From the IMG/VR virus record IMGVR_UViG_3300035703_000150, positions 1-46,766 of that record: a stretch of 46,766 nt of DNA; one strand, given 5' to 3'. Positions 1 to 46,766 of this stretch are shown piece after piece. The translations under genes were made by a program, and so were the position numbers. The DNA comes from a virus (lineage: Duplodnaviria > Caudoviricetes). The notes beneath the pieces were generated by a model. The model was not told the origin of the DNA and ran no database searches. It saw only the letters and a list, made by a program, of their open reading frames with translations. Positions within the stretch are counted from its first letter, which is position 1, and every line of letters begins with the position of its first letter.

Positions 1-660
1 GTTGCTGCATATTCTCACCTTATTGAAACAATAGGTATGCCAGAGGCAACATACAATGAGTTTCTTCAATATGAAGCAATGAAAGAAAAACATGAATATT
101 TTACAAAGTTTGCCGAAAAAGATGCAAGTAGTATTGCTCAACAAATAGCAGCATTTTCAGCATTTACAGAAGGAATGCAACTTTTTAGTTCGTTTGTTAT
201 GTTATTGAACTTTGCTCGTAACGGTAAGATGAAAGGCATGGGCCAAATCATTGCTTGGAGCATTGCAGACGAAACACTTCATGCTGAAAGCATGATAAAA
301 CTATTTCGCGAGTTTATTGGAGAAAATAAGCATATATGGAACGATGAACTAAAAAGCGAAATATACACGATTGCAACAAAAATGGTTGAACTTGAAGATA
401 AGTTTGTTGATCTTGCTTTTGATGTTGGAGAAATGGAAAACTTGACAAAAGATGAAGTAAAGCAATATATTCGTTATATTGCAGATCGCAGACTTATAAG
501 TCTTGGCATGAAAGGTATTTTCAAAGTAAAGAAAAATCCCCTAAGTTGGGTTGATGGAATGCTGGGTGTTACTCACAGTAACTTCTTTGAACAAAAAGTA
601 ACAGACTATGCCAAAGGTGCTCTTACTGGTGATTGGTCGTCTGTTTGGGCACAAGAATAG
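1..660 (+). CDS. nrdB: Ribonucleotide reductase class I beta subunit (5'-truncated by window edge)
   Basis: Frame open from base 1 (VAAYSHLIETIGM...). Motifs FTEGMQLFSSF, DETLH, YIRYIADRRL and C-terminal NFFE..VTDY. Confidence 0.95.
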   Translation, partial: VAAYSHLIETIGMPEATYNEFLQYEAMKEKHEYFTKFAEKDASSIAQQIAAFSAFTEGMQLFSSFVMLLNFARNGKMKGMGQIIAWSIADETLHAESMIKLFREFIGENKHIWNDELKSEIYTIATKMVELEDKFVDLAFDVGEMENLTKDEVKQYIRYIADRRLISLGMKGIFKVKKNPLSWVDGMLGVTHSNFFEQKVTDYAKGALTGDWSSVWAQE

Positions 661-677
661 ATAACCGCAGGCATCGC

Positions 678-705
678 TTGACAGCGTCTGAAAACATGCT
701 AAACT
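678..705 (+). promoter_or_regulatory. Sigma70-type promoter
   Basis: TTGACA-16 nt-TAAACT with TG extension, intergenic and followed by a short hairpin. Confidence 0.7.
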
Positions 706-747
706 TGGAAGCGTCCCTTGATCGGGGCGCTTTCTACTGGAGAAAAT

Positions 748-1029
748 ATGACTGATCTAAAAACTCTTGAACAAAATGATAAGAAACTAACTCGTGAAGA
801 ACATATTATCAACTATCTAAAAGCACTAAACACTATTGAACAGGCTATTGAACCATATCGTGAGCACAAGTTGGCTCTCAAAAAGCATTATGCTGATAGT
901 AGTTTTCTTTCCCGCGAAGATCAAAGCAGGCTTCTAAAAGCATATCGTATGGCTCAAAAAGGTGAGGAACTTGAAGATTTTGAGGAGTTCCTAAACATTA
1001 TTAAGAGCAAGATGAAAGTAGGTGTTTGA
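748..1029 (+). CDS. Small helical protein, possibly GapR/DUF2312- or T4 DsbA-like DNA-binding protein
   Basis: ATG at 748 after GGAG; helical protein with an acidic C-terminus. Family resemblance by eye only. Confidence 0.4.
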   Translation: MTDLKTLEQNDKKLTREEHIINYLKALNTIEQAIEPYREHKLALKKHYADSSFLSREDQSRLLKAYRMAQKGEELEDFEEFLNIIKSKMKVGV

Positions 1030-1030
1030 T

Positions 1031-1303
1031 ATGAAACTTGAACCAAGGAATAAACATCTTCTTTTGGAAGTTGTAAAAAACGATTCAAAAGAAGAAAAAG
1101 TAAGTGAGTTTTTTGGTGCATCTGCTAAAAAACCAGACAACTTGACATATCGTGTTGTTGACAAGTCTGATGATTGTGCCATATCAGTTCATGTAGGCCA
1201 ACTTGTTGTTATTGAAGGTAACATGGTTCATGAAAGCAAAATTGGAGAACTTACTTTTTTGACATGTAAAGAAAACTTTGTTATTGGTGTTCTAAAAGAC
1301 TGA
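1031..1303 (+). CDS. groES: GroES-like co-chaperonin
   Basis: MKLEPRNKHLLLE N-terminus, V.VGQLVV strand and KENFVIGVL C-terminus follow the Cpn10 pattern; about 90 aa; GroEL is present in the window. Confidence 0.7.
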   Translation: MKLEPRNKHLLLEVVKNDSKEEKVSEFFGASAKKPDNLTYRVVDKSDDCAISVHVGQLVVIEGNMVHESKIGELTFLTCKENFVIGVLKD

Positions 1304-1318
1304 ACTTAGAGGTGGAAT

Positions 1319-1705
1319 ATGGGCTTGTATGATGAAGTCAAAATAAACTTCTTGTTTGAAGAAAAATATAAACATTTACAAGACCTCTTATTCCAAACAA
1401 AAAGTTTATTTTGTGGTCTTGATGAATATCTCATAGACGAAACAGGTCAACTATGGCTTCAAGAAGCTACTTGGGAAACAGTCCCAGAAGAAAAAAGACC
1501 ATACTATAACTCTCCAGAGTGGGAAAAGCCTCTTGGAAAGATTATTGGAAGCCTTGAAATAAAAAAAGAAGAACCAATAAAGCACAGTCATACTGGCGAG
1601 GTAAGGATGCACTATTATGATAAAAATGTTGATTGCGAGATAGTGTGTTTTTTTGATGATGGTAAAATGTTGTCATTCAAGGTTATAGAAAAGGAAACAA
1701 AATGA
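1319..1705 (+). CDS. Hypothetical phage protein
   Basis: ORF with GAGG RBS; MGLYD..FQTK pattern. Confidence 0.7.
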   Translation: MGLYDEVKINFLFEEKYKHLQDLLFQTKSLFCGLDEYLIDETGQLWLQEATWETVPEEKRPYYNSPEWEKPLGKIIGSLEIKKEEPIKHSHTGEVRMHYYDKNVDCEIVCFFDDGKMLSFKVIEKETK

Positions 1706-2235
1706 AAAAAGATCTTCAAGATTCGCTTTTTGAAAAGTATCCAAAGCTATTTCGTGATATTAAATATCTTGAGTGCGATGATGGTTGGTATGAACTTATT
1801 GCCACAATGTGTCACCAAATACAAGGTCATATTTCAAATACCAGAAACGGCGCAGCAAGAACAAAGCGATATAATCGTGCCTTGAAGCAAGCATTGTCTG
1901 GCAATCTTTCTAATCTTGAATATTATTATCGCTCCTCGCCTGATAAAGATAAGATGATAGCAAAAGAAATAGAAATGAGAACTTTTCGCACAGTGTGGCT
2001 TGATAGAATACCAACACAAATGCATTTTACACAAATAAAAGAAAAGTTTGGAACATTGAGAGCCTATACCGTAGGTGGTGATGCCTATTGTGAAGGTGTT
2101 GTAGCAATGGCCGAAGGTATTAGTTCTAAAACTTGTGAAGGATGTGGACTTCCTGGTAGGCCAACAAAATCTGGTTGGATAAAAACACTTTGTAAGGAAT
2201 GCGCAAATGAAAGATACAAACCAAGAACTATATAA
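1702..2235 (+). CDS. Hypothetical phage protein with C-terminal Zn ribbon
   Basis: QIKEKFGTLR and CEGCG...TLCKEC motifs; ATGA overlap. Confidence 0.75.
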   Translation: MKKDLQDSLFEKYPKLFRDIKYLECDDGWYELIATMCHQIQGHISNTRNGAARTKRYNRALKQALSGNLSNLEYYYRSSPDKDKMIAKEIEMRTFRTVWLDRIPTQMHFTQIKEKFGTLRAYTVGGDAYCEGVVAMAEGISSKTCEGCGLPGRPTKSGWIKTLCKECANERYKPRTI

Positions 2236-2458
2236 TATAGGGCAACTTGTTAGTTCTAATAGTCCAGAGCAAGGTAAAAAATTTGATTTTGGTGTTGTAA
2301 CAAGAGTGACTAAAACAAAGAAAAATCAATATAGATATTATATTCTATGGCAAAAGGATAAAGATACTTGTGGACCATATGACACTTTAGATATAAGTGT
2401 ATTTGTTGATTTTTATAAGAAATGGGAAAGCCAAAATGTTCAAAATAACAAAGATTGA
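2207..2458 (+). CDS. Small SH3/KOW-like paralog
   Basis: YNIGQLV...FGVV...YYILW pattern. Confidence 0.6.
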   Translation: MKDTNQELYNIGQLVSSNSPEQGKKFDFGVVTRVTKTKKNQYRYYILWQKDKDTCGPYDTLDISVFVDFYKKWESQNVQNNKD

Positions 2459-2975
2459 AAAAAGTGAAAACAATCAATCTCATAGTGCCGGTTCTTATTG
2501 GTTTTCATTAGATGTTGAATTTGAAATTGATGGAAATGAAGAAGAACCACATTTTGGCACTCTTGGTAAATATTACAAACAGCTTGTGATGCTTGATCGT
2601 CAAAAATACGAAGATCATTACAATAACTTACCAGAAGATGATATGTATTTTGAAGATATTGAGGGAACAGATTTTTCAACAATGAAATTTAAAAGCAAAA
2701 GCCCATATGATCTTGGATATTGTAAGCTTATGGATGTTTCTGGAAATGATTGTATAGTTGAACTTGAGAAAGGGAAGTACAAATATTCTAATTGTACAAA
2801 TTTGAACTATATTACAGAAGCAGCAGTAAAACAACTTGAAGAAATGAAACAGCATATTGATGCTGGATACTGTCGTTATGGAGACTATCCAGAACAAGTT
2901 GGTGCTTTTCGTAGTGGCGATCCATTTAGCGACTTTATTGGTATTTTAGAGACACTTGATAGGTTTTGGGATTGA
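2436..2975 (+). CDS. Hypothetical protein
   Basis: ORF; ATG at 2436 preferred. Confidence 0.65.
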   Translation: MFKITKIEKSENNQSHSAGSYWFSLDVEFEIDGNEEEPHFGTLGKYYKQLVMLDRQKYEDHYNNLPEDDMYFEDIEGTDFSTMKFKSKSPYDLGYCKLMDVSGNDCIVELEKGKYKYSNCTNLNYITEAAVKQLEEMKQHIDAGYCRYGDYPEQVGAFRSGDPFSDFIGILETLDRFWD

Positions 2976-2998
2976 TATAATATTGCGAGGTATAAACT

Positions 2999-3109
2999 AT
3001 GTTAGATCTTGGATTTTATTTAGTTATGGCATCGTTTTTGTCAAGCATACCGGTTTGGATTATTGCTATGGCACTAACAAGCATTGCTGAAAGTGCTAAA
3101 AGAAAATAA
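2999..3109 (+). CDS. Small membrane peptide (36 aa)
   Basis: Not in ORF track. GAGG RBS; MLDLGFYLVMASFLSSIPVWIIAMALTSIAESAKRK. Confidence 0.5.
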   Translation: MLDLGFYLVMASFLSSIPVWIIAMALTSIAESAKRK

Positions 3110-3276
3110 ATAAAACTATTTATCCTTTTGGCACATTTTTAGTATTACAAATACTAACTTATCTTGATCTTTATAACTGTTCTCAATAAGAACTTTGAGA
3201 ACTTTCTTTAGCATATTTACAATCTCAGTTCTTCTGGTAAAACTTGTTGTTCAGAACTCAAATATAGGGAGACAAA

Positions 3277-3699
3277 ATGAAACTAAGTGAAAACTTTTCG
3301 TTGCAAGAAATGACTAAATCGCAAACAGCAGAACGAAAAAAAATTGATAATACACCAACGCAAGAAGTTATTGACAATCTAAAACAATTGTGTGAAAATG
3401 TATTGGAAAAAGTAAGAGAGCATTTCAAAAGACCTATTATGGTGAATAGTGGCTATCGTGGTCCTAAACTAAACAAAGCTATTGGTGGAGCAAAAAATAG
3501 CCAACATCTAACAGGTCAAGCGGCAGATATAGAAATTCCAGGTTTGGATAATAAAGTAGTATTTGATTGGATCAAGGATAATCTTGATTTTGATCAACTC
3601 ATTCTTGAATACTATAAACCAGGCATTCCAGATAGTGGTTGGGTTCATGTATCTTGGAATAATAAAAAGAACAGAAAGCAAGTTATAAAAATTGGCTGA
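3277..3699 (+). CDS. Peptidase M15A family endolysin
   Basis: LSENFSLQEM, NSGYR, SQHLTGQAADI and GWVHVS zinc-ligand motifs. Confidence 0.92.
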   Translation: MKLSENFSLQEMTKSQTAERKKIDNTPTQEVIDNLKQLCENVLEKVREHFKRPIMVNSGYRGPKLNKAIGGAKNSQHLTGQAADIEIPGLDNKVVFDWIKDNLDFDQLILEYYKPGIPDSGWVHVSWNNKKNRKQVIKIG

Positions 3700-4246
3700 A
3701 AAAAAGGTTTATGTTTTGTTTTTGGCAGTATTTTTCTTGTTATTTTCTCACGGGGATATTATGCCTCGTGAGCAAGAACAAAACTTACAACTAAAAACAT
3801 CTACAAATGGTATCTCTCTTATAAAAGAGCATGAGGGTTTTTCTCGTGTTCCATATGAATGCCCTGCTGCTGTTATTGCTATTGGTTACGGTTCTACAAC
3901 TTATGAAAATGGAAAACCAGTATTATTATCTGATCCTCCAATAACAGAAGCAGTCGCAGATCGTCTTTTTAGGAAAAAGATTCATAAATATGAAAAATGG
4001 GTAAATAAACTGGTAAAAACTGATATAAATCAAAATCAGTTTGATGCGCTTGTAAGTTTATCTTACAACATTGGTTTTGGTTCCATAAAGCGTTCGCAAC
4101 TGCTAAAGCTTGTAAATGTAAATCCAAACGATCCACAAATAGCTATTGAGTTTCTAAAGTGGAGAAAAGCAAATGGAAAAGTAACAAAAGGATTAGAAAC
4201 TCGCAGACAAAAAGAAGTTGAACTATATTTCAAATCTATTTATTAG
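3692..4246 (+). CDS. GH24 phage lysozyme (endolysin)
   Basis: IKEHEG...IGYGST, NQNQFDALVSLSYNIG, GLETRRQKE. Alternative start ATG 3761. Confidence 0.92.
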   Translation: MAEKKVYVLFLAVFFLLFSHGDIMPREQEQNLQLKTSTNGISLIKEHEGFSRVPYECPAAVIAIGYGSTTYENGKPVLLSDPPITEAVADRLFRKKIHKYEKWVNKLVKTDINQNQFDALVSLSYNIGFGSIKRSQLLKLVNVNPNDPQIAIEFLKWRKANGKVTKGLETRRQKEVELYFKSIY

Positions 4247-4263
4247 CACAGTGGAGACGCGAT

Positions 4264-5430
4264 ATGGCAGAAAGAAAAGTAAAAATAGGCATAACAGTTC
4301 TAATAGATAAACCAAGTGATTCGTTGTTCACAAACGGTATTCGTCAAAATGTTATTATATTGAGAGAATTGTTTGCAAAGTGCAAAAATGTTTCTGAATC
4401 TTATATTATTAATACTGCAAAAAATGTGGTTATACCAGATGATGACACAACAACTTGGGGTCCATATGCCAAGCATATTATATCGCTTGAAGAAGCAAGA
4501 GATAAATGCGATCTTATTGTAATGGCACAAGGAAGTGCTCATGTTGATACGTACAAGGAACTAAGTAAAAAAGGTATAAAAATAACCAAGCACATCATGG
4601 GTGCAGAACTAAATGTTTTCAATGAAACCATTTTATTCAAAGATAACAAAGAAGCAAGAAATCTTTATACAAGAAATGCCGGAACTGTATCAAATGTTTG
4701 GATATCTCCTCATTTTTTTGATACAGATAGATATTTTTTTGAAACTCAATATGATTGCGAAGCCGTTGTAGGACCATATGTTTGGGACCCAAGATTTATT
4801 CAGCATCACATAGACATTTTCAAAAGTAAAGACGCTAATGAAACTGGACTTTATAAACCAAGTGGAAAGTTAGAAAAAAGACTGTCGACAATGGAACCAA
4901 ACATAAATATGGTAAAAACCAGTGTTGTTCCTATTATGACAACAGAAAGACTTTACAGAAAAAGTCCAGAAACTATTGATAAGTTGAGTGTGTTTTGTGG
5001 CGATGGGATAAAGAAAAAAACTGATATGGTAAACTTTGTAAAAGAACTTGATTCTTACAAAGCAGGTAAAATGTTCTTTGAAGCCAGATATCCAATAGTT
5101 TGGACTCTACTAAAACATACCGATATCGTTCTATGTCATCAACATCAATGTGCTCTAAATTATCTTTATCTTGATGCTGCTTGGATGGGATATCCAGTTG
5201 TTCATAACAGTGAATATATGAAAGAACTTGGTTGGTATTATGAAGGAAATGATGTTGAAAAAGCAGCAGAATATCTAAAAAATATAGCATATAACTTTGA
5301 TAGTGAAAATCACCAAAACGAAGAATATATCAAAAAATCAAGAGCATTTGCTTATCGCTACATGATAGACAATCCAGAAAACATTCGTGGCTATGAAAAA
5401 CTTATTGATAAAGCCATGAACAACAAATGA
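4264..5430 (+). CDS. DUF2827-family, glycosyltransferase-like protein
   Basis: NGIRQN, EPNINMVK, HQ..ALNYLYLD...GYPVVHNS...GWYY motifs. Confidence 0.75.
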   Translation: MAERKVKIGITVLIDKPSDSLFTNGIRQNVIILRELFAKCKNVSESYIINTAKNVVIPDDDTTTWGPYAKHIISLEEARDKCDLIVMAQGSAHVDTYKELSKKGIKITKHIMGAELNVFNETILFKDNKEARNLYTRNAGTVSNVWISPHFFDTDRYFFETQYDCEAVVGPYVWDPRFIQHHIDIFKSKDANETGLYKPSGKLEKRLSTMEPNINMVKTSVVPIMTTERLYRKSPETIDKLSVFCGDGIKKKTDMVNFVKELDSYKAGKMFFEARYPIVWTLLKHTDIVLCHQHQCALNYLYLDAAWMGYPVVHNSEYMKELGWYYEGNDVEKAAEYLKNIAYNFDSENHQNEEYIKKSRAFAYRYMIDNPENIRGYEKLIDKAMNNK

Positions 5431-5440
5431 GGGACACTAT

Positions 5441-5539
5441 ATGGCAAAAGGTCAAGAAAAAACCAACAAGAATAACAAGCAGAAACTAACAACAAAAGAA
5501 AAACAAGAAAAGAAAAAGGCAAAGAAAGAGGGAAAATAA
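5441..5539 (+). CDS. Very basic 32-aa peptide
   Basis: Not in ORF track. GAGG RBS; MAKGQEKTNKNNKQKLTTKEKQEKKKAKKEGK. Confidence 0.55.
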   Translation: MAKGQEKTNKNNKQKLTTKEKQEKKKAKKEGK

Positions 5540-5562
5540 TAAACTAAACACTCCCCCAGAGT

Positions 5563-5591
5563 TTGATCGCTTGCTTGATCCGTGGTATGCT
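5563..5591 (+). promoter_or_regulatory. Sigma70-type promoter overlapped by an inverted repeat
   Basis: TTGATC-17-TATGCT with TG extension; inverted repeat at 5577-5609. Confidence 0.55.
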
Positions 5592-5632
5592 CGTGCAGCA
5601 CCACGGATCGTGCTTTTATAGGAGATAACAAT

Positions 5633-6103
5633 ATGGGAACTTATATTGCTTGGAAACTTGATGCTGATATTTCTGCTGGTGGAGGAGAACAGCTTATTAT
5701 TGATACTGCAAATGCCCATAAAGAGTTCAAGGATGGTCCAAAGTTTGAAAACTTTATGTGGCACAAATGGTCGCCCGAAGTAAAGTGGTGGGCACCAGAT
5801 TTTGTTGCCGAGCTTTCAAAGAGTATTGATGTTATTTTCCGCCTTGATGCAAGGGGTGAAGAAAATTTCACTTGGTTCTTTCACAAGGGAAGTATTTTGA
5901 GTGAAAGTGAAATCTGGGAAAAGCCGACATTCCCTTCGCGCCCTCTTTTCAAGAAAAAGGCTGCTGAAGCAGTAGTAAATCGTGAAAAACAGCGTATTGC
6001 TAATGAAGCAGCGCGAGCTGCTGCTGAAAAGCAAAGACTTGAAAGGGAAATCCAAGCATTGAAGGCAAAACAACAGAAGCTTGAAAAGCAACTTGCTGGA
6101 TAA
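5633..6103 (+). CDS. Hypothetical protein with C-terminal coiled coil
   Basis: ATG 5633 after AGGAG. Confidence 0.7.
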   Translation: MGTYIAWKLDADISAGGGEQLIIDTANAHKEFKDGPKFENFMWHKWSPEVKWWAPDFVAELSKSIDVIFRLDARGEENFTWFFHKGSILSESEIWEKPTFPSRPLFKKKAAEAVVNREKQRIANEAARAAAEKQRLEREIQALKAKQQKLEKQLAG

Positions 6104-6125
6104 AATATAACAAAATAACACATAC

Positions 6126-6158
6126 ATTCTGCCTGTTGAACGGGCAGAATATTTATTT
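6126..6158 (+). terminator. Probable intrinsic terminator
   Basis: ATTCTGCCTGTT/AACGGGCAGAAT stem followed by an AT-rich run. Confidence 0.55.
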
Positions 6159-6347
6159 ATGAAATATAAACTTGGAAGTATTGTTGTTTATAAAGATTAT
6201 CACAAACCACGGGGATATATCTCTGAAATAACTCACAATATAATAGAAGTTATAACTTTTAGTGATTTACAACGTCATCGCTACTCACATGTATTTTTTG
6301 ATATTTATTGTGATGTTGTAAGCGATGGGGAAAAAGATGAAAACTAA
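6159..6347 (+). CDS. Small SH3/KOW-like paralog
   Basis: MKYKLGSIV...GYI pattern. Confidence 0.6.
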   Translation: MKYKLGSIVVYKDYHKPRGYISEITHNIIEVITFSDLQRHRYSHVFFDIYCDVVSDGEKDEN

Positions 6348-6603
6348 AAAAAACGCAAAAGATCCAAAAGACTACCAAATATCTGGAAAGTTTAGAGTTG
6401 GTGATCTTGTTCTTGTTGTAAGGGCACCAGATCAAAACCGCGTTATTATTGGACCACTTGTTGATAAGATAGGTATTATTGAAAAAAGACTTGGCAGAGA
6501 AGATGGTGTTTTTTCAACAGTAAATACTTATTCTGTTTTTCTTGATGTTGGGACTGTTCATCTTCATAGTCTTGATATGAGATTACTTTCAAGGGTGGAA
6601 TAA
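6325..6603 (+). CDS. Small SH3/KOW-like paralog
   Basis: FRVGDLV...IGII...YSVF pattern. Confidence 0.65.
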   Translation: MGKKMKTKKNAKDPKDYQISGKFRVGDLVLVVRAPDQNRVIIGPLVDKIGIIEKRLGREDGVFSTVNTYSVFLDVGTVHLHSLDMRLLSRVE

Positions 6604-6825
6604 ATGCTAATACATCAAGTTGGCGATCTTGTAGCAAGAAGAGATATAGTTGGTGAAGAAATAAAACTTGGCTATATTAGTCGCACAACAGAACTTTATG
6701 GTTATGGATATTATGTTTATTTCTTTGATTGGGATAGAGATATATGGTATTCAGAAAAACAAGTTGATACTTTCAAAGAAACATTAGAAAAATGGAACAA
6801 AAATGGACAACTACCAATATCGTGA
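6604..6825 (+). CDS. Small SH3/KOW-like paralog
   Basis: HQVGDLV...LGYI...YYVYF pattern. Confidence 0.65.
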   Translation: MLIHQVGDLVARRDIVGEEIKLGYISRTTELYGYGYYVYFFDWDRDIWYSEKQVDTFKETLEKWNKNGQLPIS

Positions 6826-6976
6826 ACTAAAAGACGCTATCAAGCGAATTGATGAACTTGAAGAACAGATCAATAAACTAAAACAACTTATTTTGGATTC
6901 AACACATTCAAGTGGTCATTTTCAATTGAATAGCAGTAATGAAAATTTCTTGTATGAGAAAATTGGTGATGAGTGA
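6803..6976 (+). CDS. Small coiled-coil protein (57 aa)
   Basis: Not in ORF track. MDNYQYRELKDAIKRIDELEEQINKLKQL...; fills the gap and overlaps the next gene by GTGA. Confidence 0.6.
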   Translation: MDNYQYRELKDAIKRIDELEEQINKLKQLILDSTHSSGHFQLNSSNENFLYEKIGDE

Positions 6977-7656
6977 AATACCTTCTACAGCAAGAAACTG
7001 GTGTTATGTATGAGGAGAAGTTTATGATAAAGTCTTCTCCATCCTATTCCCACTTTTTCTTATCATACGAACAACTAAAACCGGTTGAGGATAAAGAAAA
7101 TATTATTCCAGTTGGAACAGTAGAATTTGTAAAAAAGTATTGTGAACAGAATAATATTATTTTACCAGAAAACATTTCTTATCCCGAACAACTAATGGGT
7201 TTCTTTGGTAGAAATATTTGGAGTGGTGTTTATGGTGATGTAAAGCCAGATCAGTTCTGTAAACCAAAATCAACAAAAGTATTTACTGGCGGCATCAAAA
7301 AAGATATTGAAGAACCGGTAAAACATAGTGAACATGTTTGGATTTCAGATCCAGTCAATATTACATCTGAATGGCGTGTATATGTTCTAAACAAACAAAT
7401 TCTTGGATATTCCAGATATGATACAGGTGATAATGAAGAACAGCCAGATTTAGAACTTGCCAAAAAAATGGTTGAGTGTTATAATGGCTCTCCTGTTGGT
7501 TATTGTTTAGATGTTGGTGTGGTTGATGGAAAAACAATCCTTGTTGAAGCAAATGATGGCTGGTCTTTGGGTTATTATCGTTGGGGCGATATGTGTCCTG
7601 ATGACTATATCAAACTGATCTCCGCTCGTTGGTTGGAGATTGTGAGGAATAAATGA
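6973..7656 (+). CDS. ATP-grasp domain protein (DUF4343/R2K-like)
   Basis: FCKP...FTG, SEWRVYV, YCLDVG, LVEANDGWSLGYY. Confidence 0.8.
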   Translation: MKYLLQQETGVMYEEKFMIKSSPSYSHFFLSYEQLKPVEDKENIIPVGTVEFVKKYCEQNNIILPENISYPEQLMGFFGRNIWSGVYGDVKPDQFCKPKSTKVFTGGIKKDIEEPVKHSEHVWISDPVNITSEWRVYVLNKQILGYSRYDTGDNEEQPDLELAKKMVECYNGSPVGYCLDVGVVDGKTILVEANDGWSLGYYRWGDMCPDDYIKLISARWLEIVRNK

Positions 7657-7847
7657 AATTTATAGGTTCTTGGAAAGATAAGTATGTTGGTTTTTCACAT
7701 AACTATACTGCTTATTATATTATGTTCTGCCCAAAAGATATTCGTATGTTTGGATATGAAAACGATATATATGATGGGCAAGATATGAAAAGATTAAGTT
7801 TCTGGTGGTTTGCTTTTGTATCGCATATTGATAGGTATAACAAATGA
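7653..7847 (+). CDS. Hypothetical protein
   Basis: Translationally coupled ORF. Confidence 0.55.
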   Translation: MKFIGSWKDKYVGFSHNYTAYYIMFCPKDIRMFGYENDIYDGQDMKRLSFWWFAFVSHIDRYNK

Positions 7848-8281
7848 CTACATCTCGTTATTGTGCTATGTGTGATATTTCATACAACGATGCACCTGAT
7901 AGTTGCCCTTTATGTAAAACAAAAAAACTGCTTAAAATGGCAGAAGATGAAGCAGTATATAATGATGATCACGGACGAAAGCAAGAACGCAGAGCAGATA
8001 AACTAGAAGCAGAATTGGAAGAACTAAAACAAAAACTTCTTGAAGTAGAACAAACAACAGGTATATTATGTGATAAATGTGGTTGGTCTATGAAGTTTCC
8101 AGATGAACCTTGCCGATGTGAATTAGTAACTGAACTTGAAAGTATTAAAGAACTCTTAATAGAAGTAAGAGAACAATACTACTATATTAGTTGTGAAAAA
8201 GGCGGAGAATATTATAAAGTCCGCAAAAAAATAGATGACCTATTGGATTTAAATGAGGACAAAGATGAGTTCCGATATTGA
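7844..8281 (+). CDS. Zn-finger/coiled-coil hypothetical protein
   Basis: CAMC...CPLC and CDKC...CRC motifs. Confidence 0.6.
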   Translation: MTTSRYCAMCDISYNDAPDSCPLCKTKKLLKMAEDEAVYNDDHGRKQERRADKLEAELEELKQKLLEVEQTTGILCDKCGWSMKFPDEPCRCELVTELESIKELLIEVREQYYYISCEKGGEYYKVRKKIDDLLDLNEDKDEFRY

Positions 8282-8477
8282 AATAATTGAAGAAGAAGAT
8301 TGTGGAGTTGATGTTATTGTTAGAGCAAATGCAGTTCAACTACAAGTCCACAATTACTATTCTAACTATACTGAATTTATTTTTGATATGTCTAATGAAA
8401 ATCATAGACAAGCACTAAAAAATCTTGTAGATGTATTACAACACGAACTTGATGTTCACGGAGTAAATAATGACTGA
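8253..8477 (+). CDS. Hypothetical protein
   Basis: ORF in coupled array. Confidence 0.55.
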   Translation: MRTKMSSDIEIIEEEDCGVDVIVRANAVQLQVHNYYSNYTEFIFDMSNENHRQALKNLVDVLQHELDVHGVNND

Positions 8478-8709
8478 TATTCCAATTCGCCCACTATGTT
8501 ATGTTCAGGATGTAAAAGTTGCTGTAAATACGGCATTTGATACATTCTATAAGAACCCAGACAAATATAGTAATCTAAAACAACTTATGGAACTTGTATA
8601 TGGTGAGTTTAGTAAAATTCCAACATATACACCAGAGTTCGCTTCAACTTCAAAAGAAGAATGTGAAAAGTATATCGTAAAAGCAGATATTACAGGAGAT
8701 AAAGAATGA
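8470..8709 (+). CDS. Hypothetical protein
   Basis: ORF with GGAG RBS. Confidence 0.6.
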   Translation: MTDIPIRPLCYVQDVKVAVNTAFDTFYKNPDKYSNLKQLMELVYGEFSKIPTYTPEFASTSKEECEKYIVKADITGDKE

Positions 8710-8942
8710 CAGCTGAACAATTTACATATTGGCTACAAGGTTTTTTTGAGTTGTCGGGAACAACAACTTTAAACGAACAACAAGTAAAAATAGTAAAAGA
8801 TCATATTGCTTTGGTATTAAATAAAGTAACACCACGATATGATACAACAGGAAAAGATGTTATATATGTGAAAGCTGATGGAACATTCAATCAGATTAAA
8901 GCTGATGGAATACTTGATATTAAAACACATTTAAGTTGTTGA
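8706..8942 (+). CDS. Hypothetical phage protein
   Basis: EQFTYWLQGFFEL motif; ATGA overlap. Confidence 0.65.
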   Translation: MTAEQFTYWLQGFFELSGTTTLNEQQVKIVKDHIALVLNKVTPRYDTTGKDVIYVKADGTFNQIKADGILDIKTHLSC

Positions 8943-8949
8943 GGAATAA

Positions 8950-9195
8950 ATGAAAAAGTTTTTATTAATTGCCGGATCAGGTTATTATCCACAGAGTGGA
9001 ACAGGTGATTGGATTGGTTGTTTTAACACATATGAAGAAGCAGAAGCACAAGTTAAAATTGAAGAAGTACACGATTACTATTTAAGAGGACCAAGAATGG
9101 GAGAGATAAAAGAAACACATAAGAGATGTATTATTAATGGACATGAACATGATTGGTATGATATTATTGATTTGGAAGAATGGATGAACAAGTGA
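8950..9195 (+). CDS. Hypothetical phage protein
   Basis: GAGG RBS; YYP.SG.GDW motif. Confidence 0.65.
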   Translation: MKKFLLIAGSGYYPQSGTGDWIGCFNTYEEAEAQVKIEEVHDYYLRGPRMGEIKETHKRCIINGHEHDWYDIIDLEEWMNK

Positions 9196-9659
9196 TCAAA
9201 ATAAATATTGAAGAAGGTGATATACTTGTTAATTCTGCTTGGGTTTCATTTGAAACACCATCATTAATCATTATTGAACTTGATACATACAGCAAGTATC
9301 CACAAATTGGTTGCTATGGAGAAGATCAAATATCTTTATATGCCGATGATCATACGCTATACAAAGGTGATACAAATAGACAAACAAATGTAGAAATTGA
9401 TTTACCAAAAGATTTCTGTGTTCAAGCAACAAGATTGGGTCGTTATTCAGTTGAGATTTATTGTGTAAACGAAGCGATGATGAGAAAACAAGAAGCAAAA
9501 ATCATTTGGGAAACAAGTAGAGAAAGGTTCTCAAAAGAAACTGAATATGATAAGAAAGTTAGTCAATGTCATCAATATGGTTTGTGTGTTTCTGAACCAG
9601 AACTTTTTGAGAAACAAACATTTTGTACTACTTGTGATATTTGCCCGAGGAAGAAATGA
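9180..9659 (+). CDS. Hypothetical protein
   Basis: ORF with Cys-rich C-terminus. Confidence 0.6.
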   Translation: MDEQVIKINIEEGDILVNSAWVSFETPSLIIIELDTYSKYPQIGCYGEDQISLYADDHTLYKGDTNRQTNVEIDLPKDFCVQATRLGRYSVEIYCVNEAMMRKQEAKIIWETSRERFSKETEYDKKVSQCHQYGLCVSEPELFEKQTFCTTCDICPRKK

Positions 9660-9826
9660 AAAATAAAACTAAAGATGCTTTCAAAACTCGTATGGTGGCA
9701 AATAGAGTTCAAGTTTGGCTAGGCACACCAGAAGAACCTGAATCCGAACTTGTTTTAGATATTGATCTATTCTGGGTTCCAACTCTTATTTCTGTTCTAT
9801 CTCCATTTTCTCTGAGGAAAAAATGA
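9641..9826 (+). CDS. Hypothetical protein
   Basis: ORF; likely start ATG 9656. Confidence 0.55.
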   Translation: MPEEEMKNKTKDAFKTRMVANRVQVWLGTPEEPESELVLDIDLFWVPTLISVLSPFSLRKK

Positions 9827-10083
9827 TACATATTTTAGGTGATGATATTTTTAGTAAATATGTGATAGTGAAGGGTAAAAAACAATTTAAACTTCTCTAT
9901 AAATATGGTGTATTTGGATCTTCCGCATATGATTGGCTAAACCAAGGCAAGATATTAGAACAAGGATATTCTGTCTGTTTATTTAATACAGAAGCAGAAG
10001 CAAGAGAGTTTATTGCTAATCTTCCAGATCAAAAACGATTTAAAGATGCGGTAGTAAAAAACATAACCATTAAATTGATTTGA
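9823..10083 (+). CDS. Hypothetical protein
   Basis: GAGG RBS, ATGA overlap. Confidence 0.6.
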   Translation: MIHILGDDIFSKYVIVKGKKQFKLLYKYGVFGSSAYDWLNQGKILEQGYSVCLFNTEAEAREFIANLPDQKRFKDAVVKNITIKLI

Positions 10084-10090
10084 GGAAGAA

Positions 10091-10564
10091 ATGAAACTAA
10101 AAGACATTCCAAAACATATAACAGAAATAAACCCACCATATTTCTTCCGAACCTTTTACGCTAAATATGGTATTTCTGTTGATGACTTTATGGATATAAA
10201 ACCACTATTCCATATAAGTTATTGGGATGGTCCAGAATCAGGTATTATTGAATGTAAAGGTCACTATTTCTATGCCAAATGTTTATATGAACGAGAACGA
10301 ACATTTTGGGCTTGTTGGGAACTAACAGATAAACAAAAAGAAACTATTTTTAATAGACATAAACTATTCCAAGATAATGTTGGAACACATACCGATTATC
10401 ATTACGATGAAGAAGTAGGATGGAAGAGAAATATAGGTGAAACAAGACCAGAAGAAAACTGGGCTAAATATTATAAAAATCCAGATGTTCCAAAAATAGA
10501 TTATACTGAAATAACAAGTGCCGATATATTTGGAGTATTACATAATCCATTTAGGAGTTGGTGA
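10091..10564 (+). CDS. Hypothetical protein
   Basis: GAGG RBS; YWDGP.SG motif. Confidence 0.65.
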   Translation: MKLKDIPKHITEINPPYFFRTFYAKYGISVDDFMDIKPLFHISYWDGPESGIIECKGHYFYAKCLYERERTFWACWELTDKQKETIFNRHKLFQDNVGTHTDYHYDEEVGWKRNIGETRPEENWAKYYKNPDVPKIDYTEITSADIFGVLHNPFRSW

Positions 10565-10755
10565 TGAATAATCATAGCGATAGTTTGATGATGGCAGTTT
10601 TAGGTTTTATTGTTGGTTCAATAGCGGTTGGTTGTTTCTCTTACTTATCTATGGAAGAGAGACTAAAAGAAAATACCATTAAAGCGTGTGGAGCTTGTGA
10701 TGAAAGAACAAAAATTTGTGGTGAGTTTACTTGCACCAAAGAAGGTTGGAAATGA
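10558..10755 (+). CDS. Small membrane protein with Cys-rich C-terminus
   Basis: One hydrophobic segment and four C-terminal Cys. Confidence 0.55.
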   Translation: MVMNNHSDSLMMAVLGFIVGSIAVGCFSYLSMEERLKENTIKACGACDERTKICGEFTCTKEGWK

Positions 10756-10994
10756 ATAACAGATGTGAAGAATGTGGAAGTTGGGATAGTGAATGTGGTT
10801 CACCTAAACCAATTTTAGATTGTGGCTGTAATCGTTGTTTATCACATACAAATCAGCTTCTACAAAAAAACCTAAAAGGTCTTGAAAACTTCAAAGGTTT
10901 ACCACTTGAAAAAAAGTTAGAGTTCCTTGAACAAATTGGTATTTTAGAAAAAGATGGGGACAAGTATAAACTATCAAAAGACTATGGTGGATAG
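10731..10994 (+). CDS. Zn-finger hypothetical protein
   Basis: CEECG...C...CGCNRC. Confidence 0.55.
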   Translation: MHQRRLEMNNRCEECGSWDSECGSPKPILDCGCNRCLSHTNQLLQKNLKGLENFKGLPLEKKLEFLEQIGILEKDGDKYKLSKDYGG

Positions 10995-11238
10995 AATGAC
11001 TGACCGTTTTCAAGATCAACCTTGGTATATCAAACTATGGAGATATAGACATTATTTGCGTATTCCATATTCCACTATCATCTACAGATATCGTAGCAAA
11101 ATAGCAGAGAAAAACTGGAAACTTGCCTATGATCTTGCTGTTGGTGATGCTCAAATAAAAATGAACTGGCTTTATACGCTTGACGAAGTGAAAGAAACTT
11201 TAGAAAGTAAGAGGCAAACAAATGAGTATGATGTATAA
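10954..11238 (+). CDS. Hypothetical protein
   Basis: ORF in coupled array. Confidence 0.55.
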   Translation: MGTSINYQKTMVDRMTDRFQDQPWYIKLWRYRHYLRIPYSTIIYRYRSKIAEKNWKLAYDLAVGDAQIKMNWLYTLDEVKETLESKRQTNEYDV

Positions 11239-11437
11239 CTTTCTTCTTGAAGAAAACAAGAAGATGGCAAAAGAAAATCAAGAACTGATAGAATTTGTCA
11301 ATAGTGTTCAAGTGGCACTATCTCATCTGCTGCAAGATGGTGATATAATGGAAAGTGGCTTGACTTCTGCTAAAGACCTGTTACAATCTGCTGAAGAACT
11401 TCAAAACAAACATCGGGGTAAAAATGAAAAGTATTGA
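11222..11437 (+). CDS. Hypothetical helical protein
   Basis: ORF in coupled array. Confidence 0.55.
   Translation: MSMMYNFLLEENKKMAKENQELIEFVNSVQVALSHLLQDGDIMESGLTSAKDLLQSAEELQNKHRGKNEKY
11360..11387 (+). promoter_or_regulatory. Sigma70-type promoter for thyX
   Basis: TTGACT-16-TACAAT with TG extension, inside the upstream ORF. Confidence 0.55.
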
Positions 11438-12155
11438 ACTATATGGTGATGGTATTGGTAAAGTAGAACTTGTTGATAGTGTAGGAAGTGACCTTACGAT
11501 TGTGAAAGCAGCTCGAGTTTCATTCGGTGTTGACAAACAAGAGTTAGACGATAAGGATAAAAAACTTATTCGTTACCTTATCAAACACAAGCATACTTCA
11601 ACTTTGGAGCATTGTTTTGTAACTTTTAAATGTGTAGTTCCACTATTTGTCCGTTCACAGCATCATCGTCACCGCACTTGGAGTTATAACGAATGGTCAA
11701 ATCGCTATCGCGATCTAACAAAGCCAGAAAGCAAACCAGAGTTTTATGAACCAAAACAGTTTAGAACTCAACATAAAAGTAATCGGCAAGCAAGCAATGA
11801 AAACCAACTTGTTGATCCTTGGTTGACAGAACCTGATCAATGGGTTCAAGGAAGAACTGCCGCTTCTGCTATTCGCGATCATCATGAAGAATCTGTAAGA
11901 CTTTACAACGAACTAATAGAGAAAGGTGTTTGTCGTGAGCAAGCTCGTGGTGTGCTTCCACAAAATCTTTATACTTCTTATATTGCTTCCGCAAATATCA
12001 ATAATATTTTGAAGTTTATTGATCTTCGCTCTCATGAAGGAGCACAATACGAGATACAAGTTGTGGCTAAGGCTATGCTGCAAATTTTAGAGGATTTGTA
12101 TCCTGAAACCATAAAAGCTTATTACGAAATAAAAAATAGCACAGTGGTTACATAG
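11424..12155 (+). CDS. thyX: Flavin-dependent thymidylate synthase
   Basis: AARVS, H.STLEH, RHRTWSYNEWSNRY, EQARGVLP, LR...AQYEI. Confidence 0.95.
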   Translation: MKSIELYGDGIGKVELVDSVGSDLTIVKAARVSFGVDKQELDDKDKKLIRYLIKHKHTSTLEHCFVTFKCVVPLFVRSQHHRHRTWSYNEWSNRYRDLTKPESKPEFYEPKQFRTQHKSNRQASNENQLVDPWLTEPDQWVQGRTAASAIRDHHEESVRLYNELIEKGVCREQARGVLPQNLYTSYIASANINNILKFIDLRSHEGAQYEIQVVAKAMLQILEDLYPETIKAYYEIKNSTVVT

Positions 12156-12191
12156 TAAAGTAGCAACTATTTATATAGAGGAGAAAAAAAC

Positions 12192-12629
12192 ATGATTCTT
12201 GATTATAAGTATGTAGCTGGTTTATTTGATGGTGAAGGGTGGTTTGAATTAAACCGCTCATCTGGAAAAAGATGGAGAATGAAAAGAGAATATGCTTATT
12301 TTTGTAGAGCTGGTTTACAGATTAGAGAAAAATATATCATAGAGAGTCTGCAAGAAACATTTGGTGGTAAAATTTATACATCAAAGCCAAAATCTGATAA
12401 ACATTCTGTTACTTATAAATGGAATGTTTTTGGAAATCAAGCAGTATGCTTTGCTGATAAAGTCGCTCCATTTTTATTAGCAAAAAAACAACAAGCGGAA
12501 ATATTAGTACAATTCCAGGCTCAGAAAAAAGAAAATGGTAACAAAGCTCTTAGTGATGAAAGATATGCTCTTTATGGCGAATTGCATGAAAAAATGAAAA
12601 TTCTAAACAAAAGAGGAGTTGGAAAATGA
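12192..12629 (+). mobile_element. Free-standing single-motif LAGLIDADG homing endonuclease
   Basis: YVAGLFDGEG motif, FGG turn, PFLLAKKQQAE. Confidence 0.88.
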
Positions 12630-12725
12630 ATAAATTCAAAAAAAGTAGCGGAAGCAATGCGAACAATACTGGAAGATCTTTTCCCAGAAACACTTGCTGC
12701 TTATAATGAAGTAAAAAAGTTATGA
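12630..12725 (+). pseudogene. Orphaned duplicate of the thyX 3' end
   Basis: Translates KVAEAMRTILEDLFPETLAAYNEVKKL*, versus thyX VVAKAMLQILEDLYPETIKAYYEIKN. Confidence 0.85.
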
Positions 12726-12994
12726 TGGATTTATTAGGTTGGATTGGTGGTCTTTGTCTTGCTGTCTGTGCTTTTCCACAGGCAGTAAAGGTTTATAAAG
12801 ATAAAAATGCAGATGGTACAAGTCACGCTATGCTATGGCTGTGGATGATAGGTGAGATCAGCACCTTGTTGTATATTATTTTTGCAAATTTTTCTTACCC
12901 GTTATTCATAAACTATTCTCTAAACATTGTTTTCGTTGCTGTGATATTCTATTACAAATATTTATATGGAAAAATTAGAAAAACTAAATTATGA
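12722..12994 (+). CDS. PQ-loop / SemiSWEET-like three-helix membrane protein
   Basis: FPQAVKVYKDKNADGTS motif, three hydrophobic segments, NY..N in helix 3. Confidence 0.8.
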   Translation: MMDLLGWIGGLCLAVCAFPQAVKVYKDKNADGTSHAMLWLWMIGEISTLLYIIFANFSYPLFINYSLNIVFVAVIFYYKYLYGKIRKTKL

Positions 12995-13727
12995 TACAGT
13001 GATACTTGGTGGAACATTAGAAGCATTAGTGCATAGCTATGTTGAGGGTTTGCCAATAATAATGGTAAATCCTCAAGTTCCATTTTTTCTTGATGTTGAT
13101 ACGCTGGGTTCCAATAAATCAAAAGTATGGGCCAAGTTGTCTTTTTTTCTTTCTTATGCCGGACTAAACCCGCTCAGTCTAAAAGCAGGAAATTATCGTT
13201 TTGATGACAACAACACGATAACAGTTTTTGGAAAGTCGGCATATAAAGTAGAATTTCAATATAATAATATTATTAGATATGATGAGATAAAGCCAACTGA
13301 AAAGTTGAGAGTATTTGATTATCTAAAAGTAAAAAACCTTTTCAATAAAGATATTGAAACAGTAAAACAAATAAATAGTGGAGATGATTTTGTCAATCAT
13401 TTTCGCACAGATATAGATAAAAGTGTTTCTATTATTTGTGCTGTAAGTTCAATAACACAAACTGAAATAGTAAAAGAAGAATATAGTGAAATATATGCTC
13501 GCCTAAAATCAGTGGATATGCTAAAATCAGCAGGAGTATTTGGGTTTATTGAGAATAAAAAAGAGGGTGGGATAAGAAAACATCTCATAAAAGCAACTTC
13601 TCTAAAAAGAGAAGTAATCTACGATAAAGTAGAAGAAGAAAATAAAATACTTCAAGAACGAAAAGAAACAAAAAACCCAATATTGCAAAAAATAACTAAC
13701 ACTTTAGGAAGTCCATATGTTGCGTGA
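12966..13727 (+). CDS. Hypothetical protein with N-terminal Rossmann-like motif
   Basis: YDTVILGGTLEAL beta-alpha unit. Confidence 0.55.
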   Translation: MEKLEKLNYDTVILGGTLEALVHSYVEGLPIIMVNPQVPFFLDVDTLGSNKSKVWAKLSFFLSYAGLNPLSLKAGNYRFDDNNTITVFGKSAYKVEFQYNNIIRYDEIKPTEKLRVFDYLKVKNLFNKDIETVKQINSGDDFVNHFRTDIDKSVSIICAVSSITQTEIVKEEYSEIYARLKSVDMLKSAGVFGFIENKKEGGIRKHLIKATSLKREVIYDKVEEENKILQERKETKNPILQKITNTLGSPYVA

Positions 13728-14649
13728 TATAGAAGATGGTATAAAAAACGAAAACTCTTTTCATCTTGCCGGAATAGTTCCAGTTGCAGGGCAAAAACTT
13801 GATTTCAACTTTCCCTGGCACGATTCGTTTATGCCAGTAGCAAATGATTTATTGGCAGTAGAAAACGCTGTATTGGCTTGTAGCTATGCTGGCTGTGAAA
13901 GTATATGGATCGTTGCACATCGTGAAATGCAGCCTATTTTACGGCATCGTCTGGGTGACTGGTTGTATGACTTTGGCTCTTTGATTCAAGCAAAGTTCGC
14001 ACAAAAACAACCTTCTCATCATCTAAAACCAATATCGCTATATTATGTGCCAATACATCCAAAAGATCGTGATAGGCGTGACTGTCTTGCTTGGAGTGTT
14101 GTTTATGGTTCTTTGAGAGCATTTCACCTATCAAGAACAATAAGTTCATGGGCTGTGCCAGATAAATATTTTGTTTCTTTTCCATATGGTGTTATTCCCA
14201 AAAAAACAATATATGAGCAAAGAGGGATTATAAGTTCCAAGAAAAATTATTACATGGAATATGAAGGCAAAACCGTGAGAGATGGTGAATATTTGCCTTT
14301 TACGTTTGATAAAGAAGACTTTCTAAAGTTTAGGAGAGTGATAAGAAGCGGAACAGGTGTTTATACAAATGCCAGTTTCAACACTGAAACACGGCGTATG
14401 ACACAAGAAAGAATACCAGCAGAACAACAATACAGTGCAAGGCACTTTACGCTTGACAAGGTGTTCGGGTGTGCTACACTGGAGGGGAACAATGTCGGGC
14501 AAACTCCGTGGTATTGCCGAATAGACTCGTGGAAGGGTTATTTAGAATATATGGCAAATGAAAAAGCCTATAAATCTATACGACCCGGTTGGATGAAATA
14601 TCATGAGTGGAATCCGATTGGTCTTGATAAAGAAGATTTGGAGGAATAA
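13717..14649 (+). CDS. Nucleotidyltransferase-like (GT-A fold) protein
   Basis: AGIVPVAG, MPVA, AGCESIWIV and IDSWKGY resemble the NTP-transferase N- and C-termini. Confidence 0.55.
   Translation: MLRDIEDGIKNENSFHLAGIVPVAGQKLDFNFPWHDSFMPVANDLLAVENAVLACSYAGCESIWIVAHREMQPILRHRLGDWLYDFGSLIQAKFAQKQPSHHLKPISLYYVPIHPKDRDRRDCLAWSVVYGSLRAFHLSRTISSWAVPDKYFVSFPYGVIPKKTIYEQRGIISSKKNYYMEYEGKTVRDGEYLPFTFDKEDFLKFRRVIRSGTGVYTNASFNTETRRMTQERIPAEQQYSARHFTLDKVFGCATLEGNNVGQTPWYCRIDSWKGYLEYMANEKAYKSIRPGWMKYHEWNPIGLDKEDLEE
14453..14480 (+). promoter_or_regulatory. Intragenic sigma70-type promoter
   Basis: TTGACA-16-TACACT with TG extension in a locally GC-rich patch. Confidence 0.55.
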
Positions 14650-15060
14650 ATGATTGTGGCAGACCTAACTACTTTAGGAGACTTTGATATGTTACCTAAA
14701 CAACAGCCAGAAAAAATATCTTTTAGAGTTGATGATATTGATAATCAACTTGATTTTGAAAGCATAAAACAAACTGCCAAACAAGCAGAAAAGAAACTTC
14801 TTCTAAACAAATCGTCTGATACACTGACTTCTGCAGAAAAGAAAGCAATACCAATTTACATGAATGATATTATTTCATATGTAAAAAAGTATGCCAAACA
14901 GGGAAAGTTCAAGTTTGAGTATGACTGTAAAAACCTAACAAATACTTGCTTTTTTGAACTAGCAACCGAGTTCAAACAAAAAAATCCACTATTCTTTGTA
15001 ATGACTGACAGTCACATGAAGGTACTAACAGTAGAGTGGACTGGAAAGAACGAAGTTTGA
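14650..15060 (+). CDS. Hypothetical protein
   Basis: GGAGG RBS. Confidence 0.65.
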   Translation: MIVADLTTLGDFDMLPKQQPEKISFRVDDIDNQLDFESIKQTAKQAEKKLLLNKSSDTLTSAEKKAIPIYMNDIISYVKKYAKQGKFKFEYDCKNLTNTCFFELATEFKQKNPLFFVMTDSHMKVLTVEWTGKNEV

Positions 15061-15260
15061 AAGAACCGCAAGTTGGTGATTTAGTTTATGTTCACAATAT
15101 AGGTCTTGGATATATAAAAGAATACCGAGAATATCAAGGTATTCCTTATATGGTTGAGTTTTTCCACGAAAAAGGAGAGTGTTTGTTTTTTACCAAAAAA
15201 TGGTTTGAAAACATAGACAGCGGTAAAAGAAAAGACAAACATTATCCAATTGTAGAATAA
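15036..15260 (+). CDS. Small SH3/KOW-like paralog
   Basis: PQVGDLV...GLGYI...YMVEF. Confidence 0.6.
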   Translation: MDWKERSLKEPQVGDLVYVHNIGLGYIKEYREYQGIPYMVEFFHEKGECLFFTKKWFENIDSGKRKDKHYPIVE

Positions 15261-15278
15261 CCAACTAAACAACACAAC

Positions 15279-15316
15279 TTGACATGCTTATCAAAGCCAC
15301 TTACAATGTGGCTTTG
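15279..15316 (+). promoter_or_regulatory. Sigma70-type promoter with -10 in the loop of an inverted repeat
   Basis: TTGACA-17-TACAAT; CAAAGCCAC-TTACAAT-GTGGCTTTG. Confidence 0.65.
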
Positions 15317-15374
15317 CTACTGTTTACAAACAGAGGAAAAAATGACTGAGCGTGTAGTTTCTAATAGGTGATAT

Positions 15375-15605
15375 GTGAAATACAAAGTTGGTGATGTTTT
15401 TATATTCAGAGAATACATCCCAACTCATGACGAAGATCCACTTTTGTTGGAACTAATGCAACCATTATATAACACTATTGGAATAGTGCTATCTGTCATA
15501 GAACACCCAAGTGGAAGCACATCATATATATGTTATTCTCAAAAAGATATGCGAGAACTACACATACCAGCCAACTTTATAACGGAGTTGATAAGTGAAG
15601 TATAA
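15375..15605 (+). CDS. Small SH3/KOW-like paralog
   Basis: MKYKVGDVF...IGIV. Confidence 0.6.
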   Translation: MKYKVGDVFIFREYIPTHDEDPLLLELMQPLYNTIGIVLSVIEHPSGSTSYICYSQKDMRELHIPANFITELISEV

Positions 15606-15789
15606 TATTGGTGATCTGCTTATTCTTCCTTGTATTTGTTTGAATGGATATATTGTCAAGTCTAATAAACTGGGAGTTGTTATAAGAGAGTTTCATACCC
15701 AGGACAGGTATTCTTATACTAAAAGAAAACTTGAACATTTTTTGACTTACCAAGATTCGCAGCATTTTTCTATCAATAAAGAGGTATAA
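15595..15789 (+). CDS. Small SH3/KOW-like paralog
   Basis: MKYNIGDLL...NGYIV. Confidence 0.55.
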   Translation: MKYNIGDLLILPCICLNGYIVKSNKLGVVIREFHTQDRYSYTKRKLEHFLTYQDSQHFSINKEV

Positions 15790-18700
15790 ATGACAAACAC
15801 AAATGAGAAAGGAGGCATCAAGGAAAAGCTCGTTTCGAGTATCAAGTTCACTGGACTTCACTCACATTCGGGCTTTTCCTAATGGTGCCATTGGAGATGG
15901 CTTGGGCCTTCCTTCGCAACATCTTGATTTTGCTTACCAAAATGGTCTTGATGCTTTTGCTCTAACAGATCACGGAACAGGAGCAGGTATTTCTTATCTT
16001 GTTCTTCATGCCAAGAAAATGGCAAAAGAAGGCAAGAACATCAAAACCATTTATGGTTGTGAAATGTATTTCCATCCGGATCTGGATCAGTGGAGAAAAG
16101 ATAAGGAAAATATTGAGAAAACAACAAAAGCCAAGAAAGATGATGAAGAAATCAGCGGAGCCTTTGTTGAGGACGAAGAAGAAACAAAGAAAAGCAAGAA
16201 AAGTATTCTAAACAAGCGTTCGCATCTTGTTCTTCTGGCACAAAACCAACAGGGTCTAAACAACCTTTATAAACTCATTTCTATGAGTTACAACAACGAA
16301 AACTATTATCGCTTTCCTCGTATTGACTATAAAATGCTGAAACAATATAATGAAGGCATCATCGCAAGTTCCGCTTGTATGGGTGGCGTTTTATCAACTG
16401 ATTATTGGGAAAACCGTGAAGCAGGAACGGATGCTGTTCTAAACGCCATGCGAGGAACAACCAAGAAAATGGTTGATATCTTTGGTGATCGTTGGTATGG
16501 CGAACTTCAATGGAATGGCTTGCCCATTCAGCATGAAATCAATAAATATGTTGTTCAAGTATGCGAGGAGTTTGGTGTAAAGCTTATTAGTACAGCAGAT
16601 AGTCATTATCCTTCACCAGATGCTTGGAAAGATAGAGAGATCTATAAGCGTATTTCCTATATGTCTTCTGGAAGACAAATAGATACAAACCTGCCAAACT
16701 CTATTGATGATATGGAATATGAGCTATATCCAAAAAATGGCGATCAAATGTGGGAGGCATATAAGAAATATTCAGCTAAGTGTGGTGTTCACTATGATGA
16801 TGAACTTGTTCTCAAGTCTATAGAGGAAACGTACCATATCGCTCATAATCGTATTGAAACATTTTATCCAGATAACCAAGTTCGTTTGCCAGACTTCCTT
16901 CTTCCAGAAGGAAAAACAGCGGAACAAACACTTGATGACCTTGCTGAAAATGCCCTTCGCGATATGAAAAAATGGAGCAATAAAGAATATCACGATAGGC
17001 TTTTGCGAGAGTTGAAAGTTATCAAAGATCGTGGTTTCGCAAAATACTTTGTGACAATGAAGGCCATTTCTGATCGGGCAAACAAAAGTTATTTTACTGG
17101 TCCCGGTCGCGGTTCAGCAGCAGGTTCTCTTGTTGCTTATGTTCTTGGTATTACACAAGTTGATCCGATCAAGTATAAACTGCAGTTTGAACGATTCTTG
17201 TCATCAACAGCAACAGACTATCCAGATATTGACTATGATGTAAGTGACGCGATGGGTCTAAAGCAAAACCTTATTGAAGAATGGGGAGAAAACCGTGTTG
17301 TTCCAATTACAAACTGGAACACGCTACAACTTCGCTCTCTTATCAAAGATATTGGTAAGTTTTATGGTGTTGATTTTCAAGAAGTAAATGCTGTAACCAG
17401 TAAAATGTTGTTTGAAGCAACACCACAAGCGAAAGCAGAGCATGGTATTACTGCTGGTGTTTATACTCCAACTTTTGATGAGGTAATGAAATATTCAAAA
17501 ACACTTCAAGACTTTTTGGATAAATACCCAAACATCAAAACACATGTAAATCAACTTTATGGTTCAATCCGTAGCGCATCTCGTCATGCTGGTGGAATAG
17601 TTGTAGGAGAAAACCTTGACGAATGGATGCCACTAATCAATAGCAAGGGTGTTCGTCAAACTCCGTGGGCAGAAGGTCAAAATGTTCGTCATCTTGAGCC
17701 AATGGGTTTTATCAAGTTTGATGTTCTTGGTCTTGAAACTCTTTCTACAATGGAAAAGGCTGTATTTCATATTCTGCGAAGACACAAGGGTGTAAAAAAT
17801 CCAACATTTGAAGATGTAAAAAGTTTTTACAATCAACATCTACATCCAGATGTGCTGGATATGAATGATGGTGAAGTATATAAAAATATATTCCACAATG
17901 GAAGTTTTCCAGGTATTTTTCAGTTTACAGAGGTCGGTGCTCAAAGTTTTTGTCAGCGTGTAAAACCTAACAACATTGTAGATATTTCTTCTATCACTTC
18001 TATTTTCCGTCCCGGACCTCTGTCTGCTGGCGTAGATAAATCGTTTGCCGAAAGCAAGAACGATCCAGATAGTGTTATTTACGAACACGAACTTATCAAG
18101 GAGGCAACGCAAGAAACATATGGCTACCTCGTCTTCCAGGAGCAGATTGCTCTACTCGCTCATAAACTTGGTCGTGATATTTCTCTTGATGAGGGCAACT
18201 CTCTGCGAAAAGTGCTAACAAAAAAAGGCACAGGAAAAGAAGCAGAGGTAAAAGATAAACTACACGAAAAGTTTATCAATGGTTGTATAGATAAAGGCAT
18301 TGGAAAACAAGTTGGTGAAAAACTATGGCAGAAGTTTATTTACTTCTCTGGATATGGTTTCAATAAAAGCCATGCTGTTTGCTATTCTATTATTTCTTAT
18401 CAGTGTGCTTGGCTTTATAACTATTATCCAAGTGAATGGCTTGCTGCCTATCTTGATAGTCAACCGGATACAAAGAAAGAAAAAGCAGTAAATATTGTAA
18501 AAGCAGCAGGATATAAAGTTCAAGGCGTTGATATCAACAAGTCCGGAAAAGTATGGGAAATCAGCGATGATGGACGCACACTTGTTCAACCACTGTCAGC
18601 AATCAAAGGTGTTGGAGATGCGGCAATAAAAGAAATATTGGATCATCGCCCATTCAAAACAGTTGAAGATTTTCTTTTTCATCCACGGATCAGTTACAGC

Positions 18701-19249
18701 AAACTCAATAAAAAGAATATTGACGCTCTTTGTCGTAGTGAAGCACTTGTGAGTTTGATGGATGCTCGTTTTGCAGGAGGTAAACATTTTTGGTCCGCTA
18801 TTGCTGTTGATCGTCCAAGAAAGCCAGAAAATCTAACAGAAAACATTAAAACATATGCTCCCGAAGGTGATTTCAGCAGAGATGAAAAGATTCTCAACAC
18901 TTTGGAGTTGACAGGTGTGTATCCAATCAGTATGATAGTTTCTCCCGAAGTCCAGCAAAAACTGGAAGAAAAAATGATTCCACCACTTGGGTCATTTGAT
19001 CCAGACCTTGGTGTCTGTTGGTTTATTCCAAAAAGCATAGAAAAGAAAACAACAAAAAATGGAAAGAACTATTTGATTGTAGAAGCTATTGATGATACAA
19101 ATATTGTTACAAAGATCAAATGCTGGGCTTTTGATCCAAAGAAAGATACTATACATGTCAATAGACCATATGTTTCTAAGCTTGATTACCAAGAAGATTG
19201 GGGATTCAGCACAAGAAGTATTGGTAAAAACTTCAAACTTATCGGATGA
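15790..19249 (+). CDS. dnaE: DNA polymerase III alpha subunit, reading frame interrupted at 15880-15889
   Basis: ALTDHG, GPGRGSAAGSLVAY, PDIDYD, KFDVLGL, FQEQ, YGFNKSHA. Probable start ATG 15790 (GAGG RBS) encodes FTGLHSHSGFS in a different frame from the body. Confidence 0.95.
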
Positions 19250-19435
19250 ATGCAAATGGACGAAAAACTAAAAGAAGAAATACTGGCATACATAAAAAAT
19301 GTTGAGATTACTATGAAAGCATATGATTTTTCATTGCATTCAAAAGAATATATTGATATACAATCTCATCAAAATAATATCAATAAAATAAAACAACTAA
19401 CAATCAAGATAAAAGAAAAGGTGGAAAAAGCGTGA
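19250..19435 (+). CDS. Hypothetical protein
   Basis: ORF directly after dnaE. Confidence 0.5.
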   Translation: MQMDEKLKEEILAYIKNVEITMKAYDFSLHSKEYIDIQSHQNNINKIKQLTIKIKEKVEKA

Positions 19436-19611
19436 ACAAAGAAAACATGAAAAAAGAAATACTTGGACAGCAAAAAGAAGTTATTAGTGAAAATATGATG
19501 GGCATTGACTTTCGTGTGATGTTGCATGAATGTAAACCTGTTGTTAAGCTTATGCGTCTTACCGAAGATTTCGGTGGATATGAAATGCAATTTAAGAAGG
19601 GAGAATGGTGA
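19432..19611 (+). CDS. Hypothetical protein (59 aa)
   Basis: Not in ORF track. GTGA overlap; fills the gap before dut. Confidence 0.5.
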   Translation: MNKENMKKEILGQQKEVISENMMGIDFRVMLHECKPVVKLMRLTEDFGGYEMQFKKGEW

Positions 19612-19615
19612 TAAG

Positions 19616-20116
19616 ATGTTGTTAGAATATACTGAACTACATGAAAATGTGTTTTCTCCACAGCGAGCAAACCCAAGCGATGTTGGTCTTGATCTTTTCT
19701 TTTCTCCGGATGTTCCGAAAGGAACTCATGATGAACAAAAGAACATGCCAGCAGGCAGCGTTGTTATAATGCCAAATCAAAACATGAAACTGCGAACAGG
19801 TTTGAGCTTCGCTGTGCCACATGGTTTTTGTGCAGAAGTAAAAAATCGCAGTTCAATGTCTGCCAAAAAAGAACTGCTTGTTGGTGGTGGAGTTGTTGAT
19901 CCGGGATACAGTGGAGAAGTTGTTGTGCTGTTGCACAATGTTGGGAGAAACCCACAGATTATCCATCCAGGAGATAAAATCGCACAACTTGTTGTTTATC
20001 CTGTTATCCATGTTCGTCCCATCCAAGTTGATAAAGATGAACTTTACAAGGATGATATTGCCATTAGCAATCGTGGAACTGGCGGCTTTGGCAGCACAGA
20101 TCAAGGAAAGAAGTGA
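19616..20116 (+). CDS. dut: Trimeric dUTPase
   Basis: GLDL, RSS, GVVDPGYSGE, GDKIAQL, RGTGGFGST; ATG 19616. Confidence 0.95.
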   Translation: MLLEYTELHENVFSPQRANPSDVGLDLFFSPDVPKGTHDEQKNMPAGSVVIMPNQNMKLRTGLSFAVPHGFCAEVKNRSSMSAKKELLVGGGVVDPGYSGEVVVLLHNVGRNPQIIHPGDKIAQLVVYPVIHVRPIQVDKDELYKDDIAISNRGTGGFGSTDQGKK

Positions 20117-20123
20117 GAAATAA

Positions 20124-20612
20124 ATGAATAAAAATGATATAAATGTTTTGTTTAGCAGCAAGAGTGACGAATGGGCGACTCCACAATGGCTATTTGATAA
20201 ACTAAATAAAACTCACAACTTCACGCTTGATCCAGCAAGTGATGGTACAAATAATAAGTGTGCTAAACACTATACACAAGCACAAAATGGACTATCACAA
20301 AGTTGGAGCGGAGAAACAGTTTTCATCAATCCACCATATTCAAAAACTTATGACTGGGTAAGTAAAGCATATCACGAAGCGTTTAGCAGCGGTACGACAA
20401 GTATACTTCTCGTCCCAGCAAGAATGGACAGCAAATGGATCCATGAGTTTTGTTTTGATCCATTTGTTTGTAAAAGTATAACATTTATCCGTGGAAGATT
20501 GAAGTTTGGAGGTAGTAAAAACAGTGCTCCATTCCCATCAATGATTATAGAGTTTAGTGGTCCAAGTAAAACTCCGGTTCAGCCACAAATGAAAAGCATG
20601 GCAAACAAATGA
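20124..20612 (+). CDS. Phage DNA N6-adenine methyltransferase
   Basis: DEWATP, FTLDPA, FINPPYS, LVPAR, RGRLKF, APFPS. Confidence 0.9.
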   Translation: MNKNDINVLFSSKSDEWATPQWLFDKLNKTHNFTLDPASDGTNNKCAKHYTQAQNGLSQSWSGETVFINPPYSKTYDWVSKAYHEAFSSGTTSILLVPARMDSKWIHEFCFDPFVCKSITFIRGRLKFGGSKNSAPFPSMIIEFSGPSKTPVQPQMKSMANK

Positions 20613-20863
20613 AACCAATAAAATCAGAAACAAAATCTCACAAAGATAAAGAAAAAGACCTCAAACAAAAACTGAATATGTTTGATCGCCTTCCAGATCA
20701 TTGCTTGACTTGTAACTCTCCGTTTGATAGAAAGAACAGAGAACAAGTTCAGTCTTGGTTTGTTGTTGTAAAGAATGAAGAGCAAAAATGTAACTTGTAT
20801 TGTCCAGAATGCTGGCATAAAGCAACAAAACTTGTTGAAGAATTTTATGGAGAAAAGAAATGA
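20609..20863 (+). CDS. Zn-finger protein
   Basis: CLTC...YCPECW. Confidence 0.65.
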   Translation: MKPIKSETKSHKDKEKDLKQKLNMFDRLPDHCLTCNSPFDRKNREQVQSWFVVVKNEEQKCNLYCPECWHKATKLVEEFYGEKK

Positions 20864-21693
20864 TTCAAACAGCACTGACATTTGATGATGTTCTACTTGT
20901 TCCGGCTTTTAGCACAATAACAAGCCGAAGCGAAGTAAAACTTGACAACAGTTTAGATAAAGAAAGAACACTGACACTACCTGTTATTTCGTCTCCTATG
21001 GATACTGTAACAGAAGTGGATATGGCTGTAACCATATCAAAGCATGGTGGTCTTGGTATTGTTCACAGATACAATTCAGCTGAACATCAAGCAAAACTTG
21101 TATGGGAAGCAAAAAACAAAGGCGCTAAACTTATTGGTGCTGCTGTTGGTTCAACTGGTGATTTTTATGAAAGAACCTGCGAACTTGTAAAGTGTGGTGT
21201 TGATATCATCTGTGTTGATGTTGCTCACGGTCATCATCAAAATGTAAAAGAAGCGATGGATAAAATAAACAAACATCCCCAACGATCAAGTTTTCACCTT
21301 ATGGCTGGTAATGTTGCCACTGGCAAAGCATTTCAGGATTTGAGCGATTGGGGTGCCGATAGCATTCGTGTTGGTATTGGTGGAGGCTGTTTCGTCCCAG
21401 GAACTCTTGTAAATACTGAAAGTGGCTTGAAGAAAATAGAAGATATTTGCGTTGGAGACAAAGTTTTCAGCCATACAGGAAAACTACAACCAGTTATTGA
21501 CACTCTTGTATTTGATAGGGATGAAGAAATACTTTCTATCAACGGTATTGACTGCACCAAAAACCACGAGTTTTATGTTGTTGATAAGGAAAATGCCAAT
21601 CTCATAAATGAGGATAATATTCATCTGTTTGCCCGATGGGTTCATGCAGAACAACTTGATATCGAAAAACATCTTCTTATTGAGTTGGAGTAG
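20860..21693 (+). CDS. guaB: IMP dehydrogenase / GMP reductase family, N-terminal half fused to split N-intein
   Basis: LTFDDVLLVP, SSPMDTVTE, DVAHGH, AGNVAT, RVGIGGG, then intein CFVPGT. Confidence 0.93.
   Translation: MIQTALTFDDVLLVPAFSTITSRSEVKLDNSLDKERTLTLPVISSPMDTVTEVDMAVTISKHGGLGIVHRYNSAEHQAKLVWEAKNKGAKLIGAAVGSTGDFYERTCELVKCGVDIICVDVAHGHHQNVKEAMDKINKHPQRSSFHLMAGNVATGKAFQDLSDWGADSIRVGIGGGCFVPGTLVNTESGLKKIEDICVGDKVFSHTGKLQPVIDTLVFDRDEEILSINGIDCTKNHEFYVVDKENANLINEDNIHLFARWVHAEQLDIEKHLLIELE
21388..21690 (+). mobile_element. Split intein, N-part (IMPDH-1 type)
   Basis: Block A CFVPGTLV and block B CTKNHEF; ORF ends shortly after. Confidence 0.92.
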
Positions 21694-21710
21694 GTAGTAA
21701 ATGTATGAGT

Positions 21711-21733
21711 GCCTCCTATATACATTAGGAGGC
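21711..21733 (+). promoter_or_regulatory. Hairpin sequestering the endonuclease RBS
   Basis: GCCTCCTA-TATACAT-TAGGAGGC; AGGAGG lies in the 3' arm just upstream of ATG 21741. Confidence 0.75.
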
Positions 21734-21740
21734 TACACCC

Positions 21741-22556
21741 ATGAAGACTGAAAAAGTTTGCTCTATTTGTGGAGTTGTTTTTACCCACAAAGATAAAAGA
21801 CAAAAATATTGCAATAGACAATGTTACAACAAAAGACTAAAAGGAAATGGAAATCCTTTCGCTGGAAAAACACACAGTAAAGAAACTGTGGGTAAAATAA
21901 GAGAAAAACTTATTGGAAAGATGGTTGGAGATAAAAATCCATTTTATGGTAAGCAACACGACAAAGAAACTCTTGATAAAATAAATAAAGCAAATGCACT
22001 ATTTCGTGAAAATAATAAAGAGTTAGTAGAAGAACGTTTGCTCAAAAGATTGAACCTAACAGAAGAAAAGATAAAACTTATATATGAAGAATATAGGGAT
22101 ACACACGAAACTCTTGCAACTTTGAAAAAAAAATATGAAGTTGATTCAAGAGTGCTAAAAAAGTATTTTATCAAATATGTTGCTTGCACCAAAGAAGAAC
22201 TCGAAGAAGTTGCTTTTAGAAAAAAATATAAAAATGCTACAAGTGTTGGAGAAGAAACTTTATATACTTTACTGTGTAATCTTTTTGGTAGTGACAAGAT
22301 AAAAAGACAATATAAAATATCATTTTATTACTTTGATTTTCTTGTTGACGACAAGTTCTTGATAGAGTATGATGGCTATTATTGGCACAATTTAGTAAAG
22401 AATAATGATGATGTGAAAACACAAACAGCGTTATCTAATGGATACAACTTGTATCGTGTTCGTGAAGACGAAAAAAGAGAAGTAGATTTTCTAAAAGAAA
22501 TACAAATAATAAAGGATATGTATGAAGTTCAAACTAAAAGAAATAACATCAATTGA
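21741..22556 (+). mobile_element. Homing endonuclease: Zn finger, NUMOD3 repeats and Vsr-like (DUF559-type) nuclease domain
   Basis: CSIC...YCNRQC; NPFAGKTHS and NPFYGKQHD; E...FDF...IEYDGYYWH...GYNLYRV. Confidence 0.88.
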
Positions 22557-22641
22557 AACAAAACATTATAAAGGACCCGTCCATGATCTGACTGTAAGTG
22601 AAGATCATTCATATAATGTTCGCGGAACCATAGTTCATAAC
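22522..22641 (+). mobile_element. Split intein, C-part (40 aa)
   Basis: Blocks F/G ending His-Asn, followed by Ser+1. Confidence 0.92.
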
Positions 22642-23151
22642 TCTATCTGTTCAACACGACTACAAACAGGTTTTGGTGTCCCGAACCTTGCTGCCATATT
22701 TGATTGTGTTCAATCACAGGCATATAGGAGTGGAAAAACAAAACTTATTGTAGATGGCGGTATCAAGAATAGTGGCGACATGGTAAAAGCATTCGCTGCT
22801 GGTGCTCACTTTGTTATGTGTGGTTCAATGCTTGCCGGAACAGATGAAAGTCCAGGAGAAACATTTGTTGATGGTAATGGTGTAAAGATGAAGAACTATC
22901 GTGGTATGGCCAGCCGAGAAGCGCAGACAAACTGGCGTGGTAAAAGTTCAGCACCAGAAGGCATTTCTACATTCATCAAACATAAAGGTTCGGTTGAAAA
23001 CATTCTTGATGATATCCGTGGAAATATTCAAAGTGGATTTTCATATGCCGGTGCAAGAAACTTCACAGAACTATCAGGTAAAGTTCAATTCATTCAGCAG
23101 ACAAGTGCTGGTTTAGGTGAGAGTTTTACACATATTTTGAATAAAAAGTGA
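22522..23151 (+). CDS. guaB: Split C-intein fused to IMP dehydrogenase C-terminal half
   Basis: VHDLTV...VHN|SICSTR (catalytic Cys), DGGIK, VMCGSMLAGTDESPG, YRGMAS. Confidence 0.93.
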   Translation: MKFKLKEITSIETKHYKGPVHDLTVSEDHSYNVRGTIVHNSICSTRLQTGFGVPNLAAIFDCVQSQAYRSGKTKLIVDGGIKNSGDMVKAFAAGAHFVMCGSMLAGTDESPGETFVDGNGVKMKNYRGMASREAQTNWRGKSSAPEGISTFIKHKGSVENILDDIRGNIQSGFSYAGARNFTELSGKVQFIQQTSAGLGESFTHILNKK

Positions 23152-23154
23152 TAT

Positions 23155-23514
23155 ATGACTGACGAAAAACAAGAACAAAAGCCACAAAGAGGACATGTTC
23201 CTTGCAAACTTTACTTTGTTGAAACAGTTGATGGTGAATATGCTCGTCTATTGATAAAGCTACGACACGAAGAGCTTACAAGAAAAGAGTTCTTCACTTC
23301 GCTCATAACAGCGTTTCTTGATGATGAACCAAATATCCGTGCTTTTCTAAAAGCATATCGCAAAAGCAAAGGATATGCTCAATGGAAAGAAGAAGTGCTT
23401 GACAGCGAGGTAGAAGATGGTAAAATAGAGATGCAGAAGTTTGGTCTTGATGAAAATGAGATTGACGATCTGTATGATATTTTTGACTTGGAAGACCAAG
23501 AAGGTGGTTTATGA
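23155..23514 (+). CDS. Hypothetical protein, possibly DNA-binding
   Basis: ORF with acidic tail. Confidence 0.6.
   Translation: MTDEKQEQKPQRGHVPCKLYFVETVDGEYARLLIKLRHEELTRKEFFTSLITAFLDDEPNIRAFLKAYRKSKGYAQWKEEVLDSEVEDGKIEMQKFGLDENEIDDLYDIFDLEDQEGGL
23399..23426 (+). promoter_or_regulatory. Intragenic sigma70-type promoter upstream of purA
   Basis: TTGACA-16-TAAAAT with TG extension. Confidence 0.55.
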
Positions 23515-24524
23515 AAAAGCGACTGTTGGCTGATGTTATTGTTGGATTGAACTTTGGAGATGAAGGTAAGGGTAAAATAACCCACGACCTATTACAAAGC
23601 AGTGAATACACCCATTGTGTTAGATTTGGAGGAGGGCATAATGCCGGTCACACCATTTTTCATAACGGAAAAAAGATTGTAACCCACATTATTCCTTCTG
23701 GCGTTATAAGAGGCATACGTTCTGTTATTGGTCCTGGTTGCGTTGTTAGTCCAACTCTTCTAAAAAACGAAATCCAAGAGTTAGAAACAGCAGGAATAGA
23801 TGTAAAAAAACATCTTTTTGTTGACAAGCGTTGCCATGTTATAACCAGTGAACATTTAGATGAAGACGGTAGGGATACAAAAATAGGTACAACTCGCAGA
23901 GGAACGGGACCGGCATATCGTGACAAGTATGATCGTAAGGGTTTGAGAGTTGGAGAGCTAAACGATTCAGAAATAAATGTTACAGATATCTATGACGAGC
24001 TTCACAGCAGCGATTTTCCAGTTGTTGCCCTTTTTGAAGGAGCACAAGCGTTTGGTCTTGATATTGACTGGGGTGATTATCCTTATGTTACTTCTTCCAC
24101 TTGTAATGTTGGTGGTGTTGTAAATAATGGTGTTCCGGCTCAATCAGTAAGAACTGTTTATGGCGTAACAAAAGCATATCAAACATATGTTGGAGCGAAA
24201 AAATTTCAACCAGATGGCGAGATATTCAACAAGATCCGTGAAGTTGGAATGGAATATGGAGCTACAACTGGAAGACCAAGACAAGTTGATTTTCTTGACA
24301 TGGATCAACTTATCAAAGCATCAAGAATAAATGGTGTGCGAGAACTTATTATAAACAAGACAGATATACTACAGCAAGTAAACACTTGGAAACTATATCG
24401 CAATAAGAAACTTGTTGACTTGCAGCAAGAAGATCGCTTTACCGATTTTGTGCGAAATGAACTGCTCAAGAATTGTCCAGAAATAGATACAGTTGTTTTT
24501 TCTTATTCGCCCAACGCAATATGA
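23511..24524 (+). CDS. purA: Adenylosuccinate synthetase (short form)
   Basis: GDEGKGK, GGHNAGHT, IGTT.RG.GPAY, FEGAQ, YPYVTSS, EYGATTGRPR. Confidence 0.93.
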   Translation: MKKRLLADVIVGLNFGDEGKGKITHDLLQSSEYTHCVRFGGGHNAGHTIFHNGKKIVTHIIPSGVIRGIRSVIGPGCVVSPTLLKNEIQELETAGIDVKKHLFVDKRCHVITSEHLDEDGRDTKIGTTRRGTGPAYRDKYDRKGLRVGELNDSEINVTDIYDELHSSDFPVVALFEGAQAFGLDIDWGDYPYVTSSTCNVGGVVNNGVPAQSVRTVYGVTKAYQTYVGAKKFQPDGEIFNKIREVGMEYGATTGRPRQVDFLDMDQLIKASRINGVRELIINKTDILQQVNTWKLYRNKKLVDLQQEDRFTDFVRNELLKNCPEIDTVVFSYSPNAI

Positions 24525-24537
24525 AAGTGAGAAAAAT

Positions 24538-24774
24538 ATGAGAAAATGTAGCCTAAAATGTATAGAGTTAGAAACAGAATGTCCCAATACTGATTGTCGT
24601 TATTGGATAGAGCACAATGATAGCCTAAATTGCACTTTTATTGCCGTTGATAAGCATGGAAGCATGGATCTGCGAACAGTAGGAGATATAATGGGCGTAA
24701 GCTTTGTTCGCATAAAGCAAATACAAGATAAAGCAGTTGGCAAGATCAATAAAGTTCTAAAAATATTAGACTGA
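24538..24774 (+). CDS. Cys-rich protein with sigma70 region-4-like HTH
   Basis: Five Cys, then MDLRTVGDIMGVSFVRIKQIQDKAVGKI (cf. TL.EVG..F.VTRERIRQIE.KAL.KL). Confidence 0.75.
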   Translation: MRKCSLKCIELETECPNTDCRYWIEHNDSLNCTFIAVDKHGSMDLRTVGDIMGVSFVRIKQIQDKAVGKINKVLKILD

Positions 24775-24832
24775 ATAACATCAAAATAAAAACTATATAT
24801 ATGTGTATCGTATTTTATCGGAGGTATTATGA

Positions 24833-25270
24833 ATGGAACAGCAATATACATTGATTATCGGTGGCCTAATAATACCTCTTTTTTTACTTACCATGAAAGA
24901 AGTTTTTACATGGTTGAAAGATAAAAATCTTCAAACAACAGATAATAAAATACATAAAATGAAAGACGATATTGAAAGTGCCAAAAATAAATTGGAAAGA
25001 CTTGATTATAAGTTAGATGGAATATACAATATGAATAAAACCATGTTTGAATGGCACGATAAGTCAGATGAAGATGGTGTGAAAATATGGTATGTTCGTC
25101 GTTCGTTGGAAGAAGCATTGCAAGAAAATGTAAAAGCAATAAACATACTTGCCAAAAATAGCGAAGTTCAAACAAGATTGCTTGAAGATATGGTAAGACA
25201 GAACAAAGAAATCAGCAAAGATCAAATGATTTTATCAAAATTATTAGAAAGATTGATAGATAAACAATAA
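24833..25270 (+). CDS. N-terminal TM plus coiled-coil protein
   Basis: GGAGG RBS; single hydrophobic helix, then heptads. Confidence 0.65.
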   Translation: MEQQYTLIIGGLIIPLFLLTMKEVFTWLKDKNLQTTDNKIHKMKDDIESAKNKLERLDYKLDGIYNMNKTMFEWHDKSDEDGVKIWYVRRSLEEALQENVKAINILAKNSEVQTRLLEDMVRQNKEISKDQMILSKLLERLIDKQ

Positions 25271-25340
25271 TATTTTTGGATTTCTGGATTTATAGCACTA
25301 TTTACTGGTAGATTTCTTTATTTAGTAAGGGAGATATGTA

Positions 25341-26051
25341 ATGAGTAAGAAAAAACTATTAGAAGAAAGCACTATTCGCAGCTTTATGAAACTTGCGAAT
25401 CTGCAACCACTGACCAATAAATTCCTCAAAGAAAGCGAACATGAGGAAGAAAAAGACGAAAAAGAAGACGAAAAAGAAGACGAAAAAGCTCTTGAAGAAG
25501 AAGTTGAAGAAGATGGCGAAGTAAAAGAAGAAGCCAAAACACTTACCCCACAAAAACCAGGCAAAATGGATGCTGCTAAACACGCCGCTCCAGACGCCAA
25601 AATGAAACCACTAAAAGCCGGAACTCATCACTCCGACAAGCCAGATAGCATTGAAGCTAAAGATCATTCAAATGCTCCAAAAAAGAACAACAGCCAACAT
25701 GAAGTTGTTAGTGAAAATGTTGAAGAAGAAATGAAAATGGAAGCAGATGATGAAATGACTGGTAGCGACGCTGCTGGTGAAAGCGAAGAACATCAAGAAA
25801 CTGTAAAAGATGCCATTCAAAAAATCCTTGGCGCTGTTTCACAAATAGCACAAGAATATGGCGTTGAGATGGATGTTCAATCAGGTGAAGAAGAAATGGA
25901 ACCAGAAGCTGCTCCACCAGCAGACATGGCACCAGAAGCACCTGCAGCAGAAGATGAAAAAATGATGGAAGCAAAACTTGAAGAAATGGTTGAAAAACTA
26001 ACCAAGCGAGTTGCTGCCCGTCTTGTAAAAGAATCAAAAAAGAAACGCTGA
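25341..26051 (+). CDS. Acidic low-complexity protein, possibly head scaffold or internal protein
   Basis: E/D-rich; LLEESTIRSFMKLA N-terminus; EKEDEKED repeats; upstream CTATTTA. Confidence 0.6.
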   Translation: MSKKKLLEESTIRSFMKLANLQPLTNKFLKESEHEEEKDEKEDEKEDEKALEEEVEEDGEVKEEAKTLTPQKPGKMDAAKHAAPDAKMKPLKAGTHHSDKPDSIEAKDHSNAPKKNNSQHEVVSENVEEEMKMEADDEMTGSDAAGESEEHQETVKDAIQKILGAVSQIAQEYGVEMDVQSGEEEMEPEAAPPADMAPEAPAAEDEKMMEAKLEEMVEKLTKRVAARLVKESKKKR

Positions 26052-26076
26052 TAAGTCTCTAAAATAAAGAAATCAA

Positions 26077-26109
26077 GGCAAGCCGGGATTATTTCCCGGC
26101 TTTGTCTTT
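26077..26109 (+). terminator. Intrinsic terminator
   Basis: AAGCCGGGA-TTATT-TCCCGGCTT, then TGTCTTT. Confidence 0.75.
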
Positions 26110-26112
26110 GGT

Positions 26113-26141
26113 TTGACCGTTCGGTCGGCGTGTGCTATGGT
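26113..26141 (+). promoter_or_regulatory. Sigma70-type promoter
   Basis: TTGACC-17-TATGGT with TG extension. Confidence 0.6.
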
Positions 26142-26160
26142 AGGGGTCGGAGGTGTAGAA

Positions 26161-26664
26161 ATGCTCGCCGGTTCAGCGTGGAAATATACAGCAGATGATG
26201 AAGGACATATCTACCGTATTCAGGTAAATAATGTGCCTGATAATGCAACAAGAGACTATGTTGAAGAAAAACTCTCTGACTGGAATACCAGCGGAGAAGG
26301 ATGGAACAACAATGGTCAGATCCTTTTCTTTGTAAAAAAGTTTCCAGACACAGAAAAGTGGGAAGAGTGGGTAAAGTCATTTAGAGACTTCAACCTAAAG
26401 ATTCTTGATCGTGAAGGAAAAGCAAAAAAACAAATTGTTACAGAAGTAAAGGCAATAGAACAACCTGCAAGCAAACGGGTTTGTTCAAAATGTAAAAAGC
26501 CAGGTCACAATGCCGCGACTTGCCGGGATTTTCATCGTAAAGAAGTAGCAGCGCAAGTTATTGTTCCGACTGCTACTATTGTTGAGGAGAAAGGACAACG
26601 AACATGTTCAATTTGTAAGCAGAAAGGTCACAATGCCCGACGATGCCAAAGCAAAAATAAATGA
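26161..26664 (+). CDS. Protein with two CCHC zinc knuckles
   Basis: CSKCKKPGHNAATC and CSICKQKGHNARRC; ATG 26161 after GGAGG. Confidence 0.75.
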   Translation: MLAGSAWKYTADDEGHIYRIQVNNVPDNATRDYVEEKLSDWNTSGEGWNNNGQILFFVKKFPDTEKWEEWVKSFRDFNLKILDREGKAKKQIVTEVKAIEQPASKRVCSKCKKPGHNAATCRDFHRKEVAAQVIVPTATIVEEKGQRTCSICKQKGHNARRCQSKNK

Positions 26665-26893
26665 GTATGTTGAATACATAAAAAGACTAAATAATGCCCT
26701 TCATTCTGTTGGATATGGCGCAGAAGCAGTTATAGTGACTTTTCAGCCACGAATGGCTATACTTCATGGACCACGAGCAGAAGCAGTAGCGAACAATCTA
26801 TTGCAAGCAGAAAGGATACGATATTGCAGCCAGATATTCTCCAAAGGAAGATATGCAAAGCGAGCCTATATTGCAGAGTTTTACGATAAGTAA
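26633..26893 (+). CDS. Hypothetical protein
   Basis: ORF; ATG 26633 preferred. Confidence 0.55.
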   Translation: MPDDAKAKINEYVEYIKRLNNALHSVGYGAEAVIVTFQPRMAILHGPRAEAVANNLLQAERIRYCSQIFSKGRYAKRAYIAEFYDK

Positions 26894-27074
26894 AAAAACA
26901 TCTCTAAAATGTGGAGATATAATAAAAATCCTTGATATTCAAGGAAATACGGTTGAATATGCATATTTACTAAAGGACCCGGTGAAAACAAATGGTGTCT
27001 TTATTGTTGATGTAAGAGCGCAAAGTAATGAAACAGTTTCTATGGCGGTAACAAATGCGATTCAAAAAGTTTAG
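26853..27074 (+). CDS. Small SH3/KOW-like paralog
   Basis: LKCGDII pattern. Confidence 0.5.
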   Translation: MQSEPILQSFTISKKTSLKCGDIIKILDIQGNTVEYAYLLKDPVKTNGVFIVDVRAQSNETVSMAVTNAIQKV

Positions 27075-27264
27075 AAGCCAAATGTTTGTTATAGGAGATC
27101 TTGTTGTTCCAGCATGGTCCCCAAAAGAACCGCATGGACTTGGAATTATATATGACATCATAGAAGATGGAATATACGAAAAGATATGTGTTTGCTGGCA
27201 ACTAAAAGGAACAAGCGAAGAACACCTTTCAGATATAAAAGTCATCCAGCAAACTCTTGACTAA
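27055..27264 (+). CDS. Small SH3/KOW-like paralog
   Basis: FVIGDLV...GLGII...VCWQ. Confidence 0.6.
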   Translation: MRFKKFRSQMFVIGDLVVPAWSPKEPHGLGIIYDIIEDGIYEKICVCWQLKGTSEEHLSDIKVIQQTLD

Positions 27265-27285
27265 CAAAAGGAAACATGCTAATAT
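27257..27285 (+). promoter_or_regulatory. Sigma70-type promoter
   Basis: TTGACT-17-TAATAT with TG extension. Confidence 0.55.
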
Positions 27286-27319
27286 GATGTGGTGGTGGTC
27301 AGATGTAAAGGATGAGACT

Positions 27320-27505
27320 ATGTCAGAGGATGATTTCTTTGATATGCTTGAGAGCGGTATATGTTCTGATTTTGTTGAATATTTGGAAATATACGAAGGC
27401 AAAGGCTACTACATACCGTTTATAACAACCACATCTTATCTAACTCATCCGGCCAGCAGAAAAAGTTTATCAATAAAAGATAAGCAAGTTCAATACCCAA
27501 ACTAA
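27320..27505 (+). CDS. Hypothetical protein
   Basis: ATG 27320 downstream of the promoter. Confidence 0.45.
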   Translation: MSEDDFFDMLESGICSDFVEYLEIYEGKGYYIPFITTTSYLTHPASRKSLSIKDKQVQYPN

Positions 27506-27518
27506 CCAAGAGGAGAAA

Positions 27519-27704
27519 ATGAAAAAGATTACGGCAGGAAACCTTGTTCAATGGAATGGTGTTGATCGCACTCTTTCCGAGTTTATTGAGTGGCTTGAAG
27601 ATAAGCCGCATCTTGATAGTAAACACTCAAAACTATTGAGTGATCTAACGGTTGCTTATAACAACTTTGCAGATGATGAAGATACCGGTCACGAAGAACT
27701 ATGA
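27519..27704 (+). CDS. Hypothetical protein
   Basis: GAGGAG RBS. Confidence 0.6.
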   Translation: MKKITAGNLVQWNGVDRTLSEFIEWLEDKPHLDSKHSKLLSDLTVAYNNFADDEDTGHEEL

Positions 27705-28432
27705 ATAACAACAAAGGAAATAAAATGCTAAACAAAACTACAAAGAAAAAACCACCAAGCAAAACAGCCAAAGCCGTTGAAGATGACTTTATGCGTTCAC
27801 TAACGGCAGGTAAAGAAGAAGGACGAAAGATCGGTCTGTATTCAGAGCTTGATGGTGAAAAAGCAGAAGTAGTTGTATACAGCCTGCTTCATCTACATGA
27901 AACACGAATCAAAAGTGTTCCGCGTCCGCTGTCAGCCGCACAAAGGAAAAAACTTCAAAAAGCTATTGACAACGAGGATCTTGAAGCTCCTATTGATGTA
28001 AAGTTTGATGAGGTTTCACAACCTATTGATTTTGTTATCAGCACTCCCGGTGGTCGTGCAAGCGACATGTTTAGTATTTATGATGTAATGCGTATGGTTC
28101 GCAAAGACTGTGATATTGAAACATTTGGTCTTGGTCAAGTTATGAGTGCTGGCGTTCTTCTTCTTGCAAGTGGAACAAAAGGTAAGCGCAAGATCGGTAA
28201 AAACTGTCGCGTAATGGTTCATCAAGTTAGTGCAGGAACAAGCGGTCCTCATCACGAAATGATGAACGAGATTCAAGAGATTGAACACACACAGCAAAAG
28301 TATATCAAGTGTCTTGCTGCTGAAACAAAAATGAGTGAGATGTTTATCAAGAAACTGTTTGAAAGAAAGGTAAATATCTATCTATCTGCTGAAGAAGCGG
28401 TCCGTTATGGTATTGCCGACATAATTATTTGA
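27701..28432 (+). CDS. clpP: ClpP-like serine protease subunit
   Basis: ISTPGG, GQVMSAG (catalytic Ser), GTKGKR, VMVHQ (His), YLSAEEAVRYGIADII. Confidence 0.88.
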   Translation: MNNNKGNKMLNKTTKKKPPSKTAKAVEDDFMRSLTAGKEEGRKIGLYSELDGEKAEVVVYSLLHLHETRIKSVPRPLSAAQRKKLQKAIDNEDLEAPIDVKFDEVSQPIDFVISTPGGRASDMFSIYDVMRMVRKDCDIETFGLGQVMSAGVLLLASGTKGKRKIGKNCRVMVHQVSAGTSGPHHEMMNEIQEIEHTQQKYIKCLAAETKMSEMFIKKLFERKVNIYLSAEEAVRYGIADIII

Positions 28433-28449
28433 GTATAAGAGGCAATACT

Positions 28450-30189
28450 ATGAAGAACAAGGTTGATATTGACAAGTTGATAGAAAACAAATATAAAGGT
28501 AATACTTTAGAACTAAACGATCTACTTGACGAGATTGACCTTGTTCTTCAAGAGTCTTATCAATATACTTCTAAATTAGATACTGGCAATTTAGAAGAAA
28601 ACCCACAGTCTATAAATATACATCAAAGAATGTATGGCGCTCAGGGTGTTAGAAATGAACGAGCAGATGAACCAGGATATGGTGACAATGTTGATAATTT
28701 ACCACAAGTAAGGCCGACAACAGTAGCAGAAGCCGGCGAAAATACCGTATCACCTGGCTATGAAATTCAGAGAGGTGTCAAGTCACTTGAAGTTCCGGTG
28801 CCTGATTTATATTCATTAATGACAAATCCAAATTTAATGAAACCAGAGACAAATGAAAGAGAACTTGTTAACGAAATAATGAAAAATATTGGAGCAGGAG
28901 ATAGCTGGCAAGACAGAATAGCAAAATTAAAAAACTATACTAAATTTATTTCAATTCCAGATGCTGGTTCAACAAAGAAAGATATAACTCAAACTATTTC
29001 TAGTCTTATGATGTTAAATGTTTTAAAGAAGTTATCTTACTTTACTGATCATCCAGGAAAGCAATTTGAATATGTTTTTGCTCCATTTATATCTCCAACT
29101 GCACAAGTTGCTGGCGACGAAGCTACTGAAATAGCAGATATAAAAGGAGTAAAAGGTACTGCTTATAGTTTAAAATTTTTAGAATCAGGCCAATTAGAAA
29201 TAAAGGGTTCAATTACAAATCTTTTATCTAAAATAAATCAGGGTGAAGTAAATTTTATTTCATATATAATTTGCCATCCAATAGGTAATGGTGTTATACA
29301 ATTAGGTACAACTGGAGTATCTTGTATTCCGGATATTACAGAAGATAGAAAAAAAGAATTTGAACTTTTTTTGACAACCAATTATAGTTTGGTTGAAGGT
29401 ATATCTTCTAAAAATTGGAAGCTCTTTAAAAGAAAAGCAGATATATCTTCCGATATGCCAAAATCACTATTTTTAGTGTTATCTGGTGAACAGCTTTCTA
29501 TAGCAACAGATAAAACAAAGCTTGATATTGCAAAAGATGTAGAAAATGTCGGTGGAGCAAACATACCTGCACAAGAATTTTTATCAACCAAGGGTGGTGA
29601 GTCTTCCAAAATGGCAAAATTAATTGCTGCTATAGAAGGCAATCAAAAAGATAAAAAAGATTTAAACAAACTTGATAAAATTTTGAGAGATAATTTCCCA
29701 GATTATAGAAAACAATTTCCTGAGATTCCTAAATACGATGATGCTGTTAAATACGCTACCGGTATTGTAAAAAAAGTAAAAGAGATTGCCAAGAGATTAC
29801 GAGATCAAACAGTAGTACAATCTGGCGAGAGTCCTTTTAAGGGTTCTCAAATTACTTCACAAAATGAAGCACAACAATCTACAGAACAATCTACAGAACA
29901 ATCATCACAAGCAAGATTTAAAATACCAATAAATAGATATTTTAAGACATATATTGTTGAAGATTTATTGAATTTGGGCGAGGTAGATATGTACAATAAA
30001 CAACAAGTTGAATTTAGCAATGGTTTAGCGAAAATGTATCAAAATGTTTTGACAAATTTACAACAATTAAATGTCAATATAACAAAATATTTTTCTACAG
30101 ATAAAGGGCAAGACGATACATCTGCAAATAAAGCAATAGATAATGCAGAAGCAGTTAAACAAAATATAAGTGGTATAGTTAAATCCTAA
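28450..30189 (+). CDS. Large hypothetical protein with a possible PD-(D/E)xK-like core
   Basis: GKQFE...IADI...YSLK motif; QSTE repeat near 29875-29905. Confidence 0.6.
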   Translation: MKNKVDIDKLIENKYKGNTLELNDLLDEIDLVLQESYQYTSKLDTGNLEENPQSINIHQRMYGAQGVRNERADEPGYGDNVDNLPQVRPTTVAEAGENTVSPGYEIQRGVKSLEVPVPDLYSLMTNPNLMKPETNERELVNEIMKNIGAGDSWQDRIAKLKNYTKFISIPDAGSTKKDITQTISSLMMLNVLKKLSYFTDHPGKQFEYVFAPFISPTAQVAGDEATEIADIKGVKGTAYSLKFLESGQLEIKGSITNLLSKINQGEVNFISYIICHPIGNGVIQLGTTGVSCIPDITEDRKKEFELFLTTNYSLVEGISSKNWKLFKRKADISSDMPKSLFLVLSGEQLSIATDKTKLDIAKDVENVGGANIPAQEFLSTKGGESSKMAKLIAAIEGNQKDKKDLNKLDKILRDNFPDYRKQFPEIPKYDDAVKYATGIVKKVKEIAKRLRDQTVVQSGESPFKGSQITSQNEAQQSTEQSTEQSSQARFKIPINRYFKTYIVEDLLNLGEVDMYNKQQVEFSNGLAKMYQNVLTNLQQLNVNITKYFSTDKGQDDTSANKAIDNAEAVKQNISGIVKS

Positions 30190-30198
30190 TATAACCGC

Positions 30199-30226
30199 TT
30201 GACTTCCTAAAAAATGATCGTATAAT
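30199..30226 (+). promoter_or_regulatory. Sigma70-type promoter for groEL
   Basis: TTGACT-16-TATAAT. Confidence 0.7.
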
Positions 30227-30248
30227 GTCTCATAAACCCGAGGTTTAG

Positions 30249-31823
30249 ATGAGTAAAGTATTTTGTCGTGAAAAAGCACTAAATGATAAACTATTGCAAG
30301 GTATCAATATACTGGCAGACAATGTTGCTTCCACAATGGGACCAAGAGGTCGCACAGTCATTATACACGAACGAGATCGTCGTCCTTTTGCCACAAAAGA
30401 TGGTGTTTCAGTCAGCCGAGCAATAACTATAACCGATGATCCGGTTGCCAACGTTGCTGTTCAAATAATGAAACAAGCAGCAGAAGAAACAGCAAATACA
30501 GCAGGCGATGGAACAACAACATCAACAGTATTGGCACGTTCTATTCTTGTTGAGAGTCAAAAATATCTTGCTGCTGGTATTTCTCCAATAGAAATAAAGC
30601 GAGGCATAGATAAAGTTGTTGGTGCTCTCACTGTAAAAGTAAAAGAACTTGCCAAACCAGTAATGAAACTTGAAGATGTAGAAAATGTTGCTACCATTTC
30701 AGCAAATGGCGATGTTGCTATTGGTAAGTTGATTGCCGAAGCAGTTGATCTAACTGGTAAAGATGGAGCAGTTACAATAAAAGAAGGAAAGTCTTTACAA
30801 ACCACACTTGAAGTGGTTGAAGGTTTTCGTTTCAAAGGTGGTATTGCTGCCGGTCAGTTTATTACAAATGAACGACTTGGTATTATGAAGCATGAAAAAC
30901 CACTATTTCTTGTAACAGACGAAAGAGTTGATGACATTTCACAACTAATGCCTACACTGGAACTTGCTGCAAGGGCAAAGCGAGCACTTGTTATTGTTGC
31001 TGATGATATATTTGGTGAAGCACTTGCTGCTCTTATTGTGAATGCTATGCGTGGAAGCATGAAAGTTGCTTCTATCAAAGCACCTTCATATGGTCGTGAT
31101 AGGTTCAATACACTACAAGATATGGCTATTGCAGTTGGTGCTACATTTATTTCAGCCCAAACTGGCAAAACACTTGCCGATGTAAAACTTACCGATCTTG
31201 GTAGTGCTAAAACTGTTGAAAGCAATAAACTTTGGACCACTATTGTTGGTGGAGAAGGTGATCCAGAAGTTATTTCTTCTCGTATTGAATCTTTGCGCGA
31301 AGAGTTCAAAATAACAGAAGATATGGGTGAGTGTGAAAAAATACAAGAACGCATCACTCGTCTTTCAAGTGGTGTTGCCACTATTCATGTTGGTGGAACA
31401 ACCGAAGTAGAAATGATTGAAACAAAACATCGCATAGAGGATGCTCTTGAAGCAGTTCGTTCAGCACAAGAAGAAGGTATTGTTGATGGTGGCGGTGTTG
31501 TGCTTATCAAAGCATTTAGTAAACTAAAACTAAAAGAACTAAACCTTGAAAACGAACAGCAACAAGTGGCCTTCAAGATCATTCAACAAGTTGTTGAAGC
31601 ACCACTTCGTCAAATGTTGAAAAATGCTGATGAACCAGCAGATGTTATTATAGCAAATATCAAAAAACGAGGTGTTGGTTACAATATTGCTACAAGAAAG
31701 TATTGTGATCTACTTGCCGCTGGTGTTATTGATCCAGCAAAAGTAACACGAGCTGCATTACAAAATGCCACAAGTGTTGCAACAACACTTATCACAACAA
31801 ACTTTGCCGTCATTGATACTTGA
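30249..31823 (+). CDS. groEL: Chaperonin GroEL (no GGM tail)
   Basis: TMGPRGR, TKDGVSV, AGDGTTT, ATISANGD, RIEDAL, GGGV, VIDPAKV. Confidence 0.96.
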   Translation: MSKVFCREKALNDKLLQGINILADNVASTMGPRGRTVIIHERDRRPFATKDGVSVSRAITITDDPVANVAVQIMKQAAEETANTAGDGTTTSTVLARSILVESQKYLAAGISPIEIKRGIDKVVGALTVKVKELAKPVMKLEDVENVATISANGDVAIGKLIAEAVDLTGKDGAVTIKEGKSLQTTLEVVEGFRFKGGIAAGQFITNERLGIMKHEKPLFLVTDERVDDISQLMPTLELAARAKRALVIVADDIFGEALAALIVNAMRGSMKVASIKAPSYGRDRFNTLQDMAIAVGATFISAQTGKTLADVKLTDLGSAKTVESNKLWTTIVGGEGDPEVISSRIESLREEFKITEDMGECEKIQERITRLSSGVATIHVGGTTEVEMIETKHRIEDALEAVRSAQEEGIVDGGGVVLIKAFSKLKLKELNLENEQQQVAFKIIQQVVEAPLRQMLKNADEPADVIIANIKKRGVGYNIATRKYCDLLAAGVIDPAKVTRAALQNATSVATTLITTNFAVIDT

Positions 31824-31848
31824 CATATGACAAGGTGACTGGTAGTCT
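31820..31848 (+). promoter_or_regulatory. Sigma70-type promoter
   Basis: TTGACA-17-TAGTCT with TG extension. Confidence 0.55.
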
Positions 31849-31866
31849 TATACAGCGGGAGAAACA

Positions 31867-32241
31867 ATGAGCCAGATCGTAAAGATTCAAATTAATTCTG
31901 ACATTAGCGATGTTGCTGACATTACAGCAGCAACCATGGACCAAGTAGTGTCAAATTTGGAACAACTAAGAAAACTTGTTTTGATGGTAAAGAAAACACT
32001 ATCAGATACAGATGTTTTCAATGAAAGTGATAGACAAAATCTAAAACATTCTCTACCACTTCTTGATGATGCAAAAATGTTGCTGAATAAAATTGATATG
32101 CGTCTTGGTGATGTTGCTTCTATCTCTTCTGGGCTTGTTTCGGTTTTTGAAAAACCACTTGAAAAAGTTGATAACAAACCAGAACAAGCAGTAGAACTTC
32201 AGCAAGAAGAGGAAATACATGATAACATCTCAACCAGGTGA
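31867..32241 (+). CDS. Hypothetical helical protein
   Basis: GGAG RBS. Confidence 0.65.
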   Translation: MSQIVKIQINSDISDVADITAATMDQVVSNLEQLRKLVLMVKKTLSDTDVFNESDRQNLKHSLPLLDDAKMLLNKIDMRLGDVASISSGLVSVFEKPLEKVDNKPEQAVELQQEEEIHDNISTR

Positions 32242-32443
32242 TCCTATATGGATCAGAGAAGGTGTGTTTGTGGCAAACGAAGTATGTAATGCTGGTTTGC
32301 CAATAGGAACTATACTAAATAAGCCAAAACGTGGTATATTTCTTGAAAGAAAAGTTATAAATAGTAGAATTTATATCAAGACTTATATTGATAGTATTGG
32401 TGAGCGTTTTGTAGAAGAATCAGAAGTATTAGAACTAAAATAA
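32219..32443 (+). CDS. Small SH3/KOW-like protein
   Basis: QPGDPIWI...GIFL pattern. Confidence 0.55.
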   Translation: MITSQPGDPIWIREGVFVANEVCNAGLPIGTILNKPKRGIFLERKVINSRIYIKTYIDSIGERFVEESEVLELK

Positions 32444-32453
32444 AGAGGATAAA

Positions 32454-32735
32454 ATGCTAATAAAACTAAAAGAAGCTCAAAAGATTGATTCAAGTCAAAT
32501 AGATGAACATGGAAGACTTGTTTCTCAAACCAGTTTTGTAACACGAGATCTATTGGTAAATCCAGAGCATGTTGTATCTATCAATGAAGAATATAATCGT
32601 TCTGGTCAACAAATGAGTCGCGTGGAAACAACAAGAGGAGTATTTGTTGTTATTGGTTCTCCAAGTGAAGTTCAGCAGCAACTAAATGGAACAACCGCCC
32701 CAGTAACAAGAAGCAAAAAGGTTCTAAAAGACTGA
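32454..32735 (+). CDS. FlbD-like small protein
   Basis: LIKL...VNPEHVVSINE...VIGSPSEV pattern. Confidence 0.5.
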   Translation: MLIKLKEAQKIDSSQIDEHGRLVSQTSFVTRDLLVNPEHVVSINEEYNRSGQQMSRVETTRGVFVVIGSPSEVQQQLNGTTAPVTRSKKVLKD

Positions 32736-32995
32736 TGAAAAACTTTTTTACAGTTTATATTCTTACTGATTGTTCTTTTTGTAAAAAGGCTATCTCTTTG
32801 CTTGATGAAAAAAATATACCATTTGTAGTGGTAGTGATGGATAAAAATGAAGAGTTTTTACAAAAAATGAAACAAGATACGAATCATCCCACTGTGCCAA
32901 TAGTTGTTTATCAAACACAACTTATTACACGTCTTATTGGTGGCTGTGATAGCCTTGAAACATTTTTGCATTCTCAGGAGTTTCTAAATGATTGA
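32735..32995 (+). CDS. Glutaredoxin
   Basis: CSFC, TVP, IGGCD. Confidence 0.88.
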   Translation: MKNFFTVYILTDCSFCKKAISLLDEKNIPFVVVVMDKNEEFLQKMKQDTNHPTVPIVVYQTQLITRLIGGCDSLETFLHSQEFLND

Positions 32996-33389
32996 ATGTA
33001 GCTTTATTCCTATCAAAAAAAGTCAATATACAACAGATGAAGAAGTTCGTGATGGACTTTACAGTAGCAGCGTTTATGCTTTTGAAGAGTTTGGTGTAAG
33101 TAAATGGGTTTTTTGTGCTTATCTAAAAGTAGATCACAAAAAATACTTTGATGAAGGTATGTCATCTAAACAACTTATTGATAGTTGTTTAGATTTTCTA
33201 AACTATGTTCCAGAGCCTGCTCGGAAAACAAAAAAATCACAAAAACCTAAATATGGCAAGATCCAACCACTTGTCTCAAAGATAACTGGTGAATATGATA
33301 TAAAATACAAAGATGATCGTGTAATAGTTCAATTTATTACTGATGATCGTCAAAATCCCTTCCTGTGGGGAGAGGGAGAAAAAATATAG
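32988..33389 (+). CDS. Hypothetical protein
   Basis: ORF in coupled array. Confidence 0.65.
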   Translation: MIECSFIPIKKSQYTTDEEVRDGLYSSSVYAFEEFGVSKWVFCAYLKVDHKKYFDEGMSSKQLIDSCLDFLNYVPEPARKTKKSQKPKYGKIQPLVSKITGEYDIKYKDDRVIVQFITDDRQNPFLWGEGEKI

Positions 33390-33398
33390 GAGTATTTT

Positions 33399-33746
33399 AT
33401 GCATTATTCATCAAGTTTATCAAAGTTTTTAGACGAGATTTTCTCCTATGAGAACAGAGACATATTCGGACACGCTTATGTTTACGATTATGTAAAGAAT
33501 GATAATACAAAAACTGAAATAGAAGTAGTTGTTCCAGGTTATTCAAAAGAAGAACTAAAATTAGAAGTTTTTGATGATATTCTAAAACTATCATGCGATA
33601 TAAAAGATAAAAAGTTTGTTCGCAAGTGGAGACTGGATCATTCTGTTCAATTGGACGACATAAAGGCTGAAAGTAAAAATGGTATTTTGACAATAACTCT
33701 TGTAAAAAAGAAACAAAATAAAACAAAACATATCATTATTGAATAA
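33399..33746 (+). CDS. Small heat-shock protein (Hsp20)
   Basis: VPGYSKEEL, FVRKWRL, IKAESKNGILTITL. Confidence 0.88.
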   Translation: MHYSSSLSKFLDEIFSYENRDIFGHAYVYDYVKNDNTKTEIEVVVPGYSKEELKLEVFDDILKLSCDIKDKKFVRKWRLDHSVQLDDIKAESKNGILTITLVKKKQNKTKHIIIE

Positions 33747-33796
33747 TATTTATATATGGTGTATTCTTGTTATTCCGGATGGTGAAAATACACTAG

Positions 33797-33820
33797 GGCG
33801 ACACAGGTGTCGCCTTTTTT
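33797..33820 (+). terminator. Intrinsic terminator
   Basis: GGCGACAC-AG-GTGTCGCC followed by T6. Confidence 0.8.
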
Positions 33821-33844
33821 ATTGTGAAAGGTCTATTTATATTT

Positions 33845-34210
33845 ATGAAAGAGATTTTTGAGAGCTTCAAACGATATACCAATAAAATAAATGAAGCTGC
33901 TGATGAAAGTCAGTTGAAGATAAGTTTATTGATGGTTATTGATCGTAACGTTGATCGTTATAAAGAAGATGTGTTGTCTGACATTCGTGCAGTAACTGGC
34001 GTTACTATTATAAATGTTGAACAGCATAAAAATGTCAAAAATCTTGACTATAATATAGTATCTATGAAGTTTGATCTTGATCCATACAAGTCCCCAGATC
34101 CGGATATAAAAGTGGACATGTTGAATGCACTTTTACGCATCAGAAAACAACTACTGGCAATAAAAGGTATAATTAGGATCAAATATCTTTCAAAACCAGA
34201 AAGGTTCTAA
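33845..34210 (+). CDS. Hypothetical protein (ferredoxin-like fold possible), probable late gene
   Basis: MKEIFESFKRY leader; IRAVTGVTI; upstream CTATTTA. Confidence 0.6.
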   Translation: MKEIFESFKRYTNKINEAADESQLKISLLMVIDRNVDRYKEDVLSDIRAVTGVTIINVEQHKNVKNLDYNIVSMKFDLDPYKSPDPDIKVDMLNALLRIRKQLLAIKGIIRIKYLSKPERF

Positions 34211-34212
34211 TA

Positions 34213-34401
34213 ATGAACGACGGCAAACTATATGTAAAGTCTACATGTTTAGTTTGTCTCGGCAAAAAAAGTTTTTGTTTTTACTGCGATGCTGGCTTGA
34301 CTTATGTTGAGGCGGCGGATAAGATAATAAAAGAATGGCTAAAATCACAAACACCAGAAATTAGAAAATATATTATTGGAGAAGAAAATGAGGAACAGTA
34401 G
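34213..34401 (+). CDS. Small Zn-finger protein
   Basis: CLVC.G...CFYC..G. Confidence 0.6.
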   Translation: MNDGKLYVKSTCLVCLGKKSFCFYCDAGLTYVEAADKIIKEWLKSQTPEIRKYIIGEENEEQ

Positions 34402-35668
34402 TTTTGTAATACTTTTCTTTTTAGCTTTTAGTTCTTGTAACTGCGAACAAGAACCTCTCAAAGAAGTTTTACAAAATCCCTGTTATACCGATGTTAGCGG
34501 TGATGTGATAGAAATAAATGTTGACGATCCAAAACATGAAGATTTGAATATTGGTACTTGTTCAACTGGTTTGACATCAAGAGATAGCGAAGACAATCTT
34601 GTTTGTTTGAATGAAATAAAAAAACAACAAGAAACCTGCAACAATATTGATGATGATTGCAATGGTTTTGTTGATGACCGTTGGAATGGCTTACCAATCA
34701 TTATATCAGAACACAGTTCAAAAAATACTTGTGTTGGTCTTGGCGTGTGTGAATATGCAATACAAGAATGTGTTGAAGGTTCTTGGATATGTTCTTATCC
34801 CGATTCATACGGCGAAGAAGTTTGTGATAACTTGGATAATGATTGCGATGGTGAAATAGATGAAGACACCATAGACGAGCCAATCTTTAGTAATGAAGAA
34901 AGATATGTTTATGAAGGAGATCCTGATACAATCAATGTTGGTGAATGTCGCGCTGGTTACAAAGAATGTGCTGATGGAATAGAATCAATAAGAAACATGA
35001 GAACTCCAACCACAGAAATTTGTGGAAATGGCGATGATGATGATTGTGATGGTGCAATAGATGAAAATGAAAATGGTGGAACTGCAAATGATTTCGTTTT
35101 CATCATAGATTTTTCTGGTTCTATGGACTATGCTATAGATCAAGTTGCAAATGCTCTTTGTAACTGGTCATCACAAGGTATATTACAAACAAGTCGTTTC
35201 GCTGTAGTGGCCATAGGATATAGAGATATCCAGCCAAATCCAAGACAAATAAAAGTTCTAACTGATTTTACTGATTCCAGAACTGCTTGTTCTGTTGTCA
35301 GACAAGCAAACAGAACTGATTATCAAGGATTTACTGAATACCAACTAAGTGCTGTTTACGAAGCAAATTTACCTGGTAGTCCAAACTCATTATCTTGGTC
35401 AGAAGATAATGAAAGAAAGGTTGTTATATTTAGTGACGAAACACTGCAGCAAGACATAGCGCAAACAGTGCAAGAAGCAATAGAAATGGTTGTAGCACAA
35501 TGTGTAGAACAAAATTATATTATAGGTGCCTTTATTGAATACAACATTTTTGATCAAACTCTTTGGCTTGAACTAACTCAAAGATGCGGTGGGTTTTTAG
35601 AATATCTTTCTACAAGTCCAAGCCAAATGATAGATACTCTAAACTATTGGGTTGGCACAGACTGCTGA
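34388..35668 (+). CDS. Lipoprotein with Cys-rich (MopE-related) repeats and vWA domain
   Basis: Signal peptide with lipobox-like Cys; three E.C(D/N/G)N.D(D/N)DC(D/N)G..D repeats; MIDAS DFSGSM. Confidence 0.8.
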   Translation: MRNSSFVILFFLAFSSCNCEQEPLKEVLQNPCYTDVSGDVIEINVDDPKHEDLNIGTCSTGLTSRDSEDNLVCLNEIKKQQETCNNIDDDCNGFVDDRWNGLPIIISEHSSKNTCVGLGVCEYAIQECVEGSWICSYPDSYGEEVCDNLDNDCDGEIDEDTIDEPIFSNEERYVYEGDPDTINVGECRAGYKECADGIESIRNMRTPTTEICGNGDDDDCDGAIDENENGGTANDFVFIIDFSGSMDYAIDQVANALCNWSSQGILQTSRFAVVAIGYRDIQPNPRQIKVLTDFTDSRTACSVVRQANRTDYQGFTEYQLSAVYEANLPGSPNSLSWSEDNERKVVIFSDETLQQDIAQTVQEAIEMVVAQCVEQNYIIGAFIEYNIFDQTLWLELTQRCGGFLEYLSTSPSQMIDTLNYWVGTDC

Positions 35669-35699
35669 TGATAACGATTGCTAAATACTATTTAGTAAT

Positions 35700-36029
35700 A
35701 TGAAGAGTGACGACGAGCAATCAATATTTGATTATGAGATTGGAGATCTTGTTCGTCTCGTAGAGGACTATAAACTTGAAGTTGGGTATGGTATTATAAC
35801 CGATATAAAAGAAAACTTTGAAGATGTATATGATCTTGATTATTTGAGAAAAAAGATAGGAACATTACGAGAAACAATGCCAACAAGAGATGATGATTTT
35901 TTTCCTTCAAGACCACAAATACTTGTTCTTTGGACTATAAAAAAAACAAACACAAATAACAACATTTCTATTTGGATGTATGCTGAAGAAATAGCGATAT
36001 TGCAAAAAGTTGTAAAACATACTAAATAA
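35700..36029 (+). CDS. SH3/KOW-like paralog
   Basis: YEIGDLV...GYGII...LVLW. Confidence 0.65.
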   Translation: MKSDDEQSIFDYEIGDLVRLVEDYKLEVGYGIITDIKENFEDVYDLDYLRKKIGTLRETMPTRDDDFFPSRPQILVLWTIKKTNTNNNISIWMYAEEIAILQKVVKHTK

Positions 36030-36051
36030 ATATATAAAGAGAGATATACAA

Positions 36052-36657
36052 ATGGATTTGAAAGAACTAAAAAAACTGATAGAGCAAGTTCAAGCAGAGA
36101 AAAAGCAAACAATAAAAGAAGCATACACGACTTCTCCATTTGAATATGGCGATGATGAGGTTCAGCCAGCAAGAACCACAAAATATCAAGATGCCTTGAG
36201 TGTTATAAAGTTCTTTATGGAAGAACAGCCAGAAGCAGGAACTCCTGCTGCGGGACTTATTTCTGATCTGGAAAATATGATAAATCTTGCAAAACAACTT
36301 GAAGCAACCGGTGTTTCAGCAAACAGTGCCCAAGAAGTAGCAGAACTTCAAAAGAAAATAAAAGATCCATTTGTTCTTAGAACTATAGCCGATATAATGG
36401 TAAAAAGTGGTATGGGAAAATCTAAAATAGCAGCATTTATACGCCACTTGAAGCCAACAGTTTCAGCCCCAGAAGATGTAAAAGCAGCATTACAAGGCAA
36501 ACAACCAGAACAGCCGGAACAACAGTCTCCAGAAGTATCTGTTTCTCCTACAAGTAGTACCGTTCTAAGACCATCTGGCATACCCACTACTAATCCTGGT
36601 TCTCCTGTTGCTGCAGCAAGACAAGCAGCAAGAAAAGGCAGTTCAACAAAGCCGTAA
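36052..36657 (+). CDS. Hypothetical protein, probable virion internal protein
   Basis: MDLKELKKLIEQV leader; P/S/Q-rich tail. Confidence 0.6.
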   Translation: MDLKELKKLIEQVQAEKKQTIKEAYTTSPFEYGDDEVQPARTTKYQDALSVIKFFMEEQPEAGTPAAGLISDLENMINLAKQLEATGVSANSAQEVAELQKKIKDPFVLRTIADIMVKSGMGKSKIAAFIRHLKPTVSAPEDVKAALQGKQPEQPEQQSPEVSVSPTSSTVLRPSGIPTTNPGSPVAAARQAARKGSSTKP

Positions 36658-36783
36658 AAATAACATGGGAATGTCAATATACTTACTTATATTGTTCATT
36701 CCCGCCTTGTTAGTTTTTTATAAAATGGTTCAAGAAACCATTAGTGAAATAAAACACAAAAAATCAGCGCATCGTGACGGCGT

Positions 36784-36812
36784 TTGACAGCGCCTCTCAT
36801 ATGTGATATACT
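36784..36812 (+). promoter_or_regulatory. Sigma70-type promoter
   Basis: TTGACA-17-TATACT with TG extension. Confidence 0.75.
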
Positions 36813-36845
36813 GTGCTTCACCACAGGAAGTCACCGAGGATCACT

Positions 36846-37535
36846 ATGGCTTATTTTCGCAGATATACTCCTCGCTCTAATGCATATTACAATACACAAA
36901 GCATTGTTAGAGATACTGCTCCTCAATACACCGAACAAGAACTCACTGATCCAACGCTGGATCAGCGTATCAGCAAGGTTCTTGGAAATAACGATATCAG
37001 CGATTGGGAAAAGGACTTTCTTCAGTCTATTTTTGTTTATTTTGCCGGAAAGAAACGTCTTTCGGTCGGTCAATATGCCACACTGAAAAAGATTGAAGAT
37101 AAACATAGTGAAACTGCGCTGGCAAAGAAGAAGGAGTTTGCTGATAATTTCACGGAAGAAAAGCGCAACGATATTCGTATTGTTGCCGGTATTTATCGTG
37201 AAACTCATTCGCCATATCATAAGGCACTCGTTGATCTTGTTCTTGAAAAAGATGATTTTATTCCAAGTGCTACCCAATGGGAAAGACTTATGGAAAATAA
37301 GTATGCACAGGGATATTTGCAAAATGCCAAAAGTATTGCCAAGTATAATATTGGTGATACTGTGACACCAAGTTCTCTTGGAAAGCATTTCACTTGGACT
37401 CATGCTATCGTTATTGATAATGCTGGTATTCTTCCACACACACACGCTGTTGGTGGAAAGCGTTATAGCCTTTTGCCATATGGTGAAATGAATACCTGTT
37501 TTGTTGAAGAACGAGAAATCAAAAAGTCCCGTTGA
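36846..37535 (+). CDS. Hypothetical protein with C-terminal SH3-like domain
   Basis: ATG 36846 after GAGG; WEKDFLQSI...LS.GQ and KYNIGDTV. Confidence 0.7.
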   Translation: MAYFRRYTPRSNAYYNTQSIVRDTAPQYTEQELTDPTLDQRISKVLGNNDISDWEKDFLQSIFVYFAGKKRLSVGQYATLKKIEDKHSETALAKKKEFADNFTEEKRNDIRIVAGIYRETHSPYHKALVDLVLEKDDFIPSATQWERLMENKYAQGYLQNAKSIAKYNIGDTVTPSSLGKHFTWTHAIVIDNAGILPHTHAVGGKRYSLLPYGEMNTCFVEEREIKKSR

Positions 37536-37663
37536 TAACAAGGAACCAATATGATTGACTTGTTTTGTTTTATTTGTTTGGTAAATGCACCAACAGTTTG
37601 TATGTTGTTGTATTTTTTTGCTGAACTTGCTGTTGAAGATAATCAATAAAAGGAGAAATCAAT

Positions 37664-38164
37664 ATGAAGTATGCATTGAAGCCCTCAAGCCGTGTTCTTG
37701 ATGTAAAAGGTTCTAACAAGATTATTCTCTTCAAGGATGAAAAGCAGCTCATTAATTTCTTTCATCAAAAGATGAAACTTGACTTGACAAACCCTGTTGT
37801 CAAGAGTGAAAAGTATAATTGGCGTGATAGGAATAAGCCGAATGATATTGCAGCTACTGATGTAACCGGCATCTATTCTCTTCTTGTTTCCAGTAATCTC
37901 ACTTTTGAGTTTCTTTCATGGAGTAATCGTGTAAGTAAGTTTGTGCGCGATCAGCTTGGAACCAAAAATCATTGGGAACACTATAAGGTTCTTTGTCGTA
38001 TGCGTTCTTTGCCTTCTAACTGGACACTTTATACGCTTGAAGAAAATGGTGAAGGTGGTTCAGTATTGAAGAGTATTGGATGGGGAAACTTCTGGCGACA
38101 AGCAAAGAAGCAAGAACTTTTCAAAGATATTTGTTTGGCCTACAAGATTCCAGAAAAGGAATGA
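37664..38164 (+). CDS. Hypothetical protein
   Basis: AGGAG RBS. Confidence 0.7.
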   Translation: MKYALKPSSRVLDVKGSNKIILFKDEKQLINFFHQKMKLDLTNPVVKSEKYNWRDRNKPNDIAATDVTGIYSLLVSSNLTFEFLSWSNRVSKFVRDQLGTKNHWEHYKVLCRMRSLPSNWTLYTLEENGEGGSVLKSIGWGNFWRQAKKQELFKDICLAYKIPEKE

Positions 38165-38194
38165 ATAAACTGTCTACTTATTGAGGAGATATAT

Positions 38195-38431
38195 ATGATC
38201 CAAATGAATAGTGATATTGTTTATGTTCGTTCATATAATGGAAGCCTTGTTCCTGTAACCAAGGTTATGCTTGTTACAACTGATCCAAATACTGGAAAGG
38301 TTGTGCAAGAAGTTCCTCTTACCGATTTGCTTGAAAAGTTGATGTATCACAATATGAACTCCTTTGAGAAAACTGAACACCATTGGCGAGATGTTGAAAA
38401 CTATGATATCATCGCAAAGACAAAGTCATGA
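38195..38431 (+). CDS. Hypothetical protein
   Basis: GAGGAG RBS. Confidence 0.6.
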   Translation: MIQMNSDIVYVRSYNGSLVPVTKVMLVTTDPNTGKVVQEVPLTDLLEKLMYHNMNSFEKTEHHWRDVENYDIIAKTKS

Positions 38432-38565
38432 AAAATAAAACACCAAAAGATCGTAATGTTTATGCTATTCATGCCTGGAATAAAAAAGGTGGGCCACATC
38501 GCGATCAAAAATGGCAATCAAAAAATCGTAAGCGTGGAAAGGTAAAGGTTGATACTTGTGAGTGA
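38428..38565 (+). CDS. Small basic protein (45 aa)
   Basis: Not in ORF track. ATGA overlap; RNVYA...GGPHRD.K...RKRGK. Confidence 0.55.
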   Translation: MKNKTPKDRNVYAIHAWNKKGGPHRDQKWQSKNRKRGKVKVDTCE

Positions 38566-38815
38566 TCGTTTTGCTAAAAAGATAAAAAACATCAGTGAAA
38601 CACAGATTCTGTGGAGTGTTTTTCCACGAATCAATGGTCACAAGTGGATTATAACATCTGCCAAAGATATTCCTTTTACAGGACCAGAAACTTATATGTT
38701 TGGTGCTGATGAAAATGGACATATTGTTGAGTGGGATGAACTTGAAGGCTCTTATCGTGGAGGTTTAGAGCACAGAATCTGTTTCCAAAATATTGGATAC
38801 AATACATATGAATGA
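38549..38815 (+). CDS. Hypothetical phage protein
   Basis: GPETYMF.AD..G...WDEL.GS..G motif. Confidence 0.65.
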   Translation: MILVSDRFAKKIKNISETQILWSVFPRINGHKWIITSAKDIPFTGPETYMFGADENGHIVEWDELEGSYRGGLEHRICFQNIGYNTYE

Positions 38816-39104
38816 AGAAACAGAACATCAACTGGATCTAATACCACCAGAAGAAAATATAGAGCCAGAACCTCCATTTGAGATCGGCGATCTTGTTCAA
38901 ATGAGAGCAAAAGATCTAAAAATAGGCAGGTTTAGAAGGATGCCAGCAAATGACTATGGTGTAGTTATAAGCCTGAAACCTCCAAGGCATCTACGTTCCG
39001 ACTGGCTTGTTGAAGTATATTGGCAAAAGTTTATTCCTAAAACAAAAAGCCAAGTAAAACACAAGCGACTAAAAAAGGTAAGAATAAAAAAACATGCTAC
39101 ATAA
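38793..39104 (+). CDS. SH3/KOW-like paralog
   Basis: FEIGDLV...YGVVI...VEVYWQ. Confidence 0.65.
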   Translation: MDTIHMNEETEHQLDLIPPEENIEPEPPFEIGDLVQMRAKDLKIGRFRRMPANDYGVVISLKPPRHLRSDWLVEVYWQKFIPKTKSQVKHKRLKKVRIKKHAT

Positions 39105-39354
39105 AAAGATTGAAGAGTTTATCAAAAATACCGGAGAAGGAGTAGTTCTTGATTATATCAACGGCCAGTTTGTTTTGGAGAGTAAATGTTTTGCAGAAGG
39201 CAAACCTAATACTATTATCAAGATCAAGGCTATGGGGGCGAATCTAAACAACTGTGTTGATAACTTTGTTTATCAACTGGAACAAATAGAATATAACAAA
39301 AACAGCAACAATGAAAATGATGCGGAATCCTACCGCTGGTACTGCTCATATTGA
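39094..39354 (+). CDS. Hypothetical protein
   Basis: ORF in coupled array. Confidence 0.55.
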   Translation: MLHKKIEEFIKNTGEGVVLDYINGQFVLESKCFAEGKPNTIIKIKAMGANLNNCVDNFVYQLEQIEYNKNSNNENDAESYRWYCSY

Positions 39355-39382
39355 ATAATAATATCATAAATGCGCTATGTGC

Positions 39383-39437
39383 TTGCGTTTTTCTTCCCGA
39401 TGTGCTATAATACACAAAACCAAGGTTAGATCACGCA
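39383..39437 (+). promoter_or_regulatory. Promoter with downstream AGATCACGCA box
   Basis: TTGCGT-17-TATAAT with TG extension; box at 39428-39437. Confidence 0.7.
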
Positions 39438-39469
39438 GCGATAACAATATATTGTAGGAGAATATACAG

Positions 39470-40177
39470 ATGTATAAGCGAACTGTTCGTTGTAGATATT
39501 GTTATAAGGATGGTCACACTTACGCGACTTGTGAAAGTCTCAAGGCTCATGTGGCAGTAAATCCCACTAGTTATTGGGCTGCCCGCCTTTCTACTCGCAA
39601 GGAAAGTGCAAAGCATCGCAAGTGTAGTTATTGTAATGAAGAAGGTCACAACAAGAAAACTTGTTCCCATATTCTTTCCGACAAGGTAAAGATCGCAGCA
39701 GTCAATATCAGCTTTCGTAAAAAGTTTTACGAGAACATCATTGTAAGAGACGGTATTGTTCCGGGTGCTCTTGTAAAGATCAAGCGAGCTTCTGGATATG
39801 TGAATGGCGAATACAAGTATGATCTGCGAGATCAGCTTGCTCTTGTTGTTGATATCAAGTTGAATGAAGTAAATGCTCTGAATGGCAAGTCTGTATCAGC
39901 TATCATTATTGAATATCTACACATCACAGATTGTCGTGGTGCGAAACAAGCACAAGGTTTTTCAGAGATTCCAAACTGGTATATTCTTGGAAAAAACAAT
40001 ACAAATGAAGATGCATGGGTGATTCCACAGCACAATATTGAAGTTGTCAGTCGTGGCTACTATGATATTGATAATGTTGAAGAATGGTCAAGAGATGTAA
40101 AGTCTATTGAGAATATTCAATCCATACTCGGAGATCATCATTCTGTAACAAACGCACTAAACTTTTATAATAAGTAA
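39470..40177 (+). CDS. Protein with two N-terminal CCHC zinc knuckles
   Basis: CRYCYKDGHTYATC and CSYCNEEGHNKKTC; AGGAG RBS. Confidence 0.75.
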   Translation: MYKRTVRCRYCYKDGHTYATCESLKAHVAVNPTSYWAARLSTRKESAKHRKCSYCNEEGHNKKTCSHILSDKVKIAAVNISFRKKFYENIIVRDGIVPGALVKIKRASGYVNGEYKYDLRDQLALVVDIKLNEVNALNGKSVSAIIIEYLHITDCRGAKQAQGFSEIPNWYILGKNNTNEDAWVIPQHNIEVVSRGYYDIDNVEEWSRDVKSIENIQSILGDHHSVTNALNFYNK

Positions 40178-40220
40178 TGATTGCAGTTTTGGTGTTCTGC
40201 TTATCAAAAACACCAGTTAT

Positions 40221-40292
40221 GCCAACGTAGTTTAACGGTAAAATTCCACTTTTGTAATGTGCGAGATACAGGTTCAAATCCTGTCGTTGGCT
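40221..40292 (+). tRNA. tRNA-Thr(UGU)-like, irregular anticodon stem, no encoded CCA
   Basis: GCCAACG/CGTTGGC acceptor stem, ACAGG-TTCAAAT-CCTGT T-arm, TTTGTAA loop. Confidence 0.65.
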
Positions 40293-40328
40293 TTCACTAT
40301 ATCTTATACAGTCCGCAAACTTCCGTGC

Positions 40329-40358
40329 TTGACAGCGCCGGGTCCGTTGTGCGATGAT
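40329..40358 (+). promoter_or_regulatory. Possible promoter for the MoxR gene
   Basis: TTGACA with a weak -10 (TGC-GATGAT, 18-nt spacer); GC-rich structured leader follows. Confidence 0.45.
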
Positions 40359-40435
40359 GGATCGCCGACCGAGATCAGCCCTGCAATCCCGCAGGGAGAT
40401 CAGTTAGATAAACAGTAAACAAACGAGATAAAACA

Positions 40436-41497
40436 ATGCAGCTTGATTTTGCTACTTTTCTTCGTATTGCAAAGCCGATTCTTGATAACCGGCTTCCACT
40501 TCTTCTTCGTGGTCGTCACGGTATTGGTAAGTCACAAGTGGTGTATCAGATTGCACAGGAAAGGAATCTGCCGGTTGTCGAGCGTCGAGCCAGCCAGATG
40601 AGTGAGGGTGATCTTATTGGTCTTCCTGTGATCTCTGGTGATTCTACTAAGTGGAATCCCCCGGATTGGTTCAAGACAGCGTGTAATAATGCCGTTCTCC
40701 TCTTTCTGGATGAGGTTGATCGTGCTGTTATTGAAGTGCGACAGGGTATCTTTGAGCTTACTGACAGCCGTAAGCTGAACGGTCATACTCTCCATCCTGA
40801 TACCATTATTGTTGCCGCTGTAAACGGTGGTGAGAGTGGTTCACAGTATCAGGTAGGCGAAATGGACCCGGCAGAACTTGACCGTTGGTCTGCCTTTGAT
40901 CTTTCTCCTACTGTGGAAGATTGGTTGTCTTGGGCAAAGAACAACACAAATCAGTTTGTTTACGATTTCATCAATCTGAACCGTGAACACCTTGAGCATA
41001 AGAGTGACTTTGAACCTAACAAGGTTTATCCTTCTCGTCGTTCTTGGAAGCGACTGAATGATGTTCTTGTTGCTGCTGATATGTTTAGTGAAGATAATAT
41101 CAAGGATATTCGCAATATCGCGGTTGGTTTTGTTGGTTATGAGGCTGCTATTGCACTTCATGACTTTGTGGAGAAGTATGATCGTCAGGTCACTCCCGAA
41201 GATGTGATTGTGAATGGTAAGATTGAAAAGACTGCAAAGTTTGGTATCATTGAGCATTGTGCTCTTATTGATAAGATTGAAAGCAAGGGTCTTCTTGCCA
41301 ACAAGCTGCCAAAGGATCAGCTTGAGAATCTTGCACGTTATTTTGTTTCTCTCCCCAGTGAAGCTGCCATGAAGATGTGGCATCTTCTTGGTAAGGGTCT
41401 TGTTGATAACACTACCGCTTTCCATCAGGTTACTGTTGATGGTGCAAGTCCTTCCAAGTTTCTTTCTGAAATCCTTTCCGGTAAGAAGGTAAAGTGA
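40436..41497 (+). CDS. MoxR-like AAA+ ATPase
   Basis: Walker A GRHGIGKS, DLIGLP, Walker B LFLDEVDRA, MDPAELDRW, PSRRSW. Confidence 0.9.
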   Translation: MQLDFATFLRIAKPILDNRLPLLLRGRHGIGKSQVVYQIAQERNLPVVERRASQMSEGDLIGLPVISGDSTKWNPPDWFKTACNNAVLLFLDEVDRAVIEVRQGIFELTDSRKLNGHTLHPDTIIVAAVNGGESGSQYQVGEMDPAELDRWSAFDLSPTVEDWLSWAKNNTNQFVYDFINLNREHLEHKSDFEPNKVYPSRRSWKRLNDVLVAADMFSEDNIKDIRNIAVGFVGYEAAIALHDFVEKYDRQVTPEDVIVNGKIEKTAKFGIIEHCALIDKIESKGLLANKLPKDQLENLARYFVSLPSEAAMKMWHLLGKGLVDNTTAFHQVTVDGASPSKFLSEILSGKKVK

Positions 41498-41581
41498 GTT
41501 AGTTTGTAGTTTTATGTGTTTAGCAGTATAACCAAAAGATACTGTGTAGTTTATCCGTTCTACATCAAAACGGATATTTGT

Positions 41582-41658
41582 GCTCCTGTAACTCAGTTGG
41601 TCAGAGTGTCGCTCTTATAAGGCGAAAGTCGTGAGTTCAAATCTCACCGGGAGTACCA
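41582..41658 (+). tRNA. tRNA-Ile(UAU), copy 1
   Basis: Full cloverleaf; TCGCT-CTTATAA-GGCGA anticodon arm; ends ACCA. Confidence 0.9.
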
Positions 41659-41691
41659 TTTATATTTTGTTTATATCAAAGGAGATAGTGT

Positions 41692-41826
41692 ATGCTTTCT
41701 GTTGTTTTTGCTTTTTTTGTTTCTATCTTTTTTCCCGTTGATGAAACTCCGCCACGGAATATCCCTGTTGTAACTGTACCAGAAGATGAGATCATTATTG
41801 AAAATATCATTGTAGAAAATCTTTGA
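41692..41826 (+). CDS. Small membrane or secreted peptide (44 aa)
   Basis: Not in ORF track. AGGAG RBS; MLSVVFAFFVSIFFPVDETPP... Confidence 0.5.
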   Translation: MLSVVFAFFVSIFFPVDETPPRNIPVVTVPEDEIIIENIIVENL

Positions 41827-41856
41827 ATAACAATACACCAAACAGGAGATAAACAT

Positions 41857-42219
41857 ATGTCACTCACTATTGAACAAACCGATGCTGCTATTCTCGCAAC
41901 CTTTCACTCAATGGAAGAAGGCGTTGATTATGTGTTGAACGATTTTTGGTTTGCCGAAATGAACCGAATTCGTAAAGAATATGGTTATCCTATCCTCAAA
42001 AACAGGAAGGAATATGTTTTTTCCAGAAAGGGCACAAAGCTCTTTGTGAGCGAGCAAGAAATGTTTGATTTCAAGGATAAAACAAACCTCGCCCTCGCCC
42101 TCGCCCTCGCCCTCGCCTTCGCCCTACAGCATAACGGTATTGAAAAGTTGAATAAGGATACCTGTGAAGGCAAGTTTGTAGAGATTGACGGCAAGAAATA
42201 TAAACTGACTGCTGTTTGA
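41857..42219 (+). CDS. Hypothetical protein with an in-frame (Leu-Ala)n tract
   Basis: AGGAG RBS; LALALALALAFAL encoded by the hexamer repeat. Confidence 0.65.
   Translation: MSLTIEQTDAAILATFHSMEEGVDYVLNDFWFAEMNRIRKEYGYPILKNRKEYVFSRKGTKLFVSEQEMFDFKDKTNLALALALALAFALQHNGIEKLNKDTCEGKFVEIDGKKYKLTAV
42090..42125. repeat. (CGCCYT)6 hexamer tract
   Basis: CGCCCT x4, CGCCTT, CGCCCT. Confidence 0.95.
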
Positions 42220-42243
42220 ATATATAAACAAACGGAGAACAAA

Positions 42244-42576
42244 ATGGGATACCGTAGTGATGTTTTGCTCGCAACAACCGATCAAAATGTAAAGAAACTG
42301 TTTCTCGCTTGTAGTGACAAGGCTGCTGTCAATATTGCACAATATACCAGTATTCACAAGCGAGATGGTTGGACTTTGTTTTCTTGGTCAGATGTAAAGT
42401 GGTATAGTGAATATGCCGAAGTAGATGCTGTTGAAAAGTTTGTTGATACTCTTGATGAAGGTGAATATGAATTCCATATAATGGGAGAAGACCACGAAGA
42501 CTATACTGTAAGGGGAGATCAAGGTAATAGTCCTTTTAGTATTTTTCTTTCTCGCCACCTGAACTTCCATCCATAA
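42244..42576 (+). CDS. Hypothetical phage protein
   Basis: MGYRSDV...VKWY...GED motif; GGAG RBS. Confidence 0.7.
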   Translation: MGYRSDVLLATTDQNVKKLFLACSDKAAVNIAQYTSIHKRDGWTLFSWSDVKWYSEYAEVDAVEKFVDTLDEGEYEFHIMGEDHEDYTVRGDQGNSPFSIFLSRHLNFHP

Positions 42577-42586
42577 GGAGAAACAA

Positions 42587-42787
42587 ATGAAAATCGGTGA
42601 TGTGATCCTTTCTAATACTGGCAAAACTGGTGTTATTACAAAGTTGGTAGAACACAACCATAGAAAGGCAGAGGAAAATACATTTGAAGTATCTTGGAAT
42701 AACACTGATATGCCAACTTGTGAACTAACTGAAAACAATATTCAGTTTTTGATCTCGGTTGGTAAATGGACGGTTCAAAGTGTCTAA
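42587..42787 (+). CDS. Small SH3/KOW-like paralog
   Basis: MKIGDVI...TGVI...FEVSW. Confidence 0.65.
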   Translation: MKIGDVILSNTGKTGVITKLVEHNHRKAEENTFEVSWNNTDMPTCELTENNIQFLISVGKWTVQSV

Positions 42788-43049
42788 TAGTTCATGGAAG
42801 AACAAGATACCTCAGCAAGAACTGCTGAAACAAGCGGATCTTGTTCTTTATTGTGACAGCGAAGAACAGATGACAGGTTTAGTTATTTCTCTGAATAACA
42901 ATGATGATTGGTGGGGTGGGGGATATTATAACATTCTTTGGAGCAGCCAAACATGGGTAATAGAAGAAGGACAAGAAGTTTCATATGAAGAAATGCATCG
43001 CTGGAGACTGTCTAATATAGCAAAAATATTTCCAGCACCAAACAAATAA
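42759..43049 (+). CDS. SH3/KOW-like paralog
   Basis: LKQADLV...TGLVI...YNILW. Confidence 0.55.
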   Translation: MVNGRFKVSNSSWKNKIPQQELLKQADLVLYCDSEEQMTGLVISLNNNDDWWGGGYYNILWSSQTWVIEEGQEVSYEEMHRWRLSNIAKIFPAPNK

Positions 43050-43052
43050 CAA

Positions 43053-43322
43053 ATGGGAAGAAAAAATAGATTCAAAAGCACTTTTCGCAACACAGTAACC
43101 CCAGGAACACTATGGGTTTGTAGCACTTCATTTACAACTTTTTATACAGCGGCGCAGAAAGAAAGAATAACAAAAATCCAAAAAGGAGATCACTGTATTG
43201 TTATATCTTTACGGCAAGGTTATTACAAAGATATACTAACAGTAAGGTGTCTTTCTCAAAGACTTGGATACTGTTACGATATTTCTTTAGAGGAACTATA
43301 TTTCAACTATACTAAAATATAA
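43053..43322 (+). CDS. Hypothetical (SH3-like) protein
   Basis: VTPGTLW and IQKGD patterns. Confidence 0.55.
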   Translation: MGRKNRFKSTFRNTVTPGTLWVCSTSFTTFYTAAQKERITKIQKGDHCIVISLRQGYYKDILTVRCLSQRLGYCYDISLEELYFNYTKI

Positions 43323-43327
43323 GTTTT

Positions 43328-43404
43328 GCTCCCGTAACTCAATTGGTTAGAGTGTCGCTCTTATAAGGCGAAAGTTGTGAGTTCAAATCTCACCGGGAGT
43401 ACCA
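43328..43404 (+). tRNA. tRNA-Ile(UAU), copy 2
   Basis: Near-identical to 41582-41658 (four substitutions by eye); ends ACCA. Confidence 0.9.
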
Positions 43405-43423
43405 TTATATTTCAGGAGAACAA

Positions 43424-43648
43424 ATGAGCAAAACAAGAAATATTACAACTCAAAAGTATATTGATATTCTAAGTAACGCACCTGATAGTGAAGACAAGCG
43501 AGAACATTTGCAAGAAGCAAAACTTGCTCTGAGAGAAGGAAGAGCAAACGCAACTATTGTTTTTACAGAAACACAATACTATGTAATGTTTGAAAACCCA
43601 CAAACAGCAAACTCGCCTATTAATTATGACTACAACTGGATCAACTAA
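43424..43648 (+). CDS. Hypothetical protein
   Basis: AGGAG RBS. Confidence 0.6.
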   Translation: MSKTRNITTQKYIDILSNAPDSEDKREHLQEAKLALREGRANATIVFTETQYYVMFENPQTANSPINYDYNWIN

Positions 43649-43826
43649 ACAAAGTTATTTATACAAACTTGTTAGTTATCTGTGGAATGGTGAACGGGAG
43701 CTTGGCTTTGTTTTAGAAGAAGCAAAAACATGGAGTGGAAGTTGGGTTTACACTGTTCTAAATCAACGAACAACAACTCGACATATTCTTTATAGTAGTT
43801 ATACAAAAGTAACATTGGAGGAATAA
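43626..43826 (+). CDS. Small SH3-like hypothetical protein
   Basis: ATG 43626; LGFVL...YTVL. Confidence 0.5.
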   Translation: MTTTGSTKQSYLYKLVSYLWNGERELGFVLEEAKTWSGSWVYTVLNQRTTTRHILYSSYTKVTLEE

Positions 43827-43827
43827 C

Positions 43828-43992
43828 ATGGAAGAAGAACTTATTGAAACACTAAAGCAGATTCGTAAGATTGCAGAAGATGAAAGTTTTAGCTCAGATG
43901 AAGCACTTGATGTTATTATTGAACTTATTGAAGTAACACTTTCTCATCAAGGTGTATTCTTTGATGATGAAGACGAAGATGAACCGAACTGA
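43828..43992 (+). CDS. Very acidic 54-aa protein
   Basis: Not in ORF track. GGAGG RBS; MEEELIETLKQIRKIAEDESFSSDEALDVIIELIEVTLSHQGVFFDDEDEDEPN. Confidence 0.65.
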   Translation: MEEELIETLKQIRKIAEDESFSSDEALDVIIELIEVTLSHQGVFFDDEDEDEPN

Positions 43993-44056
43993 ATATTATT
44001 GAAGAAAACAAACTAAACCATATACTAAACAACAAACCGCTGTGATCTGTTCTGGC

Positions 44057-44111
44057 TTGCGGGCTTTCCTATTGTATGCTATAATGCGAGAAGTCCGTGG
44101 CAGATCACGCA
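44057..44111 (+). promoter_or_regulatory. Promoter with downstream AGATCACGCA box
   Basis: TTGCGG-17-TATAAT with TG extension; box at 44102-44111. Confidence 0.7.
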
Positions 44112-44142
44112 CAGAAAACTCCTAACTGTAAGGATAATCACA

Positions 44143-45420
44143 ATGACCAACAATTATGATCTTAATCGGCATCTTGCTCGCTATCTCAAGGAAGAACCAT
44201 TCTACGCTGCTCTTTCCCGACATATTGAAAAGTATCCGTCAAATGCGATTCCTACTGCCGGTGTTTGTATCAACCCGGACAGTGGCACGTTTGAACTTCT
44301 TTACAATCCAGAGTTTGTTGAAAAGCTGACCGATGATGAAGTTATGCTTCTTCTCAAGCATGAGTTTATGCATCTTATTCTGGATCATGTGACTGGTCGT
44401 ATGCCAGATAAGTCACAGATGAGGATGTGGAATCATGCTACTGATCTTGCGATCAATAGCGAAATCTTTCCCAAGGAAGTAAAGGAAAGCATCAAGAATA
44501 TGTATGATATGTGTCTCCTTCCCGGAAAGGAAGGACCGTATCAAAATCTGCCTTCTCATCAAAGTGCTGACTTTTACTTTGATGAAATCAAGAAGATGGT
44601 GGAAGAACAGAAGAAGAATGGTCAAGGTGAAGGTGAAGGTCAAGGTGAAGGTCAAGGTGAAGGTCAATCTGGTGGTGGTCAATCACAACCAGGTGATGGC
44701 AATGGTTCCGGCTTTGATTCGCATGAAGGATGGGGTGAAGATGGAAAGAACCCTATTCCACAAGAAGTGCGAGAACTTGCAAAGGAACGTTTGCGTCAAG
44801 CAATGAGTGAAGCCGCCAATGAAGCAAACCGTACAGGTTCATGGGGTTCTGTTTCTCAGTCAATGCGTAAGGATATTATGAAGCGCATTACTTCCAAGGT
44901 TGATTGGAAGAAGGTCTTGCGATACTTTATCAAGACCAGTCAAAAGTCTGATAAGCAGAATAGTGTTCGCAAGATCAATCACCGTTTCCCATATATTCAT
45001 GCAGGTAAGAAGACAAACCGGACTGCAAAGATTGCTATTGCTATTGATCAGTCTGGATCGGTTAGTGATGCTATGCTTATGACCTTCTTTGCTGAACTTG
45101 ATAATCTGGCAGAGTTGGCTGAATTTACTGTGATCCCGTTTGATGATGGTGTTGCAGAAGATAAGATTTATGTATGGAAGAAGGGACAGAAGAAGAAGGC
45201 TGAGCGTGTACTGTGTGGTGGCACTAATTTTGATGCACCTACAAAGTATGTGAATGAGAAGAACTACGATGGAATGATTGTGCTAACTGACATGTGTGCT
45301 CCAAAGCCTGTTGCGTGTAAGTGTCAGCGAATGTGGATGACTAATGAAGAAAACGCACGCAATCCTTATTTCAAGACCAGTGAACGTATCATCACTGTTG
45401 AAGTAAAGCAAGGTCGCTGA
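44143..45420 (+). CDS. DUF2201-type metallopeptidase-like plus vWA-like protein
   Basis: PTAGV, HEFMH, WNHATDLAIN, G/E-rich linker, IDQSGS MIDAS, GGTNF, LTD. Confidence 0.88.
   Translation: MTNNYDLNRHLARYLKEEPFYAALSRHIEKYPSNAIPTAGVCINPDSGTFELLYNPEFVEKLTDDEVMLLLKHEFMHLILDHVTGRMPDKSQMRMWNHATDLAINSEIFPKEVKESIKNMYDMCLLPGKEGPYQNLPSHQSADFYFDEIKKMVEEQKKNGQGEGEGQGEGQGEGQSGGGQSQPGDGNGSGFDSHEGWGEDGKNPIPQEVRELAKERLRQAMSEAANEANRTGSWGSVSQSMRKDIMKRITSKVDWKKVLRYFIKTSQKSDKQNSVRKINHRFPYIHAGKKTNRTAKIAIAIDQSGSVSDAMLMTFFAELDNLAELAEFTVIPFDDGVAEDKIYVWKKGQKKKAERVLCGGTNFDAPTKYVNEKNYDGMIVLTDMCAPKPVACKCQRMWMTNEENARNPYFKTSERIITVEVKQGR
44620..44667 (+). repeat. (GGTSAA)8 coding repeat, Gly-Gln/Gly-Glu linker
   Basis: GQGEGEGQGEGQGEGQ. 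Confidence 0.85.
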
Positions 45421-45425
45421 TATTT

Positions 45426-45470
45426 AGATAGAGAACGGCGGTTATTCCAGCCGCCGTTCTTTTATCTTTG
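45426..45470 (+). terminator. Intrinsic terminator
   Basis: AGAACGGCGG...CCGCCGTTCT followed by a T-rich tract. Confidence 0.8.
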
Positions 45471-45505
45471 TTATATTTACTTTTGATAGAGAAAGAAGTG
45501 AATAT

Positions 45506-45760
45506 ATGTCACAAGAAGATCTAAATGTTGGTGATCTTGTCAAAATAAAGCCACTTACACGATCAAAAAAATTCAATAAAAGTATCAGTGTGCCAAAGTT
45601 TGATACAACATCTCCATTTGATAATGATTTTGGTATTGTGGTTCAGGTTGTGTTGTATAAAAATACAAAACATAGTTATGTTGTTGTTCTTTGGCAAAAG
45701 TTGGCAAAAGAATTTTCACACTTCCCCAGCGCATTGGAAAAAATCTCATCAGTGGTTTGA
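45506..45760 (+). CDS. SH3/KOW-like paralog
   Basis: LNVGDLV...FGIVV...VVLWQ. Confidence 0.65.
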   Translation: MSQEDLNVGDLVKIKPLTRSKKFNKSISVPKFDTTSPFDNDFGIVVQVVLYKNTKHSYVVVLWQKLAKEFSHFPSALEKISSVV

Positions 45761-45785
45761 CAAGCGATCTCTCATCTGTTAGAAT
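45757..45785 (+). promoter_or_regulatory. Sigma70-type promoter
   Basis: TTGACA-17-TAGAAT with TG extension. Confidence 0.7.
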
Positions 45786-45823
45786 GATCCTATAGCGCCC
45801 TAACGGGCAAGAAAGGTAAACAA

Positions 45824-46138
45824 ATGGCTGATATTCGTATTGTAGAAATGAATGAACTTGACGATAGCATGATTACGATTGATGAAATCACAAAGATTGT
45901 AGGACTAAACAAACTTACAGTGCAAAAAAAGATTCAGCAAGCCAAACTTGAAAGTATTGCTATGTTGAAGTCTGGAAAGCGTGGTCGTCCTGCTCGTATT
46001 TTCAATCGTGGAGCAATCAATGATTTGTTCGGTATTTCAACTTCCCCAGCGATCAGCAACACGGAGAATGTATCTTCCAACAATGAGAACGATCAAAACC
46101 GTGATCTGGCACAAGAGGGTGTTTCACCTTCACATTGA
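45824..46138 (+). CDS. Winged-HTH-like DNA-binding protein
   Basis: ITIDEITKIVGLNKLTVQKKI helix pair and KRGRPARIF wing. Confidence 0.65.
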   Translation: MADIRIVEMNELDDSMITIDEITKIVGLNKLTVQKKIQQAKLESIAMLKSGKRGRPARIFNRGAINDLFGISTSPAISNTENVSSNNENDQNRDLAQEGVSPSH

Positions 46139-46185
46139 CAGTGTGATGCAGCAGCAATAACTATAAATAAACATACGGCATTTGT

Positions 46186-46413
46186 TTGCCGTATTGTTTT
46201 TGGTGCAATATGCAAGAAACAAAGTTCAGTATTGGTGATTTGTTTGTTTTTGCTACTCCATACGCCAAAGATATTGGTATTGTTACAAAGGTTACAAAAA
46301 AGAATATTATCATATGTTGGCAATCAACAAATAACCAAGTATTTAGTAAATCCTCTCTAATTGATTGTCTTGAAAAAAGAAAATTTTATACCCACTATCC
46401 TGTGGTGAAGTGA
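46186..46413 (+). CDS. Small SH3/KOW-like paralog
   Basis: FSIGDLF...IGIV...ICWQ; likely start ATG 46210. Confidence 0.6.
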   Translation: MPYCFWCNMQETKFSIGDLFVFATPYAKDIGIVTKVTKKNIIICWQSTNNQVFSKSSLIDCLEKRKFYTHYPVVK

Positions 46414-46691
46414 TGAAATACCAAGTTGGCGATCTTGTTCTTGTAAAAGATATTCTCCTTCGCCCTCGCCCTCGCCCTCACCCTCGCCCTCGCCTTCGCC
46501 TTCGCCCTCGCCTTCGCCTTCCCCTTCGCCTTAAAAATACACTTGGCATCATCACAGAAGTTGAAAAACACAGTGATATTTTTGAAAAAGATTCAACTGA
46601 AAATGATAATGGTTATATTTGGTATTCACAAGTTGATGCACGGGAATACTACTTCTATGAAGATGAAATAATAGGTGAGGTAATCAAGTGA
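46410..46691 (+). CDS. SH3/KOW-like paralog with an in-frame (Arg-Pro/Arg-Leu)n tract
   Basis: MKYQVGDLV...[repeat]...LGII...YIWYSQ. Confidence 0.65.
   Translation: MMKYQVGDLVLVKDILLRPRPRPHPRPRLRLRPRLRLPLRLKNTLGIITEVEKHSDIFEKDSTENDNGYIWYSQVDAREYYFYEDEIIGEVIK
46455..46532. repeat. (CNCCYT)13 hexamer tract
   Basis: CGCCCT/CGCCTT units with CACCCT, CCCCTT and CTCCTT variants. Confidence 0.95.
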
Positions 46692-46766
46692 AATACCAAG
46701 TTGGTGATCTTATTCTTGTAAAAGATATTCTCCTTCGCCCTCGCCCTCACCCTCACCCTCTCCTTC
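46688..46766 (+). CDS. Tandem duplicate of the preceding ORF (3'-truncated by window edge)
   Basis: GTG AAA TAC CAA GTT GGT GAT CTT ... nearly identical to 46413-46472. Confidence 0.7.
   Translation, partial: MKYQVGDLILVKDILLRPRPHPHPLL
46730..46766. repeat. (CNCCYT)n hexamer tract running to window end
   Basis: CTCCTT CGCCCT CGCCCT CACCCT CACCCT CTCCTT. Confidence 0.9.

Follow-up and report, generated by a model that had tools for sequence, protein, structure and literature searches.

The DNA analysed here, called the window below, is a virus record of 46,766 bases (about 25% complete) whose genes include functions in nucleotide metabolism, lysis and chaperones, and the sequencing runs in which it occurs come for the most part from lake metagenomes. 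Its ORF at 15803-19249 carries the DnaE domains PHP, polymerase, finger and HhH, with the PHP match beginning at profile position 11. The HxH motif of the PHP domain, whose residues are metal ligands, is absent from this ORF and is found at the end of a 30-codon ORF that begins at ATG 15790 and stops at TAA 15880. A sequence-only reading of the window had described dnaE as split in this way, with an ORF at 15790-15882 (30 aa, ending HSHSGFS) and with the body of the polymerase read in the +1 frame, and had pointed out that a start at 15803 lacks the HxH ligands; both observations were borne out, the latter by the position at which the PHP profile match begins. Deletion of 15880-15889, also proposed there, restored the H-to-D spacing of intact relatives and of Thermus DnaE. 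The intact motif reads HSHSGMSVGDG at 99.6% identity and HAHSGFSIFDG in P0004 and P0145. The features of the locus are collected in Table 1.

Table 1. Features of the dnaE 5' region, in window coordinates.
Feature	Position	Strand	Basis or remark
Predicted sigma-70-like promoter for dnaE, 11/12	15279..15307	+	Consensus match only; hairpin 15292-15316 overlaps
Orphan former dnaE start (MTERVVS, NR, stop)	15342..15371	+	Left by earlier insertion
Two small ORFs (76 and 64 aa) separating the former dnaE start from the present one	15375..15789	+	Without endonuclease
Ribosome-binding site AGAGG and start ATG 15790	15780..15792	+	Common to gapped and intact alleles
Pre-gap frame, 30 codons, with HxH metal-binding motif of PHP domain	15790..15879	+	ORF and comparison with Thermus DnaE
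Cassette allele, 99 nt	15794..15892	+	Near-identical phages have 62 other bases and an intact frame
Internal Shine-Dalgarno-like motif AGAAAGGAGG, foot of stem	15806..15815	+	Putative role
Long stem, 5' arm	15814..15832	+	Predicted fold and covariation
Two inner helices	15837-15840/15860-15863; 15844-15849/15853-15858	+	Fold; one both-side change
Long stem, 3' arm: GFS codons, stop (AA bulged), entire gap	15869..15889	+	Predicted fold and covariation
Predicted take-off codon UCC (Ser30)	15877..15879	+	Junction comparison
Coding gap, 10 nt, opening with TAA and closing with the predicted landing triplet GCC (15887-15889)	15880..15889	+
Rest of dnaE (PHP, polymerase, finger, HhH), predicted resume codon ATT	15890..19249	+	Purifying selection

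Upstream of the split gene, the near-consensus sigma-70 promoter region (15279-15316) includes a 9-pair inverted repeat whose loop contains the -10 box. The repeat is kept in L082-L085 and may control dnaE as an operator or a terminator. The orphan dnaE start (15342-15789) goes back to an earlier event in which two small ORFs were inserted. The N-terminus of that start is fused to dnaE in L082/L083, which are without the insertion, and in P0002; the small ORFs are also found in the intact allele of L084/L085, and run X18 has both arrangements. At the second PHP motif (15960-15990), the window's subclade reads TDHGTGAG, compared with TDHGNMNG in most relatives. Other interrupted genes were seen elsewhere in the window. 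IMP dehydrogenase (20860-23151) is in two pieces with intein-like ends and a NUMOD3/DUF559 endonuclease gene between them, the same layout as that of the fractured genes in PMC2677866. At 11424-12994 a thymidylate synthase ORF is followed by a LAGLIDADG endonuclease ORF, with no Rfam intron at cut-off, and the arrangement is possibly an intron or a split gene. Two tRNA genes have the anticodon TAT (Ile; 41582-41658 and 43328-43404) and would read AUA directly, and a tRNA-Thr gene lies at 40221.

Eight runs were compared with the window, all as contigs. The gapped form aligned without gaps to contigs of X1 (possibly the source run), X4 and X10 and to a 135-base piece in X3, and X4, X10 and X3 come from three studies other than that of X1. 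An assembly error at 15880, which the sequence-only reading had kept as an alternative, was ruled out by these unbroken contigs, the three further studies carrying the same ten bases. X2, X13, X18 and X20, and also X3, join 15793 to 15893 through 62 other bases that replace the 99. L084/L085 give the sequence of this intact allele, in which the frame ends HSHSGMSV before GDG and both flanks are 99% identical. Because the 62 bases stand in for the 99 between such flanks, it is the entire 5' segment that is exchanged between alleles, not the ten bases alone. Gapped and intact forms also fell together in the protein cluster, the gapped form occurring in DnaEs 92-100% identical to the window's. 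Alignment of related dnaE genes, suggested earlier as a check, found the gap cleanly absent in intact relatives and also recurrent elsewhere. The idea that the split places dnaE under recoding control was not upheld, as the same lakes also harbour an intact allele that is nearly identical; for the same reason, a hop over the gap looks like rescue from a selfish insertion, not like needed regulation.

An unselected survey of 120 loci comprised 3 gapped loci, 116 intact loci and 1 chance match (119 dnaE loci). Targeted patterns yielded 28 distinct elements from 63 partly redundant loci, which represent 21 junction types; with L305 (added by hand) and two cultured phages the number of types is 24. 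Non-dnaE loci were dropped from two of the pattern searches (19/24 and 22/46). Exact and subclade patterns matched 0 viral contigs, and close kin may be outside the set searched. There was no gap in the top 80 viral relatives, 79 of which show the whole motif while L009 starts inside it. The single match of a prokaryote genome scan, with TGG, was discarded as chance. L251 and L274, which have a distant Firmicutes-like phage DnaE, carry stop-led gaps of 8 and 10 bases at the same serine; in these two, the stem runs from the start codon onwards, and the Shine-Dalgarno motif serves as the normal signal for initiation. Six further DnaE proteins (P0143, P0153, P0155, P0156, P0160 and P0115; 1103-1108 aa, on long contigs) start after HxH and are probably further gapped alleles.

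The gaps are 4-16 nt long, and among the 24 types 9 keep the frame, 11 shift it by +1 and 4 by +2. Every gap starts with a stop codon (24/24 types: 10 TAA, 8 TAG, 6 TGA), a feature that was required by the viral search patterns and not by the unselected survey or the cultured-phage protein search. With the resume codon set by the protein motif, independently of the gap letters, the last triplet of the gap agreed with the take-off codon in its middle base plus one other base in 21/21 types. The same two-base match was found in 0 of 19-21 types at offsets -6 to -1 and in at most 3/21 at +1 to +6. Across the 24 types, 23 showed the strict two-base landing match and one matched by wobble (OtterstedtS21, UAU to GAC), and 0/24 gaps contained an earlier landing match. 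The window's landing triplet GCC mismatches UCC at the first base, and first-base mismatches (UCC to GCC or ACC, UCG to GCG or ACG, UCU to ACU) had an identical third base in 7/7 types, against 3/15 types with a first-base match (Fisher p 7e-4, with types hand-tallied and non-independent). Judged from these junctions, third-base identity where the first base mismatches is what re-pairing of a tRNA predicts. An alternative 13-nt hop, with take-off at GGC and a matched landing at GGU, was rejected; it would leave the motif one residue shorter and has no pause, and GGU is absent in P0122 and L206. The pre-gap peptides, considered with a KKYK-like nascent-peptide signal as comparison, have the PHP motif alone in common.

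The ten bases had been read as a small stop-led hairpin with a 2-nt loop. Such a loop cannot form, and a tetraloop form is as stable as shuffled sequence (z -0.07). Over the 24 junction types the mini-hairpin gave 82 pairs against a null of 70 +/- 6 (P 0.026), with four or more pairs in 11/24 types where 7.4 were expected, and this weak excess, only slightly above the null, led us to reject it as a family-wide signal. What survives of the claim is that the ten bases lie in a hairpin: they form the lower end of the 3' arm in a long stem. The region 15805-15892 is predicted to fold to a single hairpin with an outer stem of 19 pairs (15814-15832 with 15869-15889, AA bulged), which has a z of -6.5 (0/200 shuffles), against +0.7 for the intact allele. 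The hairpin is 76 nt long (15814-15889); its 3' arm consists of the GFS codons and the whole gap, and the stem ends at the last base of the gap. For type I (3 sequences), 87/87 cells pair. Both-side changes occur at three pairs, of which two lie within the gap, a level of covariation that 21/500 shuffles reached and that rests on those 3 sequences. For type II (8 sequences), 168/168 cells pair, and covariation is not above the shuffle control (257/500) because the sequences vary too little. In type II the stem codons are frozen including third positions and the loop codons vary mostly synonymously, which suggests that the short pre-gap ORF is translated and that the stem is selected as RNA.

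Across the elements, bases -12 to -2 pair upstream (probability at least 0.7) in 28/29 elements against 4/153 intact controls, and each lineage has a different sequence in this upstream stem. The lower stem across the gap is missing or weak in several elements. The motif AGAAAGGAGG at the stem foot stands in three different reading frames among relatives, and is weak or absent in several elements that were found without requiring it; a second AAAGGAGG, sought within the window, was not found. An out-of-frame AUG 3' of the stem was dismissed as a signal, being unconserved (GAC in L235, L240, L244 and L270). Rfam searches of the window and 7 loci gave no intron match and four weak chance matches, with tRNAs alone at the gathering cut-off.

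An endonuclease gene lies directly upstream in 17/27 elements against 2/60 intact genes. Sixteen of the 17 belong to one family that resembles T7 endonuclease I and has CxxC repeats, and one is HNH; neither of the two beside intact dnaE is of the T7-endonuclease-I-like family. The remaining 10/27 elements are without a nuclease yet keep the gap, and the window locus likewise has no endonuclease upstream of dnaE. At several loci a former dnaE start, broken at the same motif, sits before the nuclease. In run X3 the start of the window's cassette joins a 1307-nt contig that ends like the nuclease gene of L206/L237 (23 identical bases, from comparison of the last 30 letters of the contig), and this nuclease-side join has about 2x the depth of the nuclease-free join. 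An 83-base core of the cassette is nearly the same in DnaEs that are 55-72% identical. On a quick DnaE tree, with intact kin sampled only near the window's clade and not in deep clades, gapped alleles are scattered with 9 state changes, at least 6 of them on well-supported branches; the gap label is still clustered on this tree (0/500 shuffles as low). Enterocloster phage PMBT24 was set aside as a candidate, since it has an HNH gene upstream of dnaE but an intact motif. Judged by a nuclease beside the disrupted site and a patchy occurrence across near-identical genomes, the element is probably a homing-endonuclease cassette.

Synonymous and amino-acid-changing differences in post-gap dnaE stood at 12:1 (L085), 151:24 (L082) and 231:37 (L083). 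By these ratios, to which recombination with intact alleles could contribute, post-gap dnaE is under purifying selection, and the frames open after the gap span 954-1212 codons. In a complete 240-kb relative the single dnaE is gapped, and family B polymerase is absent. All relatives searched (5/5) have a divergent PolA-like ORF of small size (361-416 aa) in G001-G005 (e.g. G004:C1:78177-78821), and dnaE may therefore not be strictly essential. Gaps were also found in cultured phages. Gordonia phage Erutan (OR475273.1) has UCC and a 9-base gap ending GCC, the same UCC-to-GCC pair as the window, with an HNH gene directly upstream, and its annotated dnaE start is a GTG inside the gap. In Gordonia phage OtterstedtS21 (OP172870.1) a 4-base gap lies one codon later (UAU to GAC). 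The dnaE of phage Alyssamiracle is intact, no mycobacteriophage gap was seen among the best 60 of 254 matches listed, and searches for a cultured close relative of the window phage or of its nuclease found none.

The sequence comparisons show the ten bases to be a genuine gap, opened by a stop, within a mobile cassette at the 5' end of dnaE. From this comparative evidence, we consider it highly probable that ribosomes hop over the gap by programmed bypass. A hop from UCC to GCC had been the first of three mechanisms offered by the sequence-only reading, and it is the one that the landing rule, the stem and Erutan support well. A hop is favoured over readthrough or slippage because the gaps span three frame classes and, in 7/21 types, readthrough or slippage would run into another stop. 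The ribosome would start at 15790, unwind the hairpin and pause when the stop enters the A site and Ser-tRNA occupies UCC. Once outside the ribosome, the GFS codons could pair again with the 5' arm, by then free, and the closing stem would pull the mRNA forward during the time in which the peptidyl-tRNA has no codon partner. The tRNA would pair again at GCC, the earliest triplet to offer it two good pairs, and decoding would resume at ATT. The product would have about 1149 residues and read GFS-IGDG at the junction. A contribution of the internal Shine-Dalgarno motif, which may hold or place the ribosome, is the weakest step of the model. The top of the 3' arm lies 11 bases before the stop, and a point some 11 bases upstream is about where mRNA leaves the ribosome. 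For T4, the figure discussed by Wills and colleagues is 26 bases (10.1101/2024.12.09.627546). As to origin, a homing endonuclease gene would have inserted at the conserved motif and supplied dnaE with a new start; the nuclease target site would be destroyed by the gap and the hop would rescue dnaE, and in the window's lineage the nuclease would have been lost and the gap kept.

Removal of the gap from the RNA, by a micro-intron, a trans ribozyme or a nuclease plus ligase for which the stem marks the site, is very unlikely. It fits a stem that ends exactly at the gap end in types I and II and the short repeats that border each gap, and some phage group I introns also have a leading stop. However, neither terminal base nor length (4-16 nt) is conserved among the gaps, the window and 7 loci have no Rfam intron match, RtcB was found in 0/5 genomes (a host ligase might act in its place), and excision needs neither the third-base identity of the 7/7 types nor the absence of earlier matches. 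A group I intron has a U at the 5' splice site, a terminal G and a catalytic core. The proposal of a collapsed group I intron fails on the terminal G, which is not kept (a sister type I gap ends in A at the group I register), and on the empty Rfam result. We give a somewhat smaller chance to the explanation that there is no recoding and that translation starts afresh at ATG 15803 in the +1 frame or at ATT 15890, with or without a separate 30-residue peptide. The hairpin does bring ATT 15890 next to a perfect Shine-Dalgarno motif at the stem foot, and dnaE of Erutan is annotated from the GTG in its gap; but the resume codon in other elements is ACA, CCC, GTA, ACT, AAT and others, L214 has ACG at the window's ATG 15803, both products would be without the HxH ligands, and the landing rule would go unexplained.

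Lower again in probability is a +1 slip at UUU-U or UCC-UAA that would add three residues to the motif. The window's +1 frame is open through the gap, and a stop in the A site favours slips. This mechanism, another of those in the sequence-only reading, cannot explain the family, in which the frame classes number 9, 11 and 4: gaps of 3n or 3n+2 would not be served, another stop lies in the path of 7/21 types, and the landing rule again has no explanation. The distance from the motif to TDH, moreover, varies only by +/-1 among 116 intact relatives. Least probable of all is that the gapped dnaE is defunct and persists only through the endonuclease and through polymerases of the host or of co-infecting phages. 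Intact alleles that coexist and recombine, and the presence of the PolA-like ORF, would allow for this, whereas the long open frames after the gap, the loop codons before it, most of which change synonymously only, the persistence of the gap in the 10/27 elements without a nuclease and its occurrence in plaque-forming cultured phages argue against it.

The proposed bypass of dnaE was compared with known systems from published accounts. Natural bypassing is established there for T4 gene 60 with its homologues and for yeast mitochondrial byps (10.1101/2022.08.31.505936), with limited data for the Hau3 terminase (PMC10732093). The features of a bypass are present in the dnaE sequence, namely a removable gap, a stop after the take-off codon, a landing triplet and predicted 5' structure. 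As in T4 gene 60/mobA (Manning and Atkins, 10.1101/2022.08.31.505936), the stop comes right after the take-off codon and the landing triplet ends the gap with no earlier match; as in the T4 mobA cassette, a nuclease is combined with a new N-terminal piece ending at the landing codon, and the nuclease is often lost while the gap stays. In T4 mobA the gap gives protection from the nuclease and persists after the nuclease is gone (10.1101/2022.08.31.505936). In contrast, the T4 host gene is a topoisomerase, not dnaE, and its gap is about 50 nt, not 4-16 nt. Take-off is at Gly/Asp in the T4 type and at Ser (once Tyr) here, and at landing T4-type cassettes show no mismatches other than wobble, whereas a first-base mismatch is tolerated here. 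A UUCG stem-loop contains the T4 take-off codon in its 5' arm, while the present one is in the 3' arm of a long upstream stem, and a mini Shine-Dalgarno inside the T4 gap has no counterpart here. The nuclease is HNH MobA in T4 and mostly of the T7-endonuclease-I-like CxxC family here, with no sequence homology noticed. The dnaE system would thus work like gene 60 bypassing, yet it is not a member of the T4 gene 60/mobA element, because gene, nuclease, gap size, codon and fold differ.

Nearest in size is the terminase of Streptomyces phage Hau3, with gaps of 7-10 nt in a conserved motif and with an internal Shine-Dalgarno and local structure proposed as signals, as here (PMC10732093). When UAA replaced UUA, mass spectrometry of the product made in E. 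coli demonstrated the Hau3 hop; Hau3 itself uses the rare sense codon UUA, tied to host development, whereas the dnaE gaps have true stops and a nuclease cassette. The Magnusiomyces byps likewise are many short mobile bypassed inserts with a loose landing match (10.1101/2022.08.31.505936), but they are 27-55 nt long, use an unused sense codon and mitochondrial ribosomes, and occur in many genes, not at one dnaE site. Fractured phage genes share a free-standing endonuclease in dnaE and in other replication genes of environmental phages; they rely, however, on protein trans-splicing by split inteins, and no intein is present at the dnaE junction (PMC2677866). Our literature search, mostly of papers open without subscription, found no paper on a dnaE bypass. 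We put at a little better than even the broader proposal that these loci form a widespread family of miniature hop devices in phage dnaE, making hops of 4-16 bases onto a two-base match by means of one re-zipping hairpin and an upstream Shine-Dalgarno anchor. They would use ordinary bacterial ribosomes in several phyla and would be a repeatedly evolved third route, besides introns and inteins, for homing endonucleases into an essential motif.

Many phage dnaE genes would, on this proposal, be annotated with wrong starts that leave out the metal-binding motif, and such starts were found in 10 DnaE proteins among 179 fetched. Wills, Parsawar and Atkins proposed that pairing of exiting mRNA drives forward bypassing, and named events near the exit as the main unsolved problem (10.1101/2024.12.09.627546). 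The dnaE cassette is predicted to be a single 76-nt hairpin with the geometry of that proposal, which would make the proposal directly testable. If true, the finding would add a second nuclease-linked bypass family, in another gene and with two dozen natural variants and cultured carriers, and nuclease-linked bypassing would be a recurring strategy.
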